Assembly (NCBI GenBank): GCA_964202905.1
Contig: CAXNJO010000001.1
Span: 640,001 to 704,000, forward strand
Direction of reading: 5' to 3'
Origin: Polyangiales bacterium
GTDB lineage: Bacteria; Myxococcota_A; Polyangia; Polyangiales; JADJQN01
Length of the DNA: 64,000 nt
Part shown: piece after piece, positions 1 to 64,000 of the stretch
Layout of the letters: every line of letters starts with the position of its first letter
Numbering within the stretch: position 1 is the first letter of the stretch
Program-made: the position numbers and the translations under genes
The notes under the pieces: generated by a model
What the model saw: only the letters and a program-made list of their open reading frames with translations
Told to the model about the DNA's origin: nothing
Database searches by the model: none

Positions 1-1
1 C

Positions 2-592
2 ATCGACGTGCGCGTGATCGCCGCGACGAACCGCGATCTCCGGCAGATGGTCAACGCCGGCACCTTCCGCGAGGATCTCTTCTACCGGCTGAGCGTCGTG
101 CAGATCGACCTCCCGCCGCTGCGCGAGCGGCCCGAGGACATCCCGCTGCTCGTGGGCGTGATCCTCGACGATCTCGCGTCGCGCTGGGCCCGCGGCGAGG
201 CCCCGCGCGCGCAGCGCGTCGATCCGGAGGCGATGGCGCGGCTCGTGCGCCACGCGTGGCCCGGCAACGTGCGCGAGCTGAAGAACACGATCGAGCGCGC
301 CGCGTCGCTGGCGGACGGCGACGAACTCACGGTGAGGGACCTGCTCCCCTCGAGCGTGAAGACGCCCCCCGAGCCGCTCCCCGGCGGCGCGGCCGAGCAG
401 CTCGTGGGTGAGGATCTCCCCTTCAAGGAGGCCAAACAGCGGGTCACCGACGCCTTCGAGGCCGCGTACCTCAAGGCGCTGCTCGACAAGCACGGCGGCA
501 ACATCACGCGGAGCGCGCAGGCCGCGGGGCTCACGCGCTTCCACCTGCGCGAGCTCGCGAAGCGCTACGGGTTCCGCGGCGCGACGGAATGA
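2..592 (+). CDS. Sigma54-dependent transcriptional activator, C-terminal part (AAA+ end and Fis-type HTH); 5' end outside the window
   Basis: DVRVIAATNRDL, FREDLFYRL and WPGNVREL motifs; C-terminal GGNITRSAQAAGLTR HTH. Confidence 0.93.
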   Translation: MDVRVIAATNRDLRQMVNAGTFREDLFYRLSVVQIDLPPLRERPEDIPLLVGVILDDLASRWARGEAPRAQRVDPEAMARLVRHAWPGNVRELKNTIERAASLADGDELTVRDLLPSSVKTPPEPLPGGAAEQLVGEDLPFKEAKQRVTDAFEAAYLKALLDKHGGNITRSAQAAGLTRFHLRELAKRYGFRGATE

Positions 593-611
593 CTTGCTAG
601 GCTGCGCGCCC

Positions 612-1931
612 GTGCGTCCGCGCCGCGCCGTGTCGTCTCCCGTCCCGTGGCTGCTCGCGGCGAGCGTGGTTTGGGGGGCATTTCCCGTCGTTTCCGCGCA
701 GCCGCGCGGCGCGGCGAGCGCGGGGCTCGCGCCGCGTGACTCGGCGGTGCGCTCGCTGCGCGTCATCGAGGAGGGCACCGTGGTGCGCGTGGAGCCGCGC
801 GAGGGCGGCGCGCGGCGCGGGACGCTCGTCGCCGGCACGCTCGTCGCGGCAGGGAGGCGCGTCGCGGGCGCAGGTTGCCCGACGGGCGTGTGGGTCGAGG
901 TCGCCGCGGACGCGTGGCTGTGCGAGTCGGCGACGGAAGGCGCGCGCGCCGCGCCCGCCGGGGCCGCGCAGCCGCCGCTCGGGCCGGACGCGCTGCTGCC
1001 GTTCGCATACGCGTTCGTCGGCTTCGACGCGACGCGCGCCTACGCGCGGCCCTCCGATTACGACGCCGACGAGTACGCCGAGGCCTACGGCGAGGGCTTC
1101 GGGCTCGCGGTGCGCGGGCGGGCGACGTACGCGGGCGTGCCCTTCGTCGTCACGCGCGCGGGGCGCTACGTGCCCGAGGAGGGGCTGCGCTTCGCCCGGG
1201 CGAGCGACTTCGCGGGCGTCGCGCTCGCGGGGGATGCGCCGCTCGACGTCGCGTGGGCGCGCCGCGATGGCGTCGTCGTGCTGGGCGCGCCGCGCCGTGG
1301 CCGGCCGCTCGCGCGCCTCACGCGCCTCTCCCGTGTGCGCGTGCTCGGCGAAGCGCGCGGGATGCTGCGCGTCTCCCTCGACGACGCTGCCGCGACCCGT
1401 TTCGCCGCCAACACGGACGCCAACACCCCGCCGCTGACCGGCTACGTCGCCGCGCGCGACCTCGTGCGGCCCCTCGTCGTGCCGCGCCCCGCGGAGGTCG
1501 CCGCAGGCGAGCGCTGGCTCGACGTGGACACCGCGACGCAGACGCTCGTCGCGTACGAAGGCGACCATCCGCGCTACGCGACGCTCGTCTCGACGGGCCG
1601 CGCGGGCCCCGCGACCGAGACGCCGCGCGGCGTGCACCGCATCTGGGTGAAGCTCGCGACGAGCGACATGGACGACCTCGAGCGCGAGGACGTCGAGCGC
1701 AACTACCGCATCGAGGCGGTGCCGTGGGTGCAGTTCTTCGCGGGCTCCGCGGGCCTGCATGCGGCCTTCTGGCACGACGCGTACGGCACGCGGCACAGCC
1801 ACGGCTGCGTGAACCTCTCGCCGCGCGACGCGCGCGCGCTCTTCGACTTCACCGGGCCCGCGCTGCCGCCCGGCTGGAGCGCGGTGCTGCCATCGGCCCG
1901 CGATCGCGGCACCGTGGTGCGCGTGCGCTGA
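612..1931 (+). CDS. L,D-transpeptidase (YkuD) family protein
   Basis: GLHAAFWH...SHGCVNL catalytic His/Cys motif; VSTG and TPRG motifs. Start moved to GTG 612, downstream of a TAGGCT -10 element. Confidence 0.88.
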   Translation: MRPRRAVSSPVPWLLAASVVWGAFPVVSAQPRGAASAGLAPRDSAVRSLRVIEEGTVVRVEPREGGARRGTLVAGTLVAAGRRVAGAGCPTGVWVEVAADAWLCESATEGARAAPAGAAQPPLGPDALLPFAYAFVGFDATRAYARPSDYDADEYAEAYGEGFGLAVRGRATYAGVPFVVTRAGRYVPEEGLRFARASDFAGVALAGDAPLDVAWARRDGVVVLGAPRRGRPLARLTRLSRVRVLGEARGMLRVSLDDAAATRFAANTDANTPPLTGYVAARDLVRPLVVPRPAEVAAGERWLDVDTATQTLVAYEGDHPRYATLVSTGRAGPATETPRGVHRIWVKLATSDMDDLEREDVERNYRIEAVPWVQFFAGSAGLHAAFWHDAYGTRHSHGCVNLSPRDARALFDFTGPALPPGWSAVLPSARDRGTVVRVR

Positions 1932-1968
1932 CGGCGTCGCCGCCCACCGTCCGCGCGTCGCCCCGCCG

Positions 1969-2026
1969 CTGAACCGCCATTCATCGGCGCTGAACGTTGA
2001 TTCATTTGCCGCCGCGGGCGTAGCCT
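1969..2026 (+). promoter_or_regulatory. Promoter (TTGATT-N18-TAGCCT) overlapped by two TGAA-N6-TTCA palindromic sites 21 bp apart
   Basis: CTGAACCGCCATTCAT (1969-1984) and CTGAACGTTGATTCAT (1990-2005); -10 at 2021-2026 lies 7 nt before ATG 2034. Confidence 0.55.
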
Positions 2027-2033
2027 CGGGCCC

Positions 2034-3266
2034 ATGTCGCTGCGCGGTCGCCTCCTCGTCACGCTCGCGTCTCTCGTGCTCGTTCCCGTCGCGCTCGCCG
2101 CGTGCGGCGACGACGACGGTGTCGTCCCGGTGCCGCCCCCGCTCGACGGCGGCGCGGATCTCGGCGGCGACGTCGACCTCGGCGCCGACCTCGACGCGGG
2201 TCCACCCGCCACCGACGCGGGCGCGCGGCCGACGACGTCGCCGGGCTACGAGCCGGGCGCGCCGCTCACCGCGACGCCGGGCGCGTGGACGTGGATCGAC
2301 TTCCCCGACGCGCGCTGTCAGGACGGCTCGCCCACCGGCCTCGGCGTGAACCCGAGCCCCACCGGCTCCGACCGGTTGGTCATCTACCTCGAGGGCGGCG
2401 GCGCCTGCTTCAACGACCTCACCTGCGCGACGGTCGCGAACCCGAACGGCTTCGGCGCGGCCAACTTCGCGGGTGGTCCGCGCGGCGGGATCTACAACCG
2501 GAGCGACGCCACCAACCCCTTCCGCGACTGGAACATCGTCTACGTCCCGTACTGCTCGGGCGACATCTTCGCGGGGAACAACCCCGTGCCGCAGACGCTC
2601 GCCGGCGTCGACAAGGTCTTCCTCGGCTACGTCAACATGGGGCTCTTCCTCAACCGCATCGTGCCGACGTTCGCGGACGCCTCGATGGTCGTGATCACCG
2701 GCTCGAGCGCGGGCGGCTTCGGCGCGGCGTTCAACTACGACCGCGCGCAGGCGGCCTTCGGCGACGTGCCGGTGCACCTGCTCGACGACTCGGGCCCGAT
2801 CATGTCGCCGACGTTCTTGAAGCCCTGCCTGCAGGACGCGCTGCGCGACACGTGGAACCTCGACGCGACGCTGCCGCCGACGTGCACCGAGTGCCGCACC
2901 CGCGGCACGGGCCTCTCCAACGCGCTGCCGCACGTCATCGCGCGGCACCCCGACCGCCGCTTCGCGCTGCTCTCGTCGACGCGCGACAACGTGATCCGCT
3001 TCTTCATGGGCTTTGGCCTGAGCACCGACTGCGGCACGGCCGAGAACTTCCCCGGCACGGACTTCACCGCGGGCCTGCTCGAGCTGCGCGACACCACGCT
3101 CGCGGACGCGCCCAACTTCCGCACCTGGTACATCGCCTCGTCGGAGCACACCTGGCTGAACCGCGACCCGTCCTACATGGCGCCGGGCACGCCGCCGGTG
3201 CCGGTGCGCGAATTCATCCAGCAGTTCATCGACGGCGACGCGGGCTGGGGCCACGTCGGCCCGTGA
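2034..3266 (+). CDS. Pectin acetylesterase/Notum-like alpha/beta-hydrolase lipoprotein
   Basis: Lipobox LAAC; CQDGSP, YLEGGGAC, VPYCSGD and GSSAGG (nucleophile) motifs. Confidence 0.85.
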   Translation: MSLRGRLLVTLASLVLVPVALAACGDDDGVVPVPPPLDGGADLGGDVDLGADLDAGPPATDAGARPTTSPGYEPGAPLTATPGAWTWIDFPDARCQDGSPTGLGVNPSPTGSDRLVIYLEGGGACFNDLTCATVANPNGFGAANFAGGPRGGIYNRSDATNPFRDWNIVYVPYCSGDIFAGNNPVPQTLAGVDKVFLGYVNMGLFLNRIVPTFADASMVVITGSSAGGFGAAFNYDRAQAAFGDVPVHLLDDSGPIMSPTFLKPCLQDALRDTWNLDATLPPTCTECRTRGTGLSNALPHVIARHPDRRFALLSSTRDNVIRFFMGFGLSTDCGTAENFPGTDFTAGLLELRDTTLADAPNFRTWYIASSEHTWLNRDPSYMAPGTPPVPVREFIQQFIDGDAGWGHVGP

Positions 3267-3354
3267 GCGTCGCGAGGTCGCGCGTCTCGCGACGAACCAC
3301 GTCGGAGCCGGCTGGGTGGACCCCCGCGGCGTGGCTGTCTACAGTGACGCCCTG

Positions 3355-4263
<909 letters not shown>

Positions 4264-4266
4264 GTC

Positions 4267-5302
4267 ATGCCGCGCGTTCTCCTCATCGACGACCACAAGA
4301 CGGCGCGCATCGCGCTGCAGACGGCGCTCGAGCCGTTCGGATTCGACGTCGAGCAGGCCGACGGCGGCCCCGCGGGCCTGCAAAAAGCGCTCAGCGCGCG
4401 CTGGGACCTGATTTTCCTCGACCTCGAGATGCCGGTGATGGACGGGGCGACGGTGCTCCGCCTCGTGCGCGCGCGCGACGCGCGGACGCCGATCGTGCTC
4501 GTCACGAGCGTGTCGTCGACGCCGGTGCTCACGGCGACGATGCGCCTCGGCGCGACGAGCTATCTCCCGAAGTCGCTGCCGCCCGCGCAGCTGCGCGCGG
4601 CGGTCGCGAAGCTGCTCCAGGTCGAGCCCCCGCGCCTCGACGCGCCCGGTCCGCGCGTGCTCGTCTACACCGCGGACGACGCGCTCGCGCGCGTGCTCTC
4701 CGCGCGTCTGCCCGCCAACGTGCAGGTCTCCTCGGAGTCGAACGTCGAGTCGCTGCTGGAGCTGTGCGCGCGCCGCGGCCCGGGGCTCGTGCTGCTCGAC
4801 GACGCCACGCGGAGCGAGGGGCTGCACGTGGCGGCGGCGTCCGTCCGCGCGATGGCGCCGATGCGCGGGGGTGTTCGTCCTCCGCGAGGACGCGCCCGCC
4901 GAGGGCAGCTGGAGCGACGACGACCAGATCGATGGCGCCGTGCCGCGCGGATTCGGCGAGGTGCTCGGCTACGAGCTGCTCTACCTGAACTTCCTGCGCC
5001 CGCTCGTCTTCCTCGAGGAGCGCAAGGTGCGCGCGGCCTCCTTCCAAGGCGACGAGGCCCATCTCCCCGCGTATTTCTGCGCGCTCGGGCGGCAGCTCGT
5101 GGCCCGCTGCGCGCGGCTCGAGCGCGCCGACGCGCTCCGCATCGAGCTCCACGCCGTCCCCGATGGGGCCGGCCTCGTGCCGATGATCGCGGGCGTCAGC
5201 CACGCGCTCGCCGGGCACGGGACGCAGCCGTGGTTCGACCTGCGCGCCGCGCACGAGCCGCTCAAGTTCGATCCTTCGCTCGCCGAGGTCTTCTTCCTCT
5301 GA
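4267..5302 (+). CDS. Response regulator (REC, degenerate second REC-like region, unknown C-terminal domain); apparent frameshift near 4860-4871
   Basis: VLLIDDH, DLEMPVMDG and YLPK receiver motifs; the coding-like frame continues in ORF 4871-5302 after a G run. Confidence 0.72.
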
Positions 5303-5330
5303 GCGGCGCGCCGCTGCGTGGCGTCGCGCG

Positions 5331-6908
5331 TCAGCCCGCGGCGAGGTAGATGCGCAGGGTCTCGGCGGCGTCGCGTTTGTCGAAGGGTGCGCCCGCGAGC
5401 TCCGCGCGGCGCGAGACCGCGGCGAACAGCGCTTCGAGCCAGGTGTGGAGCGCCCGGCACTCGGCCGTCGCGGCCGCCATGCGCGCGCGGTCGAGCAGGT
5501 CCACGTCGCGGAGCGACTCGAGCGACGCGAGAAAGGGCTCGAGCCGCCCGTAGTCGCCGAGGCGCACGAGCTGATAGCCGATCGCGCGGAAATGCTGGAG
5601 GAAGTCGCGCACGAAGGAGAAGCTCCCTGCGCCCGCCCACCGATCGACGGACTCGAGCGACGCGCTCGCCTTCGCGTCGAACGCACGCAGCACCTGCACG
5701 AACATCCACACCTCGCGGCGCAGCCGCTCGCTCGCCGCGCGCCGCGCCTCGGCGTCGAGCGCGAGCTCGGGCGGCGGCGCCGCCGGACGCAGCTCGGCGC
5801 AGAGCACGCGCAGCGCGTGCTGGAGCGCCGCGCGCACCTGCGCCGCGACCACGATGAGTTGCGGTGCGAGCGCCGCGACCGGCAGGTCGGGCGCGGGCGG
5901 CGGCACGTCACGCTCGAAGGCTTTGCGCATCTCGACGCGCAAGGTGCTCGCGACCGTGTCGAGGACCGCGCGCAGGCGCGCGAGCCCGCGGAGCTGCGCC
6001 TCGAGCGCGTCCGCGTGCGCCGAGAGATGCGCCGCGTCGAGGGCGAGTAGCTCGTGCTCGGCGCCATCGGCGATCTGGTCCGCGGCGCGCCGCGAGAGAA
6101 AGCGCGTGAGCGCCCGCAGGTCGCTGCGCAGCACGGCGAGCAGCACGTAGGCGCGGCGCACGGACTCGCCCTCCGCGGCGCAGACCTCGACGAGCGCCAC
6201 GTAGCGGAGCGCACGCGACAACGCGAGGAAGGTGAGCGCGGCGACGCGGTGTGCGGCCTCGCTGGAGATCGCGTGCAGCGCCTCGAGCGCCTCGGGGCTG
6301 CGCAGCCGGTCGAACTCGGGCCGGAACTCGAGCGTGACGAGCGGGTCGAAGTACGCGTTGCGCCCGACCTCCCGGGTGATCGTGGCGTGCAGCGCGAGAA
6401 ACGCGCGCTCGGGCACGCGACCCGCGCGGAGCAGCCCGTCCGCGAGCTCGACGAAGTCCCCGAACGCGCTCCGCAGCGCGAGCAGCGACTCGTCGGGCGT
6501 GCCCTGCGAGAGCGGCTCCTTCACGAGCCGGCTGCGCGCCGCGTCCTCGGGCAGCGCGCCGCCGAGGGACCGCGCGAAGGTGCTCGTTTGAGTTCGTTCG
6601 CCGAGCAGCACCCGACACAGCGCGCCCGCCCGCTCGAGCGCGTCGCGCACGATGCGGAGTTCGGCGTGGTGGTCGTGCTCCGGCGGCACCGAGCGCGCGG
6701 GCGGGCCCGGGTGGTTGCGCGGATTGCCGAAGCAGACGAGCCCCTTCAGCAGCATCTCGAGCTCGAAGAGCGTCTCTTCCTTGCGCTCCGAGGAGAGCGC
6801 GTCGAACCAGCTCTCCCGCGCCCGCGCCTGCTCGCGCGGGAGCCGACGCGAGTCGCGCAGGAGGTGCGCGTGGACGTCTCGCTCCGAGGTGCTCGCGGGA
6901 CGGAGCAT
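5331..6908 (-). CDS. Hypothetical all-helical cytoplasmic protein (525 aa)
   Basis: Long ORF with normal codon bias and amphipathic helices; no recognised motif. Confidence 0.75.
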   Translation of the reverse strand: MLRPASTSERDVHAHLLRDSRRLPREQARARESWFDALSSERKEETLFELEMLLKGLVCFGNPRNHPGPPARSVPPEHDHHAELRIVRDALERAGALCRVLLGERTQTSTFARSLGGALPEDAARSRLVKEPLSQGTPDESLLALRSAFGDFVELADGLLRAGRVPERAFLALHATITREVGRNAYFDPLVTLEFRPEFDRLRSPEALEALHAISSEAAHRVAALTFLALSRALRYVALVEVCAAEGESVRRAYVLLAVLRSDLRALTRFLSRRAADQIADGAEHELLALDAAHLSAHADALEAQLRGLARLRAVLDTVASTLRVEMRKAFERDVPPPAPDLPVAALAPQLIVVAAQVRAALQHALRVLCAELRPAAPPPELALDAEARRAASERLRREVWMFVQVLRAFDAKASASLESVDRWAGAGSFSFVRDFLQHFRAIGYQLVRLGDYGRLEPFLASLESLRDVDLLDRARMAAATAECRALHTWLEALFAAVSRRAELAGAPFDKRDAAETLRIYLAAG

Positions 6909-6962
6909 GGCGCCCGTGAGTCTACGTGCTTTGCCGCGCGAGGCGACGGAAACCCCGCGCCT

Positions 6963-8216
6963 TCAGATCAGCAGCGGGCAGCCGAACTCGAAGCGCACGT
7001 TGCCCACGGTCCCGTCACGCAGCGCCTGACACGCGGTGCCCTCGAGCTCGATCGTGAGGCCGTCGTCGCTGAGCACGAAGCCGTCGCCGGTGTCGCGCGG
7101 GGTCGGCGCGTCGTCGAGGAAGACGTTGACGTTCGTGCGATCGGGCGGGGCCGAGGCGAGCGCGAAGCGGCACGAGACCTCGGCGTCCGAGATCGTGCCG
7201 AGCGCCGAGACGAGCGAGGCCGCGTCGCTCGCCGCGTAGTACGAGGGCGAGCCGCTGCGCGCGGTGCCGCCCGCGGAGGCCATCGCGTCGAGCACCCCTG
7301 CGTACTCCTCCGTGCCCGGGATGCCGACGACGTAGGTGCGGATCCCGCGATCGCGGAGGCTCCGGATCGCCGCGATCGTCGCGCCGTCGTCGAGGCAGCC
7401 GATGAAGCCGAGCGTGCCGCAGAACGCGCTCGAGGTCGTGCAGCGGCAGCCCGCTGAGCCCGCGCCACAGTTCGGCCCGCCGTCCGTCGCGAGCACGAGC
7501 ACCCCGTCGCTCGACCCGGCGAGCGAGGCCGCGGCCGTCTCGAGCGCGACGCGCGTGGGCGTGAACCCGCCCGCGCAGAGCGGCGCGTTCTCCGGCGCGG
7601 TCAGCGTGTCGCGGATGGCCGTCGCCGTGCGCAGCGCGGGCGCGACGAGCGTCGTGGGCGGACGCGCCGTGCAGAAGGAGTCCGGCGTCGCCGCGCCGGT
7701 GAGCGCGCCCGGCCCCGGGAAGACCGTGAGCCCGAAGGAGACACGGTCCTCGCGCGCGGCGGACACGTCCGCGACGGCGCCGCCGAGGTCGTCCCAGAGC
7801 GTGCGGTACGTGATGCCCGTCGCGGGGCGCGAGTTGGTGTCCGCGCAGGAGCCGCGGTCCGCGGCCGCCGGCATCAGCGCGCGATCGGCCGGGTTGAGCG
7901 TCGAGGACGAGCGATCGACCACGAACATCAGCTTCGCGGGCAGGCGCTCGAGCGCGATCGCCTCGCCGCCGCAGAGCACGTTGCCATCGGGTAGGATGGT
8001 GATGCCTCCGTCGCGTGGTGGCCCCGCGTCGAAGTCGGGCGGGCGTGGGCCCCCATCGGGGCCGCCGTCGAAGCCGCCGCCGTCGAGGCGCGTCGGCGGG
8101 CGATCGCTGCGCGTCTCGGTCGTGCAGGCGCCGGACAGCGCGGTGACGATCGTGAGCGCGGCCGACGTGGCGCGCGCGCGGCGGTGTGCGGAACTCGTGT
8201 GGATCGCATGGCTCAT
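6963..8216 (-). CDS. Cys-rich vWA-domain lipoprotein
   Basis: Lipobox-like SGAC; MIDAS DRSSS, TPT, LATDGGPNC, TYVVG; C-terminal LEGTACQAL...FGC module. Confidence 0.85.
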   Translation of the reverse strand: MSHAIHTSSAHRRARATSAALTIVTALSGACTTETRSDRPPTRLDGGGFDGGPDGGPRPPDFDAGPPRDGGITILPDGNVLCGGEAIALERLPAKLMFVVDRSSSTLNPADRALMPAAADRGSCADTNSRPATGITYRTLWDDLGGAVADVSAAREDRVSFGLTVFPGPGALTGAATPDSFCTARPPTTLVAPALRTATAIRDTLTAPENAPLCAGGFTPTRVALETAAASLAGSSDGVLVLATDGGPNCGAGSAGCRCTTSSAFCGTLGFIGCLDDGATIAAIRSLRDRGIRTYVVGIPGTEEYAGVLDAMASAGGTARSGSPSYYAASDAASLVSALGTISDAEVSCRFALASAPPDRTNVNVFLDDAPTPRDTGDGFVLSDDGLTIELEGTACQALRDGTVGNVRFEFGCPLLI

Positions 8217-8235
8217 CTCGTGTCTCCGCGCACGC

Positions 8236-9351
8236 TCAGAACAGCGTGTAACACTCGCGCACGATGCGGAGCGCGTGCGTGCCGCCGTCGCGGAGCGTGT
8301 CGCACGCGGCGCCCGTCAGCTCGACGGTGCGCTCACCCGTGAGCCGCCACGCGCCCGGGCCCATCGAGATCGACTCGTGCGGCACGTCCATGCCGTCGAG
8401 CGTGACGTGCACGTACTGGATGACGGGCACCTCCTCGAGATCGTACGAGCACGACACGATGCTGCCGGCGATGTCGCCGAGCGCCGTCGTGAGCGACGGG
8501 CCGTCGCTCACCTCGATGTGCGTCGGGTAGGCGGTGCCGCCGGCGGCGGCCATGCGGTCGAGCACGTCGGCCCACTCGCTCGTGTCGTAGCCGACGACGA
8601 AGGTCGGGATGCCCGCGGCCTCGAGCGCCTCGATCGCCGCGATCGTCCGCACGTCGTCGACGCAGAGGCGCGGGTTGTTCGGGATGTTGCCCGCGTAGCG
8701 GCAGGTCGAGGCGTTGAGCGCGTCGTTGCAGTTCGGCGCGCCATCGGTGACGAGGAGCACGTAGCTGCGCCCCTCGACCGACGCGAGCGCGGCGCGCGCG
8801 GCGTCGAGCGAGACGGCCGTCGGCGTCCACGAGCCGGTGAGCGTGTTGGGGTCGCCGGTGAGCTCCGCCGCGATCGCGCTCGCGGTGCCCGACGCGGGCG
8901 CGACGTCGACCTTGCCCGCGCCGCAGAGCGTGGAGCCGGCCGGCGCGTCGGGGTTCGCGAAGAGCATGAGGCCGAAGTTCACGCGGTCGTCGAGCGTGGC
9001 GGTCACCTCGCGCAGCGCCGTGACCGCGGGGTTCCAGCGGTCGACGCCGGCGATCCCCGTGCTCGCCTCGCGGTACATGCTCGACGAGCGGTCGAGCACG
9101 ACGAGCACGTTCGCGGTCCCTGGCAGCGCGCGCACGTCGAGCGCCTCGCACGCGCCGTCGTACTCCGGCACCACGACGTCGCGGCCGCCGAAGTCGACCG
9201 CGCCGCCGTCTCCACCGCCACCTCCGCCCCCGCCCCGCCGCGCGTCGTCGCGCCCGGTGCAGCCGGTGTCGAGCGCGACCGAGCCGAGGCAGGCGAGGAG
9301 CAGCGCGGACCGTGCGAGCGTGGGCCGGGCGGACGCGAGAGTGAGCGGCAT
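8236..9351 (-). CDS. Cys-rich vWA-domain lipoprotein (paralog of the neighbouring gene)
   Basis: GGAGG RBS before ATG 9351; signal peptide ending TGC; VLDRSSSM, TPT, VTDGAPNC, TFVVG. Confidence 0.85.
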   Translation of the reverse strand: MPLTLASARPTLARSALLLACLGSVALDTGCTGRDDARRGGGGGGGGDGGAVDFGGRDVVVPEYDGACEALDVRALPGTANVLVVLDRSSSMYREASTGIAGVDRWNPAVTALREVTATLDDRVNFGLMLFANPDAPAGSTLCGAGKVDVAPASGTASAIAAELTGDPNTLTGSWTPTAVSLDAARAALASVEGRSYVLLVTDGAPNCNDALNASTCRYAGNIPNNPRLCVDDVRTIAAIEALEAAGIPTFVVGYDTSEWADVLDRMAAAGGTAYPTHIEVSDGPSLTTALGDIAGSIVSCSYDLEEVPVIQYVHVTLDGMDVPHESISMGPGAWRLTGERTVELTGAACDTLRDGGTHALRIVRECYTLF

Positions 9352-9414
9352 GGTCGGACCTCCAACAGGCAGCTTGGAGACACGGCGATGACACTTCGAT
9401 AACATCTCCGCGTC

Positions 9415-12265
9415 ATGCCCCGGAGGCCCCGCGCGCCGCACGGCGCACCCGCACCGCGCACGGCCGGGTCGATGCCCGACGCGACGTCGGAGGCGGCGCC
9501 GGCGGCGCTCGACGCGGCGAGGCGCGACGTGCTCCGCGCCTACTGCGCGCGCGACGCGGCGTTGCGCGTCGTCGGCGCGGCGGCGCTCGCGCTGCACCTC
9601 GGGCGACCGCTGCCCGCGCGGGTCGTCGCGCGCTCGCCCCGCGCGCACCGTGTGCGGGGCGCCCCGTCCGCCTGGCTGAGCGTGCGGCGCCGCGCCGAGC
9701 CCGAGCCCGCGCGGTCGCCGCGGGCGCTGCCCGTCCGGGAGGGGATCCGCTGCGGCGCCCTCGACGAGGCGTGGCTCGAGGCGCTCGACGGCGGAGAGCA
9801 TGCGGTGCCGCCGAACTGGCATGGGGCGGCCGCGCGCGCGCTCGAGCCGGGCGGGGCCGCGCGCATCGCGCTCGAGGCCGGGCGTCGCGGGTGCACGCCA
9901 TCGCTCGCGCGGGCCGCATACTTCCTCGCCGTCGTCCGCGGCGCGCCGATCGTCGCCCGGCCCGCGGAGCCGGTGCTGCTGTACCCGGAGGGGCCGCGCC
10001 GCGGCGAGACGGATCCGGCGACGCGCGTCCGCGTCAACGGCGCGCCCGGCGTGTCGCTGCCCGCGTCCGCGGTCGACGCGCTCGCGGGCGCGGTGATGGC
10101 GGGCGCGTCTGCGGGGGTGTGTGAGGCGCTGCGGCTCGCGCGGGTCGGCGTCACGCTCGACGCGGCGCTCCTCGTGCTCTGCGAGGAGGAGGCGGCGGAA
10201 CCGTCGGTCTCCGCACGACCACGCGCGGTCCCGCTGGGCGCACGCGCGCGACGCGGCGCCGGCGCCGCGCGGCTCGCGGTGCTCGTGGCGGGCGGCGTGC
10301 TCGAGCCGACCGAGGACGGCGCGCGCTACACGCTCGTCGCGCCGCTCGACGCCGCATCGTGGCCGCTGCCGCAACCCGACACGCTGCAGCGCGCGCGGGG
10401 CGTGCTCGCCGTGTCGGCGGAGCCCGCGCGGCGGCTCGAGGCGCTCACGCTCGATGTCGCGCTCGCGTCGCCGCCCGACGTGCCGCGCGTGCTGGCGCTC
10501 GCGGTCGCGGCGCTCGAGCGTGGCGACACGGTCACCGTCGCGCGCTGGCGCTCGCTGGCCGAGCCGCACGCGCCGCGGCTCGCGCGCGCGCTGCACCTGC
10601 GGATCCTCGAGAACCACGGGCGTCTGCGCGAGGCGCTCGCGCTCGCACGCGCGGCCGTGCGCGAGGCGGGCGCGCCGGACGCGTCGCGCGCCGCGGCCCT
10701 GCTCGATCGCGCGCGGCTCGCGTGGCGCGTCGGTCAGCCGCGCGAGGCCACGGCCGCGCTGCGTGCCCTGCGCCGCGCCGCCCGGGGTCCGGAGGGCGCG
10801 GCGCTGCGCCTCGAGGCCTCGCTGCTCCGCGCGACGATCGCGCTCGAGCGTGGCGCGATCACGCGGTCGCGCGTCGCGCTCGCCGCCGCGCGCGGGATGG
10901 CGGAGGAGTCTGGCGACGACGAGGCGCTCGCGCGCGTCTTGCGGCGTCTCGGCACGCTCGAGGCGCGCACCGGGCGGCCCGCCGCGGCCGCGGGTGCGTA
11001 CCGTGCGGCGCTCGCCGCCCTCGCGCGGGTCACGCAGCCGCTCGACGCGGGGCTCGCGCCGCTGCTCACCGCGAACCTCGCGACGATGGAGTCGTGGCTC
11101 GGTCGCGTCGACGTCGCGCGCGCGCTCTACGAGGACGCGCTCGCGCAGCGTCGCGACCGGCCGCTCGAGGCGCTCAACACGCGCGCGGCGCTCGCGCTGC
11201 TCGAGGCGAGCCGTGGCGTGCGCCCCGCCGAGGGCGCCTTCGGTCCGCTGCTCCGCGAGGCCGAGCGGCTCGGCGATCCGCGTCTGCGCGCCGAGCTCGC
11301 GAGCTACCGCGTCGAAGAGCTCGTGTTCGAGGGGCGCCTCACGCAGGCCGAGGGCGTGCTGGGGGCGGCGCGGGCGGCGCTCGCGGATCTCGGCGGCGCG
11401 GAGCTGATCCTCGACGCGATGGTCGACGTCACCGAGGGGCTGCTGCGGGCGCGGCGCGGCGAGCGCGGCGCGGCGGCGCGGCTCGCGTCGGCGGTCGATC
11501 GGCTCGCGTCCGGTGACGCGCGCTACCACGCGGCGCGCGCGGCGCGGCTCGCGGCGACGGCGCTCGTGTGGCTCGGCGAGGACGCCGGCGCGATCGGCTG
11601 GATCGCGCGCTGCGCGGCGCTCGGCGAGGCGGGAGGCTTCGCCCTCGGCGACGCGCTCCCGCACGTCGTCGCGCTGGCGCTCGCGGCGCTGCGCGGGAGG
11701 GCGGCGCGGCGGCGCACGCGGTCGAGGCGCTCGACCGGCTCGGCCCAGTCCGCGTCGAGGCCGCGCTCCGCCGCGAGGGCCGCGCCGACCTCGCGCGCGC
11801 TCGGGCCGCGCAGCGACTCTCGCTGCCGACCGGCGCGCTGCTCCGTGCGCTCGGTCCCGAGGGCACGCGCGCGCTCACCGCCGTCGAGCGCGACGCGCTG
11901 ATCGCCGCGGGGAGGACGTCGTGCTCGATCGCGCCCGCGGCCTGCTCTTCGTGCCCGGCAGCCCGCCGCGCCGCCTCGACCGCATGCGCTCGCTCGAGCC
12001 GCTCCTCGCGTACCTCGTCGCCCGCCGCCCCGAGCCGGTCGACGTCGACGAGCTCGCGCGCGTCGTCTGGACCCAGCGCCCGAGCCGCTCCGTGGTCGGC
12101 GCGATCACGACCTCCGTCGCGCGGCTGCGCGCGCTGCTCGGCCCCGCCGCGCCCGTGCGCACCCACGGCGTCGGTCTGCGCCGCGCCTACGAACTCGCGC
12201 CGGAGGCCCGCGTCTGGCGCATCGACGAGGTCGGGGCCGCTCGCGTCGCTTCTCGCGCGCCCTGA
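9415..12265 (+). CDS. Large TPR-like helical regulator with C-terminal OmpR/PhoB-type winged-helix; two apparent frameshifts (~11700, ~11912)
   Basis: Ala/Leu-rich helical repeats; final frame reads LLAYLVARRPEPVDVDELARVVW...ITTSVARLRALLG...AYEL. Confidence 0.65.
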
Positions 12266-12343
12266 GCCGCGCCGCCCCGCGCGCCTCGACACGTCAACGT
12301 CGTTGTCATGTCTGCGCGCCGCCCCGCGCGCTCGGCCCTCTGC

Positions 12344-13376
12344 TCAGGTCGGCCCGGCCTGGCGCCCCGGCGGCACCGGCAGGCCGAGGTGCGCGTACGC
12401 GCGCTCGGTGGCCATGCGCCCGCGCGCCGTCCGCGCGAGAAAGCCCTGCTGCAGGAGGTACGGCTCGTACACATCCTCGAGCGTGTCGCGCGGCTCGCTG
12501 AGCGCGGCGGCGAGCGTCTCGACGCCCACCGGGCCGCCCCGGTAGTGGTCGATGATCACGCGGAGCAGGCGGCGGTCCATCTCGTCGAGGCCGGCCGAGT
12601 CGACGTCGAGCCGGTCGAGCGCGTCCTTCGCGCGACGCGTCGTGACGACGCCGTCGCCGAGCACCTCGGCGAAGTCGCGCGCCCGCCGCAGCAGGCGGTT
12701 CACGATGCGCGGCGTGCCGCGCGCGCGGCGCGCGAGCTCGAACGCCGCGTCGGGCTCGATGGCGAGGCCGAGCAGCCCCGCGCTGCGCGCCGCAATGCTG
12801 CGCGAGGTCTTCCGGCGGGTAGTAGTCGAGCCGCGCGATGTAGCCGAAGCGCGAGAGCAGCGGCGAAGTGAGCAGGCCCGTGCGCGTCGTCGCGCCGACC
12901 AGCGTGAAGGGCTGCAGCGGGAGCTGCAGCGTCGTCGCGTAGGGGCCCTCGCCCTGCACGATGTCGATGCGGAAGTCCTCGATCGCGGAGTAGAGGTTCT
13001 CTTCGACGACGGGCTGCAGACGGTGGATCTCGTCGATGAAGAGCACGTCGCGCCGGCCGAGCTTCGTGAGCAGCGCCGCGAGCTGGCCCTTGTGTTCGAT
13101 GGCCGGGCCGGACGCGAGCACGAGCTTCGAGTCGAGCTCCTCGGCGAGGATGCAGGCCATCGTCGTCTTGCCGAGGCCGGGCGGCCCGCAGAAGAGCACG
13201 TGGTCGAGCGGCCCGCCGCGCGCGTTCGCGGCCGCGACGAAGATGCGGAGGTTCTCCTTGAGCTTCGTCTGGCCGACGTAGTCGTCGAAGCGCGACGGAC
13301 GCAGGGTGATGTCGTAGCCGCGCTCCTCGTCGAGGCGCGCCGTGCTGAGCGCGTGGTCGGTGTCGCGCGCGGTCAT
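12344..13376 (-). CDS. ruvB: Holliday junction branch migration helicase RuvB; apparent frameshift near 12800
   Basis: [47 protein letters not shown] and YEPYLLQ...TARGR lie in the shifted frame. Confidence 0.95.
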
Positions 13377-14002
13377 CGGAGCTGCCCCAGGGCCTCGCGC
13401 AGCAGGGCCTCGGGCGGACGGCCCTCGAGGTCCCCTTGTTCGGCGAGACGCGCGACGGCGCGCTCGGCCTCGGCGGGCTTGTAGCCCATCTGCACGAGGG
13501 CCCCGACGACGAGCGCGCCGGGATCGTTCGCGCTGCGGACCGCGGCGCGCGCGGGCGTCGCGGCGGGCGCGGCGAGCGTGCCCGCGCTCGAGGCCGAGAC
13601 GAGCAGCTTGTCCTTCAGCTCGAGGAGCAGGCGCTCGACGATCTTCTTGCCGACGCCCGGGATCCCCTTGAACGCGTTGCGATCCCCGCCAGCGACCGCC
13701 CGCGCGAGCGCGCGTGCGTCGAGTCCGCTCAAGATGGCGAGCGAGACCTTCGGGCCGACGCTCGCGACGCCCAGCAGCGTGCGGAAGGCCGCGCGATCGT
13801 CGAGCGACGCGAAGCCGAAGAGGGTGATCGCGTCCTCGCGCACGTGCGTGTGCACGAACAGCGTGAGCGGCGCGCCCTCCGCGGGGAGGCGGCCGAGCGT
13901 GCCGAGCGGGACGCTCACCTCGTAGCCGACGCCGCCCACATCGAGGATGCAGGTGCCGTCGGCCGCGCGCTCGACCAGTGTTCCCGAGAGCCGCCCGATC
14001 AC
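13373..14002 (-). CDS. ruvA: Holliday junction branch migration protein RuvA
   Basis: MIGRLSG, GGVGYEV, HVRED, LFGF, GVGKK; overlaps the ruvB start. Confidence 0.96.
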
Positions 14003-14009
14003 GGCGGCG

Positions 14010-14038
14010 ACCCTAGCATGGACTGAACATCGCTCCAG
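14010..14038 (-). promoter_or_regulatory. ruvAB promoter (extended -10 TGCTAGGGT) with a candidate myxobacterial-type LexA box
   Basis: CTGGAG-CGAT-GTTCAG on the minus strand (14023-14038) resembles CTGAAC-N4-GTTCAG; -10 is 7 nt before GTG 14002. Confidence 0.5.
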
Positions 14039-14056
14039 CTATGGCCGCACTGCGGC

Positions 14057-15280
14057 TCAGGGAGCGATCTCGCAGGTCGTGCCGGTGAAGCCGGGCGTGC
14101 AGTCGCACGTGAAGCCGTTGATGCCATCGGTGCAGGCGCCGCCGTTCTGGCAGGGGTTGGGGCTGCACTCGTCGATGTTCGTCTCGCAGGTCGCGCCTTC
14201 GAATCCGGGGGCGCAGGTGCAGGAGAAGCTGTTGACGCCGTCCGTGCAGGTGCCGCCGTTCTGGCAGGGGTTGGGGCTGCACTCGTCGATGTTCGTGTCG
14301 CAGATGGCGCCGGAGAAGCCGGGCGCGCAGGTGCACGTGAAACTTCCGACTCCGTCGGCGCACATGCCGCCGTTGCGGCACGGATTGGGGTCGCAGTCGT
14401 TGCGGTTGGTGCAGGTCGGCGCCGCGCCCGGGTTGTTCGTGCAGGCGAAGAAGGAGATCTCGCCGCAGCCGCCGTTGTCCGTCGCGCACTCGTCGATGTC
14501 CGTGCAGGTCGGCGCCGCGCCCCTGTTGTTGGTGCACGTGACGAAGGTGGCCGCGCCGCAGCCGCCGTTGTCCGTCGCGCACTCGTCGATGTCGGTCCCG
14601 CACGTCATCCCGGAGAACCCGAACGGGCACGAGCAGGAGAAGCCGGCGACGCCGTCGGCGCAGAGGCCACCGTTCTGGCAGGGGCTCGACGCGCAGTCGT
14701 CGATGTTGGTCGCGCAGGTCGCGCCCGAGAAGCCGAGCACGCAGGCGCAGGCGAAGTTGTCGACGCCGTCGATGCAGACCCCGCCGTTGAGGCAGGGGTC
14801 GGTCGCGCAGTCGTCGATGTTCGTGCCGCAGACCGCGCCGGTGAAGCCCGCCGCGCACATGCACGTGAAGCTGTCGACGCCGTCGGTGCAGGTGCCTCCG
14901 TTGAGACACGGGTCGGTGGCGCAGTCGTCGATGTTGGCCTCGCAGGTCGGGCCCTCGAAGCCCGCCGCGCAGGTGCAGGTGAACGACGCGCCGCCCGCCG
15001 CGCAGGTGCCGCCGTTGAGGCAGGGCGCAGCGGCGCACGGGTCGACGACCATCATGTCGACATCGACGTTCATGTCGACATCCACGTTCATGTCGACCAG
15101 GACGTTCATGTCGACGGGCACCGTCATGTCCGTGCCGCCGTCCGCGACGGTCGCGTCGGCGCTGGCGTCCACGCCCGTCGGGATGAGCGAGCGATCGAAG
15201 TCGGTCACGAGCTCGCAGGCGGCCGTGAGCGAGGCGAGCGCGAGCGCTCCAGAGAAGAAGGCGAGACGGCGGTGGTTCAT
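14057..15280 (-). CDS. Lipoprotein with tandem calcium-binding EGF-like repeats
   Basis: Lipobox LTAAC; seven 6-Cys repeats of type NIDECxxxPCxNGGxCxDGxxxFxCxCxxGFxGxxC plus two 4-Cys variants. Confidence 0.9.
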   Translation of the reverse strand: MNHRRLAFFSGALALASLTAACELVTDFDRSLIPTGVDASADATVADGGTDMTVPVDMNVLVDMNVDVDMNVDVDMMVVDPCAAAPCLNGGTCAAGGASFTCTCAAGFEGPTCEANIDDCATDPCLNGGTCTDGVDSFTCMCAAGFTGAVCGTNIDDCATDPCLNGGVCIDGVDNFACACVLGFSGATCATNIDDCASSPCQNGGLCADGVAGFSCSCPFGFSGMTCGTDIDECATDNGGCGAATFVTCTNNRGAAPTCTDIDECATDNGGCGEISFFACTNNPGAAPTCTNRNDCDPNPCRNGGMCADGVGSFTCTCAPGFSGAICDTNIDECSPNPCQNGGTCTDGVNSFSCTCAPGFEGATCETNIDECSPNPCQNGGACTDGINGFTCDCTPGFTGTTCEIAP

Positions 15281-15449
15281 CGGGGTCCTCGGCAGGAAGG
15301 TCGAACTCGGCGGCGCGGACGCGCCGGGTCTTCGACGCGGGAGGTTAGCACCTCCGCGGTTCGCCCCGACGCCCGTCCACCCTACGGGCCGGAAATGGGC
15401 GCCGTCAACGGCGTCGGCCACCAGGGGCGTGGGCTCGGCGTCGTGCGCG

Positions 15450-16520
15450 TCACCCGAAGAGGCGCGCCACGAGCCCCGCGAGCGGCGCGCGGTGCGACGA
15501 GACGCTCTCGGCGAGCGCGAGCTGCGAGCGCGCCCGCACGAGGTTGTGCGCGCCGCGCGTCTCGTAACGCACTGCGTCATAGCCGAAATAGCGCTCTTCG
15601 AGGGCATCCGCGCAGAAGCGGCTCGCGAGCTCGAGCGCGATGGTCTCGAGCCCGGCGGGCAGGGCGGGCGGCTCCTCGGGCGCGAGCAGCCCGCGCGTCG
15701 TCTCCGCGTAGCCCTCGAGCGCGGCCTCGACGAGCGCGAGATCGACGGCCGCGTGCACGGCGCTCTCGCCCGCGGGGTTGCACCACGAGCGCAGCGCGTC
15801 GCCGAGCTCCACGGCGAGCGTGCCGTGCGCGAGCGTGTCGAGGTCGAGCAGCGCGACCGCCTCGCCGAGCGTGTCGTCGAAGAGCACGTTCGTGAGCTTC
15901 AGATCGCCGTGGATGATGCGCGTCGGCAGCGCGGGGATCACGGGGAGCGCGTGCGCGAGGATGCGCGCGGCGACGGGCGCGACCTCGGTGAAGCGCGCGT
16001 GATCGGCGTGTGTCGCGAGCACCGTGCGCAGGTGCGCGAGGTGGCGCGGCGTGTCGTGCGCGCCCGGCCGCGTGAAGTGGAAGGTGTGCGTGAGGTCCGC
16101 GAGCGCGCGGTGGAAACGCCCCGCAGCGGCGGCCGCCGCACGCGCGACGCGGGGCGACTCGGCCACAGCCACGCAGCGCCCGGCGAGGAAGGTCTGCGCG
16201 CGCCAGGCGCCGTCGGGCGCGTCGACCCAGAGCGCGCCGTCGATCGTCGGCACGAGGCGCGGCGTGGTCACGCCCTTGTCCGCGAGGTGCGCGGTGATGG
16301 CGGCGAAGTCGCGGTTCACCTCGCCGCGGAAGGCGGGGTGCAGGCGCTGCAGGATCAGCGTGCGCGGCGCCGTGTCCGGGCGCGTGACGCGGTACGTGCG
16401 GTTGATGAGGCCGATCTCGATCGGCGCGAGGTCGGTGCCGGGCGTGAGCGCGTACGCGGCGCGCACGGCCTCGGGCAGCGCGTCGAGCGGGGCGGGCGAG
16501 GCGGGCAGCGCTGTGGACAT
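15450..16520 (-). CDS. Aminoglycoside phosphotransferase-like (APH/choline/hexosamine kinase) family protein
   Basis: GLINRTY, ILQRL, HGDLKLTNVLF and LLDLDT kinase motifs. Confidence 0.85.
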   Translation of the reverse strand: MSTALPASPAPLDALPEAVRAAYALTPGTDLAPIEIGLINRTYRVTRPDTAPRTLILQRLHPAFRGEVNRDFAAITAHLADKGVTTPRLVPTIDGALWVDAPDGAWRAQTFLAGRCVAVAESPRVARAAAAAAGRFHRALADLTHTFHFTRPGAHDTPRHLAHLRTVLATHADHARFTEVAPVAARILAHALPVIPALPTRIIHGDLKLTNVLFDDTLGEAVALLDLDTLAHGTLAVELGDALRSWCNPAGESAVHAAVDLALVEAALEGYAETTRGLLAPEEPPALPAGLETIALELASRFCADALEERYFGYDAVRYETRGAHNLVRARSQLALAESVSSHRAPLAGLVARLFG

Positions 16521-16530
16521 GAATGGCGAT

Positions 16531-18311
16531 TCAGCGCGCGGGCACGGCGACGGTGCCGTCGGCCGTGTGCTCGCGGAGAAAGGCCTCGATGCCCGCGGGC
16601 ACGGGATTCATGGGCGTATCCGTCGCGGCGAGCGCGTCGAGGTGCGTGAGCGCGCGTGCGTCGACGACGCGGAAGCCGGCGGTGTCCGCGCCCTCCGCGC
16701 CACGACCGACGCCCGCCATCGGGCGCCCTGCGCCGACGGTCGGCGCGATGCGGGCGCGCACCGCCTTCGTAGCCGCCCTCGGCCGTGAGCGCCGCGGCGA
16801 CGGCGAGCACGGGCGCGTCCATGCGCGGGCCGTCGAAGGCGCGCAGCCCTTCGGCCGCCTGCCACGAGTCCTCGGCGAGCGCGTTCCCGCCCACGGCGCC
16901 CTGATCGAGCGGGAGCCGCTGCGGGTAGTACCAGTCGGCGTAGTTCGTGCGGCCTGCGGCCCACGAGCGCGCGAGGTTGTCGACGGGCGTGTACTCGGGC
17001 GGCGTCGCGTCGGGCGCGTCGATCCAGTCGTACGTCGCCGCGCTGTCCGTCGGGTAGACGAGCATCCCGAAGAGCCCGTCCTTCGTGTCGGTCGGCCCGC
17101 CCGTCGGCTTGCCGAGCGAGCAGGAGAACACGGGGATTCCGTTCGATTCGTCGTCGAAGCCGAAGGCGAGCGCCGCGCGGTTCGTGAAGTCCGGCACCGC
17201 GCCGCGCGGGATCGAGAAGAGCGTCGCGAGCACGCGGTCGCGCTCGCGGTCCACGCTCACCGCCTCGGGCGACGTGAGCGCGCGCAGCGACATGATCTGC
17301 GCGGTCGCGAGCACGCCGACGCCGAGCAGCGGCAGCTCGAGGTAGCGCGGCCCCTCGGCGCGTAGCGCGTCGAGCCCGGCGAGCGGCGCGAAGCCCCCGC
17401 TCGTCCCCCCGCGATACTCCGTCCTCGGTGATCGCCTCGCCCTGCGACGCGCCGTCGACGAGGATGACGCCCGCGAGCTCCTCCGCGCCGCGCCGCGCCT
17501 CCGCGCCCTCGCCGAAGCGCCACGCCGCGTACGTCTCCGCGACGCCCGCGCCCGCCGAGTGCCCCATCAAGAACACATGCCCCACGCGATCGCCCTCGGG
17601 CACGAGCGCGATCACGCGGCGCACGTCCTCGAGCAGCGTCGCGAGGCCCCACTCGCTCATGAAATCGACCGAATCCTGCGTGCGGAAGCCCGCGAACGCC
17701 GCGCCGTCGATGGTGTCGCTGCGGTAGTAGTAGCCCTGCGCGATCTCGGGATTTCCGGCGACGGTGGCGGTCGCCATGCCGCGCAGATCCTCGAGCAGGT
17801 TCGAGCGCCGGTCGATCGCCCACACCTCGGTCGTCTCGCCGCTTGCGGCGCCGCGCAGCACGAGCGCGCGGGCGAGCGCGTCATAGCTGCCCGCCCCGCC
17901 GAAGGTGCCCGGGTACGCGACGACGATCGCGCGCGCGGGCTTCGGCGTCGCGACGTCCTCGCGGTAGCGCACGACCTGCGTCGCCTGGAGCTCGCTCGGC
18001 GTCGCGGTGCCCGTCGTCGGGTTCGGCGGCGCCGCCACGCCCGGCACCACGAAGACGTCGCGGCGCACGCCCGTCTCGGGCACGTCCGACGCGGGCGGCT
18101 CGGCGAGCGTCCAGTCGGGCGGCGGCCCCGCGTCGACGGGCGCGGGCGCGTCGATCCCGGCGTCCACCGGCGGCATCGCGCCATCGTCGTCGCCGCACCC
18201 CGCGAGCGCGAGGGTCGCGCAGAGCGCGGGGCCGAGCGCGCCGCCGCGCGTTCGGAAGGCGCCGCGGCGGCGGCGGTTCGAGCAGGAATTCACCGTGGGC
18301 GTGCGCGGCAT
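16531..18311 (-). CDS. Alpha/beta-hydrolase lipoprotein; apparent frameshifts near 17410 and 16765
   Basis: Lipobox LAGC, WAIDRR, GHSAG nucleophile elbow, C-terminal LTHLD; the three pieces lie in consecutive ORFs. Confidence 0.65.
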
Positions 18312-18976
18312 CAGCGGCTCCTCGTCTTCGTCGGTGCGGTCCCGGCGGGCGTCCGCGTCGCGGCGTCGCCGGCGTCCGCGCCACCCCGCACGGGGGCCGC
18401 GGGCGCACGGCGCAGGCTAGCGCGCGCGTCCGGCAGCGACGCGTTTTTGTGCGTGGCGCCGGGCCTCGCGCGGGCCGGCCCCGGCGTCGCGGTGCCCGCC
18501 CCGCCCGGCCAACGCGACGACTGCAGGTGCGTGACGGCGATGGCGAGCGCGTCCGTCGCGTCGACCGCCGGCAGCTCCGTCCAGCCGAGCAGCGCCCCGA
18601 CCATCCGCGCGACCTGCGCCTTGTCGGCCGCGCCGCGTCCGCCCACCGCGCGCTTCACGAGCGCGGGCGGATACGCGCTCACCGCGAGCCCGCGCCGCGC
18701 CGCCGCGACGAGCGCCGCCCCGCGCGCATGCCCGAGCTTCATCGCCGCGGCCGGGTACTTCGCGAAAAAGATGTCCTCCACCGCGCAGACGTCGGGCGCG
18801 TGCGCCGTGATGACCGCGTCGAGCGCCTCGCAGATCGCGAGCAACCGCCGCTCGAGCGGCTCGCTCTCACGCAGCGTGATGACGCCCGCCGCGAGGCCGC
18901 GCAGCCGCGCGCCATCGCCCTCGACGACGCCCCAGCCCGTCCGCACCGTGCCCGGATCGACACCGAGGACGCGCAT
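18311..18976 (-). CDS. ruvC: Crossover junction endodeoxyribonuclease RuvC
   Basis: RVLGVDPG, TGWGVV, AVEDIFF, GHARG, ADKAQV, DATDALAIA. Confidence 0.95.
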   Translation of the reverse strand: MRVLGVDPGTVRTGWGVVEGDGARLRGLAAGVITLRESEPLERRLLAICEALDAVITAHAPDVCAVEDIFFAKYPAAAMKLGHARGAALVAAARRGLAVSAYPPALVKRAVGGRGAADKAQVARMVGALLGWTELPAVDATDALAIAVTHLQSSRWPGGAGTATPGPARARPGATHKNASLPDARASLRRAPAAPVRGGADAGDAATRTPAGTAPTKTRSR

Positions 18977-18982
18977 CCGCGC

Positions 18983-19732
18983 CTAGGCCTCGAGCGCCGC
19001 GAGCGCCTCGTCGGAGGGCTCGAAGTCGCTCCAGACCTTCTGCACGTCGTCGTGGTCCTCGAGCACCTCGAGCAGATCGAAGCAGCGCTGCGCGTCGCCC
19101 GCGTCGACGACCTTCGGCGTCCGCGCCCGCTGCTGCACGCCGCCGCTCTTCACCGCGATGCCCGCTGCCTCGAGCGCGCTGCGCACCGCGTCGAGCTCGC
19201 CCGGCGGCGTCTCGATGCGCCACTCGTCGCCGTCGTCCGCGACGTCCTCGGCGCCCGCGCCGACGGCCACCTCGAAGAGCTGCTCCTCGGTCGCGGCGCC
19301 CCGCGCGAGCGTGAGCATGCCCTTCGGCTCGAAGGCCCAGGCCGCGACGCCCGCCGCGCCGAGCTGCCCGCCGTGCTTGTCGAAGACCTTGCGCAGCTCG
19401 GGCGCGGTGCGGTTGCGGTTGTCGGTGAGCGTCTCCATCAGCCAGAGCGTGCCGCCCGGCCCGACGCCCTCGTAGACGATCTCCTCGTAGCTCGCGCCCT
19501 CGAGCTCCCCCGTGCCCTTCTTGATCGCGCGCGTGATGTTGTCGGCCGGCATGCTCGCGGCCTTCGCGTCGTCGATCGCGCGCCGCAGGCGCGGATTGCC
19601 GCCCGGGTCGCCGCCGCCCATGCGCGCCGCGACCGTGATCTCCTTGATCACGCGCGAGAACATCCGCCCGCGCTTCGCGTCGAGCGCGCCCTTCTTGCGC
19701 TTGATCGTCGCCCACTTGGAATGGCCGCTCAT
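18983..19732 (-). CDS. yebC: YebC/PmpR family protein
   Basis: MSGHSKWATIKRKK, YEGVGPGG, TDNRNRT, DHDDVQKVW. Confidence 0.95.
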   Translation of the reverse strand: MSGHSKWATIKRKKGALDAKRGRMFSRVIKEITVAARMGGGDPGGNPRLRRAIDDAKAASMPADNITRAIKKGTGELEGASYEEIVYEGVGPGGTLWLMETLTDNRNRTAPELRKVFDKHGGQLGAAGVAAWAFEPKGMLTLARGAATEEQLFEVAVGAGAEDVADDGDEWRIETPPGELDAVRSALEAAGIAVKSGGVQQRARTPKVVDAGDAQRCFDLLEVLEDHDDVQKVWSDFEPSDEALAALEA

Positions 19733-19844
19733 CGCTGGTGCTCCGACGTGGAAGTGCCCGCACTACCTAGTCTTTTCGGCGTGCACGCGTCAAGCACGGC
19801 GGCGCGCCGCGACGCCGCCCGCTGCCCGTGGTACGCCCGCCCGC

Positions 19845-21518
19845 ATGCCGTCGCCCCGCCCGAAGACCCCCCGCACGCCGCGCATCTCCGGCCCCGCGCT
19901 CCGCGCCCTCGCGCTCGCGACGCGCGCCGCGCCGACCCGCGCGCTGCTCGCGGCGATCACGATCCGCGAGCTCGGCGTCGACAAGCTGGCCGCGCTCGAG
20001 CCCGAGCTGCGCGGCGCGCTCCCGCTGAACGCGCTGCCGCTCCGCGCGCGCGCCTCGCACGAGCGCCCCACAGCAGGCCTCGGCGTGACGCCGCCCGCCG
20101 CGCACGCCCCGACGAGCGCCTCGCTCACCGCGCTCTACCGAAGCGGCGCCCTCACGCCGCGCGACGTGACGGCGCGCGCGCTCGACGCCGCGCGGACGCT
20201 CGCCGCCTACACGCCGCCGATGCCCGCCGTCCTCGACTACGACGACGCGGCCGCCCGCGCCGCCGCCGCGGCCTCGACCGAGCGCTGGCAGCGCGGCGCG
20301 CCGCTCTCTCCGCTCGACGGCGTGCCCCTCACGATCAAGGAGCAATCCGACGTGGCGGGCCTGCCGACGCGTCTCGGCACCTCGTACCTCGCGTCGTCCC
20401 CCGCGACGAACGACGCCACCGTCGTCGCGCGGCTCCGCGCGGCCGGCGCCGTCGTGCTCGGCACCTCGCCGATGACCGAGTTCGGCATGACGCCCGTCGG
20501 CTACAACCCGCACCGCACGATGCCGCGAAATCCCCACGATCTGCGGCACACGGCGGGCGGCAGCTCGACGGGCGCCGGCGTGGGCGTCGCGACCGGCCTC
20601 GTCCCCGTCGCGCTCGGCGCCGACGGCGGCGGCTCCATCCGCACGCCCGCGGCGCTCGTCGGCGTCTTCGGCCTCAAGCCCACCTTCGGCCGCATCCCGC
20701 GCGGCGGCGACGGCTTCGGCGGCACCGTCAACCACCTCGGCCCGCTCGCGCGCTCGGTGCACGACCTCGCCGTCTTCACGGACGCGGTCTCCGGCGAGGA
20801 CCCGCGCGACGAGCTCACGCGCGGCACGGTGCCCTCGCGCACCGTCGAGGCGCTCGGCCGCGGCGTGCGCGGTCTGCGCATCGGCCTCGACGACGAGGAG
20901 TGGCGCGACGCCGACCCGGAGGTCGCGCGCGTCTGCCGCGACGCCCTCGCCGCCCTCGAGCGCGAGGGCGCGGTCCTCGTCCCCATCGCCGCGGAGCTGG
21001 TGCGTCACGCGGCTGCGATCGGCTATCCGACCATCGGCGCCGAGGCGCTCGCCGGCCTGCGCGAGGCGCGCACCTGGCACGCCGACCGGATCGGCGACGA
21101 CCTCACCGTCTCGCTCGCCGTGCTCTCCGAGCTCGACGGCGACGCCTACGTCGACGCGCAGTGCCTCCGCGCGACGCTGCGCGCCGAGGTCGCGCGGCTG
21201 CTCGCCGACGTCGACGTGATCGCGCTCCCGACCACCGCGAAGACCGCCCCGCGCGCGACGGATGACGAGCTGCGCGGCGGCTTCGTCGATCCCCCCGTGC
21301 TCGACTCGCTCTGCCGCTACGCCTTCCTCGGCAACCTCACGGGCCTCCCCGCGGGCACCGCGCCCGTGGGCCGCGACGCCGCGGGCCTGCCTATCGGCCT
21401 GCAGATCCTCGGCGACGCCTGGGACGAGGCCTGCGTGCTGCAGGTCCTCGCGCACCTCGAGCGCATCGGCGCCGCGCGCGTCGAGCGCCCGCGCGTCTGG
21501 GTCGACATCACCGGCTGA
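19845..21518 (+). CDS. Amidase signature family protein
   Basis: PLDGVPLTIKE, GGSSTG and GADGGGSIRTP (Ser-cisSer-Lys) motifs. Confidence 0.92.
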   Translation: MPSPRPKTPRTPRISGPALRALALATRAAPTRALLAAITIRELGVDKLAALEPELRGALPLNALPLRARASHERPTAGLGVTPPAAHAPTSASLTALYRSGALTPRDVTARALDAARTLAAYTPPMPAVLDYDDAAARAAAAASTERWQRGAPLSPLDGVPLTIKEQSDVAGLPTRLGTSYLASSPATNDATVVARLRAAGAVVLGTSPMTEFGMTPVGYNPHRTMPRNPHDLRHTAGGSSTGAGVGVATGLVPVALGADGGGSIRTPAALVGVFGLKPTFGRIPRGGDGFGGTVNHLGPLARSVHDLAVFTDAVSGEDPRDELTRGTVPSRTVEALGRGVRGLRIGLDDEEWRDADPEVARVCRDALAALEREGAVLVPIAAELVRHAAAIGYPTIGAEALAGLREARTWHADRIGDDLTVSLAVLSELDGDAYVDAQCLRATLRAEVARLLADVDVIALPTTAKTAPRATDDELRGGFVDPPVLDSLCRYAFLGNLTGLPAGTAPVGRDAAGLPIGLQILGDAWDEACVLQVLAHLERIGAARVERPRVWVDITG

Positions 21519-21544
21519 TCACCGACCGCCCGTCGCCGGTCTGC

Positions 21545-22400
21545 TCAGGGGCGCGACGCCGGCTTCCAGCCGGGCGGCCCGAACACGTAGCCCGCGATCT
21601 CGCGCAGCGAGCGGCTCCGCACGACGTCGCGCGCGATCGCGGCGTACTCGTGGAAGGCGATCCGCAGCGGGTTGTAGGTGTCGATGTTCTTCGTGAGCCC
21701 GTAGACGACGCGCTCGCGCTCCGGCTCGAAGGTGCCGAAGAGGCGGTCCCAGACGATGAGGATCCCGCCGTAGTTCTTGTCGAGGTAGCGGCCGTTCGAG
21801 CCGTGGTGCACGCGGTGGTGCGAGGCGGTGTTGAAGACGTACTCGAGGCCGCGCGGCAGGCGCGTGACGACCTCGGTGTGCACCCAGAACTGGTAGATGA
21901 GGTTGATCCCGCCCGACATCAGGATCAGCCACGGCGACACGCCGAGCAGCGCGAGCGGCGGGAAGAAGAACACCGCCGCATACGGCGTCCACGGCTGCCG
22001 GAGCGCCGTGGAGAAGTTGTACTGGCGGCTGGAGTGGTGGCTGACGTGGCACGCCCACAGCACGCGGATCTCGTGCTCGAGGCGGTGGTTCCAGTAATAG
22101 GCGAAGTCCCAGCCCACCAGCGCGAGCGCCCAACCGAGCGCACCCGCGCCCGCGATCGAAGACGCCGGTACGGGTACAGCACGCCCCGCGAGCCGCGAAG
22201 ACCAGCGCGTTCACCGGCAGCGTCGCGAGGGTCGAGCCGATGCCCATCGCGAGGCTCGCCGCGGTGTCGCGACCGTCGTCGTAGCCGAGCACGTCCCGCT
22301 CCGCGCGCCGCTGGCGCCGGGCCACGACGACCTCGAGCGCGATCGCGAGGACGAAGAACGGCACCGCGTAGAGCGTCGGGTCCGGCAGCTCCGGGAACAT
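21545..22400 (-). CDS. Sterol desaturase/fatty acid hydroxylase family membrane protein; apparent frameshift(s) near 22140-22195
   Basis: His boxes HRLEH, HVSHH, HHRVHH; DKNYGGILIVWDRLFGTF. Confidence 0.85.
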
Positions 22401-22529
22401 CGCGGCCGAGCATAGCCCAGCGCGCCGCCCTCCGCCGTGCCCGCGCCCGTGCCCCGGCGCCTGTGCCCGCGCGCCCCGCTGGGCGGGCTCCGGTGCGCGT
22501 CCGGTGCCCGCGGGGTGCCGCCGCCGGGC

Positions 22530-22673
22530 GGTGGGTCGTTTGCGGGGTGGGTCGGTGGGTCGATTTCGGGGTGGGTCGGTGGGTCGATTTCGGGGTGGGT
22601 CGGTGGGTCGATTTCGGGGTGGGTCGGTGGGTCGATTTCGGGGTGGGTCGGTGGGTCGATTTCGGGGTGGGTC
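22530..22673. repeat. Tandem repeat, 6 x 24 bp (GGTGGGTCGATTTCGGGGTGGGTC)
   Basis: Five identical copies plus a first copy with two substitutions, read directly. Confidence 0.97.
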
Positions 22674-22716
22674 GGCCTCCCCGCGCTCGTGGTCGCCCTG
22701 GCGATCGACCCCGAGT

Positions 22717-22952
22717 CATGATTTCAAACATGGATTCTCGGTCCTCGAGATCGGTTTTGAGAGTCACATTTTCAAATCATGTCAACGGGTTGAGTGCGGC
22801 TTGATGTGTCTGTTTCAGAATATGATTCTGAACGTCGTCTCGTTCCCGTCGAGATGACGTTTCAGAATTGCATTCTCAGTTCCACGTCTTGCATCGGATG
22901 CATGCATGTCAGACATGCATTCTGAACACCGGTGCACTGGTTTCTGGTTCAG
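22717..22952. promoter_or_regulatory. AT-rich island with degenerate 19-bp palindromes (TTCAGAAT-N3-ATTCTGAA)
   Basis: Copies at 22814, 22861 and 22908 (47-bp period); weaker copies at 22723 and 22757. Confidence 0.55.
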
Positions 22953-23087
22953 TGGTTGCGGGTGTCGTTGCGCAGGTGTCGTCGGCGGCCGCCACGGCTC
23001 GGCGTGCGTCGCTCGTCGCGCGCTTGCCCGGCCGCCTCGTGGCCGTGGCGTTGCCCCGCGCCCCCGGCGACCCCACATCGCCGCGCG

Positions 23088-24557
23088 ATGCAGTCCCGCG
23101 TCCCGACGCTCCGCCTCCACGTGGCCAACGCCGCGCCCCTGCGCCCGGAGGGCGCGTACGTCCTCTACTGGATGATCGCGGCGCGCCGGACGCACGCGAA
23201 CTTCGCGCTGGAGCGCGCGATCGAGCACGCCCGCGCGCTCGGGCGGCCGCTCGTCGTCTTCGAGCCGCTGCGCGCCGGCTACCGCTGGGCGAGCGATCGG
23301 CTGCACCGCTTCGCGATCGACGGGATGGTCGATCAGGGCGCGCGCTTCGGCGACGCGGGCATCACCTACCTGCCCTACGTCGAGCCCGCGCCGGGCGCGG
23401 GATCGGGGCTGCTCGCCGCGCTCGCCGCGCGCGCCTGCGTCGTCGTGACCGACGAGTTCCCGTGCTTCTTCCTCCCCGCGATGGTCGCGGCGGCGGCCGC
23501 GCGCTGCCCCGTGCGCCTCGAGCAGATCGACGGCAACGGGCTCCTCCCGCTGCGCGCGGCGCCGCGTGCGTACGACCGGGCGTTCGACTTCCGCCGGCTC
23601 CTGCAGAAGACCCTCGTTCCGCACCTCGCGGAGACGCCGCTCCCCGACCCCCTCGCGCCGCTCCGCGCCGCCCCGCTCCCGCGCCTCGCCGCGCTCCCCG
23701 AGACGGTCACGTCGCGCTGGGCCGCGGCCCCCGCGGCGCTGCTCGCGGGCGACCCGGCCGCGCTCGCGGCGCTGCCGATCGATCACGCCGTCGCGCCGGT
23801 CCCCTACCGGGGCGGCGAGGTCGCGGGCCGCGCGCGGCTGCGCGAGTTCTTCGCGCGGCGCCTCGCGCGCTACGCGGAGCGCAACCACCCCGACGCCGAC
23901 GCCGCGAGCGGCCTCTCGCCGTACCTGCACTTCGGGCACGTCTCGGCGCACGAGGTCTTCGCGGCCCTCGCCGACCACGAGGACTGGAGCCCCGAGCGCG
24001 TGAGCGCCCGCGTCACCGCGCAGGCGCGCGGATTCTGGGGCATGAGCGAGGCGGCGGAGTCCTTCTTCGACGAGCTCGTCACCTGGCGCGAGGTGTCGCT
24101 CAACACGTCCTTTCTCCGCGGTGATTACGACCGCTACGAGGGGCTGCCCGGCTGGGCCCGCGCGACGCTCGAGCTGCACGGCAGCGACCCGCGCCCGTAC
24201 GTGTACGCCCGCCCCGCGCTCGAGGCCGCGCACACGCACGACCCGATCTGGAACGCCGCGCAGCGCGAGCTCATCCGCGAGGGGCGCATCCACAACTACC
24301 TGCGGATGCTCTGGGGCAAGAAGATCCTCGAGTGGTCCGCGACCCCGCGCGAAGCCTTCGACACGCTCGTCGAGCTCAACAACAAGTACGCGGTCGATGG
24401 CCGCGACCCGAGCTCGTACGCGGGCATCGCGTGGGTGCTCGGCCGCTACGATCGACCCTGGCCCGAGCGCGCCGTCTACGGCGTCGTGCGCTCCATGAGC
24501 TCCGACAGCACGCGCAAGAAGGTCACGCTCGACCGCTACCTCTCACGCTTCCGCTGA
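23088..24557 (+). CDS. phr: Deoxyribodipyrimidine photolyase (class II-like)
   Basis: YVLYWM, NFAL, SGLSPYLHFG, THDPIWNAAQ, IHNYLRMLWGKKILEW, DGRDP and DRPW motifs. Confidence 0.9.
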   Translation: MQSRVPTLRLHVANAAPLRPEGAYVLYWMIAARRTHANFALERAIEHARALGRPLVVFEPLRAGYRWASDRLHRFAIDGMVDQGARFGDAGITYLPYVEPAPGAGSGLLAALAARACVVVTDEFPCFFLPAMVAAAAARCPVRLEQIDGNGLLPLRAAPRAYDRAFDFRRLLQKTLVPHLAETPLPDPLAPLRAAPLPRLAALPETVTSRWAAAPAALLAGDPAALAALPIDHAVAPVPYRGGEVAGRARLREFFARRLARYAERNHPDADAASGLSPYLHFGHVSAHEVFAALADHEDWSPERVSARVTAQARGFWGMSEAAESFFDELVTWREVSLNTSFLRGDYDRYEGLPGWARATLELHGSDPRPYVYARPALEAAHTHDPIWNAAQRELIREGRIHNYLRMLWGKKILEWSATPREAFDTLVELNNKYAVDGRDPSSYAGIAWVLGRYDRPWPERAVYGVVRSMSSDSTRKKVTLDRYLSRFR

Positions 24558-24643
24558 GCGCGCGCGCTTCGTCCCCAGCCGTACGCCGCGACGCCCGCGG
24601 TGCGCTCTCGGCGAGGTGCGTCAGGCCGTGCCGCGGGCGCGCG

Positions 24644-25312
24644 TCACTCGACGTCGACGACGCGCCATTCGCCCGCCTCGCGCACGAGCTGCACGCGCGC
24701 GCCGCCGCCGAGCCGCACCTCCGCGGCGTCGCCGTCGACGTGCACCTCGAGGTCCGCGGTGTCTTCGCTCGCGGCGTTCAGGCGCGCGAGCTCGGCCTCG
24801 ACGTCCGCGCGCGTCCCCCGTGAGAGCACGCGCAGCACGCCCGGCAGGCTGCGACGCGAGAGCGCGCGGCGCAGCGAGGCGACGGCGTCTTCCGGCGTGC
24901 GCAGCCCGGGCGCGTCGAGCACGCCGCCGTCGATGCGCCACGCGCCGTCCTCGAGGACGAGCGCGACGACCTCGCCACCGACGAGCGTGAGGCGCGCCCT
25001 CGCGTCGACGCGCCGCGCGGCCTGCGCTTCGAGCGCCGCGGCCTGCGCCTCGAGCTCCGCGTGGTTTTCGGCGAAGAGCGCCGCGAAGCGTGCCGCATCG
25101 AGGCCGTCCCTCGCGCGCGGGTCGAGCAGCGCGAAGGCGCCCGCGGCGTCGTGGGCGCGCACCGCCCGGACCCACGCGCCGACCGTGCCGCGCGGGTCGG
25201 GGTTGCCCCGCGCCGCGCCCGCCGCGCCGCAGCCGCCGAGCGCAACCCCGAGCCCAACCGACCCGACGACGCGCGCGGCCGCCGCCCACCCATGCACCGC
25301 GCGCCGCGTCAC
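24644..25312 (-). CDS. Hypothetical lipoprotein with an internal two-fold repeat
   Basis: Lipobox LGGC; two similar halves ending LVLEDGAWRI and LVREAGEWRV. Confidence 0.7.
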   Translation of the reverse strand: MTRRAVHGWAAAARVVGSVGLGVALGGCGAAGAARGNPDPRGTVGAWVRAVRAHDAAGAFALLDPRARDGLDAARFAALFAENHAELEAQAAALEAQAARRVDARARLTLVGGEVVALVLEDGAWRIDGGVLDAPGLRTPEDAVASLRRALSRRSLPGVLRVLSRGTRADVEAELARLNAASEDTADLEVHVDGDAAEVRLGGGARVQLVREAGEWRVVDVE

Positions 25313-25465
25313 GCCGCCGATGCTAGCAGCCCGTGCCCCCGCGCGCGCCGTGCCGTGCGCCGCGCGGTCGCGCGTTCACGGACGCCCGCGTGAACCTGCG
25401 GTCACAGCGCCTCGCGCCGCGTGCGGAAATCGCGCACGCTGGCCCGGGTGCGCCCGCCGCGACGC

Positions 25466-25481
25466 TGGCACGGATCCTGAT
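25466..25481 (+). promoter_or_regulatory. Candidate sigma54 promoter
   Basis: TGGCACG-GATCC-TGAT: perfect -24 element and variant -12, 45 nt before ATG 25527. Confidence 0.45.
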
Positions 25482-25526
25482 CCTCGCGCCGCCTGGTCAC
25501 ACCGTCCGCCCCTGAAGCGAGGACCC

Positions 25527-26540
25527 ATGAACACCCCCTCCCGCACGCTCCCCGTCCGTCCCCGCGCCGCGCTGCGCGCCGCCCTCCTCGCCTTCGCCGC
25601 GCTCGGCCTCGTCGCGTCGTCCGGCTGCGCGCAGGAGGACTACTACTGCGACGCGCGCGGCTGTTACCGCTGCGACGGCGTCGGCTGCCGCCTCCTCGAC
25701 CCGCCCGCGCGCCCGCCCTGCCGCGGCGACTTCGAGTGCGCCGCGGACACGGTCTGCACCGACCTCGGCTGCGCCGCCGAGTGCGCCGCCGACGCCGACT
25801 GCGCCGAGGGCACCGTCTGCCGCACGGGTCTCTGCGTCGCCCCGCAGGAGCCCGACCCGGAGCCGACGCCCGGCGTCTGCACCCGCAACGCGGATTGCGT
25901 GGACGTGGGGCTCGAGTGCCGCGACGGTGTCTGCGTGCCGGGCTCGGTTCCCGCGTGTGACGCGACCCGCTCCTGCGCAGGCGGTGCGGTGTGCGTCGAG
26001 GGCGCCTGCGTCGCGCCCGAGGCCACCTGCCAGTTCAACTTCGAGTGCGGCGCGGGCCGCCTCTGCGTGAACCAGCAGTGCGTGCAGGGCTGCACGGCCG
26101 ACGCCGGCTGCCCCGCGGGTCAGACCTGCGACGAGCCGAGCGGCGCGTGTGTCGCGGTGCCCCCCGCGACCGGCGAGTGCGCGGCCGACGCCGCGTGCGG
26201 CACCGGCGGCGTCTGCCTCGACTCGACCTGCTACGACGCGTGCACCGCGGACGCGGGGTGCGGCGCGGGCCGCTATTGCAGCGCCGGGATCTGCCGGATC
26301 GACACGCGCCCGCGGCCCTTCTGCACGGGCAACGCGGACTGCGCCCCCGGCCGCCCCTGCATCGGCGGCGTATGCCGCACGCCGTGCGACTCGAGCGCGA
26401 CGTGCGCGATGTTCGACGTGCAGTTCAGCTTCTGCGGCGACGCGGGCTATTGTTTGACCTCCAACGAAGTGACGACGGACTGCCGCGCGGCCGCGGATTG
26501 CGACGCGGGCGAGGCGTGCATCGACGGCGTCTGTCGCTGA
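25527..26540 (+). CDS. Cys-rich repeat lipoprotein
   Basis: Signal peptide ending SSGC; about ten CxxxxxCxxGxxCxxGxC repeats; GAGG RBS. Confidence 0.85.
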   Translation: MNTPSRTLPVRPRAALRAALLAFAALGLVASSGCAQEDYYCDARGCYRCDGVGCRLLDPPARPPCRGDFECAADTVCTDLGCAAECAADADCAEGTVCRTGLCVAPQEPDPEPTPGVCTRNADCVDVGLECRDGVCVPGSVPACDATRSCAGGAVCVEGACVAPEATCQFNFECGAGRLCVNQQCVQGCTADAGCPAGQTCDEPSGACVAVPPATGECAADAACGTGGVCLDSTCYDACTADAGCGAGRYCSAGICRIDTRPRPFCTGNADCAPGRPCIGGVCRTPCDSSATCAMFDVQFSFCGDAGYCLTSNEVTTDCRAAADCDAGEACIDGVCR

Positions 26541-26670
26541 GCGGGCCGCGCGCGGGACGCGGCGAAGGCGCCGCGATGAGCCGCCCCTCGGGGTCCTCCT
26601 TTGGCCGCCGTCGGCACGTGCGCCGCGGCGGCGCTGTGACGATGGACCCGCTGGGCGTACCTTCGGCGGT

Positions 26671-27102
26671 ATGAATGCGTCCGATCTGATGACCCGCGAG
26701 CTGGTCACGTTGACGGAGGACGCGACGCTCGGGGACGCGCTCGCGGCGCTCGCAGAACACGGCGTGCGGCACCTGCCGGTGCTGCGCGGGCGCGTCCCGG
26801 TGGGTGTCGTCTCGGACCGCGACCTGCGCCGCCTCGAGGGCGCCCTCGCGGCGAACCCGGCGAGCGTGCGTGACGAAGGGCCGCGCGGCGATGGCCCCGA
26901 TCCGTTCGACGCGCCGATCGCGACGATCCTCGAGGGCGAGGTCGTCCACATCCGCCCCGACACGCCCGTGCGCTCGGTCATCGACACACTGCTGGAGGCC
27001 CACGTCGGCGCGGTGCTCGTCGTGGACGCGTCCGGCGCGCTCGTCCGGCTCGTGAGCACCGTCGACGTCCTGCGTGCCGCGCGTGATCGGTTCGACGTCT
27101 GA
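26671..27102 (+). CDS. CBS-domain pair protein
   Basis: DLMTREL, VRHLPV, GVVSDRDL, VGAVLVVD, VSTVDVL. Confidence 0.88.
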   Translation: MNASDLMTRELVTLTEDATLGDALAALAEHGVRHLPVLRGRVPVGVVSDRDLRRLEGALAANPASVRDEGPRGDGPDPFDAPIATILEGEVVHIRPDTPVRSVIDTLLEAHVGAVLVVDASGALVRLVSTVDVLRAARDRFDV

Positions 27103-27596
27103 CGGGCGGGGCGTCGCCCACTGAACATTCCCCCGCAGTGCTGCGCCATGCGGGCGTTCGGTACGGAGACGATGACGAAGGCCCGGCGCAGCACCGTGTC
27201 GCTCGTTCCACGGAGGCGTTCTGCCGCGAGGGCCTGCTCGTCGTGCTCGTCGTCACGGTCGACGCGCGCGCCGGCGCGAATGCGTCGCACGTCGACCGCG
27301 TCCACGTCGTCGCGGAGCCCTCGCGGTGAGGCGCGTGCATGACGTCCGTGCGCTCCGCACGCTCGACGTCGACGAGCCGGACCCCCGTCACCGAAAGTCG
27401 CTGCTCAAACCAATCGTGTTCTCCGCACGCGGTGTCGCGTACGTCGGGGGCGACGCGTGGCCGAGCCGCTCGGCCCCCGGCTGCGTCTGCCTGCGCGCCT
27501 TCGTCGTCGGGTCGTCCGACACGGACGCGCCGCGCGCCGCGTGCGCCGCGGCACTCGGTGCGGCTCCCCGACCCGGGGGTCCCGTCTTCACCCATG

Positions 27597-27628
27597 AAAA
27601 AGGCCACGGGCGCGTTGCCCGTGGCCTT
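27597..27628 (-). terminator. Rho-independent terminator of the GT2 gene
   Basis: Perfect 12-bp stem AAGGCCACGGGC/GCCCGTGGCCTT, 5-nt loop, U-tract on the minus strand. Confidence 0.8.
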
Positions 27629-27663
27629 CGTGAGACGCTGCGCGGGCCCGCGGCCCGCGGCCG

Positions 27664-29106
27664 TCAGCGCGACTGGTAGAGCGAGAGCGAGCCGACGTAC
27701 AGGAAGCCGACCACGAAGAGCACGAGGAAGGGGATGCTCGTCCACGACCCCGTGATCACCGCGATCGCGATCGTCGCGACGAAGTAGAGCCCGAAGCCGA
27801 TCTCGACGAGCGTCGCGAGCGTCTTGCCCGCCTTGTAGGTCTTCTTCGTCCAGCCCTCGGTGCGCGCCACGATGCCGTGCTTCGGCGTGCGGACGAACTC
27901 GCTCTCCTTGCCGACGAGCCCCTCGAGCACGGCGCGCGCGTTGTTGATCGAGAGCCCGATGCCGAGCGCCATCGTCATCGGCAGGCGGCGCAGCGCCTCG
28001 CCGATGTTCTTGTAGAGGACGTGGTGCGACGTCACGTAGAAGAGGACGATGCTGCCGCTCGTCGCGAGGAAGAGGGGCACGTCGAGCAGGAGCAGCTCGG
28101 GGCGGTCCATGTGGCGGCGGAGCAGCATGTTCGGCAGCTGCAGCGCCGCGAGGATCACGAGGAAGAGATACGCGAAGTTGTTGGTGAGGTGGAAGACCGC
28201 CTCGACCTTCACGAAGAGCGGGATCTTCGCGCGGAGAACGAGCGGGAGCAGCTTCTTCGCCGTCTGCGCGGAGCCCTTGGCCCAGCGGAACTGCTGCCCC
28301 TTGAAGCTGTTCATCTCGCAGGGGATCTCGGCGGGCGCGATGACGTCCGGGACGTACACGAACTGCCAGCCCCGGAGCTGCGCGCGGAAGCTGAGGTCCA
28401 TGTCCTCGGTGAGCGTGTCGTGCTGCCAGCCGCCCGCGTCGACGATCGCCGACTTGCGCCAGATGCCCGCAGTGCCGTTGAAGTTGAAGAAGCGGCCTGA
28501 GCGGTTGCGCGCGATGTGCTCGATGACGAAATGGCCGTCGAGCATCATCGACTGCACGCGCGTGAGCATCGAGTAGTCGCGGTTCAGGTGGCCCCAGCGC
28601 GCCTGCACCATGCCGACCTTCGGGTCCGTGAAGAAGTGGATGAGCTCCTTCACGATGCCGGGTGTCGGCACGAAGTCCGCGTCGAAGACGAGGACGAAGT
28701 CGCCGTTCGCGACCTTCTGGCCGGCCTCGAGCGCGCCGGCCTTGTAGCCCGTGCGATCCGTGCGGTGGATGTACGTCGCGTCCCAGCCGCGGGCGACGAG
28801 GTCGGCGACCTTCGCCGCCGCGATCTGCTGCGTCTCGTCGGTGGAGTCGTCGAGGACCTGAATCTCCAGCTTGTCCTTCGGGTAGTCGATCGCCGTGCAG
28901 CCCTCGATGAGGCGCTCGGCGACGTACATCTCGTTGAACATCGGCAGCTGCACCGTGACCCTGGGCAGCTCATCGAAGTGCGAGAGCGGCTTCGGCGCGG
29001 CCTTGCGGTGCTTCCAGTAGAGGAAGAGCAGGTGGGCGCGGTGGAAGCCGTAGACCCCGAGGATCGACAGCACGACGAGGTAGAGCGCGATGACGAAAAC
29101 GTCCAT
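27664..29106 (-). CDS. Processive membrane glycosyltransferase family 2 (cellulose synthase-like)
   Basis: QLPMFNE, DDSTD, KAGAL, FDADF, TEDMD and QQFRW (D,D,D,QxxRW); multiple TM segments. Confidence 0.92.
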   Translation of the reverse strand: MDVFVIALYLVVLSILGVYGFHRAHLLFLYWKHRKAAPKPLSHFDELPRVTVQLPMFNEMYVAERLIEGCTAIDYPKDKLEIQVLDDSTDETQQIAAAKVADLVARGWDATYIHRTDRTGYKAGALEAGQKVANGDFVLVFDADFVPTPGIVKELIHFFTDPKVGMVQARWGHLNRDYSMLTRVQSMMLDGHFVIEHIARNRSGRFFNFNGTAGIWRKSAIVDAGGWQHDTLTEDMDLSFRAQLRGWQFVYVPDVIAPAEIPCEMNSFKGQQFRWAKGSAQTAKKLLPLVLRAKIPLFVKVEAVFHLTNNFAYLFLVILAALQLPNMLLRRHMDRPELLLLDVPLFLATSGSIVLFYVTSHHVLYKNIGEALRRLPMTMALGIGLSINNARAVLEGLVGKESEFVRTPKHGIVARTEGWTKKTYKAGKTLATLVEIGFGLYFVATIAIAVITGSWTSIPFLVLFVVGFLYVGSLSLYQSR

Positions 29107-29241
29107 GGGCTGGACCGTACCCGCGCGCTGGGGGGGCGATTGTCGTCGACTTGTAATTCGTTGTCCGCAATCGTCCGGCGCTGTCGCGGGCTGACGCGGG
29201 GTGTCAGGGCGTGCCCCCGGTAGAGGGGCCGAACACCCGCG

Positions 29242-30159
29242 CTACTCCGGCCAGAGTACGCGCGGCAGCCCCGTCGTCTGCAACAGCGCGGCGACATCCA
29301 TGCTCACCGCGATCCCGACGTGGATGAGGATGCCGCCCCAGATCGAGCGCGTGCGCAGCGCGAGCGTGCCGAGCGCGAGCCCCGCGAAGATCGCCCCGAG
29401 CGTCTCCGGGAGAGGTTTTCCGTAGTGGATCATGCAGTACGGCACGACCATCGCGAGCACCGCGCCCGCGCCGAACTGCGCCTTGCATGCGCGCAGCCAG
29501 AACCCACGGAAGAAGAACTCGAGCGAGAAGAACTGCGCCGCGTAGAGCGCCTCCCAGATCAGGAAGTCGCCCCACGAGCGCGAGGCGAGGTCGTAGAACG
29601 GGTAGTGCGTCGAGAACGAGCGCGTGAAGCTCACCGCGACGACGCCGACGAGCACGATGCAATAGAAGAGGCCGTAGACCCACAGGTGCTTCGTGAAGCC
29701 GCGTCCGCGCAGCCCGTACTCCGAGAGCGGCGCGCGGAACCCGAATTTCACGACGAGCGCGGGCACGATGAAGTAGCCGAGCACGCGCCAGCCCGCCCAA
29801 TAGACGTAGGTGGCGAGCTCGAAGAAGCGCGAGCGGCGGATCGCCATCCACGCGCTGTCGTCGCCGTTCGTGCCGGCGAGCGTGTCGACCATCGTGAGGA
29901 AGGTCGGGCGGTGCCCGAAGTACTCCATCGCGGTGAGCGTGAGCGCGCCGACGACGAGCGCGACGAGAGGCCGCCAGTCGTAGCCTGCGCCCCGCGCTGC
30001 GCGCGCCTCGCGCTCCTGCGCGGCCTCGGCGTCGAGGACCCGCCACGACTCGAGGAAGAAGCGACGCGGCCAGAGGTCGGCGAGCGTCGTGAGGAAGTCG
30101 TCGTCTTCCTCGGCGACCGACGTCGTGCGTGACGCGGCGGGCTTCTTCGCGGCGCTCAC
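29242..30159 (-). CDS. CPBP (Abi/Rce1-like) intramembrane glutamic protease
   Basis: LEFFFRG, YCMIHYGK and ILIH motifs; GTG start overlaps the gltX stop (GTGA). Confidence 0.82.
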   Translation of the reverse strand: MSAAKKPAASRTTSVAEEDDDFLTTLADLWPRRFFLESWRVLDAEAAQEREARAARGAGYDWRPLVALVVGALTLTAMEYFGHRPTFLTMVDTLAGTNGDDSAWMAIRRSRFFELATYVYWAGWRVLGYFIVPALVVKFGFRAPLSEYGLRGRGFTKHLWVYGLFYCIVLVGVVAVSFTRSFSTHYPFYDLASRSWGDFLIWEALYAAQFFSLEFFFRGFWLRACKAQFGAGAVLAMVVPYCMIHYGKPLPETLGAIFAGLALGTLALRTRSIWGGILIHVGIAVSMDVAALLQTTGLPRVLWPE

Positions 30160-31592
30160 GCGTCGCCCAGCGACCGCGCGCGACCCTGCTCGAGCCGCGC
30201 GACGGTGCGCGCCTCGCCGAGCACCTCCATCAGCTCGTAGAGCCCGGGGCTCTGCGTGCGCCCGGTGAGCGCGACGCGCGCGGCCTGCGCGACGTCCTTG
30301 ATTTGCAGGCTCTCCGCGGCGAGCCACGCGCCGACCTTCGCCTCGAGCGTCGTGCGATCGAAGGGCGCCGTGCCGCTGACGACCTGCGCCAGCGCCCCGA
30401 GGCGGGGCGCGCTCGCGGGCACGAGGAACTTCTCCTTCGCCTTCGCGTCGAGTTCGGGCACGTCGCGGAAGAAGAAGTCGACCATGTCCGCGACGTCGGC
30501 GAGCGTCTGCGCGCGCGTCTTCACGGTGGCGATCGCCGCGGGCAGACGTGGGTCGTCGGCCGCGACCTCGAGCCCGCGCTTCGCGAGGAAGGGCAGGGCG
30601 AGCCGCGCGAGCGTCACGTCGTCGTGCGCGCGCAGGTGCTCGGCCTCGACGTAGAGGAACTTCTTCGCGTCGTATTTGCCGGGCGTGTGCCCGCAGCGCG
30701 CCCAGTCGAAATGCGCGATCAACTCCGCGCGCGAGAAGATCTCCTGATCGCCGTGCGACCAGCCGAGCCGCGCGAGGTAGTTGAGGACCGCGTCGGGCAG
30801 GTAGCCCGCGTCCGCGTACTCGAGGACGCTCACCGACGCGTGCCGCTTGCTCAGCTTCTCGCCGTTCGGCGCCAGGATCATCGGCAGGTGGGCGAAGGAC
30901 GGCACCGCGTCGCCGAGCGCCTGATAGATCAGGATCTGCGGCGGCGTGTTGACGACGTGGTCGTCGCCGCGCGCGACGAGGTTGATGCGCATCGTGACGT
31001 CGTCGACCACCGCCCCGAAGTTGTAGAGCGGCACGCCGTCGCTGCGGAGCAGGATGAAGTCCTGCTGCGCGTCGTTCGGCACGTCGATGCGCCCCTTGAC
31101 CAGATCGACCCAGCCGGTGCTGCCCGACGTCGGCGCGCGGAAGCGCACGACGAAGGGGGCGTCGGGCTGGTCGGTGCGCTTGCGGCAGGTGCCCGGGTAG
31201 CGGAAGGCCTGCCGCGTGCCCGACGCCTCGTGCGCGGCGCGCGCGGCGGCGAGGTCCTCCTTCGTGCAGTAGCAGCGGTAGGCGTGCCCCGCGCGGATGA
31301 GGCGCTCGGCGTGCTCGCGGTAGATCGCGAGGCGCTCCGTCTGGAAATACGGCCCATCCGGGCCGCCCACGAGCGGGCCCTCGTCCCAGTCGAGCCCGAG
31401 CCAGCGCATCGAGTCGAAGATCGCCTGCACGCTCTCCGCCGTGTTGCGCGCGAGGTCGGTGTCCTCGATGCGGAGGATGAACTTGCCCCCGACCTTCCGC
31501 GCCCAGAGCCAGTTGAAGAGCGCGGTGCGGGCACCGCCGATGTGCAGATAACCCGTCGGCGACGGGGCGAAACGGACGCGGACGTCGGACAT
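30156..31592 (-). CDS. gltX: Glutamate--tRNA ligase
   Basis: RFAPSPTGYLHIGG (HIGH), LRIEDTD, KLSKRH (KMSKS). Confidence 0.97.
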   Translation of the reverse strand: MSDVRVRFAPSPTGYLHIGGARTALFNWLWARKVGGKFILRIEDTDLARNTAESVQAIFDSMRWLGLDWDEGPLVGGPDGPYFQTERLAIYREHAERLIRAGHAYRCYCTKEDLAAARAAHEASGTRQAFRYPGTCRKRTDQPDAPFVVRFRAPTSGSTGWVDLVKGRIDVPNDAQQDFILLRSDGVPLYNFGAVVDDVTMRINLVARGDDHVVNTPPQILIYQALGDAVPSFAHLPMILAPNGEKLSKRHASVSVLEYADAGYLPDAVLNYLARLGWSHGDQEIFSRAELIAHFDWARCGHTPGKYDAKKFLYVEAEHLRAHDDVTLARLALPFLAKRGLEVAADDPRLPAAIATVKTRAQTLADVADMVDFFFRDVPELDAKAKEKFLVPASAPRLGALAQVVSGTAPFDRTTLEAKVGAWLAAESLQIKDVAQAARVALTGRTQSPGLYELMEVLGEARTVARLEQGRARSLGDA

Positions 31593-31699
31593 GGGAGCGC
31601 GACTATACGGAGGAATCGTCGCGTCGCCACACGCGCGCGCGGGCATCGATGAGCGGTTGACCTGCCGATCCCCTCCGATACCCTGCGCGCACCCGAAGT

Positions 31700-33178
31700 A
31701 TGGCGCCCCGCAGAATCTCCGCTTCCATCGTCGGTCTCACGGTCACCTCCCTCGCGCAGGGCTGCGCCGTCGGCAGCGGCGCCGCGCCGCAGGCGCGCCT
31801 CGTCGAAGAGTTGAACCGCGGTCAACGGAGCCGCACCGCGCGCCTCGAGTTCGTCGAGGAGGTCCCCTTCGGCGGCGCGCTCGTCGTCTCGCGCTACCGC
31901 CTCGGCAACGGCCTCACGGTGCTGCTGCTCGTCGACCGGTCCGCGCCCGTCGTCAGCTACCAGACCTGGTTCAAGGTCGGATCTCGCCACGAAACACCTG
32001 GTAAAACGGGCCTCGCCCACCTCTTCGAGCACCTGATGTTCAACGAGACGGAGCACCTCGCCGCGGGCGAGTTCGACCGTCTCCTCGAATCCGCGGGCGG
32101 CGAGACCAACGCCGCGACCTGGGTCGACTGGACCTACTACTACGAGAACGTCCCGAAGGACTCGCTCCCGCTCGTCGTACGCCTCGAGGCCGACCGCATG
32201 GCGCACCTCGTGCTCCGCGATCCGCAGGTCTCGAGCGAGAAGGACGTCGTCACCAACGAGCGCGCCCTGCGCGTCGACGACGACATCGAGGGCTCCGCGA
32301 ACGAGGCGCTCTACGCGCGCGCCTTCCGCGTGCACCCCTATCACTGGCCGACGATCGGCTGGCGAGACGACATCGCGGGCTTCACCACCGCCGACTGCCG
32401 CGCCTTCTATCGGACGTACTACGCGCCGAACAACGCGACGATCGTCGTCGCCGGCGACGTCGACGAGGCCGCCGCGCTCCGCCTCGTCCGCGAGCACTAC
32501 GGCACCCTCCGCGCCGCGCGCATCCCCGAGGAGTCGCACGTCACGGAGCCCGCGCAGCGCGCCGAGCGCCGCGTCACCCTGCGCCGCCCGACCCCGACGG
32601 AGAAGCTCCAGCTCGGTTACCGCGCGCCGGCCTTCGCGGACTACGACCACGCGGTGCTCTCGGTGCTCAACGAGATCCTCCTCGGCGGCCGGTCTTCTCG
32701 GCTCTTCCGCAAGCTCGTGAGCGACGGCGAGGTCGCGGCCGAGGCGCGCGGCGCGGTCGCGCCCTTCCGCGACGCAGGGCTCTACGAGCTCTGGGTCTCG
32801 ATGCGCGAGGAACACGCCGCGTCCGAGGCCCTCGCGCTCATCGACGCCGCGCTCGCGCGCCTGCGCGAGGAGCCCGTCTCCACGGCCGAGCTCGACAAAG
32901 CGAAGAACCGCCTCGAACTGGGCTTTCTGCAAGGCATGGAGACCGCGAGCGGCAAGGCCGAGCAACTCGGCTTCTACGAGACGGTCCTCGGCGATCCGGG
33001 GCGCGTCTTCGGCCGTCTCGAAGAATACCGGCGCGTCACCGCCGCCGACGTGCAGCGCGTCGCGCGTCACGTCCTCGACGTGCGTCGGCGCACCACGGTG
33101 TTCGTGCTGCCGGATGGCACCGCGTCCGATCCCGACGCCGCCGACACCGACGCCCCCGACGACGAAGGAGCGCCGTAG
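31700..33178 (+). CDS. M16 zinc peptidase, catalytic subunit
   Basis: GLAHLFEHLMF (HxxEH), NAAT, YYAPNNA. Confidence 0.93.
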   Translation: MAPRRISASIVGLTVTSLAQGCAVGSGAAPQARLVEELNRGQRSRTARLEFVEEVPFGGALVVSRYRLGNGLTVLLLVDRSAPVVSYQTWFKVGSRHETPGKTGLAHLFEHLMFNETEHLAAGEFDRLLESAGGETNAATWVDWTYYYENVPKDSLPLVVRLEADRMAHLVLRDPQVSSEKDVVTNERALRVDDDIEGSANEALYARAFRVHPYHWPTIGWRDDIAGFTTADCRAFYRTYYAPNNATIVVAGDVDEAAALRLVREHYGTLRAARIPEESHVTEPAQRAERRVTLRRPTPTEKLQLGYRAPAFADYDHAVLSVLNEILLGGRSSRLFRKLVSDGEVAAEARGAVAPFRDAGLYELWVSMREEHAASEALALIDAALARLREEPVSTAELDKAKNRLELGFLQGMETASGKAEQLGFYETVLGDPGRVFGRLEEYRRVTAADVQRVARHVLDVRRRTTVFVLPDGTASDPDAADTDAPDDEGAP

Positions 33179-33183
33179 ATCCC

Positions 33184-34608
33184 TTGGCCAGACGCACCAT
33201 CCGCAAGCTCGGTCAGAAGCTCGCCACCACGATCGGCGCCGCAGCCGCTGGCGCCTCCGCCGTCGCGCTCGTCGGTGCGAGCGCCGTGCTCGCCGACGTG
33301 CCGCGACGCGCTCGCTTCGCCATGGAGAACGGCGCCGTCGTCCTCGTCGAAGAGAGCCACCAGCTCCCGATGGTCGACTTCCAGTTCACGCTGCGCACGG
33401 GCAGCGCGCACGATCCGGCCGCGCGCGAGGGCGTCGCGCGCATGACCGCGCGCATGATCCGCATGGGCACGCGCCGCCTCCGCGCCGCGCAGGTCGAAGA
33501 GCGCATCGACGCGCTCGGCGGCACGCTCGGCATCGAGACGGCGCCCAGCTACACGCGCTTCAGCGGCTCGGTCATCAAGCGCAACGTCGGCCCCTTCCTC
33601 GCGCTGATCGGGCAGCTCCTCGCGGAGCCGGCCTTCCGCGCGGCCGACCTCGCGCAGGTGCAGCGCGAGACGCTCGCCGATCTCGTCGAGCTGCGCGACA
33701 ACGACCGCGGCCTCGCGTCGCGCGAGTTCCGTCGCGCCGTGTTCGGCGCGCATCCCTACGGACGCGCCCCGCTCGGCACCGCGGCGTCCGTCGCCGCGCT
33801 CGATCGCGCCTCGGTGCTCGCGCACTACGAGACGCACTACGTCTCCCAGAACGTCGTGCTCGGTTTTGCAGGCGACCTCGACGCGGACGAGGCGCGCGCG
33901 CTGGTGCGGGCGCACTTCGGCCGCCTGCGCACCGGCGCCGCCCCGTCTGCCGCGCTCCCAGCGCCGCGCATGGCGCGCGGCCGCCGCGTCGTGCTCGTCG
34001 ACAAGCCCGGCCGCACGCAGACGCAGGTCTTCATCGGCGGTCTCGGCACGCGCCCGCGCGACGCCGATCACTTCCCGCTCGTCGTCGCCAACACGGTCTT
34101 CGGCGGCACGTTCACCGCGCGCCTCATGCGCGAAATCCGCAGCGTCCGCGGCTGGAGCTACGGCGCCTCGAGCCGCCTCGTCGTCGATCGCCAGCGCGAC
34201 GCGTGGGTCATGTACACGTTCCCCGCCGCGGCGGACGCGGTGAACTGCGTGCGCCTCGAGCTCGAACTGTTCGAGACCCTCCTCCGTGATGGCATCACCA
34301 GCGAAGAGCTCCGCTTCGCGCAGGACTACCTCGCGAACAGCTATGCGTTCGAGGTCGACACCGCCAGCAAGCGCCTCGACCAACGCATCGACGTCGATCT
34401 GCTCGACCTGCCGCGCGACTACTTCGATCGCCACGTCGAGCGCGTGCGCGCGGTGACGCTCGCGGAGGCCAACGCGGCGCTCCGCGCGCGCCTCTCGAGC
34501 GAGGACCTCGCCATCGTGATGGTCGCGACCGCGAGCGAGGTCCGCGAAGGGCTCGCCGCGCTCGACGGCGTGAGCCGCGTCGACGTCGTGCCCTTCGACC
34601 GCGAGTAG
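33184..34608 (+). CDS. M16 peptidase, non-catalytic partner subunit
   Basis: M16 fold without HxxEH; FGGTFTARLMREIRSVRGWSYG (R/Y pair). Confidence 0.88.
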   Translation: MARRTIRKLGQKLATTIGAAAAGASAVALVGASAVLADVPRRARFAMENGAVVLVEESHQLPMVDFQFTLRTGSAHDPAAREGVARMTARMIRMGTRRLRAAQVEERIDALGGTLGIETAPSYTRFSGSVIKRNVGPFLALIGQLLAEPAFRAADLAQVQRETLADLVELRDNDRGLASREFRRAVFGAHPYGRAPLGTAASVAALDRASVLAHYETHYVSQNVVLGFAGDLDADEARALVRAHFGRLRTGAAPSAALPAPRMARGRRVVLVDKPGRTQTQVFIGGLGTRPRDADHFPLVVANTVFGGTFTARLMREIRSVRGWSYGASSRLVVDRQRDAWVMYTFPAAADAVNCVRLELELFETLLRDGITSEELRFAQDYLANSYAFEVDTASKRLDQRIDVDLLDLPRDYFDRHVERVRAVTLAEANAALRARLSSEDLAIVMVATASEVREGLAALDGVSRVDVVPFDRE

Positions 34609-34639
34609 CCCCGCGCCCTTCGCCGCGCGCGGGGACGCC

Positions 34640-35470
34640 CTACTTTGCGGGCAGGAAGAAGTCTTCGATCAGCTCCGCGCCCGGCACGACGCTGTACTTC
34701 GCGAAGTCCGTCACGCCGCGCTCCCGGAGGAAGTCCTCGTCGATGAGGAAGCGTCCCGTCAGCTCGCGGCTCGGCGTCGTGAGGGCCTCGTAGGCCGCGT
34801 CGCCCATGATCTCCGGCGTGCGCGCGCCGCGGATCGTCGAGTCACCGCCGAGCAGGTTCTGCACGGCCGCCGTCGCGATCACCGTGCGCGGCCAGAGCGC
34901 ATTCACGGCGACGCCCCTGGCGCGGAACTCCCCCGCCATGCCGAGCACGCACAGGCTCATGCCGAACTTCGCCATCGTGTAGGCGACGTGCGGCGCGAAC
35001 CAGCGCTCCTCCATCGCGAGCGGCGGCGAGAGGTTGAGGATGTGCGGGTTGTCCGACTTCAGTAGGTGCGGGAGGCACGCCTGCGAGGTGAGGAAGGTGC
35101 CGCGCGCGTTGATGCCGTGCATCAGGTCGTAGCGCTTCATCGGCGTGTCGAGCGTGCCGCTCAGATTGATGGCGCTCGCGTTGTTCACGCAGACGTCGAT
35201 GCCGCCGAAGGTCTCGACCGCCTTCGCGACGGCGCCATACACCTGATCGTCGAAGCGGATGTCGCAGAGCAGCGGCAGCGCGCGGCCACCCGCCTCCTCG
35301 ATCTCCTTGGCCGCCGTGTAGATCGTGCCGGGCAACTTCGGGTGCGGCTCGGCGGTCTTCGCGGCGATGACGACGTTCGCCCCGTCCCGCGCCGCGCGCT
35401 TGGCGATCGCGAGCCCGATGCCCCGGCTCGCACCGGTGATGAACAGCGTCTTTCCCTGCAAACTCGGCAT
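34640..35470 (-). CDS. SDR family NAD(P)-dependent oxidoreductase (HSDL2-like)
   Basis: TGASRGIG, NNASAI, YTMAK, NALWPRT; GGAGG RBS. Confidence 0.92.
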   Translation of the reverse strand: MPSLQGKTLFITGASRGIGLAIAKRAARDGANVVIAAKTAEPHPKLPGTIYTAAKEIEEAGGRALPLLCDIRFDDQVYGAVAKAVETFGGIDVCVNNASAINLSGTLDTPMKRYDLMHGINARGTFLTSQACLPHLLKSDNPHILNLSPPLAMEERWFAPHVAYTMAKFGMSLCVLGMAGEFRARGVAVNALWPRTVIATAAVQNLLGGDSTIRGARTPEIMGDAAYEALTTPSRELTGRFLIDEDFLRERGVTDFAKYSVVPGAELIEDFFLPAK

Positions 35471-35860
35471 GTCGAAACCTCCGGGGCAGCACCTTACACA
35501 CATGCCCTGCGCGAACGGGACGGATTTCGCGATCCGCGCGTCGCGGTCAGCGCGCTGCCGCGGGCCTGCCGCGTCACCGCGCCCCGAGTCGACCCAGCCG
35601 CCGCTCACTCGTCCCCAACCTCGCCGCACGCGCTTCCGGTCCGGTTCACGCGTGGCCCGTCGACGCCCATCCGATGCCCGGCCGTTACATTCGTGACAGT
35701 GGCAAGCCCCCGCAGCCCCCGATCCACGGGGAATATGCCGTTTGCCCCCGCGCGGCCCTGCACCACCCCTGTAACCGCGCCAACCTGTCACACCTGCTCC
35801 CCGGCCCGCCGGTGGGCTGATCACCCAGAATTTGGCCCGAACCCCAGCATGCGCGCAGCA

Positions 35861-35876
35861 TGGCGCGCGCCTTGCT
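35861..35876 (+). promoter_or_regulatory. Sigma54 -24/-12 promoter upstream of the barrel-metalloprotease operon
   Basis: TGGCGCG-CGCC-TTGCT (GG-N10-GC). Confidence 0.6.
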
Positions 35877-36158
35877 CACCGCTCGGCACCGGAGCGATCC
35901 CTCCACCCGCGCGCGCCGCGAAGCGAGCCGACATGCAAGTCGTTCCCAGCCCCCCCGCGCCGCGCCGAGGCGCCAGAATCCCATTCCCCCCGCGCCAAAA
36001 GGCGTTGACAAGCCCGTGACGTTCCGGCAACCCTCGCCAGCCCCCCTCTACGCTCCCGAGAACTCCGCGCGCGCGGTGGTTGTTCCCGGGTTCGTATCGG
36101 GTAGCGCAGGTCGCGGGGACGGCGCGCGTCGGCCCCCGCTCCGCACGGAGAGTGATTC

Positions 36159-37469
36159 GTGATGCCGTCCTCCTTCCGCTTTCTCCTCTGCGCAGCCCTG
36201 GCCTGCGCGGGCTTCCTCAGCCCGGGCTTCGCCGCTTCCCGCGCCCAGGCGCAGGACGCCGCGGACGCTGGCACCCCCGCCGCGCCCGAGGGTGACCAGG
36301 CCGCCACCGGCAGCGAAACCACGGAACCGAGCGTCGAAGCGCCGACGGCGACCGCGGTCGCAGCCCCGGCCACGACGACGGCCGCGCCGCCCGCCGAGGA
36401 AGCTGCGGCCCCCGACGACCCGGCCGCAGAAGAGGCCGCCCCCGCCGAAGAGGCGCCCCCCGCGCCGCCCAAGCGCTTCTGGCGGAACTCGCTGTTCCTC
36501 TTCACCCCGTCGGTCACGACGCACTCCTTCTCCGGCGACGCGCAGCTGACCTACAACCCGACGGTCTCGCTGAATTTCCGCCTCGTCCCGCGCTTCTACC
36601 TGACCGACACGCTGTTCCTCCGCGTTCGTCAGGACCTGAACGTCGAAGTCACGAACTCCGATTTCGACACGTACGCCCGCCAGCCCCTCCTGTCCGACAC
36701 CTTCATCGACCTGATGCGGCCGGCCCTCGTCAACGCGGGGGGCTTCGTGCTCACCGCCGGCCTCCGCGTCTCGCTCCCGGTCTCGATCGCGAGCCGCTAC
36801 AACAACCTCGTCCTCGGGACGGGCTTCCTCGCGAACGCCTCCTACCAGATCCCGAACGAGTCGTTGCACCTCAGCGTGCTGTTCGACCTGAGCTACACGC
36901 ACAACTGGCAGTCGACGAACACGCCGACGTTCTTCAACGACGCGAACAGCCGCGGCGACGGCGCGGCGACGATCTGCCCGGGCGGCGCGAACGGCTGCGC
37001 GGCCGGCGGTTTCACCAACGTGAGCGACGCCCTCCTCTTCGGCCCCACGCTGCTCTGGGTGCCCGACGGCGAGAAGCTCAACATCAGCGCGACCTACTAC
37101 TGGGCACCCCGGCTCGGGCTCCCGCTCGGGACGCAGTCGGTCGACACGGCGACGGGCAGCGTCGCGCTCACCGACTCGGCGACGCACTGGCGCGTGCTCC
37201 AGTACTTCGGCGTCTCGGTCGCGTACGACGTCCTCCCCTGGCTCAACCTCTCGGCCACGTACGGCACCTTCACCACCCAGCTCAGCTTCAACGGCAAGCT
37301 GCGCAACCCCGTCTGGGGACCGGATACGACGCTCTCCATGACCGCGGTCGTGACCCTCGACCAGCTCTACGACATCGTCGCGGGCGAGTCGACAGACCTC
37401 ACGCCTGAGCAGCTGCGCCGCATCCGCAACGGTCAGGCCGCTGCGCCCTCCACCGGGCGGGCATTCTGA
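36159..37469 (+). CDS. Probable outer-membrane beta-barrel protein with an Ala/Pro/Glu-rich N-terminal linker
   Basis: Sec signal (AQA-Q); alternating amphipathic strands rich in aromatic residues; one Cys pair in a loop. Confidence 0.7.
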   Translation: MMPSSFRFLLCAALACAGFLSPGFAASRAQAQDAADAGTPAAPEGDQAATGSETTEPSVEAPTATAVAAPATTTAAPPAEEAAAPDDPAAEEAAPAEEAPPAPPKRFWRNSLFLFTPSVTTHSFSGDAQLTYNPTVSLNFRLVPRFYLTDTLFLRVRQDLNVEVTNSDFDTYARQPLLSDTFIDLMRPALVNAGGFVLTAGLRVSLPVSIASRYNNLVLGTGFLANASYQIPNESLHLSVLFDLSYTHNWQSTNTPTFFNDANSRGDGAATICPGGANGCAAGGFTNVSDALLFGPTLLWVPDGEKLNISATYYWAPRLGLPLGTQSVDTATGSVALTDSATHWRVLQYFGVSVAYDVLPWLNLSATYGTFTTQLSFNGKLRNPVWGPDTTLSMTAVVTLDQLYDIVAGESTDLTPEQLRRIRNGQAAAPSTGRAF

Positions 37470-37564
37470 TCATGACTCTTTCGCCCACGCTCTCTCGCAA
37501 AGCTCGCCTATTCGCACAAGGTCGCCAGGCGGTCGCGCCCCTGGCTCCCTCGGAGGCTCTCGGT

Positions 37565-40500
37565 ATGAAGCGTTATTCGCGGTGGTCCCCGGTCGTCGGA
37601 ATGTTCTCCGGCCTGCTCGTCCTCGGCTCGCTCCTCGGCGCGGGCGCCGCCGTGAGCGGTTGCGCGGAGGAAGACCCGATCAACCGGGTCCAGACGATGG
37701 CCGTCGACAAGGGGCTCTTCACGGGCTCCTGGTACATGACGCAGACCGTCGTCGACGTGGACTACGAAGTCGCCGCGGCGGGCACCTTCCCGGGTGACTC
37801 GGCCTCCGACTTCGGCGGTTCCTTCTCGGGCGTGCCCCGCATCCGCTGGGTCATCGACGAGAACTTCCTCTACGCGTACCGCGACTACGAGATGATCATC
37901 GGCGGCGACGGAGAGCCGCGCGAGCCGGGCAGCTTCCTCGGCCAGCCGGTCGCGGCCTACCGCATCAGCAGCCACTTCGACATCAAGCGTCAGTACAACA
38001 CCACCACCGGTGAGGAACTGAACGTCATCGAAGAGAACACCGCCGACCGTCGCTGGTACGAGCGCGACTTCATGCGCGTCGACTGGTCGATGAACATGCT
38101 GCCGGGCTACTACGGCACCACGCAGAATCTCTACGAGATCCTCGGCCTCTACAAGCGCGAGCCGGTGCCCCTCACCGTGCAGCAGCAGAGCGACTTCCCC
38201 GACTCGTGGCGTCCCCGCTTCGACCGGATGCAGTGTGCCAACGAGTCCGACGCCAACTGCAAGCCGTACGAGCGCGACCTCGCGACGGACTACAAGCAGG
38301 GCGAACTCTACCACATGAGCTTCGTCAACCAGGAGTTGCTCTCCCCCGGCAACGTGACCGACCCGTTCTCAGGCCAGCCGGTCAATTTCTGTCTCTCGCC
38401 CTACAACGATGCTCCGGGCTGCACCGCAACCGCCGCGTACGTGCGCACGTCGTTCCTCAAGGTCTCCGACACCCGTCAGTACGAGGCGACCAACTGGAAC
38501 GACAATCGTTGGAGCCGCGCCGGCTACTTCCGCCTCGAGTCGCCGACCTGGGACCGCTCGACGGGCAGCCCGGATGACCCGGCGTGGTTCGGCACCGATT
38601 TCCTCAACTACGCGATCAACCGCCACAACATCTGGAAGCAGTGGTGGACGGAGGACGCCTCCGGCAACCGCACGCCGGTCCCGTACGCCAACCGCGACGT
38701 CCGCCAGATCGTTTGGTACACGACGCCGGAGCTTCCCGCGCACCTCGTGAAGCCCTCGTTCGACCTCATCGGTCAGTGGAACGAGATCCTCATGGAGACG
38801 GTCCGCGCGATGAGGGGGAATCAACTCCCCGTCTACAATCGCCGCGACTGCCAGACGACGGATCCGGACGGCGAGTGCTTCTGCCAGGTCGATCCCGTCG
38901 ACGGGACGACCATCCTCAATCCGACGTGCGAGGGTCGCTACGACCCCTTCCAGACGCCGGGCGAAAACCAGGCGCGCATCGCCTCCGGCACCGCTTACGA
39001 CTGTCATGTCGTCGTCCCGGCAGGCGCCGAGCCCGACATGACGAATCCCGACGTCGCGCGTACCCTGAGCGACCGCAGCTTCTACGGCTGGTACGGCGCG
39101 CAGATGGTCGGCAGCGAGTGCGTCAACACGCTCCGCATGAACACCTGCGACCGCGCCAAGATCGACGCGAACGGCGGCACGGTCGACGGCCTCGAGTGCG
39201 AGGAGCGCGGCGATGCCCGCTTCAAGTTCCTCAGCTACGTCGACCAGCCTGGTACGCCATTCCTCGGCATCGCGACGCTCCGCGGCGACCCTGTCACCGG
39301 CGAGACGCGCTTCGGCGATGCGAACATCGGTGGCCCTGCCCTCGACGGCTTCCGTACCTACGCGCTCCAGACCTACGACCTCCTCAACGGCAATTACACC
39401 GACCAAGAGTTCTTCACCGGTGAGGACGTCCGCGGCTACTTCGATGCGCTCAACCAGGTGCAGCTCCCGGCGCCCCCGCGTATCGACTTCAACGTCGGCC
39501 TGCGGAACCTCGACGGCACCGACTCGCTTCCGGCGGCCGCCCAGGGCGTTCGTGAGCGCATGGACTTCATCATGGCGAACCGCGCCGACCGCCTCGCCGG
39601 CCCCGAAGGCCGCGCGAACACGTTCACGGACCGCATCGCCAACCTCCGCAACACGGAGACCGAGCGCCGCCTCACGGCAAACTGGGACACGATGGCCCTC
39701 GCCGGGATCCGGCAGGTGCCCGCCGGTTACGGCACGGGAAACATCCCCGAGGGCGTGCTCGACCGCGCCTCGCCCTTCCGCATGAACGCCCCTGAAATGC
39801 TCGCTCGTTTCGACGCCCTCGAGACGAAGGTCGCGCGAGCGAGCATGCACATGCCGAACGAGTACGTGGACAACTCGGTCGCGTACTTCGTCCAGAAGCA
39901 CCTCACCTGGCCCCGCGCTCGGCTCGAGTTCGAGCTGAACCGCCTGCTTTACCGGCAGACGCAGGTCCACGAGATGGGCCACTGCATGGGCCTTCGCCAC
40001 GACTTCGGTGGCTCGGCGGACACCAAGAACTACGCGAACGACTACTACGTGATCGACGAGGCCTACCCGCTCCCGGACCCGCGTGACGCTGCTTTCGAGC
40101 GCGATGGCGTCCCCGGTTTCAGCGCGGCTGAGCAGCTCGCCTACGAGGACGCCTACAAGCAGGCCCGCGAGCGCCGCGAGCTGGCCGGCATCGATGGCTG
40201 GGCGAACTCGTCGATCATGGACTACACGGCGAACTGGTATCAACGCGTGCAGCCCTCGGGTCGGTACGACCATCACGCCGTCCGCATGGGCTACGGCGAC
40301 GTCGTCGAGCTCGGCGACAACTCGGACGGTGAGCTCGCCGAAAACGCGAACCCCGTCAACACGCCCCGCACCTTCTTCCGCTGGTACCAGGGTGGGGAGA
40401 CCTGCACCGTCGACACCGACTGTCCGTACGCGGTCGGCGGACCGCGCGCTGGTGAGCTCCTCGAGTCGAACACCGTCAACAGCATCACCCAGCGCTGCGT

Positions 40501-41974
40501 CGACGCGCCGCGCGGCGGCGGGAAGATGTGCTCCACGTTTGACGACGACACGCGGCCGACGGGGCCCGCCCCCCGTTGGCTTCCGCCCGACTACCGCTTC
40601 TGCTCGGACGAGCGCGCAGCGGGTGGCAGCAGCCGCCCGGGCACGATCGGCTGGTGCAACCGCTTCGACGAGGGCGACAGCTATCGCGAGATCGTCCAGA
40701 ACACCGTCGAGAACTACGAGCGGATGTATCTGTTCACGAACTTCCGCCGTTACCGCAGCGGGTTCAACATCGGCGGCTACCTGTTCGACCAGCTCATCGG
40801 CCGCCGCTTCGTCATCCTCCAGAACATCTACCAGAACCTGATCTACCAGTACGTCTCGGACCCTGCATTCCGCGGTGAAACCGGGGAGTTCGGCTTCTAC
40901 GACGAGTTCATGGCGACGGCGGACATCCTCAACTTCTACGCGCGCGTGCTCGGCCAGCCGAACCTCGGCGGCTACCAGTACAACGCGCGCTGGAAGTGGT
41001 TCGAGCGCGCGTCGGTGGACTGCCAGCGCACCGGGACTCAGCTCGAGGTCTGCCTCGGCAAGGGCCGCTACGCCGACTCGGTCTACCAGGGTGGTCTCTC
41101 GGGCATTCAGCGCGTGGAGCGCATCGGCACCTTCTACGACAAGCTCTTCACCATGCAGCTCATGACGCTGCGCGGGCAGCAGCCGGGCTACACGCGGGAC
41201 GTGCCGTTCTATACGAACTTCTACGACCTGTTCCCGAACGAGATGCAGCAGATCTGGAACGGCATGATCCGCGACGCACCCGAGGAGTACATGCCGCACG
41301 TCGAGTGCAGCACGTTCCCGAACTGCGGCGACGCGCGCATCATCTACAACAACTTCTATCGTGGGGACTGCTCGTCGGCTGATCCGGCGACCTGCCGCCC
41401 TGATCCGGTCGAGGTCACGTATGCCGGCAAGCCGCTGGTCAACGGCGGTGGCAGCATCGTCTTGCAGGTCTACGCCGCGATCTATGGCCTGACCGAGTTC
41501 CCGGTGTTCTTCGACACCACCTTCCAGAATCAGCTGTTCGTGTGCATCGAGGGCCAGGGCGATTGCTATCGCCCGACCGCGACGGACGTCGAGGGCGAGG
41601 ACTACGTCCGCTACACCAGCCCGCGCTTCGGCAAGAGCTACCTCGCTTGGGAGGTGAGCCCGGGAACGGGCGCGGTCGAGCAGCGTTCGATCGGCTTCCA
41701 GATGGTCGAAGAAGCGCGCGACCTCGAGTTCATCGTGCGCATGCTCGACAAGTACAACGGCCGCTCGGGCGGGATCCCCCTCGACCGCGCCAATCTCACG
41801 GCCGACGAACTCGCGCGCCTCGCGGCGCTCGGCTACGTCCTGCCGACGGGGTCGGCGGAGACCAACCGCGAGATCGACCGCCTCGACGGACGCCTCCGCG
41901 ACCTCGAGTCCTTCTTCGGCCAGCTGATCCAGCTCGAGCGTGAGATCGGCATCTCCGCGTACCTGCGGTTCTGA
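37565..41974 (+). CDS. Giant zinc-dependent metalloprotease (metzincin) lipoprotein, paralog 1
   Basis: Lipobox VSGC; HEMGHCMGLRH zinc motif; SSIMDY Met-turn; many Cys pairs; GGAGG RBS before ATG 37565. Confidence 0.88.
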   Translation: MKRYSRWSPVVGMFSGLLVLGSLLGAGAAVSGCAEEDPINRVQTMAVDKGLFTGSWYMTQTVVDVDYEVAAAGTFPGDSASDFGGSFSGVPRIRWVIDENFLYAYRDYEMIIGGDGEPREPGSFLGQPVAAYRISSHFDIKRQYNTTTGEELNVIEENTADRRWYERDFMRVDWSMNMLPGYYGTTQNLYEILGLYKREPVPLTVQQQSDFPDSWRPRFDRMQCANESDANCKPYERDLATDYKQGELYHMSFVNQELLSPGNVTDPFSGQPVNFCLSPYNDAPGCTATAAYVRTSFLKVSDTRQYEATNWNDNRWSRAGYFRLESPTWDRSTGSPDDPAWFGTDFLNYAINRHNIWKQWWTEDASGNRTPVPYANRDVRQIVWYTTPELPAHLVKPSFDLIGQWNEILMETVRAMRGNQLPVYNRRDCQTTDPDGECFCQVDPVDGTTILNPTCEGRYDPFQTPGENQARIASGTAYDCHVVVPAGAEPDMTNPDVARTLSDRSFYGWYGAQMVGSECVNTLRMNTCDRAKIDANGGTVDGLECEERGDARFKFLSYVDQPGTPFLGIATLRGDPVTGETRFGDANIGGPALDGFRTYALQTYDLLNGNYTDQEFFTGEDVRGYFDALNQVQLPAPPRIDFNVGLRNLDGTDSLPAAAQGVRERMDFIMANRADRLAGPEGRANTFTDRIANLRNTETERRLTANWDTMALAGIRQVPAGYGTGNIPEGVLDRASPFRMNAPEMLARFDALETKVARASMHMPNEYVDNSVAYFVQKHLTWPRARLEFELNRLLYRQTQVHEMGHCMGLRHDFGGSADTKNYANDYYVIDEAYPLPDPRDAAFERDGVPGFSAAEQLAYEDAYKQARERRELAGIDGWANSSIMDYTANWYQRVQPSGRYDHHAVRMGYGDVVELGDNSDGELAENANPVNTPRTFFRWYQGGETCTVDTDCPYAVGGPRAGELLESNTVNSITQRCVDAPRGGGKMCSTFDDDTRPTGPAPRWLPPDYRFCSDERAAGGSSRPGTIGWCNRFDEGDSYREIVQNTVENYERMYLFTNFRRYRSGFNIGGYLFDQLIGRRFVILQNIYQNLIYQYVSDPAFRGETGEFGFYDEFMATADILNFYARVLGQPNLGGYQYNARWKWFERASVDCQRTGTQLEVCLGKGRYADSVYQGGLSGIQRVERIGTFYDKLFTMQLMTLRGQQPGYTRDVPFYTNFYDLFPNEMQQIWNGMIRDAPEEYMPHVECSTFPNCGDARIIYNNFYRGDCSSADPATCRPDPVEVTYAGKPLVNGGGSIVLQVYAAIYGLTEFPVFFDTTFQNQLFVCIEGQGDCYRPTATDVEGEDYVRYTSPRFGKSYLAWEVSPGTGAVEQRSIGFQMVEEARDLEFIVRMLDKYNGRSGGIPLDRANLTADELARLAALGYVLPTGSAETNREIDRLDGRLRDLESFFGQLIQLEREIGISAYLRF

Positions 41975-41985
41975 GGAGCACGGAC

Positions 41986-44900
41986 ATGACGAGCAAGGAA
42001 AGCAAGACCATGCGCTACGGAACCCACGCGGTCGGCCGCACCGTCAAGTCGGTCGCTCTCTTCGCCGCGCTCGCGGTCAGCCTGTTCGGTTGCGCTGAAG
42101 CGCAACCAACGGTCAACCGCGTGCAGACGAACGTCCTCGACAAATCCGTCCTCGACGGCGAGTGGTGGTACGCCACCACCATCATCGATGTCGACGCAGA
42201 CGAGGCCGTCATCCTCGGCGCCGGTGGCCTCGCGCCATTTGACGGCTCGATGTCGATGGTCGACTTTGGCGTCGATACGGGCAATTCGTTCAACATCGCC
42301 CGCATCCGCTGGGTGCTCGATGAGAACTTCCTCTACGCCTACCGCTCGTACGAGTTGATCGACGGCGGGAACGACAACGGCCGGAGCCCAGATTTCCGCG
42401 GGCAGCCGCTCGCCGCGTTCTCGGTTCAAGGCCACCTCGACGTCCGGCGCGACTACAATCCGGTCCACCGGCGAAGAGACCAACGTCATCGTGGAGAACG
42501 CCTCCGATCGACGCTGGTACGAGCGTGAGTTCGTGCGCGTCGACTGGTCACAAAACCTGATCAGCCCCTTCTACGCGAACTACGGCCCTGAGATCGCGGA
42601 GCTCTACAACATCCTCCAGCCCGAGCCGGTCCCCTTCGACTTCCAGACGGGCGCGCACGGCGAGATGTGCGGCGACGCGCCGTGCTTCCCGAAGAGCTAC
42701 GAGCCCCAGTTCGTCCGCGTGAAGGACGACAGCGGCTACCGCTTCGCAGACGAGTGGCCGGCTGCGTCGAGTGACACGATTCACTACATGTCGTTCGTCA
42801 ACCAGGAAGTCTGGTCACCGGGCGCAAATTGCCTCTTTTTCGGCGGCATCTGTTCGTCGGCAGCGGTGACGGTGCGCGCGTCGTTCCTTCGTGTGCCGCC
42901 CAACCATGAGTACGCCGCGGACGTGCAGACGCACGATGAGTTCGACCGCTTCGGGCTCTTCCGCTCGTATCAGCGCACGTACGTCCGCGGCGGCCAAGAC
43001 CGCAGCGTCGTGGCCGACCACTGCACGGAAGACGCAGACTGCGGCGCGGGCGGTTTCTGCGGCGCGTCGCACGTCTGTGAGGGCGGCCTGTCGCGGGACT
43101 ACGGCGAGACGGACTTCCTGACCTTCTACCGCCCACGGCACAACTTCTACTCGAACTCGCTCACGGAGGTCACGTGTCGCGCCGACTGGGAGTGTGACAA
43201 CCGCTACGGCGATGCTCCGGCCGGCGCACCTGGCGTCGGTTCGCAATGTGATCGCGCGTCGCGCCGCTGCTCCACGCCCGTCGCTGCGCGCGGTCTGCGT
43301 CCGGTGACCTACCATCTGAGCCCGGGTTTCCCGCGGCACCTGGCGCGCACCGCGTTTCAGATTCTCGGCGATTGGAACGAAGCCTTCATGCGCGGCCAGC
43401 GCGGCGCGACGGGCGTGCCGGGGATGGATGGCGCGGCGGTCCGCATCGACGCCCAGACCACCGACCCCACGCAGTACTGCTGGCAGAGCCCGGACGGCAC
43501 CCTCAAGGCGCCGGAGCTCGATTCTGACGGGAAGTGCGACTACAAGTACGACCCGTTCCAGACCCCTGCGGCGGCGACCGCAGCGGGCGTCGTCAACGCA
43601 TACGACTGCCACATCACGGGTCCTGCGGACGTTGCCCACCCGACCTCGTACGAGGACTACGGCGCGGACGCCTTCTCGTACTCGTTCTCCGGCAGCGAAT
43701 GCATGTTCTTCCTCAAGGCGAACTCGTGCGACATCACGCCGGGCGCGCCGTGTGAGGACCTCGGCGATATCCGCTACCAGTTCTTCAACTACATCCAGCA
43801 CGGCGCGGTCGGCTTCGGGGGCGTCTCGCTGCCGATGATGGACCCGCGTACGGGCGAGCTCATCACCTCGAACGCGAACATGGCGGGCGAATCGATCGAG
43901 TCGATCGCCACGACCGCTGCGCACTTCTTCCCGGTGCTTCGCGGTGAGACGCCGGAGGATGCGTACTTCTCGGGCGAGTATGTCCGCGGCTTCTACAGCC
44001 GCCTTGGCCAGACGGAAGTGCCCGCCGCGATCGCCAACTCGGGCACCGATGGCTACTCGAACCCGGACGGGACCCGTCCGGCCATCCCGCTCGACCTGCA
44101 CGACGCGATCGTCGATCGCTTCGCGCAGCTCTCGCCGCGGCTCGAGCAGCTTCGCGGGACCGAAGGGCGCGCGCTCATCCGGTCGGACCGGATGCGGGCG
44201 CTGGCGGGGACCGACATCGAGCGCCGCTTTGCAGCCGCGATGGGCCTCGAGGCGGTGAACGCGCGCGTCGGCATGGAGAACCTCGACGCATCCCTCTCGG
44301 GCCAGTCGGCAGACACCATCGCGACGCAGCCTTCCATCCTCGCGCGCACGTCGCCGTTCCGTGGCAATCCGCTCGGCATGGCTGACCGCGATCGTCTCCG
44401 CGCGGAGTTCGAGTCGCGTCGCAACATCGACCCGCGGGCCGATGAGCGCGCAGCGCTCTACAACGCGACGAATTGGCAGTACTGGGCGAACGCCTTCGCG
44501 AAGGTCGCCGACGCGGCGACGCGCAACAAGGAGGCTTCGGTGCGCATGCAGCAGGCCTTCCTGCGCGGCGTCATGTACCACGAGATGGGCCACTCGGTCG
44601 GTCTGCGGCACAACTTCGCAGGCACGTTCGACCGCAACAACTACTACGACGGCTACTACAACATCGCCCGCGAGATCCCCCTGCCGTTCTACGGCGACTA
44701 CGACCTCGCCGAGCTTGGTGGTAACCGCGACGGTGAGCTCAACGGGCAGGAGCTCAACAACTATCAGCGCGACCTTCGGACTGCGCGGCAGGAGCGTGGC
44801 GCGCGCGGCATCGGCAACACGATGTCGGGTTCCATCATGGACTACCATGGCGACCTCTCGGACCTTTCGGGGATCGGGCGCTACGACATCGCCGCGACGA

Positions 44901-46522
44901 TGTGGAGCTACTTCAACGTCGTCGAGGCGTACACCGAGGACCCGGAGCTCGAGAGCCCCGAGCGCAACCTCGACGGGCTCGTCGAGGCCGACCGTGCGGG
45001 ACGGACGCTGCTTCCGACCTACCGCGGCGGCGACAGCTGTGACGTCGACACCGACTGTCCGTACTCCCCCGGTCGCCTCTCGACCGCCGCGCCCTTCGCG
45101 CAGAAGTGCATCAAGAACCCGCGATACGCGCCCGTCCCCGAGCGCTGCGAGGGTGACCGGAACTGCCTGTGCTCCACGTTCGACGAGGATTTCAAGGACT
45201 ACGTCGTCTCCGGCACGCCGGCGCTCTACCCGGTGAAGTACCTCTTCTGCACCGACGACCGCACCAACGACATCTCGTGGTGCAACCGCTTTGACGCCGG
45301 CGAGTCTTTCCAGGAGTCGGTCGACAACTACCGCCGCACCTGGGAGGAGTCCTACCCCCGCGCTTACTACCGCAATTACCGCGCGGGCGGTGCCCGCGGT
45401 CGTGCGACATACGGCGCCATCCAGGACGCGGCGAAGATCTACCAGCACCTGTTCTTCCGCTACTTCTTCGAGCCGGAGTTCCGCTCGCAGAGCGGCCCGC
45501 TCGGGCTCGACGACCAGTACACCGCGTCGATCGACACGATGAACTGGCTCGCGGAGATCATCTCGCTGCCCGACGTCGGCGCCTACGAGCTCGACACGGC
45601 CGCGAACATTTACCGGCGCGTCAGCGAGAACCCGGACGCGCCGGGAGCCGATTTCGGCCTGCGCCCCGGCACCGGTTACCACATGTGGTCGGCCTACCAG
45701 ACTGGTCAGAACGGCTTCTTCCGCATGGAGCGGGCGGGCACGTTCAACGACAAGCTCTTCGCGATGTACGCCCTCGCGCTGCGTGACTGGAACCTCTCCT
45801 TCACGGTGGACGAGCGCTACTTCATCAACTTCTATGACCTGTTCCCGCTCGAGATGACTGAGTTCTTCGGCGCGTACATCCAGGACGACACCCGCGGTTA
45901 TGCGCCGCGTGTCCGGATGTCTTCGGCGGGTCCGGTCGTCCAGCACCTGAACTGGTGGCGTGGCAATTCGAACTGCGGGCCCTCGGGCGTCGAGCCATGC
46001 CGTGGCACGATCGACACCGTCTATCCGGAGCCGGCGCTTGATGGCACGAGCACGGAGCTTCTGCGCGACTGGGCGGCGATCCTCTCGCTCGCGCAGTTCC
46101 CGGTGTTCTACGACACGTCCTTCGAGCAGCGGCTCATGGTCTACAAGATCGGTTCGGGCGACGGCGCGGACATCCCCGCCACGCGCCCGGACGGAACCCC
46201 GACCTGTGGGTTCGGTGAGCCCGGTTGCACGCAGCCGGACTACATCGAGTACGAGTCGGATCGTCTCCACACCACGTACGTCGCGGTCGTCATCCGGCCC
46301 CGCTACGACTACAACCTGCCCGAGGAGGAGCTCGGACTCCGCCTGCTCGCCCGCATCCGCGGTCTGCAGGACGAGGCGCGCGCCCTCGAGGCGCTCCCGT
46401 CGCCGACCGCGGCGGAGCTCGCGCGGTCGCGTGCGCTGCGCACCCAGCTGGCGCAGGAGGACTCGTTCCTCGAGTACCTGATCGACGTTCAGCGCTCGTA
46501 CGGCATCAGCTCGTACCTCTGA
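41986..46522 (+). CDS. Giant zinc-dependent metalloprotease (metzincin) lipoprotein, paralog 2; apparent +1 indel near 42465
   Basis: Lipobox LFGC; HEMGHSVGLRH; GSIMDY. Removing one C at CCGGTCCACCGGC restores YNPVTGEETNV, matching YNTTTGEELNV in paralog 1. Confidence 0.86.
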
Positions 46523-46559
46523 GCGACGCGCGGCCGTTCGGCCGCTGCCCACCCCCGCA

Positions 46560-46598
46560 CGCCCCCGGCGCCTTTCGGCTCCGGGGGCGTCGGCTTTT
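46560..46598 (+). terminator. Probable terminator after the metalloprotease operon
   Basis: CGCCCCCGG...CCGGGGGCG stem-loop followed by a short T run. Confidence 0.55.
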
Positions 46599-46955
46599 GG
46601 GGGCCTCGAGGTGGGCGGTGCCCCTGATGGGAGCGGGATGTCGGGGGTTGGCGGCGAGGGCTGGGGGGAGCGTCGCTGTCGGGATTCGCGGGTTGGAAGG
46701 TGGCAGGGCGTTTGCGGGTAGAGTGGACTCTGAGACACGCCTCCCGGCCTGTCGCTGAGCGCGCTTTACCGCTCCACTCGCCCTGTCGCGGACTTTACAA
46801 AGGCCAATTGACGCAGCGCGGTGCGACTTGACGCGTTGACAGCTGTAAAGATGGATGGCCGTGCGCGGGTGTCGGTGGTAACTTCGCCGCCGTTCGGCGC
46901 GGCGGCGCGCCGTTGGAACGCACGCCTTCGGAGCGTGCCGCCAGAGGAGGCTGCT

Positions 46956-48032
46956 GTGGCCATGCTCACCCGCGACGACGCCGGTTCCACCGACCTGCTG
47001 CGGCTGTACCGGCAGATGTTCTTGATCCGTCGCTTCGAGGAGGAGGCGGCGCGCTCCTACGCGCAGGGGAAGATCGGCGGCTTCCTCCACCTCTACATCG
47101 GGCAGGAGGCGGTGGCCGTCGGGGTGAACGCCCTGATGGAGCCGGATGATTACTTCGTCACGACGTACCGCGATCACGGCGTCGCGCTCGCACGGGGCAT
47201 GACGGCGCGGGCCTGCATGGCCGAGCTCTACGGCAAGGTCACGGGCTGCTCGAAGGGCATGGGCGGCTCGATGCACATGTTCGATCGCGAGCACAATTTT
47301 CTCGGCGGGCACGGCATCGTCGGGGCGCATGTCGCGCTCGCGGCGGGGGCGGCGTGGGCGAGCAAGTACCGGGGTGACGGGCGGGTGACGCTCTGCTTCT
47401 TCGGCGATGGCGCGACGAACATCGGCGGCTTCCACGAGGGCGTGTCGCTCGCGGCGCTTTGGAAGCTGCCGATCGTGTTCGTCTGTGAGAACAACGAGTA
47501 TTCGATGGGCACGCCGGCCGAGCGCACGCTGCCGCAGCGTGACGTCTCGAAGAAGGGCGCGGCCTACGACATCCCGGGGCTGCGCTTCCGTGGGCAGGAT
47601 GTCGTCGAGGTGATGGAGCGGATGCGCGAGCCGATCGCGCGCGCCCGCCGCGGAGAGGGCCCGACGATGGTCGAGGTGCAGACGTACCGCTATCGCGGGC
47701 ACTCGATGAGCGACCCGGGGAAGTACCGCACCGCGGAGGAGGTCGAGGAGCGCAAGAAGGCGGACCCGGTCCGACTGGGGCGCATCCATGTGCTCGGGGC
47801 GGGCGCGACGGAAGAGGCGCTCGCCGCGCTCGATGCGTCGGTCGAGGCGGAGGTCGCCGATGCGTTGACGTTCGCGGACGAGAGCGCGCAGCCCGACGAG
47901 GCGCTGCTGCATTCGCTCGTGCTGGCGCCGAATGGAGACGGCGATCATCCACCGCCGCTTGGCTCCTATCCCGCCGAGCAACATGCGGGCGCCGCGGTCG
48001 ACGCCGACAAGGTGGCGGTGCGCCATGCGTGA
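46956..48032 (+). CDS. pdhA: Pyruvate dehydrogenase E1 alpha
   Basis: GFLHLYIGQEA, GGSMH, FFGDGA (TPP), TYRYRGHSMSDP; GAGGAGG RBS. Confidence 0.95.
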   Translation: MAMLTRDDAGSTDLLRLYRQMFLIRRFEEEAARSYAQGKIGGFLHLYIGQEAVAVGVNALMEPDDYFVTTYRDHGVALARGMTARACMAELYGKVTGCSKGMGGSMHMFDREHNFLGGHGIVGAHVALAAGAAWASKYRGDGRVTLCFFGDGATNIGGFHEGVSLAALWKLPIVFVCENNEYSMGTPAERTLPQRDVSKKGAAYDIPGLRFRGQDVVEVMERMREPIARARRGEGPTMVEVQTYRYRGHSMSDPGKYRTAEEVEERKKADPVRLGRIHVLGAGATEEALAALDASVEAEVADALTFADESAQPDEALLHSLVLAPNGDGDHPPPLGSYPAEQHAGAAVDADKVAVRHA

Positions 48033-49011
48033 GATTCGCTATCGCGAGGCCGTGCGTGAGGCGCTCGCCGAAGAGCTCGCGCGGGATCCGCGCGTGTTCG
48101 TCATGGGCGAGGAGGTCGGGTACTACAACGGCGCGTACAAGGTTACCGAGGGGCTGCTCGCGCGCTTCGGTCCGCAACGCGTCGTCGACACGCCGATCGC
48201 GGAGGCCGGCTTTGCGGGGATCGGCGTGGGCGCGGCGATGGTGGGGCTGCGGCCCGTCATCGAGTTCATGACGTGGAACTTCAGCGCTGTCGCGTTCGAC
48301 CAGATCCTCAACAACGCGGCGAAGCTCTATCAGATGAGCGGCGGACAGTACAAAGTGCCCGTCGTCTTCCGCGGTCCGAACGGCGCGGCGCGACAGGTCG
48401 CAGCGCAGCACTCGCACAGCATGGACCCGTTCTACGTGAACATCCCCGGCCTCTACGTGGTCGCGCCGGGGACGCCGCGTGACGCGAAAGGCCTGCTGAA
48501 AACCGCGATCCGGGACGACAGTCCCGTCGTCTTCCTCGAGGGCGAGACGCTCTACGGCGTCAAGGGCGAGGTGCCCGAGGTGGATGCCGACGAGTGCATC
48601 CCGCTCGGCAAGGCGCGTGTCGCGCGCGAGGGGACGGATGTGACGATCGTCGCGTGGGGGCGGCCGCTGCACACCGCGCTCGACGCGGCGCGGGTCCTCG
48701 AGGAGTCGGGCGTCTCGTGCGAGGTCGTCGACCCGCGCACGTTGAGGCCGCTCGATCACGAGACGATCGTCGCGAGCGTGAAGAAGACCAACCGTTGCGT
48801 CGTGGTGCACGAGCACTGGGAGCATGGCGGGACGGGCGCACAGATCGTGGACGTCGTGCAGCGCGAGGCGTTCGACTGGCTCGATGCCCCCGTGCTGCGC
48901 GTGCACAACCAGGATGTGCCGATGCCCTACGCGGTGAACCTCGAGAACGTGGTGCTGCCGACGGTCGAGCGCGTGGTCGCGGCCGTCGAGCGCGTCACCT
49001 ACAAGCGCTGA
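48025..49011 (+). CDS. pdhB: Pyruvate dehydrogenase E1 beta
   Basis: MGEEV, DTPIAE, EFMTWNF, AQHS, DVPMPYA. Confidence 0.95.
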   Translation: MREIRYREAVREALAEELARDPRVFVMGEEVGYYNGAYKVTEGLLARFGPQRVVDTPIAEAGFAGIGVGAAMVGLRPVIEFMTWNFSAVAFDQILNNAAKLYQMSGGQYKVPVVFRGPNGAARQVAAQHSHSMDPFYVNIPGLYVVAPGTPRDAKGLLKTAIRDDSPVVFLEGETLYGVKGEVPEVDADECIPLGKARVAREGTDVTIVAWGRPLHTALDAARVLEESGVSCEVVDPRTLRPLDHETIVASVKKTNRCVVVHEHWEHGGTGAQIVDVVQREAFDWLDAPVLRVHNQDVPMPYAVNLENVVLPTVERVVAAVERVTYKR

Positions 49012-49022
49012 GGAGAGCGAGC

Positions 49023-50339
49023 ATGGCGAAGATCATCGGGCTCCCGAAGCTCTCTCCGACGATGGACGAGGGCGTGCTCGCCCGCTGGGCGAAGAAGGTC
49101 GGCGACGACGTCGCGGTCGACGACATCCTCGCGGAGGTCGAGACGGACAAGGCGACGATGGAGTTCCGCTCCTTCGATCGTGGTGTCGTGCTTGCGCTGC
49201 TCGCGGCGGAGGGTGAGTCGCTGAAGCCGGACGCGCCGGTGTTGGTGATCGGCCAGCGCGGGGAGGACGTGAGCGCGCTGGTCGCGAAGGCGAAGGGCGG
49301 GGCCGTGGCTGCGGCCCCGGTCGCGCCGGCCGCAGACTCCTCCGCGGTGGCGTCTGCCGCGGTGTCGTCGGGCGTCGCGGCGTCGGCCGCGTTGTCAGCG
49401 GCCGCGGCGCCGGCCATCGCCACGCCTGCGGACGAGGCCCCGGCTAGCGGTCGGGTGATGGCGTCGCCCGTCGTGCGGAAGCTCGCCCGCGAACACGAGC
49501 TCGACCTGCGCGCCGTGCGCGGGAGCGGCCCGCATGGGCGAATCGTGAAGCGCGACGTGGATGTGCTGGTGTCCGCGGGGGGCGCCTCGGTGGGCGGCAC
49601 GTCGGTCGCGCCGCCGCAGGGATTTGCCGCGATATCCGGTGGCGTGCGCCCTGCGCCGCGCATCGAGAAGCTCTCGCAGATGCGCAAGACGATCGCGCGT
49701 CGGCTCACGGAGTCGAAGCAGACCGTCCCGCACTTCTATTTGACGATCGACCTCGACGCGGAGCCGCTGCTCGCCGCGCGCGCGCAGCTGGTCCTCGCGC
49801 TCGAGAAACAGAAGGAGAAGGTCAGCGTCAACGACCTGCTCATCAAGGCGTGCGCGACGGCGTTGCGGCTCGTGCCCGAGTGCAACGCGAGCTTCATGGG
49901 CGACGCGATCCACTATCACCAGCGCGTCGACGTCTCGGTCGCCGTCGCGGTCGCCGAGGGTCTGGTGACGCCCGTGGTGCGCGATGCGGACCGCAAGGGC
50001 GTGCTCGAGATCGCGCGCGAGGTGCGCGAGCTCGCGGCGCGGGCGCGGGACAAGAAGCTGCGTCCCGAGGAGATGATGGACGGCACCTTCAGCCTCTCGA
50101 ACCTCGGCATGTACGACATCGAGAGCTTCGGTGCGGTCATCAACCCGCCCGAGGGCGCGATCCTCGCGGTCGGTGCCGTGCGGGACGAGGCCATCGTCCG
50201 TGATGGTGTGGTCGTCCCGGGCAAGCGCATGCGCGTGACGCTCTCGTGCGACCACCGCGTGGTCGATGGCGCGGTCGGCGCGCGCTGGCTGCAGGCGCTC
50301 CGCGGCGTCGTCGAGCGACCCGTGACGATGTTGCTCTGA
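49023..50339 (+). CDS. pdhC: Dihydrolipoamide acetyltransferase E2
   Basis: Lipoyl motif EVETDKA, E3-binding GSGPHGRI, catalytic DHRVVDG. Confidence 0.95.
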   Translation: MAKIIGLPKLSPTMDEGVLARWAKKVGDDVAVDDILAEVETDKATMEFRSFDRGVVLALLAAEGESLKPDAPVLVIGQRGEDVSALVAKAKGGAVAAAPVAPAADSSAVASAAVSSGVAASAALSAAAAPAIATPADEAPASGRVMASPVVRKLAREHELDLRAVRGSGPHGRIVKRDVDVLVSAGGASVGGTSVAPPQGFAAISGGVRPAPRIEKLSQMRKTIARRLTESKQTVPHFYLTIDLDAEPLLAARAQLVLALEKQKEKVSVNDLLIKACATALRLVPECNASFMGDAIHYHQRVDVSVAVAVAEGLVTPVVRDADRKGVLEIAREVRELAARARDKKLRPEEMMDGTFSLSNLGMYDIESFGAVINPPEGAILAVGAVRDEAIVRDGVVVPGKRMRVTLSCDHRVVDGAVGARWLQALRGVVERPVTMLL

Positions 50340-50396
50340 GGCGTTTCGCGCCTGCCGTGCGGGGCGGGCGCCGTGCGTGGGTCGCAGCGCGGCGCC

Positions 50397-50783
50397 TCAG
50401 GGCGCGGGGCGCGGGGGGAGCGCGAGGCCCTCGAGGGGCGGGCGCAGGCGCTCGTGGCGGCGGGCGCGGAGCGTCTCGATCACGGCGCGGAGGGTCGGGT
50501 CGTCGGCGCGCCGGGCGTCGAGGCGGGTGCCCTTCTGCGCGTTGCAGCGCGTGCAGGCGATCGCGAGGTTCTCGAGATCGTCGGTGCCGCCGTGCGTGCG
50601 GGGGACGATGTGCTCGAGGCTCGCGCCGCCGAGCGGTTTGCCGCGCCGCGACACGCTGACGCGCGTGCGGCAGTGGATGCACTTGCCGGTGAGCGCGGGT
50701 TCGCCGCCGAGCAGCGTCGGCTCGAAGGTGGCGTCGGTGGCGGCGCACCAGAGCAGGAGCTGGTGCGTCGAGAGTGGCCTCAT
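50397..50783 (-). CDS. Small HNH endonuclease
   Basis: CIHC...SLEHIVPRTHGGTDDLENLAIACTRCNAQKG. Confidence 0.88.
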   Translation of the reverse strand: MRPLSTHQLLLWCAATDATFEPTLLGGEPALTGKCIHCRTRVSVSRRGKPLGGASLEHIVPRTHGGTDDLENLAIACTRCNAQKGTRLDARRADDPTLRAVIETLRARRHERLRPPLEGLALPPRPAP

Positions 50784-50820
50784 GGCGCGGGCCCCTCGAC
50801 ACCGTCGAGGGGGGTAGCCC

Positions 50821-52146
50821 TCAACGGCGGCGTCGCGCCGGCGCGGTTTCTGTCGCGGGTGCGGCCTCAGGGGCCGGGGCAGCCGGGGCGGCCTGCGCAG
50901 CGGGGGCGGGCGCGGCTTCGGGCGCGGGGGGGTACGCCTCGGGCTGCGCCTCGAGCGCCTGACGGAGCGCATCGACGGCCTGACGCGCTTCGTCCGCGGC
51001 GGCGCGTGCGTCTTCCGCGGCGGCGCGCGCGTCGGCGGCGGCCGCGCTCTCGACGGAGGCGGCGAGGTCGCTGCCGAACCAATCGCTGCGGACCGCGAAG
51101 CCGAGCGAGAAGGCGTTGGTGAGCGCGGTGTTGCGGCCCCAGAGCGTGCGGCCGTACCCCACGTTCATCTCGACGGTGTCGGTGATCTTCACGATCATGC
51201 CGGCGTTCACGTCGATGGCGTCGCGCTCGAGGCGCACCTCGCGGAGGTAGAGGTTCGCGAGGCCCGCGTAGTCTTGCGCGGGGAGGTTCGGGTCGATCGC
51301 GGCGACCGAGATGCCGATGACGTCGCCGCGCTCGGCCGACCAGGTGAGCTGGCCGCCCACGTAGAAGAGCAGGCTCCGGCCGATGAGCTGACCGAGGCTC
51401 AGGCGGCCGACGAGCTGGTCCGCGGCCTTGCCGAAGCGCAGGTTGTAGCCCGCGTCGAGGCGCACGAAGGTGCGCGTCGGAAACGCGTAGCCGAGCAGCA
51501 CGTTGAGCCCGACGTCGAGCTGGCCATCGCCGAGCGTGACGTCGTCCTGCACGTTCGACGGGCGCGCGTAGGTGCCCGCGTTGTCGATGAAATCCTGGAT
51601 GCTGTTGGGGCGCGCGCCGAAGGTGCCGACCGGCGCGTCGTAGCCCGTGGGCGCCTTGATGCGCAGCTCGGTGGCGAGCGCGAGGGGCTGCAGCAGCCAG
51701 CGATAGCGCGTCGCGAACTGGATGTCGCCGATGCCGCTCCGCGTGCGCGCGAGCTGGATGATGTTCTGCTGGTAGTAGTCGAGCTCGGCGCCCGGGGTCA
51801 TCGCGACCGGGTCGTTGGGCAGGAGGATGACGGAGTCCGAGCCGTAGGAGACGAGCTTCAGCGGGAGGCTCACGTCGAGCTCGAGGCGGTCGGTCAGGCC
51901 CACGCGCGCCTGCACCGTGAACGTGGAGGCTTCGTAGCGCCCCGCGAGCGGGAAGTTGCGCGCGTCGCGGAACATCGCGTCGTCGCGCGAGAACCACTCC
52001 TGCGTCGCGAGCTGGTACGAGTAGCCTGCGGCCACCACGCCCGTACCGCGCGGCAACGTCCAGGGGGAGGCAGAGGCGAGCGAGGCTGTGCAGAGGACGA
52101 GCGCGGCCGGGAGCCACGCGAGCCAAGAGCGGGGAATGCGGTGCAT
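50821..52146 (-). CDS. Probable outer-membrane beta-barrel protein with an Ala-rich coiled-coil tail
   Basis: Signal peptide (ASA-SPW); GIGDIQF and KAPTGY amphipathic strands; Ala/Pro-rich C-terminus. Confidence 0.65.
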   Translation of the reverse strand: MHRIPRSWLAWLPAALVLCTASLASASPWTLPRGTGVVAAGYSYQLATQEWFSRDDAMFRDARNFPLAGRYEASTFTVQARVGLTDRLELDVSLPLKLVSYGSDSVILLPNDPVAMTPGAELDYYQQNIIQLARTRSGIGDIQFATRYRWLLQPLALATELRIKAPTGYDAPVGTFGARPNSIQDFIDNAGTYARPSNVQDDVTLGDGQLDVGLNVLLGYAFPTRTFVRLDAGYNLRFGKAADQLVGRLSLGQLIGRSLLFYVGGQLTWSAERGDVIGISVAAIDPNLPAQDYAGLANLYLREVRLERDAIDVNAGMIVKITDTVEMNVGYGRTLWGRNTALTNAFSLGFAVRSDWFGSDLAASVESAAAADARAAAEDARAAADEARQAVDALRQALEAQPEAYPPAPEAAPAPAAQAAPAAPAPEAAPATETAPARRRR

Positions 52147-52255
52147 GGGTCGGGTCCGGGGCGGCGGGTCGCGGTTTAAGGGAGGGTCGGGGCGGCGGCG
52201 GGGGAAGAGGCGCGCCGCGCGCGGGGGCGTGACGTCGGGGCCTGCCGCTAGAACG

Positions 52256-54013
<1,758 letters not shown>

Positions 54014-54255
54014 GATTCCGCACTCCGACTGCCGGTCTCACCACGAAACACGTGCGACGGGTGGGAGCCTACCGCGCCCCGGGGTCGTTGGGTCATCTCT
54101 TCGTCCGTGACGACTCCGATGCGCGTCGACCGGGCGGCGCCGCGGAGAGGCGCGCCCGGGGTCGTTGCAACCCACGGATCGCGCCCGTATCGTTCCGCGC
54201 TCCCGCTCATCCCGTTATTTCGGCGATCGCCGCCCTCCGTCGAGGAGCCCCAGCC

Positions 54256-55074
54256 GTGCGCGTCAACCTCCGGAAGGTGCTCTTCATCCTTCCCAACCTC
54301 TTCACGCTCTCGAGCATCTTCTGCGGCTTCTACGCGGCGGTGCTCTGCCTCGGCGCGGGCGACGGGAGCCTCCCGACGGCGGACGACTTCCACCGCGCCG
54401 CGCTGCTCATCGTGTTCGCGATGTTCTTCGACGCGATGGACGGCCGCGTCGCGCGCCTGACGAAGACGCAGAGCGCCTTCGGCGTGCAGATTGACTCGCT
54501 CGCCGATCTGTCGTCGTTCGGCGTCGCGCCCGCGCTGCTCGTGTACCGCTGGTCGCTCGCGCCGCTCGGCGGGCTCGGTGTCGCGGCGGCGTTCGGCTTC
54601 CTCGCGTGCGCGGCCATCCGCCTCGCGCGCTTCAACGTGCTCGCGATGACGGAGTCGGGCGCGCCGAAGAAGGCGTCCGCCTTCTTCGCGGGTCTGCCGA
54701 CGCCGGGCGCCGCGGGGATCGTCGTCTCGCTGATCGTCGCCGACCACGCGCGCGCCGGGGCGCTGCCGGGCCCGGGCAGCCCGGGGCTGATGCTCGCCGT
54801 GGTGATCGTCGTCTCGCTGCTCATGGTCAGCAGCCTGCCGTTCCGCTCGTTCAAGGATGTGAAGGCGGGCCCGCCGGCGTTCCTGTTCGCGGGCGCGACG
54901 CTCGCCTCGACGGTCGCGGTCGGCGTGCTCGTGCACCCGGCCTTCGCCCTCGCCTGGCTGCTCGGCGGCTACGTCATGCTCGCGCTGGTCGAGGGCACGC
55001 TGCAGCTCTCGCGTCGCGTCTCCCGCCGTGACGCCCGCCGTGCCCGCGTCTTCGCGCGTCGCGACGCGGAGTAA
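54256..55074 (+). CDS. pssA: CDP-diacylglycerol--serine O-phosphatidyltransferase
   Basis: LPNLFT; DAMDGRVAR...FGVQIDSLADLSSFGVAP; RLARFN. Confidence 0.93.
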   Translation: MRVNLRKVLFILPNLFTLSSIFCGFYAAVLCLGAGDGSLPTADDFHRAALLIVFAMFFDAMDGRVARLTKTQSAFGVQIDSLADLSSFGVAPALLVYRWSLAPLGGLGVAAAFGFLACAAIRLARFNVLAMTESGAPKKASAFFAGLPTPGAAGIVVSLIVADHARAGALPGPGSPGLMLAVVIVVSLLMVSSLPFRSFKDVKAGPPAFLFAGATLASTVAVGVLVHPAFALAWLLGGYVMLALVEGTLQLSRRVSRRDARRARVFARRDAE

Positions 55075-55078
55075 CGCA

Positions 55079-55663
55079 GTGTCCGCGCCCCGTGCCACGC
55101 CGCGCCTCGCGCGCATCGGCCTGCTCGCCGCGCTCGCGTGCGCGCCCGCATGCGGCGACGACGGGGGACCGACGCCCGACGCGCTGCTCGCGAAGAGCTG
55201 CGCGGGCGAGCGGCTCGATGTGTGCGAGCCGTACGCCTACGCGGTCGCGACGGGCGGCAGCCTCACGCCCGAGCGGCTGCGCGTCGGGGATCTGCTCGCC
55301 GACGGGCGCATGCAGGCGACGTATCGGAGCTGCGGCGCGTCGGCGCCCGCGCGGCACCGCATCCGCGTCGACGCGGTGACGACGGTGGTCGCGCCCGACG
55401 CGGGGCCGAGCGAGCGCGCGTTCTTTCTGCTCGAGACGGAGGACACCGACGGCGACGGCGCGGTCGACGTGACCGTGCCCAACCCGTTCGACACGGGCTT
55501 CCCCGCGTCCACGCGCCTCACGCTGCGTTTCACGCCCCGCGTCGACGTGCCCGTCACGCTGCCCGACGGCACGGTCACCACGCGATCGTGCGAGGGCGCC
55601 GTGTTCTCGGTGCCGTACACGACCGGCGAGCGTTACCGCGTCGTGCGCGACGGCGGGGTCTGA
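55079..55663 (+). CDS. Hypothetical lipoprotein
   Basis: Hydrophobic signal followed by CGDDGG; DTDGDG Ca-binding-like loop; four further Cys. Confidence 0.65.
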   Translation: MSAPRATPRLARIGLLAALACAPACGDDGGPTPDALLAKSCAGERLDVCEPYAYAVATGGSLTPERLRVGDLLADGRMQATYRSCGASAPARHRIRVDAVTTVVAPDAGPSERAFFLLETEDTDGDGAVDVTVPNPFDTGFPASTRLTLRFTPRVDVPVTLPDGTVTTRSCEGAVFSVPYTTGERYRVVRDGGV

Positions 55664-55712
55664 GCGGGGCCGTCGAGCGCGGCGTGCTCCGGCGCCGTGA
55701 CTGAACCGTCAT

Positions 55713-57404
55713 TCAGTCGCGCGCGGCGCGGCGCGCGTGCGCGGGGTTCTCGTAGACGGTGACGATCGGCACGCCGTCGTAGGTCAGCACGTGCACTGGC
55801 GCGACGGCGCCGAAGGCGATCCACGCCTGCATCTCGACCTCGGCGAAGTGCTTCTCGTGGTGCACGAGCACGAAGTCGGCGCGCGCGAGGTCGGGCGTCG
55901 CGCGGATGTTCTCGGGGAGCAGGCCGTCACGCTGGAGCATGCGCCACGCGCCCCAGGTGGTGTCGCAGATCCACACGGTGCCGCCCTCGGGCATCCGCTC
56001 ACGCAGCCACGGGACGAGGCTGCCCGTCGTGAAGCCCCAGAACTGGCGGTTCATCCCGTGCGTCGCGGCGCCGGGCACGCCGCCCGCGAGCATCCCGTAG
56101 TGGGAGAGGCCGAAGGGGTGGCTGTGTGCGGTCTCCGCGAAGGCGGGCGCGAGCAGCAGCAGGCCGAGCGCGACGCGCAGCGCGTGGCGCTGCCACGGGG
56201 TGCGACGTCGTGCGACCACGACCAGCGCGCGCGCCGTGTACGCGAAGCCCACACCCGCGAAGAGCGCGAGGAAGGGATAGGCGGGGAACCAGTGCTTGGT
56301 ACCACCGAAGATGGGGGTCGACGGCAGCGCGATCACGACGAGCGGCTGCAGCAGCGCGCCGACGAAGAGGACATCCGTCGCGCGGCGATCGGCGCGGGCC
56401 TCCGCGAAGAGCGGCAGGCGTACGGAGAGCGCGCGCGGCAGCAGCGTGCGCGCGCGGCGCACGAGCGCGCCGAGCGCGAGCACCAGTGTCGTGACGGGCA
56501 CGGTGAAGGCCGTCATCACGAACGGGTAGCCGATGGGGAAGGGCGGCCGGTAGTGGTTCCGGCCGAAGTACTCCATGTTGTAGTACTCGTGGTGCAGGTG
56601 GAACGCGGCGTATTCCTGAAAACGCTGCGCGGTCTGGTGCCAGAGCCACGGCCAACTCCCCACGAAGATCGCCGGCCCGAGCACCGCCATCGCGAGCAGC
56701 CACCACGGCACGAGCGACACCGCGCGCGCGTGCCCGCGGCGCCGCGCCTGCAGCTCGCCCACGACGCACCACACCCAGTGGATGAGCAACACGCCCGGCA
56801 GCAGCCACGCGTTGTGCTTCGTCGCGAGCGCGAGCCCGTACGCGAGGCCCGCGGCGAGGGCCCAGCGCGGCTGCGTGAGCGAGCGCCAGTACGCGTAGGT
56901 GACGAGCGTCAGGAAGAACGTGATCGGGACGTCGAAGCAGTCGAGGTGCGCGTGATAGAAGACGCGCGGCAGCAGCGCGAGCGCGCCCGCCGCGAAGAGC
57001 CCCGCCGTGCGCCCGACGCTGCGCGCGCCGAAGACGTAGACGAGCCAGAGCAGCAGCCCCGCCGTCAGCATCCCGGGGAAGCGGAACGCCAGCGAGTCGC
57101 TCGGGAAGACGTGCCACGTCTGCTGCGCGAGCCACGACAGCGCGAACGCCGTCTTCATCAGCGCGGGGTGCTCGTGGTTGTAGGACCAGCCGCGGTCGAT
57201 GGCCTCGGGGAGCATCGCGGCTGCTGGCTCACGCGCGAGCTGCTCGAGCCAGCGCGCGTAGGACTCGGCGGCGTCGACGTAGAAGGCTTCGTCGCGGGCC
57301 ATCGCGAGATCCCCCGCGGTCGCGACGAGCACCGCGACGTACGCGGCGCAGAGCGCGAGCCCGAGCGCGTGATCGCGCCAGCCGACGGGGCGCTGCGCGA
57401 TCAT
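55713..57404 (-). CDS. GT-C fold glycosyltransferase (family 39/ArnT/PMT-like)
   Basis: ARDEAFY, EHPALMK, CFDVP and LATKHN motifs; many TM helices. Confidence 0.85.
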   Translation of the reverse strand: MIAQRPVGWRDHALGLALCAAYVAVLVATAGDLAMARDEAFYVDAAESYARWLEQLAREPAAAMLPEAIDRGWSYNHEHPALMKTAFALSWLAQQTWHVFPSDSLAFRFPGMLTAGLLLWLVYVFGARSVGRTAGLFAAGALALLPRVFYHAHLDCFDVPITFFLTLVTYAYWRSLTQPRWALAAGLAYGLALATKHNAWLLPGVLLIHWVWCVVGELQARRRGHARAVSLVPWWLLAMAVLGPAIFVGSWPWLWHQTAQRFQEYAAFHLHHEYYNMEYFGRNHYRPPFPIGYPFVMTAFTVPVTTLVLALGALVRRARTLLPRALSVRLPLFAEARADRRATDVLFVGALLQPLVVIALPSTPIFGGTKHWFPAYPFLALFAGVGFAYTARALVVVARRRTPWQRHALRVALGLLLLAPAFAETAHSHPFGLSHYGMLAGGVPGAATHGMNRQFWGFTTGSLVPWLRERMPEGGTVWICDTTWGAWRMLQRDGLLPENIRATPDLARADFVLVHHEKHFAEVEMQAWIAFGAVAPVHVLTYDGVPIVTVYENPAHARRAARD

Positions 57405-58471
57405 GGGGCGCTCCGCGGGCGGCGTGGGCCCTCTTGCGTCTGCGCGGCCCAGCAGAAGGTGCGCAGGTGCGGGTTCTCGGCGCTCACCTCGATCGCGACG
57501 TCGCCGCGCGTGCCGGGCTGCGTGGCCGTCGTGACCTCCATGCGCTTCCAGCCGTCGAGATCGCGGTGCGTCATGCGCCCCGCGACGCGCCCATCGACCT
57601 TCACGACGACGTCGATCGGGCCGTGTTCGCCCATGCGCTCGTGCTCCGAATACGGGCCTCCGTAGAGGACGAGGCGCGTGCCGAGCGGCACGTCGCGGAA
57701 CGTCGCGCGGATGGGCTCGCGGCCCTGCGGGTGCTGATACACGCAGTGACGCGCTTCGAGCGCGAGGTCCTCCTGCACGGTCGCCGCGACCCAGAGCCAC
57801 GGCCGCCGCGGATCGCAGACGAAGCGCTCCGCCGGCGTCGCCGCGCCGCCGCCGAGCCCACCCGCCTGCACGACACCGCCACGCCAGGGGCAGGGCAGCG
57901 CGGCCTCGCTCTCGACGCGCTCGACCACGGCCTCGCGGACGTGGGCGACGAGGTCGTGTCGCACGGGGGAGGCGCCGAGATCCCAGCGCAGCACGCGGAC
58001 CCGCCCGAAAACCCTTTGAAAATCGGGCTCTCTCGCGGGTGCTCCGCGCGGGCGCTCGCCGCGGATCGAGAGCGCCCACAGCCGCGTGAAGGCGTCCGTG
58101 TCGCTGTGCCCCGCCTGCGCGAGCGTGATGCGGTCGCCGAGCACGAGGCGCAGCAGCGGATCCGTCCATGCGGGCGCCGACACCACGAGATCACCCGGCT
58201 GCTCCGCGCGCCGCACGAAGTCGGCCGCGGCGCGCCAGTCCTCGAGCGGCGGGACGCGTGACACCGTGAGCGTGAGCGAGGTGAGCTCGACGGCCGCGAG
58301 CAGCGGCAGGAGCAGCCAATAGTGTTTGAGCCGCGCGCGCCACACGCCCGCGCGCGAGGCCTCTTCCGGCGTGACGGGCCGCGAGCGTGGCGGCGTGTCC
58401 GGTCCGGGGGCGCGCGCAGCGGTGGGCGCCGTGCTCGGCGATGCGCCCGGGGTCGTCGGGTCGGTGGTCAC
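57401..58471 (-). CDS. Hypothetical membrane-anchored protein, coupled to the GT-C gene
   Basis: One N-terminal TM helix, then WRAAADFV...GDLVV and a beta-rich domain; stop overlaps the GT-C ATG (ATGA). Confidence 0.7.
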   Translation of the reverse strand: MTTDPTTPGASPSTAPTAARAPGPDTPPRSRPVTPEEASRAGVWRARLKHYWLLLPLLAAVELTSLTLTVSRVPPLEDWRAAADFVRRAEQPGDLVVSAPAWTDPLLRLVLGDRITLAQAGHSDTDAFTRLWALSIRGERPRGAPAREPDFQRVFGRVRVLRWDLGASPVRHDLVAHVREAVVERVESEAALPCPWRGGVVQAGGLGGGAATPAERFVCDPRRPWLWVAATVQEDLALEARHCVYQHPQGREPIRATFRDVPLGTRLVLYGGPYSEHERMGEHGPIDVVVKVDGRVAGRMTHRDLDGWKRMEVTTATQPGTRGDVAIEVSAENPHLRTFCWAAQTQEGPRRPRSAP

Positions 58472-58565
58472 GCGGACGGGCGATGGTAGAGGCGCGCTCC
58501 GCGCTGTCAAACGCGCGGCGCGGCTCTCTTGCCGCGCGCGACGGCGGGCGGCTACGATGGCCGAG

Positions 58566-59891
58566 ATGCACTTTCTTTCGTCGCTACGCCGGGATCCGTC
58601 CGCTTGCCTCGCGCGCTCGCTGCTGGCCGGGTCGCTGCTCGCCGGTTCCTTCGGGCTCGGGGCCTGCGGCGACGACGACACGCGCCCCCCGGCGCCGCCC
58701 CCACGCGACATGGACATCACGTTCGACGCCGGTGACGGGGGCATGCTGGACGGGGACGTCGGCGACGCGGGCGGCGGCGACGGCGGCACGGTGGCGGACG
58801 GCGGCACGGGCGCCTGCCGCGTCGAGGGCGACATCCTCACGCTCGCGACGGATGTCGTCGATCGGAGCGTGCGCGCCCCGGACGTCGCGGTGAGCGGCTC
58901 GACCTTCGCGATCGTGTGGACCGACGCGCGCAGCGGCGTCGCGGACGCGTTCGTGTACGCGTGGCCGGCCGCGGCCGCGTCGGGCACCGAGGTGCGCCTG
59001 ACCGACGACTTCTCGCCGACGCGCGACGTGCGCATCGCAGGACGCACGGATGGCTTCGCGGTGGGCTGGATCGACAACAGCCTCGGCTCGTTCGAGTTGC
59101 TCGCGCGGTCGCTCAGCGCGGAGGGCGCGATCGACGACCCGATCCAGCGGATCACCAACAACATGCAGCGCGAGGACTCGCCCTCGCTCGCGCAGCTCGC
59201 CGATGGCTCGGCGATGGTGGCCTGGCTCGAGTCCGACGGACTCGGCAGCCCGGCGACGTCGCGTGCGGTGCCGCTCGACGTCGTGGCCCGCGCGGTCGGG
59301 ACCCCGGCCATGCCCGTCGTGCCCCCGAGCCTGCCTGCGGATCCGCGGCTCGGGCGCCTCGGAGACGGTGCGGCGCTCGGCTGGACGGAAGCCGGCACCG
59401 TGTACGTCCAGCCGCTCACGCCGACGGGCGCGGCCCGCGGTGCGGCGACGACGATCAACACCGAGGGGAACGCGAGCACCTCGCCGTCGCTCGCGCTCGG
59501 CGACACGGGCGGCGGTGTCGCGTTCGGCGTGCTCGTCGCGGGCGCGCGCCAGGAGATCCGCATGCGCACGGTCGACGCGTCGGGGGTGCCCGATGGCCCG
59601 GAGGCCATCCTCACGCCGCCGCCGAGTCGCGGCACCGACCCCAAGATCGCCACGTTCGCCACCGGCTACGCCGTCGCGTACCGCACCAACGAGGGCAGCG
59701 GCAGCATCCGCCTCGCGTTCGCGACCGCCCTCGGTGAGTTGTCGAGCACCCTCGAGGTGGCCACCACGGCGTCGTCGCTCGGGAGCGGGCCCGGGCTCGC
59801 GGTCGCCCCGGACGGCCGCATGGTGCTCGCCTGGCTCGAGACCGACACCGTGACCGCGACCGTGCGCGCGGCGAAGGTGGTCTGCGAATGA
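58566..59891 (+). CDS. Lipoprotein with beta-propeller-like repeats
   Basis: Lipobox LGAC; repeated P-x-(V/L/I)-A...hhhW blades; start taken 7 nt after TACGAT. Confidence 0.75.
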   Translation: MHFLSSLRRDPSACLARSLLAGSLLAGSFGLGACGDDDTRPPAPPPRDMDITFDAGDGGMLDGDVGDAGGGDGGTVADGGTGACRVEGDILTLATDVVDRSVRAPDVAVSGSTFAIVWTDARSGVADAFVYAWPAAAASGTEVRLTDDFSPTRDVRIAGRTDGFAVGWIDNSLGSFELLARSLSAEGAIDDPIQRITNNMQREDSPSLAQLADGSAMVAWLESDGLGSPATSRAVPLDVVARAVGTPAMPVVPPSLPADPRLGRLGDGAALGWTEAGTVYVQPLTPTGAARGAATTINTEGNASTSPSLALGDTGGGVAFGVLVAGARQEIRMRTVDASGVPDGPEAILTPPPSRGTDPKIATFATGYAVAYRTNEGSGSIRLAFATALGELSSTLEVATTASSLGSGPGLAVAPDGRMVLAWLETDTVTATVRAAKVVCE

Positions 59892-61045
59892 CGCCGAATC
59901 GAGGCGCACTCTTGCGCGTCGCGTCGCTCGTCGTGGTCGCTCTTCTCGTCGGGGCGTGCGGCGACGACGGGCGACCGCCGACCCCACCGCCGGTGGATTT
60001 CGGCCTCGACGCATCGCGTGACGCCGGCGCATCCGACGCCGCGTCGTCCGACGGCGACGTTCCGCTGCCCGACGGCGAGCTCCTCGACGCCGCCCCACCG
60101 CCTGACGGCGAGGCGCCCGCGGACGCCGCCCCGCTGCTCGACGGCGAGGTACCCCCCGACGGCGAGGTGCCCCCCGACGCCGACGCGATCTTCGACGCGG
60201 GCGCGGAGTCCGATGGCGAGGTGCCTTTCGACGCCGATCTGTTGACCGACTTCGGCCCGCCCGGCTTGCCCGAGGGAGGGCCCCCGAGCACGTGCTTCGA
60301 CGACGGTGGCGTGTTCGACTCGTGTCGCTGCGAGCGGTTCGGTCCGGCGTGCGGCGCCTCGTCCGATCCGTCTTGCGCCGGCGGAGAGGCGTGTGTCGAC
60401 ACGGGTTGCGGCTTCGCGACCTGCCTGCCGACCGGCAGCACCTGCGTGGGCGACGCCGACTGCACGCCCGGCGCGACGTGCGTGGCGGGCAGCGGCGGGC
60501 TCGGCCGCTGCGCGCCGAGCACGCCGGATTGCGTCGACTCCCGGGATTGCCCGCTCGGCTACGCCTGCGAGCTCTCGCCCTCCGGCCGCTCTTGCGTGAA
60601 TCGCCGCATCCGCTGTGGTCCCGTGCAGCCTTGTCCGAACGGCTTCGAGTGCAGGCCCGCCGAAGGCATGGTCTTCGTCTGCGCCCCGGTGCACCGGCGG
60701 TGCAGCGACCCCGGCGCGTGTCCGGCCCGTCGCTGCCTCGACGTCGATCTCGACGGGCGAACGGAGTGCACCCACACCGGCGAATGTGTCAGCAACCTCT
60801 TGTGCGCCGACGACCTCGTGTGTGGCTTCGACCCGGACCGCGTCGCCATGGTCTGCGGACGGTTCGGTCCGTGTGAGCGCGAGTCGGACTGCGTCGCGGG
60901 CTTCACGTGCCTCGACGTCTGGGGCGATGGAATCAAGCAGTGCGAGCCCGAGGGCGGCTCCTGCGCGGCCGGTACCTGCCCCGCCCGGCAGGTCTGCGGG
61001 AGCCTCCTCTCGGGGGGGCCCCCACAGTGCCTCTCGTTTCTGTGA
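59888..61045 (+). CDS. Cys-rich repeat lipoprotein
   Basis: Lipobox VGAC; Asp/Pro-rich linker (DGEVPP repeats); about eight Cys-rich modules; ATGA overlap with the upstream gene. Confidence 0.8.
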   Translation: MTPNRGALLRVASLVVVALLVGACGDDGRPPTPPPVDFGLDASRDAGASDAASSDGDVPLPDGELLDAAPPPDGEAPADAAPLLDGEVPPDGEVPPDADAIFDAGAESDGEVPFDADLLTDFGPPGLPEGGPPSTCFDDGGVFDSCRCERFGPACGASSDPSCAGGEACVDTGCGFATCLPTGSTCVGDADCTPGATCVAGSGGLGRCAPSTPDCVDSRDCPLGYACELSPSGRSCVNRRIRCGPVQPCPNGFECRPAEGMVFVCAPVHRRCSDPGACPARRCLDVDLDGRTECTHTGECVSNLLCADDLVCGFDPDRVAMVCGRFGPCERESDCVAGFTCLDVWGDGIKQCEPEGGSCAAGTCPARQVCGSLLSGGPPQCLSFL

Positions 61046-61135
61046 CCCCGCACTTTTTTCACAACCCCGCAACGATGCACCGCTGAGGTCTGCGTCGTTC
61101 GGTTGATTCTTCTTTGATTTCGATAGCATCAGCCC

Positions 61136-61151
61136 CGGCCCGAGGGTTGCA
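61136..61151 (+). promoter_or_regulatory. Candidate sigma54 promoter of the giant adhesin
   Basis: CGGCCCG-AGGG-TTGCA (GG-N10-GC), preceded by a T-rich tract; GAGGA RBS and ATG follow. Confidence 0.5.
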
Positions 61152-61176
61152 CAGCCACCGCCCCGCGAGGACTCTC

Positions 61177-64000
61177 ATGCGCACACGCTGGCTCATCCTG
61201 CTCACGCTCACGGCGACCGCACTGACCGCGTGTTCCGAAGAGGACACCCCGGGTGCGGCGTCGTCGGCGCTCGACGGTGGCGTGATCCCGCCCTGCACGG
61301 ACGGCGACGGCGACGGCTTCGGCCTCGGCTGCGCGGCGGGTCTCGACTGCGACGACGCCGACCCGTCGAGCACCAACGAGTGTCGCAATTGTGCCTCACC
61401 CGAGACGGGCTGCGCGTGCGACGGCAGCGTCCTCGAGGAGACCTGCTACCTCGACCCGGTCGACGTCGGCGGGCGCTCGATGTGCCACTCGGGCACCCGC
61501 TTCTGCCGCGACGGAGCGTGGACCTCGTGCCTCCAGCTCGAGCGCTACGAGCTCTCGGGCAACCTGGCCGGCGCGGCCAGCGCCGCGCTCGTCACGGGCC
61601 CCGTCCCCTGCAACCCCTGCAACCCGTCCTGCTACTCGACGACGGATACCCCCGGTCCGTCCGACGTGACCACCGGCGGCACCGGCGTCGTCTACACCGC
61701 CACCCCCGGCGGTGTGACGCTCCCGATGGGCGGAACCACGACCGGCACGCTGCCCGACGCGGACGGCGATGGCGTCCCCGACCTCTACGACTCGGCCCCA
61801 ACGAACCCGGCGATCACCGGCTTCGAGGGCGGCTTCTTCCACGTGCTGCCCTACGGCGGCGCCGCGGTCGATCCCCTCTACCTCATGGTGCGCGTCCGGA
61901 CGGCGGACGTGTACTTCCTCATGGACACCACCGGGTCCATGGGGGGTGAGATCGACAACCTCAAGGCGACGCTCAACACCACGATCATCCCGTCGATCCG
62001 CACGACGATCCCGGATGCGTGGTTCGGCGTCGGTCGCCACGACGACTACCCTGTCAACGGTTACGGCGCGGAGTACTACTGCGACCCTTGGGGTTGCGCC
62101 TACATCGGCGACACGGTCTATCAGAACCTGGCCAACATCACCGACACGGCGACGGGGGGCGGCGCGACGACGGTCACCAACGCGGTGAACGCGCTCTACA
62201 CGCGCTGGGGCAACGACCTGCCGGAGTCGCAGATCCCCGCGCTCTACGCGATCGCGACGGGCTCGGCGCTCGGCCCTTATCTCCCGGGTTCGACGTGCGC
62301 GGGCAGCCGCTTCGGCTACCCGTGTTTTCGCCCCGGCACCGTGCCGATCATCATCCTCTTCACGGACGCGCCCTTCCACAACGGCCCGCCCGTCACAGGA
62401 ACGGCGACGACGGGCTTCGCCACCGGCACCGCGACGAACGGCGCCGCGCTCGAGATGGGCACCGCCACGCCCGACCCGCGGGTGAACGGGACCGCCAGCG
62501 CCTCGGCCAGCGTCACGGGCACCGCTTCGCTCGACCCGCGCGAGCCTGGCACGGCCACGCCGGCCCCGCGCACGAGCGGCACGGCCACCGCCTCGCGTGA
62601 GACCGGCACCGCGACGAACTACGCGCGCACGACGGGCACCGCGACGAACCAGGTGCCGCTCACGGGCACGCCGACGGCCTTCCCGGGCACCGCGGGCACG
62701 GCGACGGCGTCGGTCACGACGGGCACCGCGACCAACTACCCGCGCATCAGCGGTCTCGCGACGGCCGAGCCGGTCGTCAACGGCACCGCGACGCTGTACG
62801 CGCGGACGACGGGCACCGCGGACAACGCGCGCGTGACGGGCACGGCGACGCAGTATGTGCGGACGACGGGCACCGCGACGAACCAGGTGCCGCTCACGGG
62901 CACGCCGACGGCCTTCCCGGGCACCGCGGGCACGGCGACGGCGTCGGTCACGACGGGCACCGCGACCAACTACCCGCGCATCAGCGGTCTCGCGACGACC
63001 GAGCCGGTCGTCAACGGCACGGCGACGCAGTACGCGCGGACGACGGGCACGGCGGACAACGCGCGCGTGACGGGCACGGCGACGCAGTATGTGCGGACGA
63101 CGGGCACCGCGACGAACCAGGTGCCGCTCACGGGCACGCCGACGGCCTTCCCGGGCACCGCGGGCACGGCGACGGCGTCCGTCACGACGGGCACCGCGAC
63201 CAACTACCCGCGCATCAGCGGTCTCGCGACCGCCGAGCCGATCGTGACGGGCACGGCGACGCAGTACGCGCGGACGACGGGCACCGCGGACAGCCCGCGC
63301 GTGACGGGCACGGCGACGCAGTACGTGAGGACGACCAGCCTCGCCTCCAACCAGCCCGTCGTCACCGGCACGCCCAGCCCGTACCCTGCCACGCTCGGCA
63401 CCGCGTCGAACTCCGTCACCACCGGCACGGCGGTCGCGTCGCCGCGCATCACGGGCATCGCCAGCAACGAGCCCCGCGTGACGGGCACGCCCACGGCCTA
63501 CCCGCGCACCTTCGGGACGGCGACGAACTCGATCCACACGGGCACGGCCTCCGCCTACCCGCGTACGACGAGCACGGCCTCGAACTACCGCGAGACGGGC
63601 ACGGCGACGGCCTATCCGCTCACGACGAGCACGGCGTCGAATCTGGTTCCCGTCGTCACCGGTACGGCGACCCTGGCCGTGGTCACCGGGACGGCGACCG
63701 CTCGATCCACTTTCGTCCGGAACGGGCTGAACGACACGTCGCCGGACTGGGCGTGGACTACCAACCAGTTCGTCGGTGACGTCATTCAGGTGTTTGCGGG
63801 TACGGGCAGGGGCGAGAACCGGGTCATCTCGTCGCACGCCGACAGGTCGTTCACGATGTCGAGCAACTGGCGGAACCGTCCAACGACGGGCAGCTTTTAT
63901 CGCGTCGTTCCGAAGGCGGCTGACGACAATCTCTACGACCTCGCCAAGGTTTGGACGACCAATCAGTTCGTCGGGTACACGGTCACGATCACGAGCGGCA
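61177..64000 (+). CDS. Giant surface lipoprotein/adhesin (3' end outside the window): Cys-rich/DxDxDG region, integrin-beta-like vWA domain, ~45 GTAT repeats, 66-aa WTTNQFVG domains
   Basis: Hand translation from ATG 61177 is open to the window end: MRTRWLILLTLTATALTAC..., DVYFLMDTTGSM, GNDLPE, ILFTDAPFH. Confidence 0.9.
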   Translation, partial: MRTRWLILLTLTATALTACSEEDTPGAASSALDGGVIPPCTDGDGDGFGLGCAAGLDCDDADPSSTNECRNCASPETGCACDGSVLEETCYLDPVDVGGRSMCHSGTRFCRDGAWTSCLQLERYELSGNLAGAASAALVTGPVPCNPCNPSCYSTTDTPGPSDVTTGGTGVVYTATPGGVTLPMGGTTTGTLPDADGDGVPDLYDSAPTNPAITGFEGGFFHVLPYGGAAVDPLYLMVRVRTADVYFLMDTTGSMGGEIDNLKATLNTTIIPSIRTTIPDAWFGVGRHDDYPVNGYGAEYYCDPWGCAYIGDTVYQNLANITDTATGGGATTVTNAVNALYTRWGNDLPESQIPALYAIATGSALGPYLPGSTCAGSRFGYPCFRPGTVPIIILFTDAPFHNGPPVTGTATTGFATGTATNGAALEMGTATPDPRVNGTASASASVTGTASLDPREPGTATPAPRTSGTATASRETGTATNYARTTGTATNQVPLTGTPTAFPGTAGTATASVTTGTATNYPRISGLATAEPVVNGTATLYARTTGTADNARVTGTATQYVRTTGTATNQVPLTGTPTAFPGTAGTATASVTTGTATNYPRISGLATTEPVVNGTATQYARTTGTADNARVTGTATQYVRTTGTATNQVPLTGTPTAFPGTAGTATASVTTGTATNYPRISGLATAEPIVTGTATQYARTTGTADSPRVTGTATQYVRTTSLASNQPVVTGTPSPYPATLGTASNSVTTGTAVASPRITGIASNEPRVTGTPTAYPRTFGTATNSIHTGTASAYPRTTSTASNYRETGTATAYPLTTSTASNLVPVVTGTATLAVVTGTATARSTFVRNGLNDTSPDWAWTTNQFVGDVIQVFAGTGRGENRVISSHADRSFTMSSNWRNRPTTGSFYRVVPKAADDNLYDLAKVWTTNQFVGYTVTITSG
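62626..63327 (+). repeat. Intragenic tandem repeat, 3 x 234 bp (78 aa = 8 GTAT units), plus a degenerate fourth copy
   Basis: AACCAGGTGCCGCTC recurs at 62647, 62881 and 63115; a variant AACCAGCCC occurs at 63349. Confidence 0.93.

Follow-up and report, generated by a model that had tools for sequence, protein, structure and literature searches.

How can a protein chain lay down some 45 copies of one short β-strand in a row and then continue with domains that lack such a strand? This question is raised by a gene at the end of a 64,000-nucleotide stretch of a Polyangiales genome (contig CAXNJO010000001.1, positions 640,001 to 704,000), which we call the window; positions marked C1 are those of the contig itself. 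A preliminary description of the window proposed that the domains are nested, each inserted after the first strand of the previous one. We followed the gene beyond the window end, compared it with its relatives and modelled the units of which it is built. The arrangement is very probably a nest formed by a single chain: 45 barrels, each inserted in the next-outer copy after the first strand, in a vWA loop of a lipoprotein.

Layout of the gene and the interrupted vWA domain

Read through with a codon model, the gene encodes about 4,150 aa; it runs past the window end and closes with a stop codon at C1:713647-9. The ORF from 61177 carries the TDAPFHNG motif of the vWA domain at aa 396-403. The frame opened there stops at aa 1399, and the repeat goes on in shifting frames up to C1:712704. 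The LTAC motif with Cys19 follows the established lipobox pattern, which we take to be a lipid anchor. The layout, the domain boundaries and the insertion site are collected in Table 1.

Table 1. Features of the gene; plain numbers are window positions and C1 numbers are contig positions beyond the window.
Feature	Position	Strand	Remark
Signal peptide with lipobox LTAC, Cys19; predicted lipid anchor	61177..61233	+	read from sequence
Cys-rich N-terminal region, common to orthologs	61294..61641	+	
TSP3-like Ca-binding motif, weak	61756..61815	+	Pfam TSP_3 E 0.025-0.048, below cut-off
vWA domain, N-terminal part, DTTGS MIDAS-like motif to TDAPFHNG	61897..62388	+	
45 stacked first strands, G-T-A-T type, one per 9-11 aa	62389..63705	+	
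Body 1, divergent sequence; with the last strand the only uninterrupted domain, predicted tip	63712..63909	+	
Body 2, start, reaching the window end	63910..64000	+	
Bodies 2-45, about 66 aa each, without first strand	C1:703910-712704	+	beyond the window
vWA domain, C-terminal part, with C-terminal domains and stop	C1:712705-713649	+	beyond the window

The strand units span aa 408-838 and are spaced by 9 (12 times), 10 (30 times) or 11 residues (twice). Their number is read as 45 ± 1, because two decisions were taken by hand: a regex match at aa 413 was dropped and a variant unit at aa 751 was added. The GTAT-type motif is observed 46 times, compared with 2.5 ± 1.6 times (maximum 10) in 2000 shuffles. 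Thr and Ser together make up 34% of the strand region and Pro 8%. When the units are numbered from the inside out, strands 14-37 are three copies of an eight-strand, 234-bp unit, a repeat found in 3.2 copies at 95%.

Downstream we count 45 bodies as well, 43 of them regex anchors and two lying inside double-length gaps, and by eye no strand motif precedes any body after body 1. Bodies 13-40 repeat a unit of eight bodies (about 1604 bp) roughly 3.5 times, with copies that are about 98-99% alike. The preliminary description, which ended at the window edge, had reported about 45 consecutive G-T-A-T units behind TDAPFHNG, a 234-bp strand repeat and a body 2 that restarts directly, and all three observations hold: no strand lies between bodies 1 and 2. 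Its forecast for the DNA downstream was equally accurate regarding some 45 strand-less bodies of about 66 aa, which the genome contains, and the return of the missing C-terminal vWA part, which is found from C1:712705 onward. The 8-body super-repeat that it expected in about three copies is also there, but it runs to about 3.5 copies, against three for the strands. Neither of the sequence features named as speaking against a nest, only a few bodies downstream or bodies with a GTAT strand of their own, appeared.

The two arrays mirror each other. At a lag of 8, near-identity extends over strands 14-37 and over bodies 13-40, and the lag profiles of strands and bodies agree with r 0.92 at the shared period of 8. 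When the similarity matrices are compared, mirror order with offset 0 gives the highest correlation among 26 mappings (r 0.49; maximum of 0.17 in 500 permutations), with a parallel mapping shifted by 5 coming near the mirror value (r 0.46). For the 12 innermost units, which lie outside the duplicated block, the mirror mapping gives r 0.35 (permutation p 0.003) and the parallel one r −0.08. N-terminal and C-terminal parts thus agree in number (45 and 45) and in mirror order, with the imperfection that the outer edges of the 8-unit blocks (strands 14-37, bodies 13-40) are off by 3-4 units.

The host of the array is most probably a vWA domain, whose two halves are both present and flank it. In Pfam the split half matches VWA_4 (E 0.002) and Integrin_beta (E 0.037) without reaching the cut-off, and the matches of the orthologs likewise fall short of it. 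The vWA part contains a DTTGS motif and a downstream Asp, as in a MIDAS; it has 146 vWA homologs, several of them labelled VWA domain-containing by their sources, and an intact homolog gave no match among PDB sequences. The C-terminal part shares 57-73% identity with the five closest orthologs. In the same-genus ortholog the vWA domain is uninterrupted and has no insert. Within the own genome, paralogs match both vWA parts at seven loci, where the two parts lie at most about 200 bases apart, and the two paralogs that we inspected have a loop of about ten residues where the array sits here. In the vWA fold the metal site (MIDAS) lies on the ligand-binding face. Since the insert begins a few residues past the probable MIDAS Asp, the rod likely rises from this face.

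The complete domain and the modelled pairing

A homology search of 1.84 billion representatives returned 2,588 matches. Phage and bacterial proteins often contain the intact domain, strand plus body, archaeal records include it too, and its copies open with a GTAT strand. Strand 1 together with body 1 aligns end to end with the intact domains of 38 relatives, and the Gly of the first strand is invariant in the resulting 39-row alignment, whose rows were chosen for having the GTAT motif. In relatives the gap between consecutive bodies is bimodal: it measures 4-10 residues without a strand motif, or at least 12 residues with one. The idea, put forward in the preliminary description, that such a domain normally begins with a GTAT strand agrees with the 38 motif-selected relatives and with the bimodal gaps. 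Its label as a β-sandwich had to be given up, as the domain models as a β-barrel of the EF-Tu domain II type.

Among solved folds the best match to a homolog model reaches Z 10.9 (rmsd 2.5 Å over 78 residues) and the best match to the model of this protein Z 7.5. The complete unit has the fold of phage baseplate and tail barrels and of EF-Tu domain II (6tba_7A, 8gtc_P, 8vjh_D, 8rk3, 9n71; also E1 FCCH), which are single domains with 8-18% identity to the unit here; the homolog model matches phage baseplate/GTA chains with Z 8.3-10.9. At the level of sequence, a single repeat unit hit no family at cut-off in Pfam, NCBIfam, PHROGs or PDB sequences. Phage_BR0599 (PF09356) reaches E 5e-10 when summed over the repeats, with no stretch significant alone, and matches 2 of 39 single domains at E 0.02; phrog_778 matches the unit weakly. 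The top clusters in the ESM Atlas are unnamed (best 0.92 and 0.87, below the recognition mark), a phage head-fibre cluster stays below 0.9, and a protein search of the genome contigs gave no match. Matches to a streptogramin acetyltransferase and a hydroxyglutarate oxidase lay far below cut-off and are taken as chance. Chains of RNA polymerase II complexes, which make up most of the Foldseek matches of the five-domain model, were rejected at TM <0.2.

The pairing of strands and bodies in nested order can be modelled at low to moderate confidence. For AlphaFold2 (AF2) we used strands 1-5 with bodies 1-5, and strands and bodies were joined in only one row of the alignment, that of a homolog. The model has a pTM of 0.55, and its bodies reach pLDDT 80-96 against 32-57 for the strands, so that in the model the bodies fold confidently without confident strands; even the contiguous strand 1, covered by 1-2 alignment rows, scores low. 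Solved single barrels superimposed on this model cover the ranges 1-378, 9/11-315/316, 18-243, 32-182 and 38/41-118/120, which amounts to five nested pairs, the ranges denoting first and last aligned residues and not contacts, and 18-243 and 32-182 coming from one row each. The GTAT region was not modelled by AF2 as a confident solenoid. A structure prediction of the innermost units, the check proposed along with the nest, thus gives the nested register, but with low confidence in the strands. In a homolog with four strands and four bodies, strand 1 reaches pLDDT 98, strand 3 about 67 and strands 2 and 4 less than 50; fold searches with that model gave no nested ranges. Finally, strands 18-21 and bodies 18-21 were predicted together as two chains; the score of 0.48, compared with 0.00 for the best of three controls, points weakly to pairing. 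Solved complexes attain the mark in 116 of 157 cases and mismatches in 2 of 215, but with scores of at most 0.60 only 18 of the 157 do so, alongside both mismatches. In these runs, which share at least 95% of the contacts, the partner has a pLDDT of 76-79, against 27 with an unrelated protein.

Nests with the same barrel and with PPC domains

Is this protein the only one with stacked strands? We found 13 runs with three or more strand-less bodies, 8 of them from one family; at least three strands stand upstream of 9 of these runs, compared with 9 of 604 single bodies. An automated count gives as many strands as bodies in 11 of 24 complete runs (rho 0.56, p 0.005); with a stricter strand rule, a PSSM counter that missed half of the canonical strands, the correlation drops to a rho of 0.18 and is not significant. 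When counted by eye, one lipoprotein family shows 9+9 (P0151), 8+8, 4+4, 4+4 and 3+3 strands and bodies, with second nests of 2+2. Two members of this family are unequal, 8+6 (P0153) and 4+3 (L261), and both have surplus strands. Unrelated proteins give 6+6 (P0019) and 8+8 (P0036), also by eye. P0158, P0056, P0098 and P0176 have about 3-5 strands for 4-5 bodies, which is less certain, and P0017, P0020 and P0156 are nested at the other end, with the last strands being stacked.

The vWA loop itself holds either no insert or a different domain in the relatives. Of 125 vWA homologs, 41 have a loop of at most 60 residues, 54 an insert of 121-200 residues, which by eye is one PPC-like domain, and eight several PPC domains, 22 having been excluded as mis-parsed by the loop parser. 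Four of the eight multi-PPC homologs stack a first strand of the P-x-x-V-x-V-x-G type in front of strand-less bodies, in the by-eye ratios 4+4 (P0256), 3+3, 2+2 and 2+2. Three others nest mid-domain and one is a plain tandem, again judged by eye. The Myxococcota vWA lipoproteins, which carry Sandaracinaceae or Polyangiales labels, share with our protein the flanking scaffold (55-73% identity in the best matches) and the same loop; they differ in having no insert or PPC (PF04151) domains, from none to four or more, and in the absence of the barrel. The barrel insert occurs in none of the 125 vWA homologs, and a search of 400 genomes from the phylum yielded no array that compares with this one. 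Since the same vWA loop holds nested PPC domains, the closest scaffold relatives have reached the same design with a different fold.

Proposed assembly, alternatives and known systems

The reading that we prefer predicts the following path. A β-barrel of about 75 aa would be present in 45 copies, each sitting just behind the first strand of the next-outer copy. The chain would leave the vWA domain as 45 first strands, form one complete tip barrel and come back as 44 bodies before the vWA domain is finished, so that each returning body would be completed by a strand taken in reverse order. The tip barrel should fold first, each later body would capture the next strand back and the vWA domain would close last. 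At the base, the lipidated Cys would anchor the protein next to the vWA and C-terminal domains. Because both ends return to one loop, a straight tandem array is impossible beyond a few units, while a nest is possible, and nesting would allow the rod to lengthen with both ends kept at the host loop. An extended strand rises by 3.3-3.5 Å per residue. As the extended strand track sets the limit, the two-track rod should measure at most 142-150 nm (430 residues × 3.3-3.5 Å). The lipobox, the vWA domain and the rod together make it somewhat more probable than other roles that the protein serves as an adhesion or spacer stalk reaching past the cell surface coat. The rod may have grown through duplications occurring in pairs, surplus strands being tolerated at an intermediate stage.

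The bodies could alternatively be complete, trimmed barrels in plain tandem, and the GTAT region a Thr-rich flexible or glycosylated tether, or a lone solenoid, which lets the chain return to the vWA domain. A composition rich in Thr, Ser and Pro is what one would expect of such a tether, the bodies are modelled well next to low-confidence strands, and more bodies would likewise demand a longer return tether. We nevertheless regard this explanation as improbable. What is repeated is the first strand of the domain itself, with the Gly invariant (in the motif-chosen rows); the units occur one per body in several families and in a second domain type, and they share a unit-level mirror similarity with the bodies. 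Additionally, the strand peptide gains confidence only with bodies in the two-chain prediction, and no confident solenoid was modelled. Strand complementation that is real, but not strictly nested in one chain, would take the form of a swapped dimer or fibre, or of a register slip between interchangeable strands. The contiguity of strand 1 with body 1 and the need for both ends to reach one vWA loop make this very unlikely, and the equal totals and the mirror signal of the inner 12 units fit a fixed intramolecular register; the shifted block boundaries (3-4 units), the unequal relatives (8+6, 4+3) and the fact that the pieces can be modelled in trans are the points in its favour.

The codon-model read-through passes 12 break sites with 14 extra bases, which raises the question of whether the depth of 45 is a product of the assembly or the gene a decayed pseudogene. 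Such an origin would suit the breaks, the high likeness of the 8-body copies, the lack of a contig across the whole array and the absence of the insert and of a similar array from the vWA homologs and the genomes of the phylum. Against it, every break consists of extra base(s) and all lie within the body array. We checked contigs from 4 of 20 runs, excluding 16 with under a fifth of the words: at L001:5245 and 5255 the extra bases are missing from the contigs of three runs, at 5388 from those of two, the fourth run not covering these sites. The three runs with the largest share of the words belong to a single study with a lake-water label, which may be the origin of the DNA. The recurrent break resembles a blend of two repeat variants, single contigs in two runs span the strand-body junction, and equal counts are unlikely to result from mis-assembly. 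We therefore take the breaks as assembly errors, with three of the 14 extra bases tested, and consider a spurious or decayed array highly improbable. A 2-base deletion at L001:3895 was seen in one contig and is absent from the contig of a second run.

With the nest of 45 barrels as the preferred reading, several questions follow. How does a stretch of about 440 residues stay unpaired during synthesis and export until its partners appear, and what keeps the expansion of two gene segments so far apart synchronised? Relatives with 8+6 and 4+3 units have the look of intermediates in such an expansion. One may also ask how a two-track rod resists force compared with tandem repeats. Nesting would be a scalable route to long rods, and the natural series of PPC domains (1-2-3-4) and barrels (3-4-8-9) provide experimental ladders and a template for designed rods. 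Proteins of this kind are easily missed, because half of the chain resembles a low-complexity linker, Pfam lacks a family for the unit and the reading frame is disrupted in assemblies.

Among known rods, chaperone-usher pili are built by donor-strand complementation, in which an incomplete β-domain is completed by a foreign strand. Their subunits are separate Ig-fold proteins and need a chaperone and an usher. In our protein, by contrast, completion is proposed to occur within one chain and in reverse order. An out-and-back chain with intertwined arms forms the stalk of over 50 nm in streptococcal antigen I/II (SpaP), which consists of an alanine-rich and a proline-rich arm with a separate V domain at the tip (PMC7732690). 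Our protein differs in that each step would be a barrel plus one strand, with a barrel at the tip and the vWA domain at the base. Judged from its sequence it is no member of the antigen I/II group, which is marked by the two arms, the V domain and an LPXTG anchor, as it has strand units and barrels, an N-terminal lipobox and no V domain at the turn.

The image of the Russian doll has been used before, for the domains of PBP4 (PMC10815838), and a survey of 2.7 million classified domains presents Si3 of cyanobacterial RNA polymerase, with six-level nesting, as a complex example (PMC13114784). Si3 is described as 150 Å long, with eight SBHMs, four of which are assembled from distant chain segments (PMC10895346). 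This solved part of the RNA polymerase β' subunit (SBHM/HABAS) is the closest parallel in that, as here, one small β-domain is recursively nested in a host loop to give an elongated structure; it has 8 domains in 6 levels, is branched and lies in the cytoplasm (PMC13114784, PMC10895346). Our protein is Si3-like in topology but does not belong to Si3/SBHM, its host being a vWA lipoprotein and its unit matching EF-Tu-II and phage-tail barrels. The preliminary description had stated that no adhesin of such scale had been described. Our literature searches brought up neither this protein nor any deeply nested surface stalk, although the ECOD survey tables may hold deeper cases; the construction principle itself has a solved precedent in Si3. 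We consider it likely that this is the deepest natural Russian-doll protein findable on record (about 140 nm, 45 self-nested barrels), and that it represents a general, unrecognised route of stalk building by paired duplications flanking a nest, which arose independently with the barrel (in several unrelated proteins, at two loops) and, inside the same vWA loop, with PPC domains. Compared with Si3, the nest would be linear, 45 levels deep, split after a single strand, about ten times longer and made of a different fold, in a secreted lipoprotein. While the principle of recursive nesting is already known, the depth of 45, the mirrored expansion and the two different domains at one site are new, and 45 levels would exceed the six-level example about sevenfold.

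Possible strain variation and neighbourhood of the gene

At position 3647 of L001, the locus that holds the nested vWA lipoprotein gene, contigs of two runs branch off into a different strand sequence, which suggests strain variation among the innermost strands. Immediately before it in the table, and sharing its strand, come two upstream genes whose products resemble lipoproteins: both have linkers rich in D, A and G, and that of the second gene is also Cys-rich. They may be co-transcribed and encode surface proteins. The source genome (G000) carries at least seven further paralogs of the vWA family, three of them in tandem on contig C3.

Coordinates of neighbouring, paralogous and barrel-containing features (G, genome; C, contig; L, locus; P, protein)
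Feature	Location
Two upstream genes	window 58326-61045
vWA paralogs, G000	C3:516000-521200; C3:462600-463700; C2:342800-343900; C2:655400-656500; C4:315700-316800
Same-family vWA ortholog L436	G014:C1:1838034-1841855
Barrel-nest lipoprotein family	L200:5224-8409; L048:735-2393; L102:5509-6954; L261:1-1056; P0151; P0153; P0004
Barrel matches in very long open frames	G329:C56:31266-37250 (8,462 aa); G497:C29:26148-29354 (6,599 aa)

The barrel in other proteins

In the tabulated lipoprotein family the barrel nests vary in depth from 3 to 9; some members carry a second, 2+2 nest (strands + bodies), members with unequal strand and body numbers are present, and two loci stand under records titled Gemmatimonadetes and Acidobacteria. 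The same barrel is nested at a second site in P0017, P0018, P0020, P0156 and P0034, where bodies lacking the last strand precede stacked P...Y-x-I last strands. As an intact insert it occurs in multiheme-cytochrome-like proteins with CxxCH motifs (L004, L005 and L006, three genomes from the same order).

The vWA loop in orthologs

In L436 the loop that houses the barrel array in the source gene has no insert, and a later vWA loop holds a long Cys-rich one. The orthologous vWA lipoproteins P0256, P0257, P0307, P0366 and P0375 have stalks of nested PPC domains, with depths of 4+4, 3+3, 2+2 and 2+2 plus one truncated protein in which five or more bodies are present and the strand is missing from the later of them. 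In P0343, P0344 and P0347 the PPC nesting point is mid-domain.
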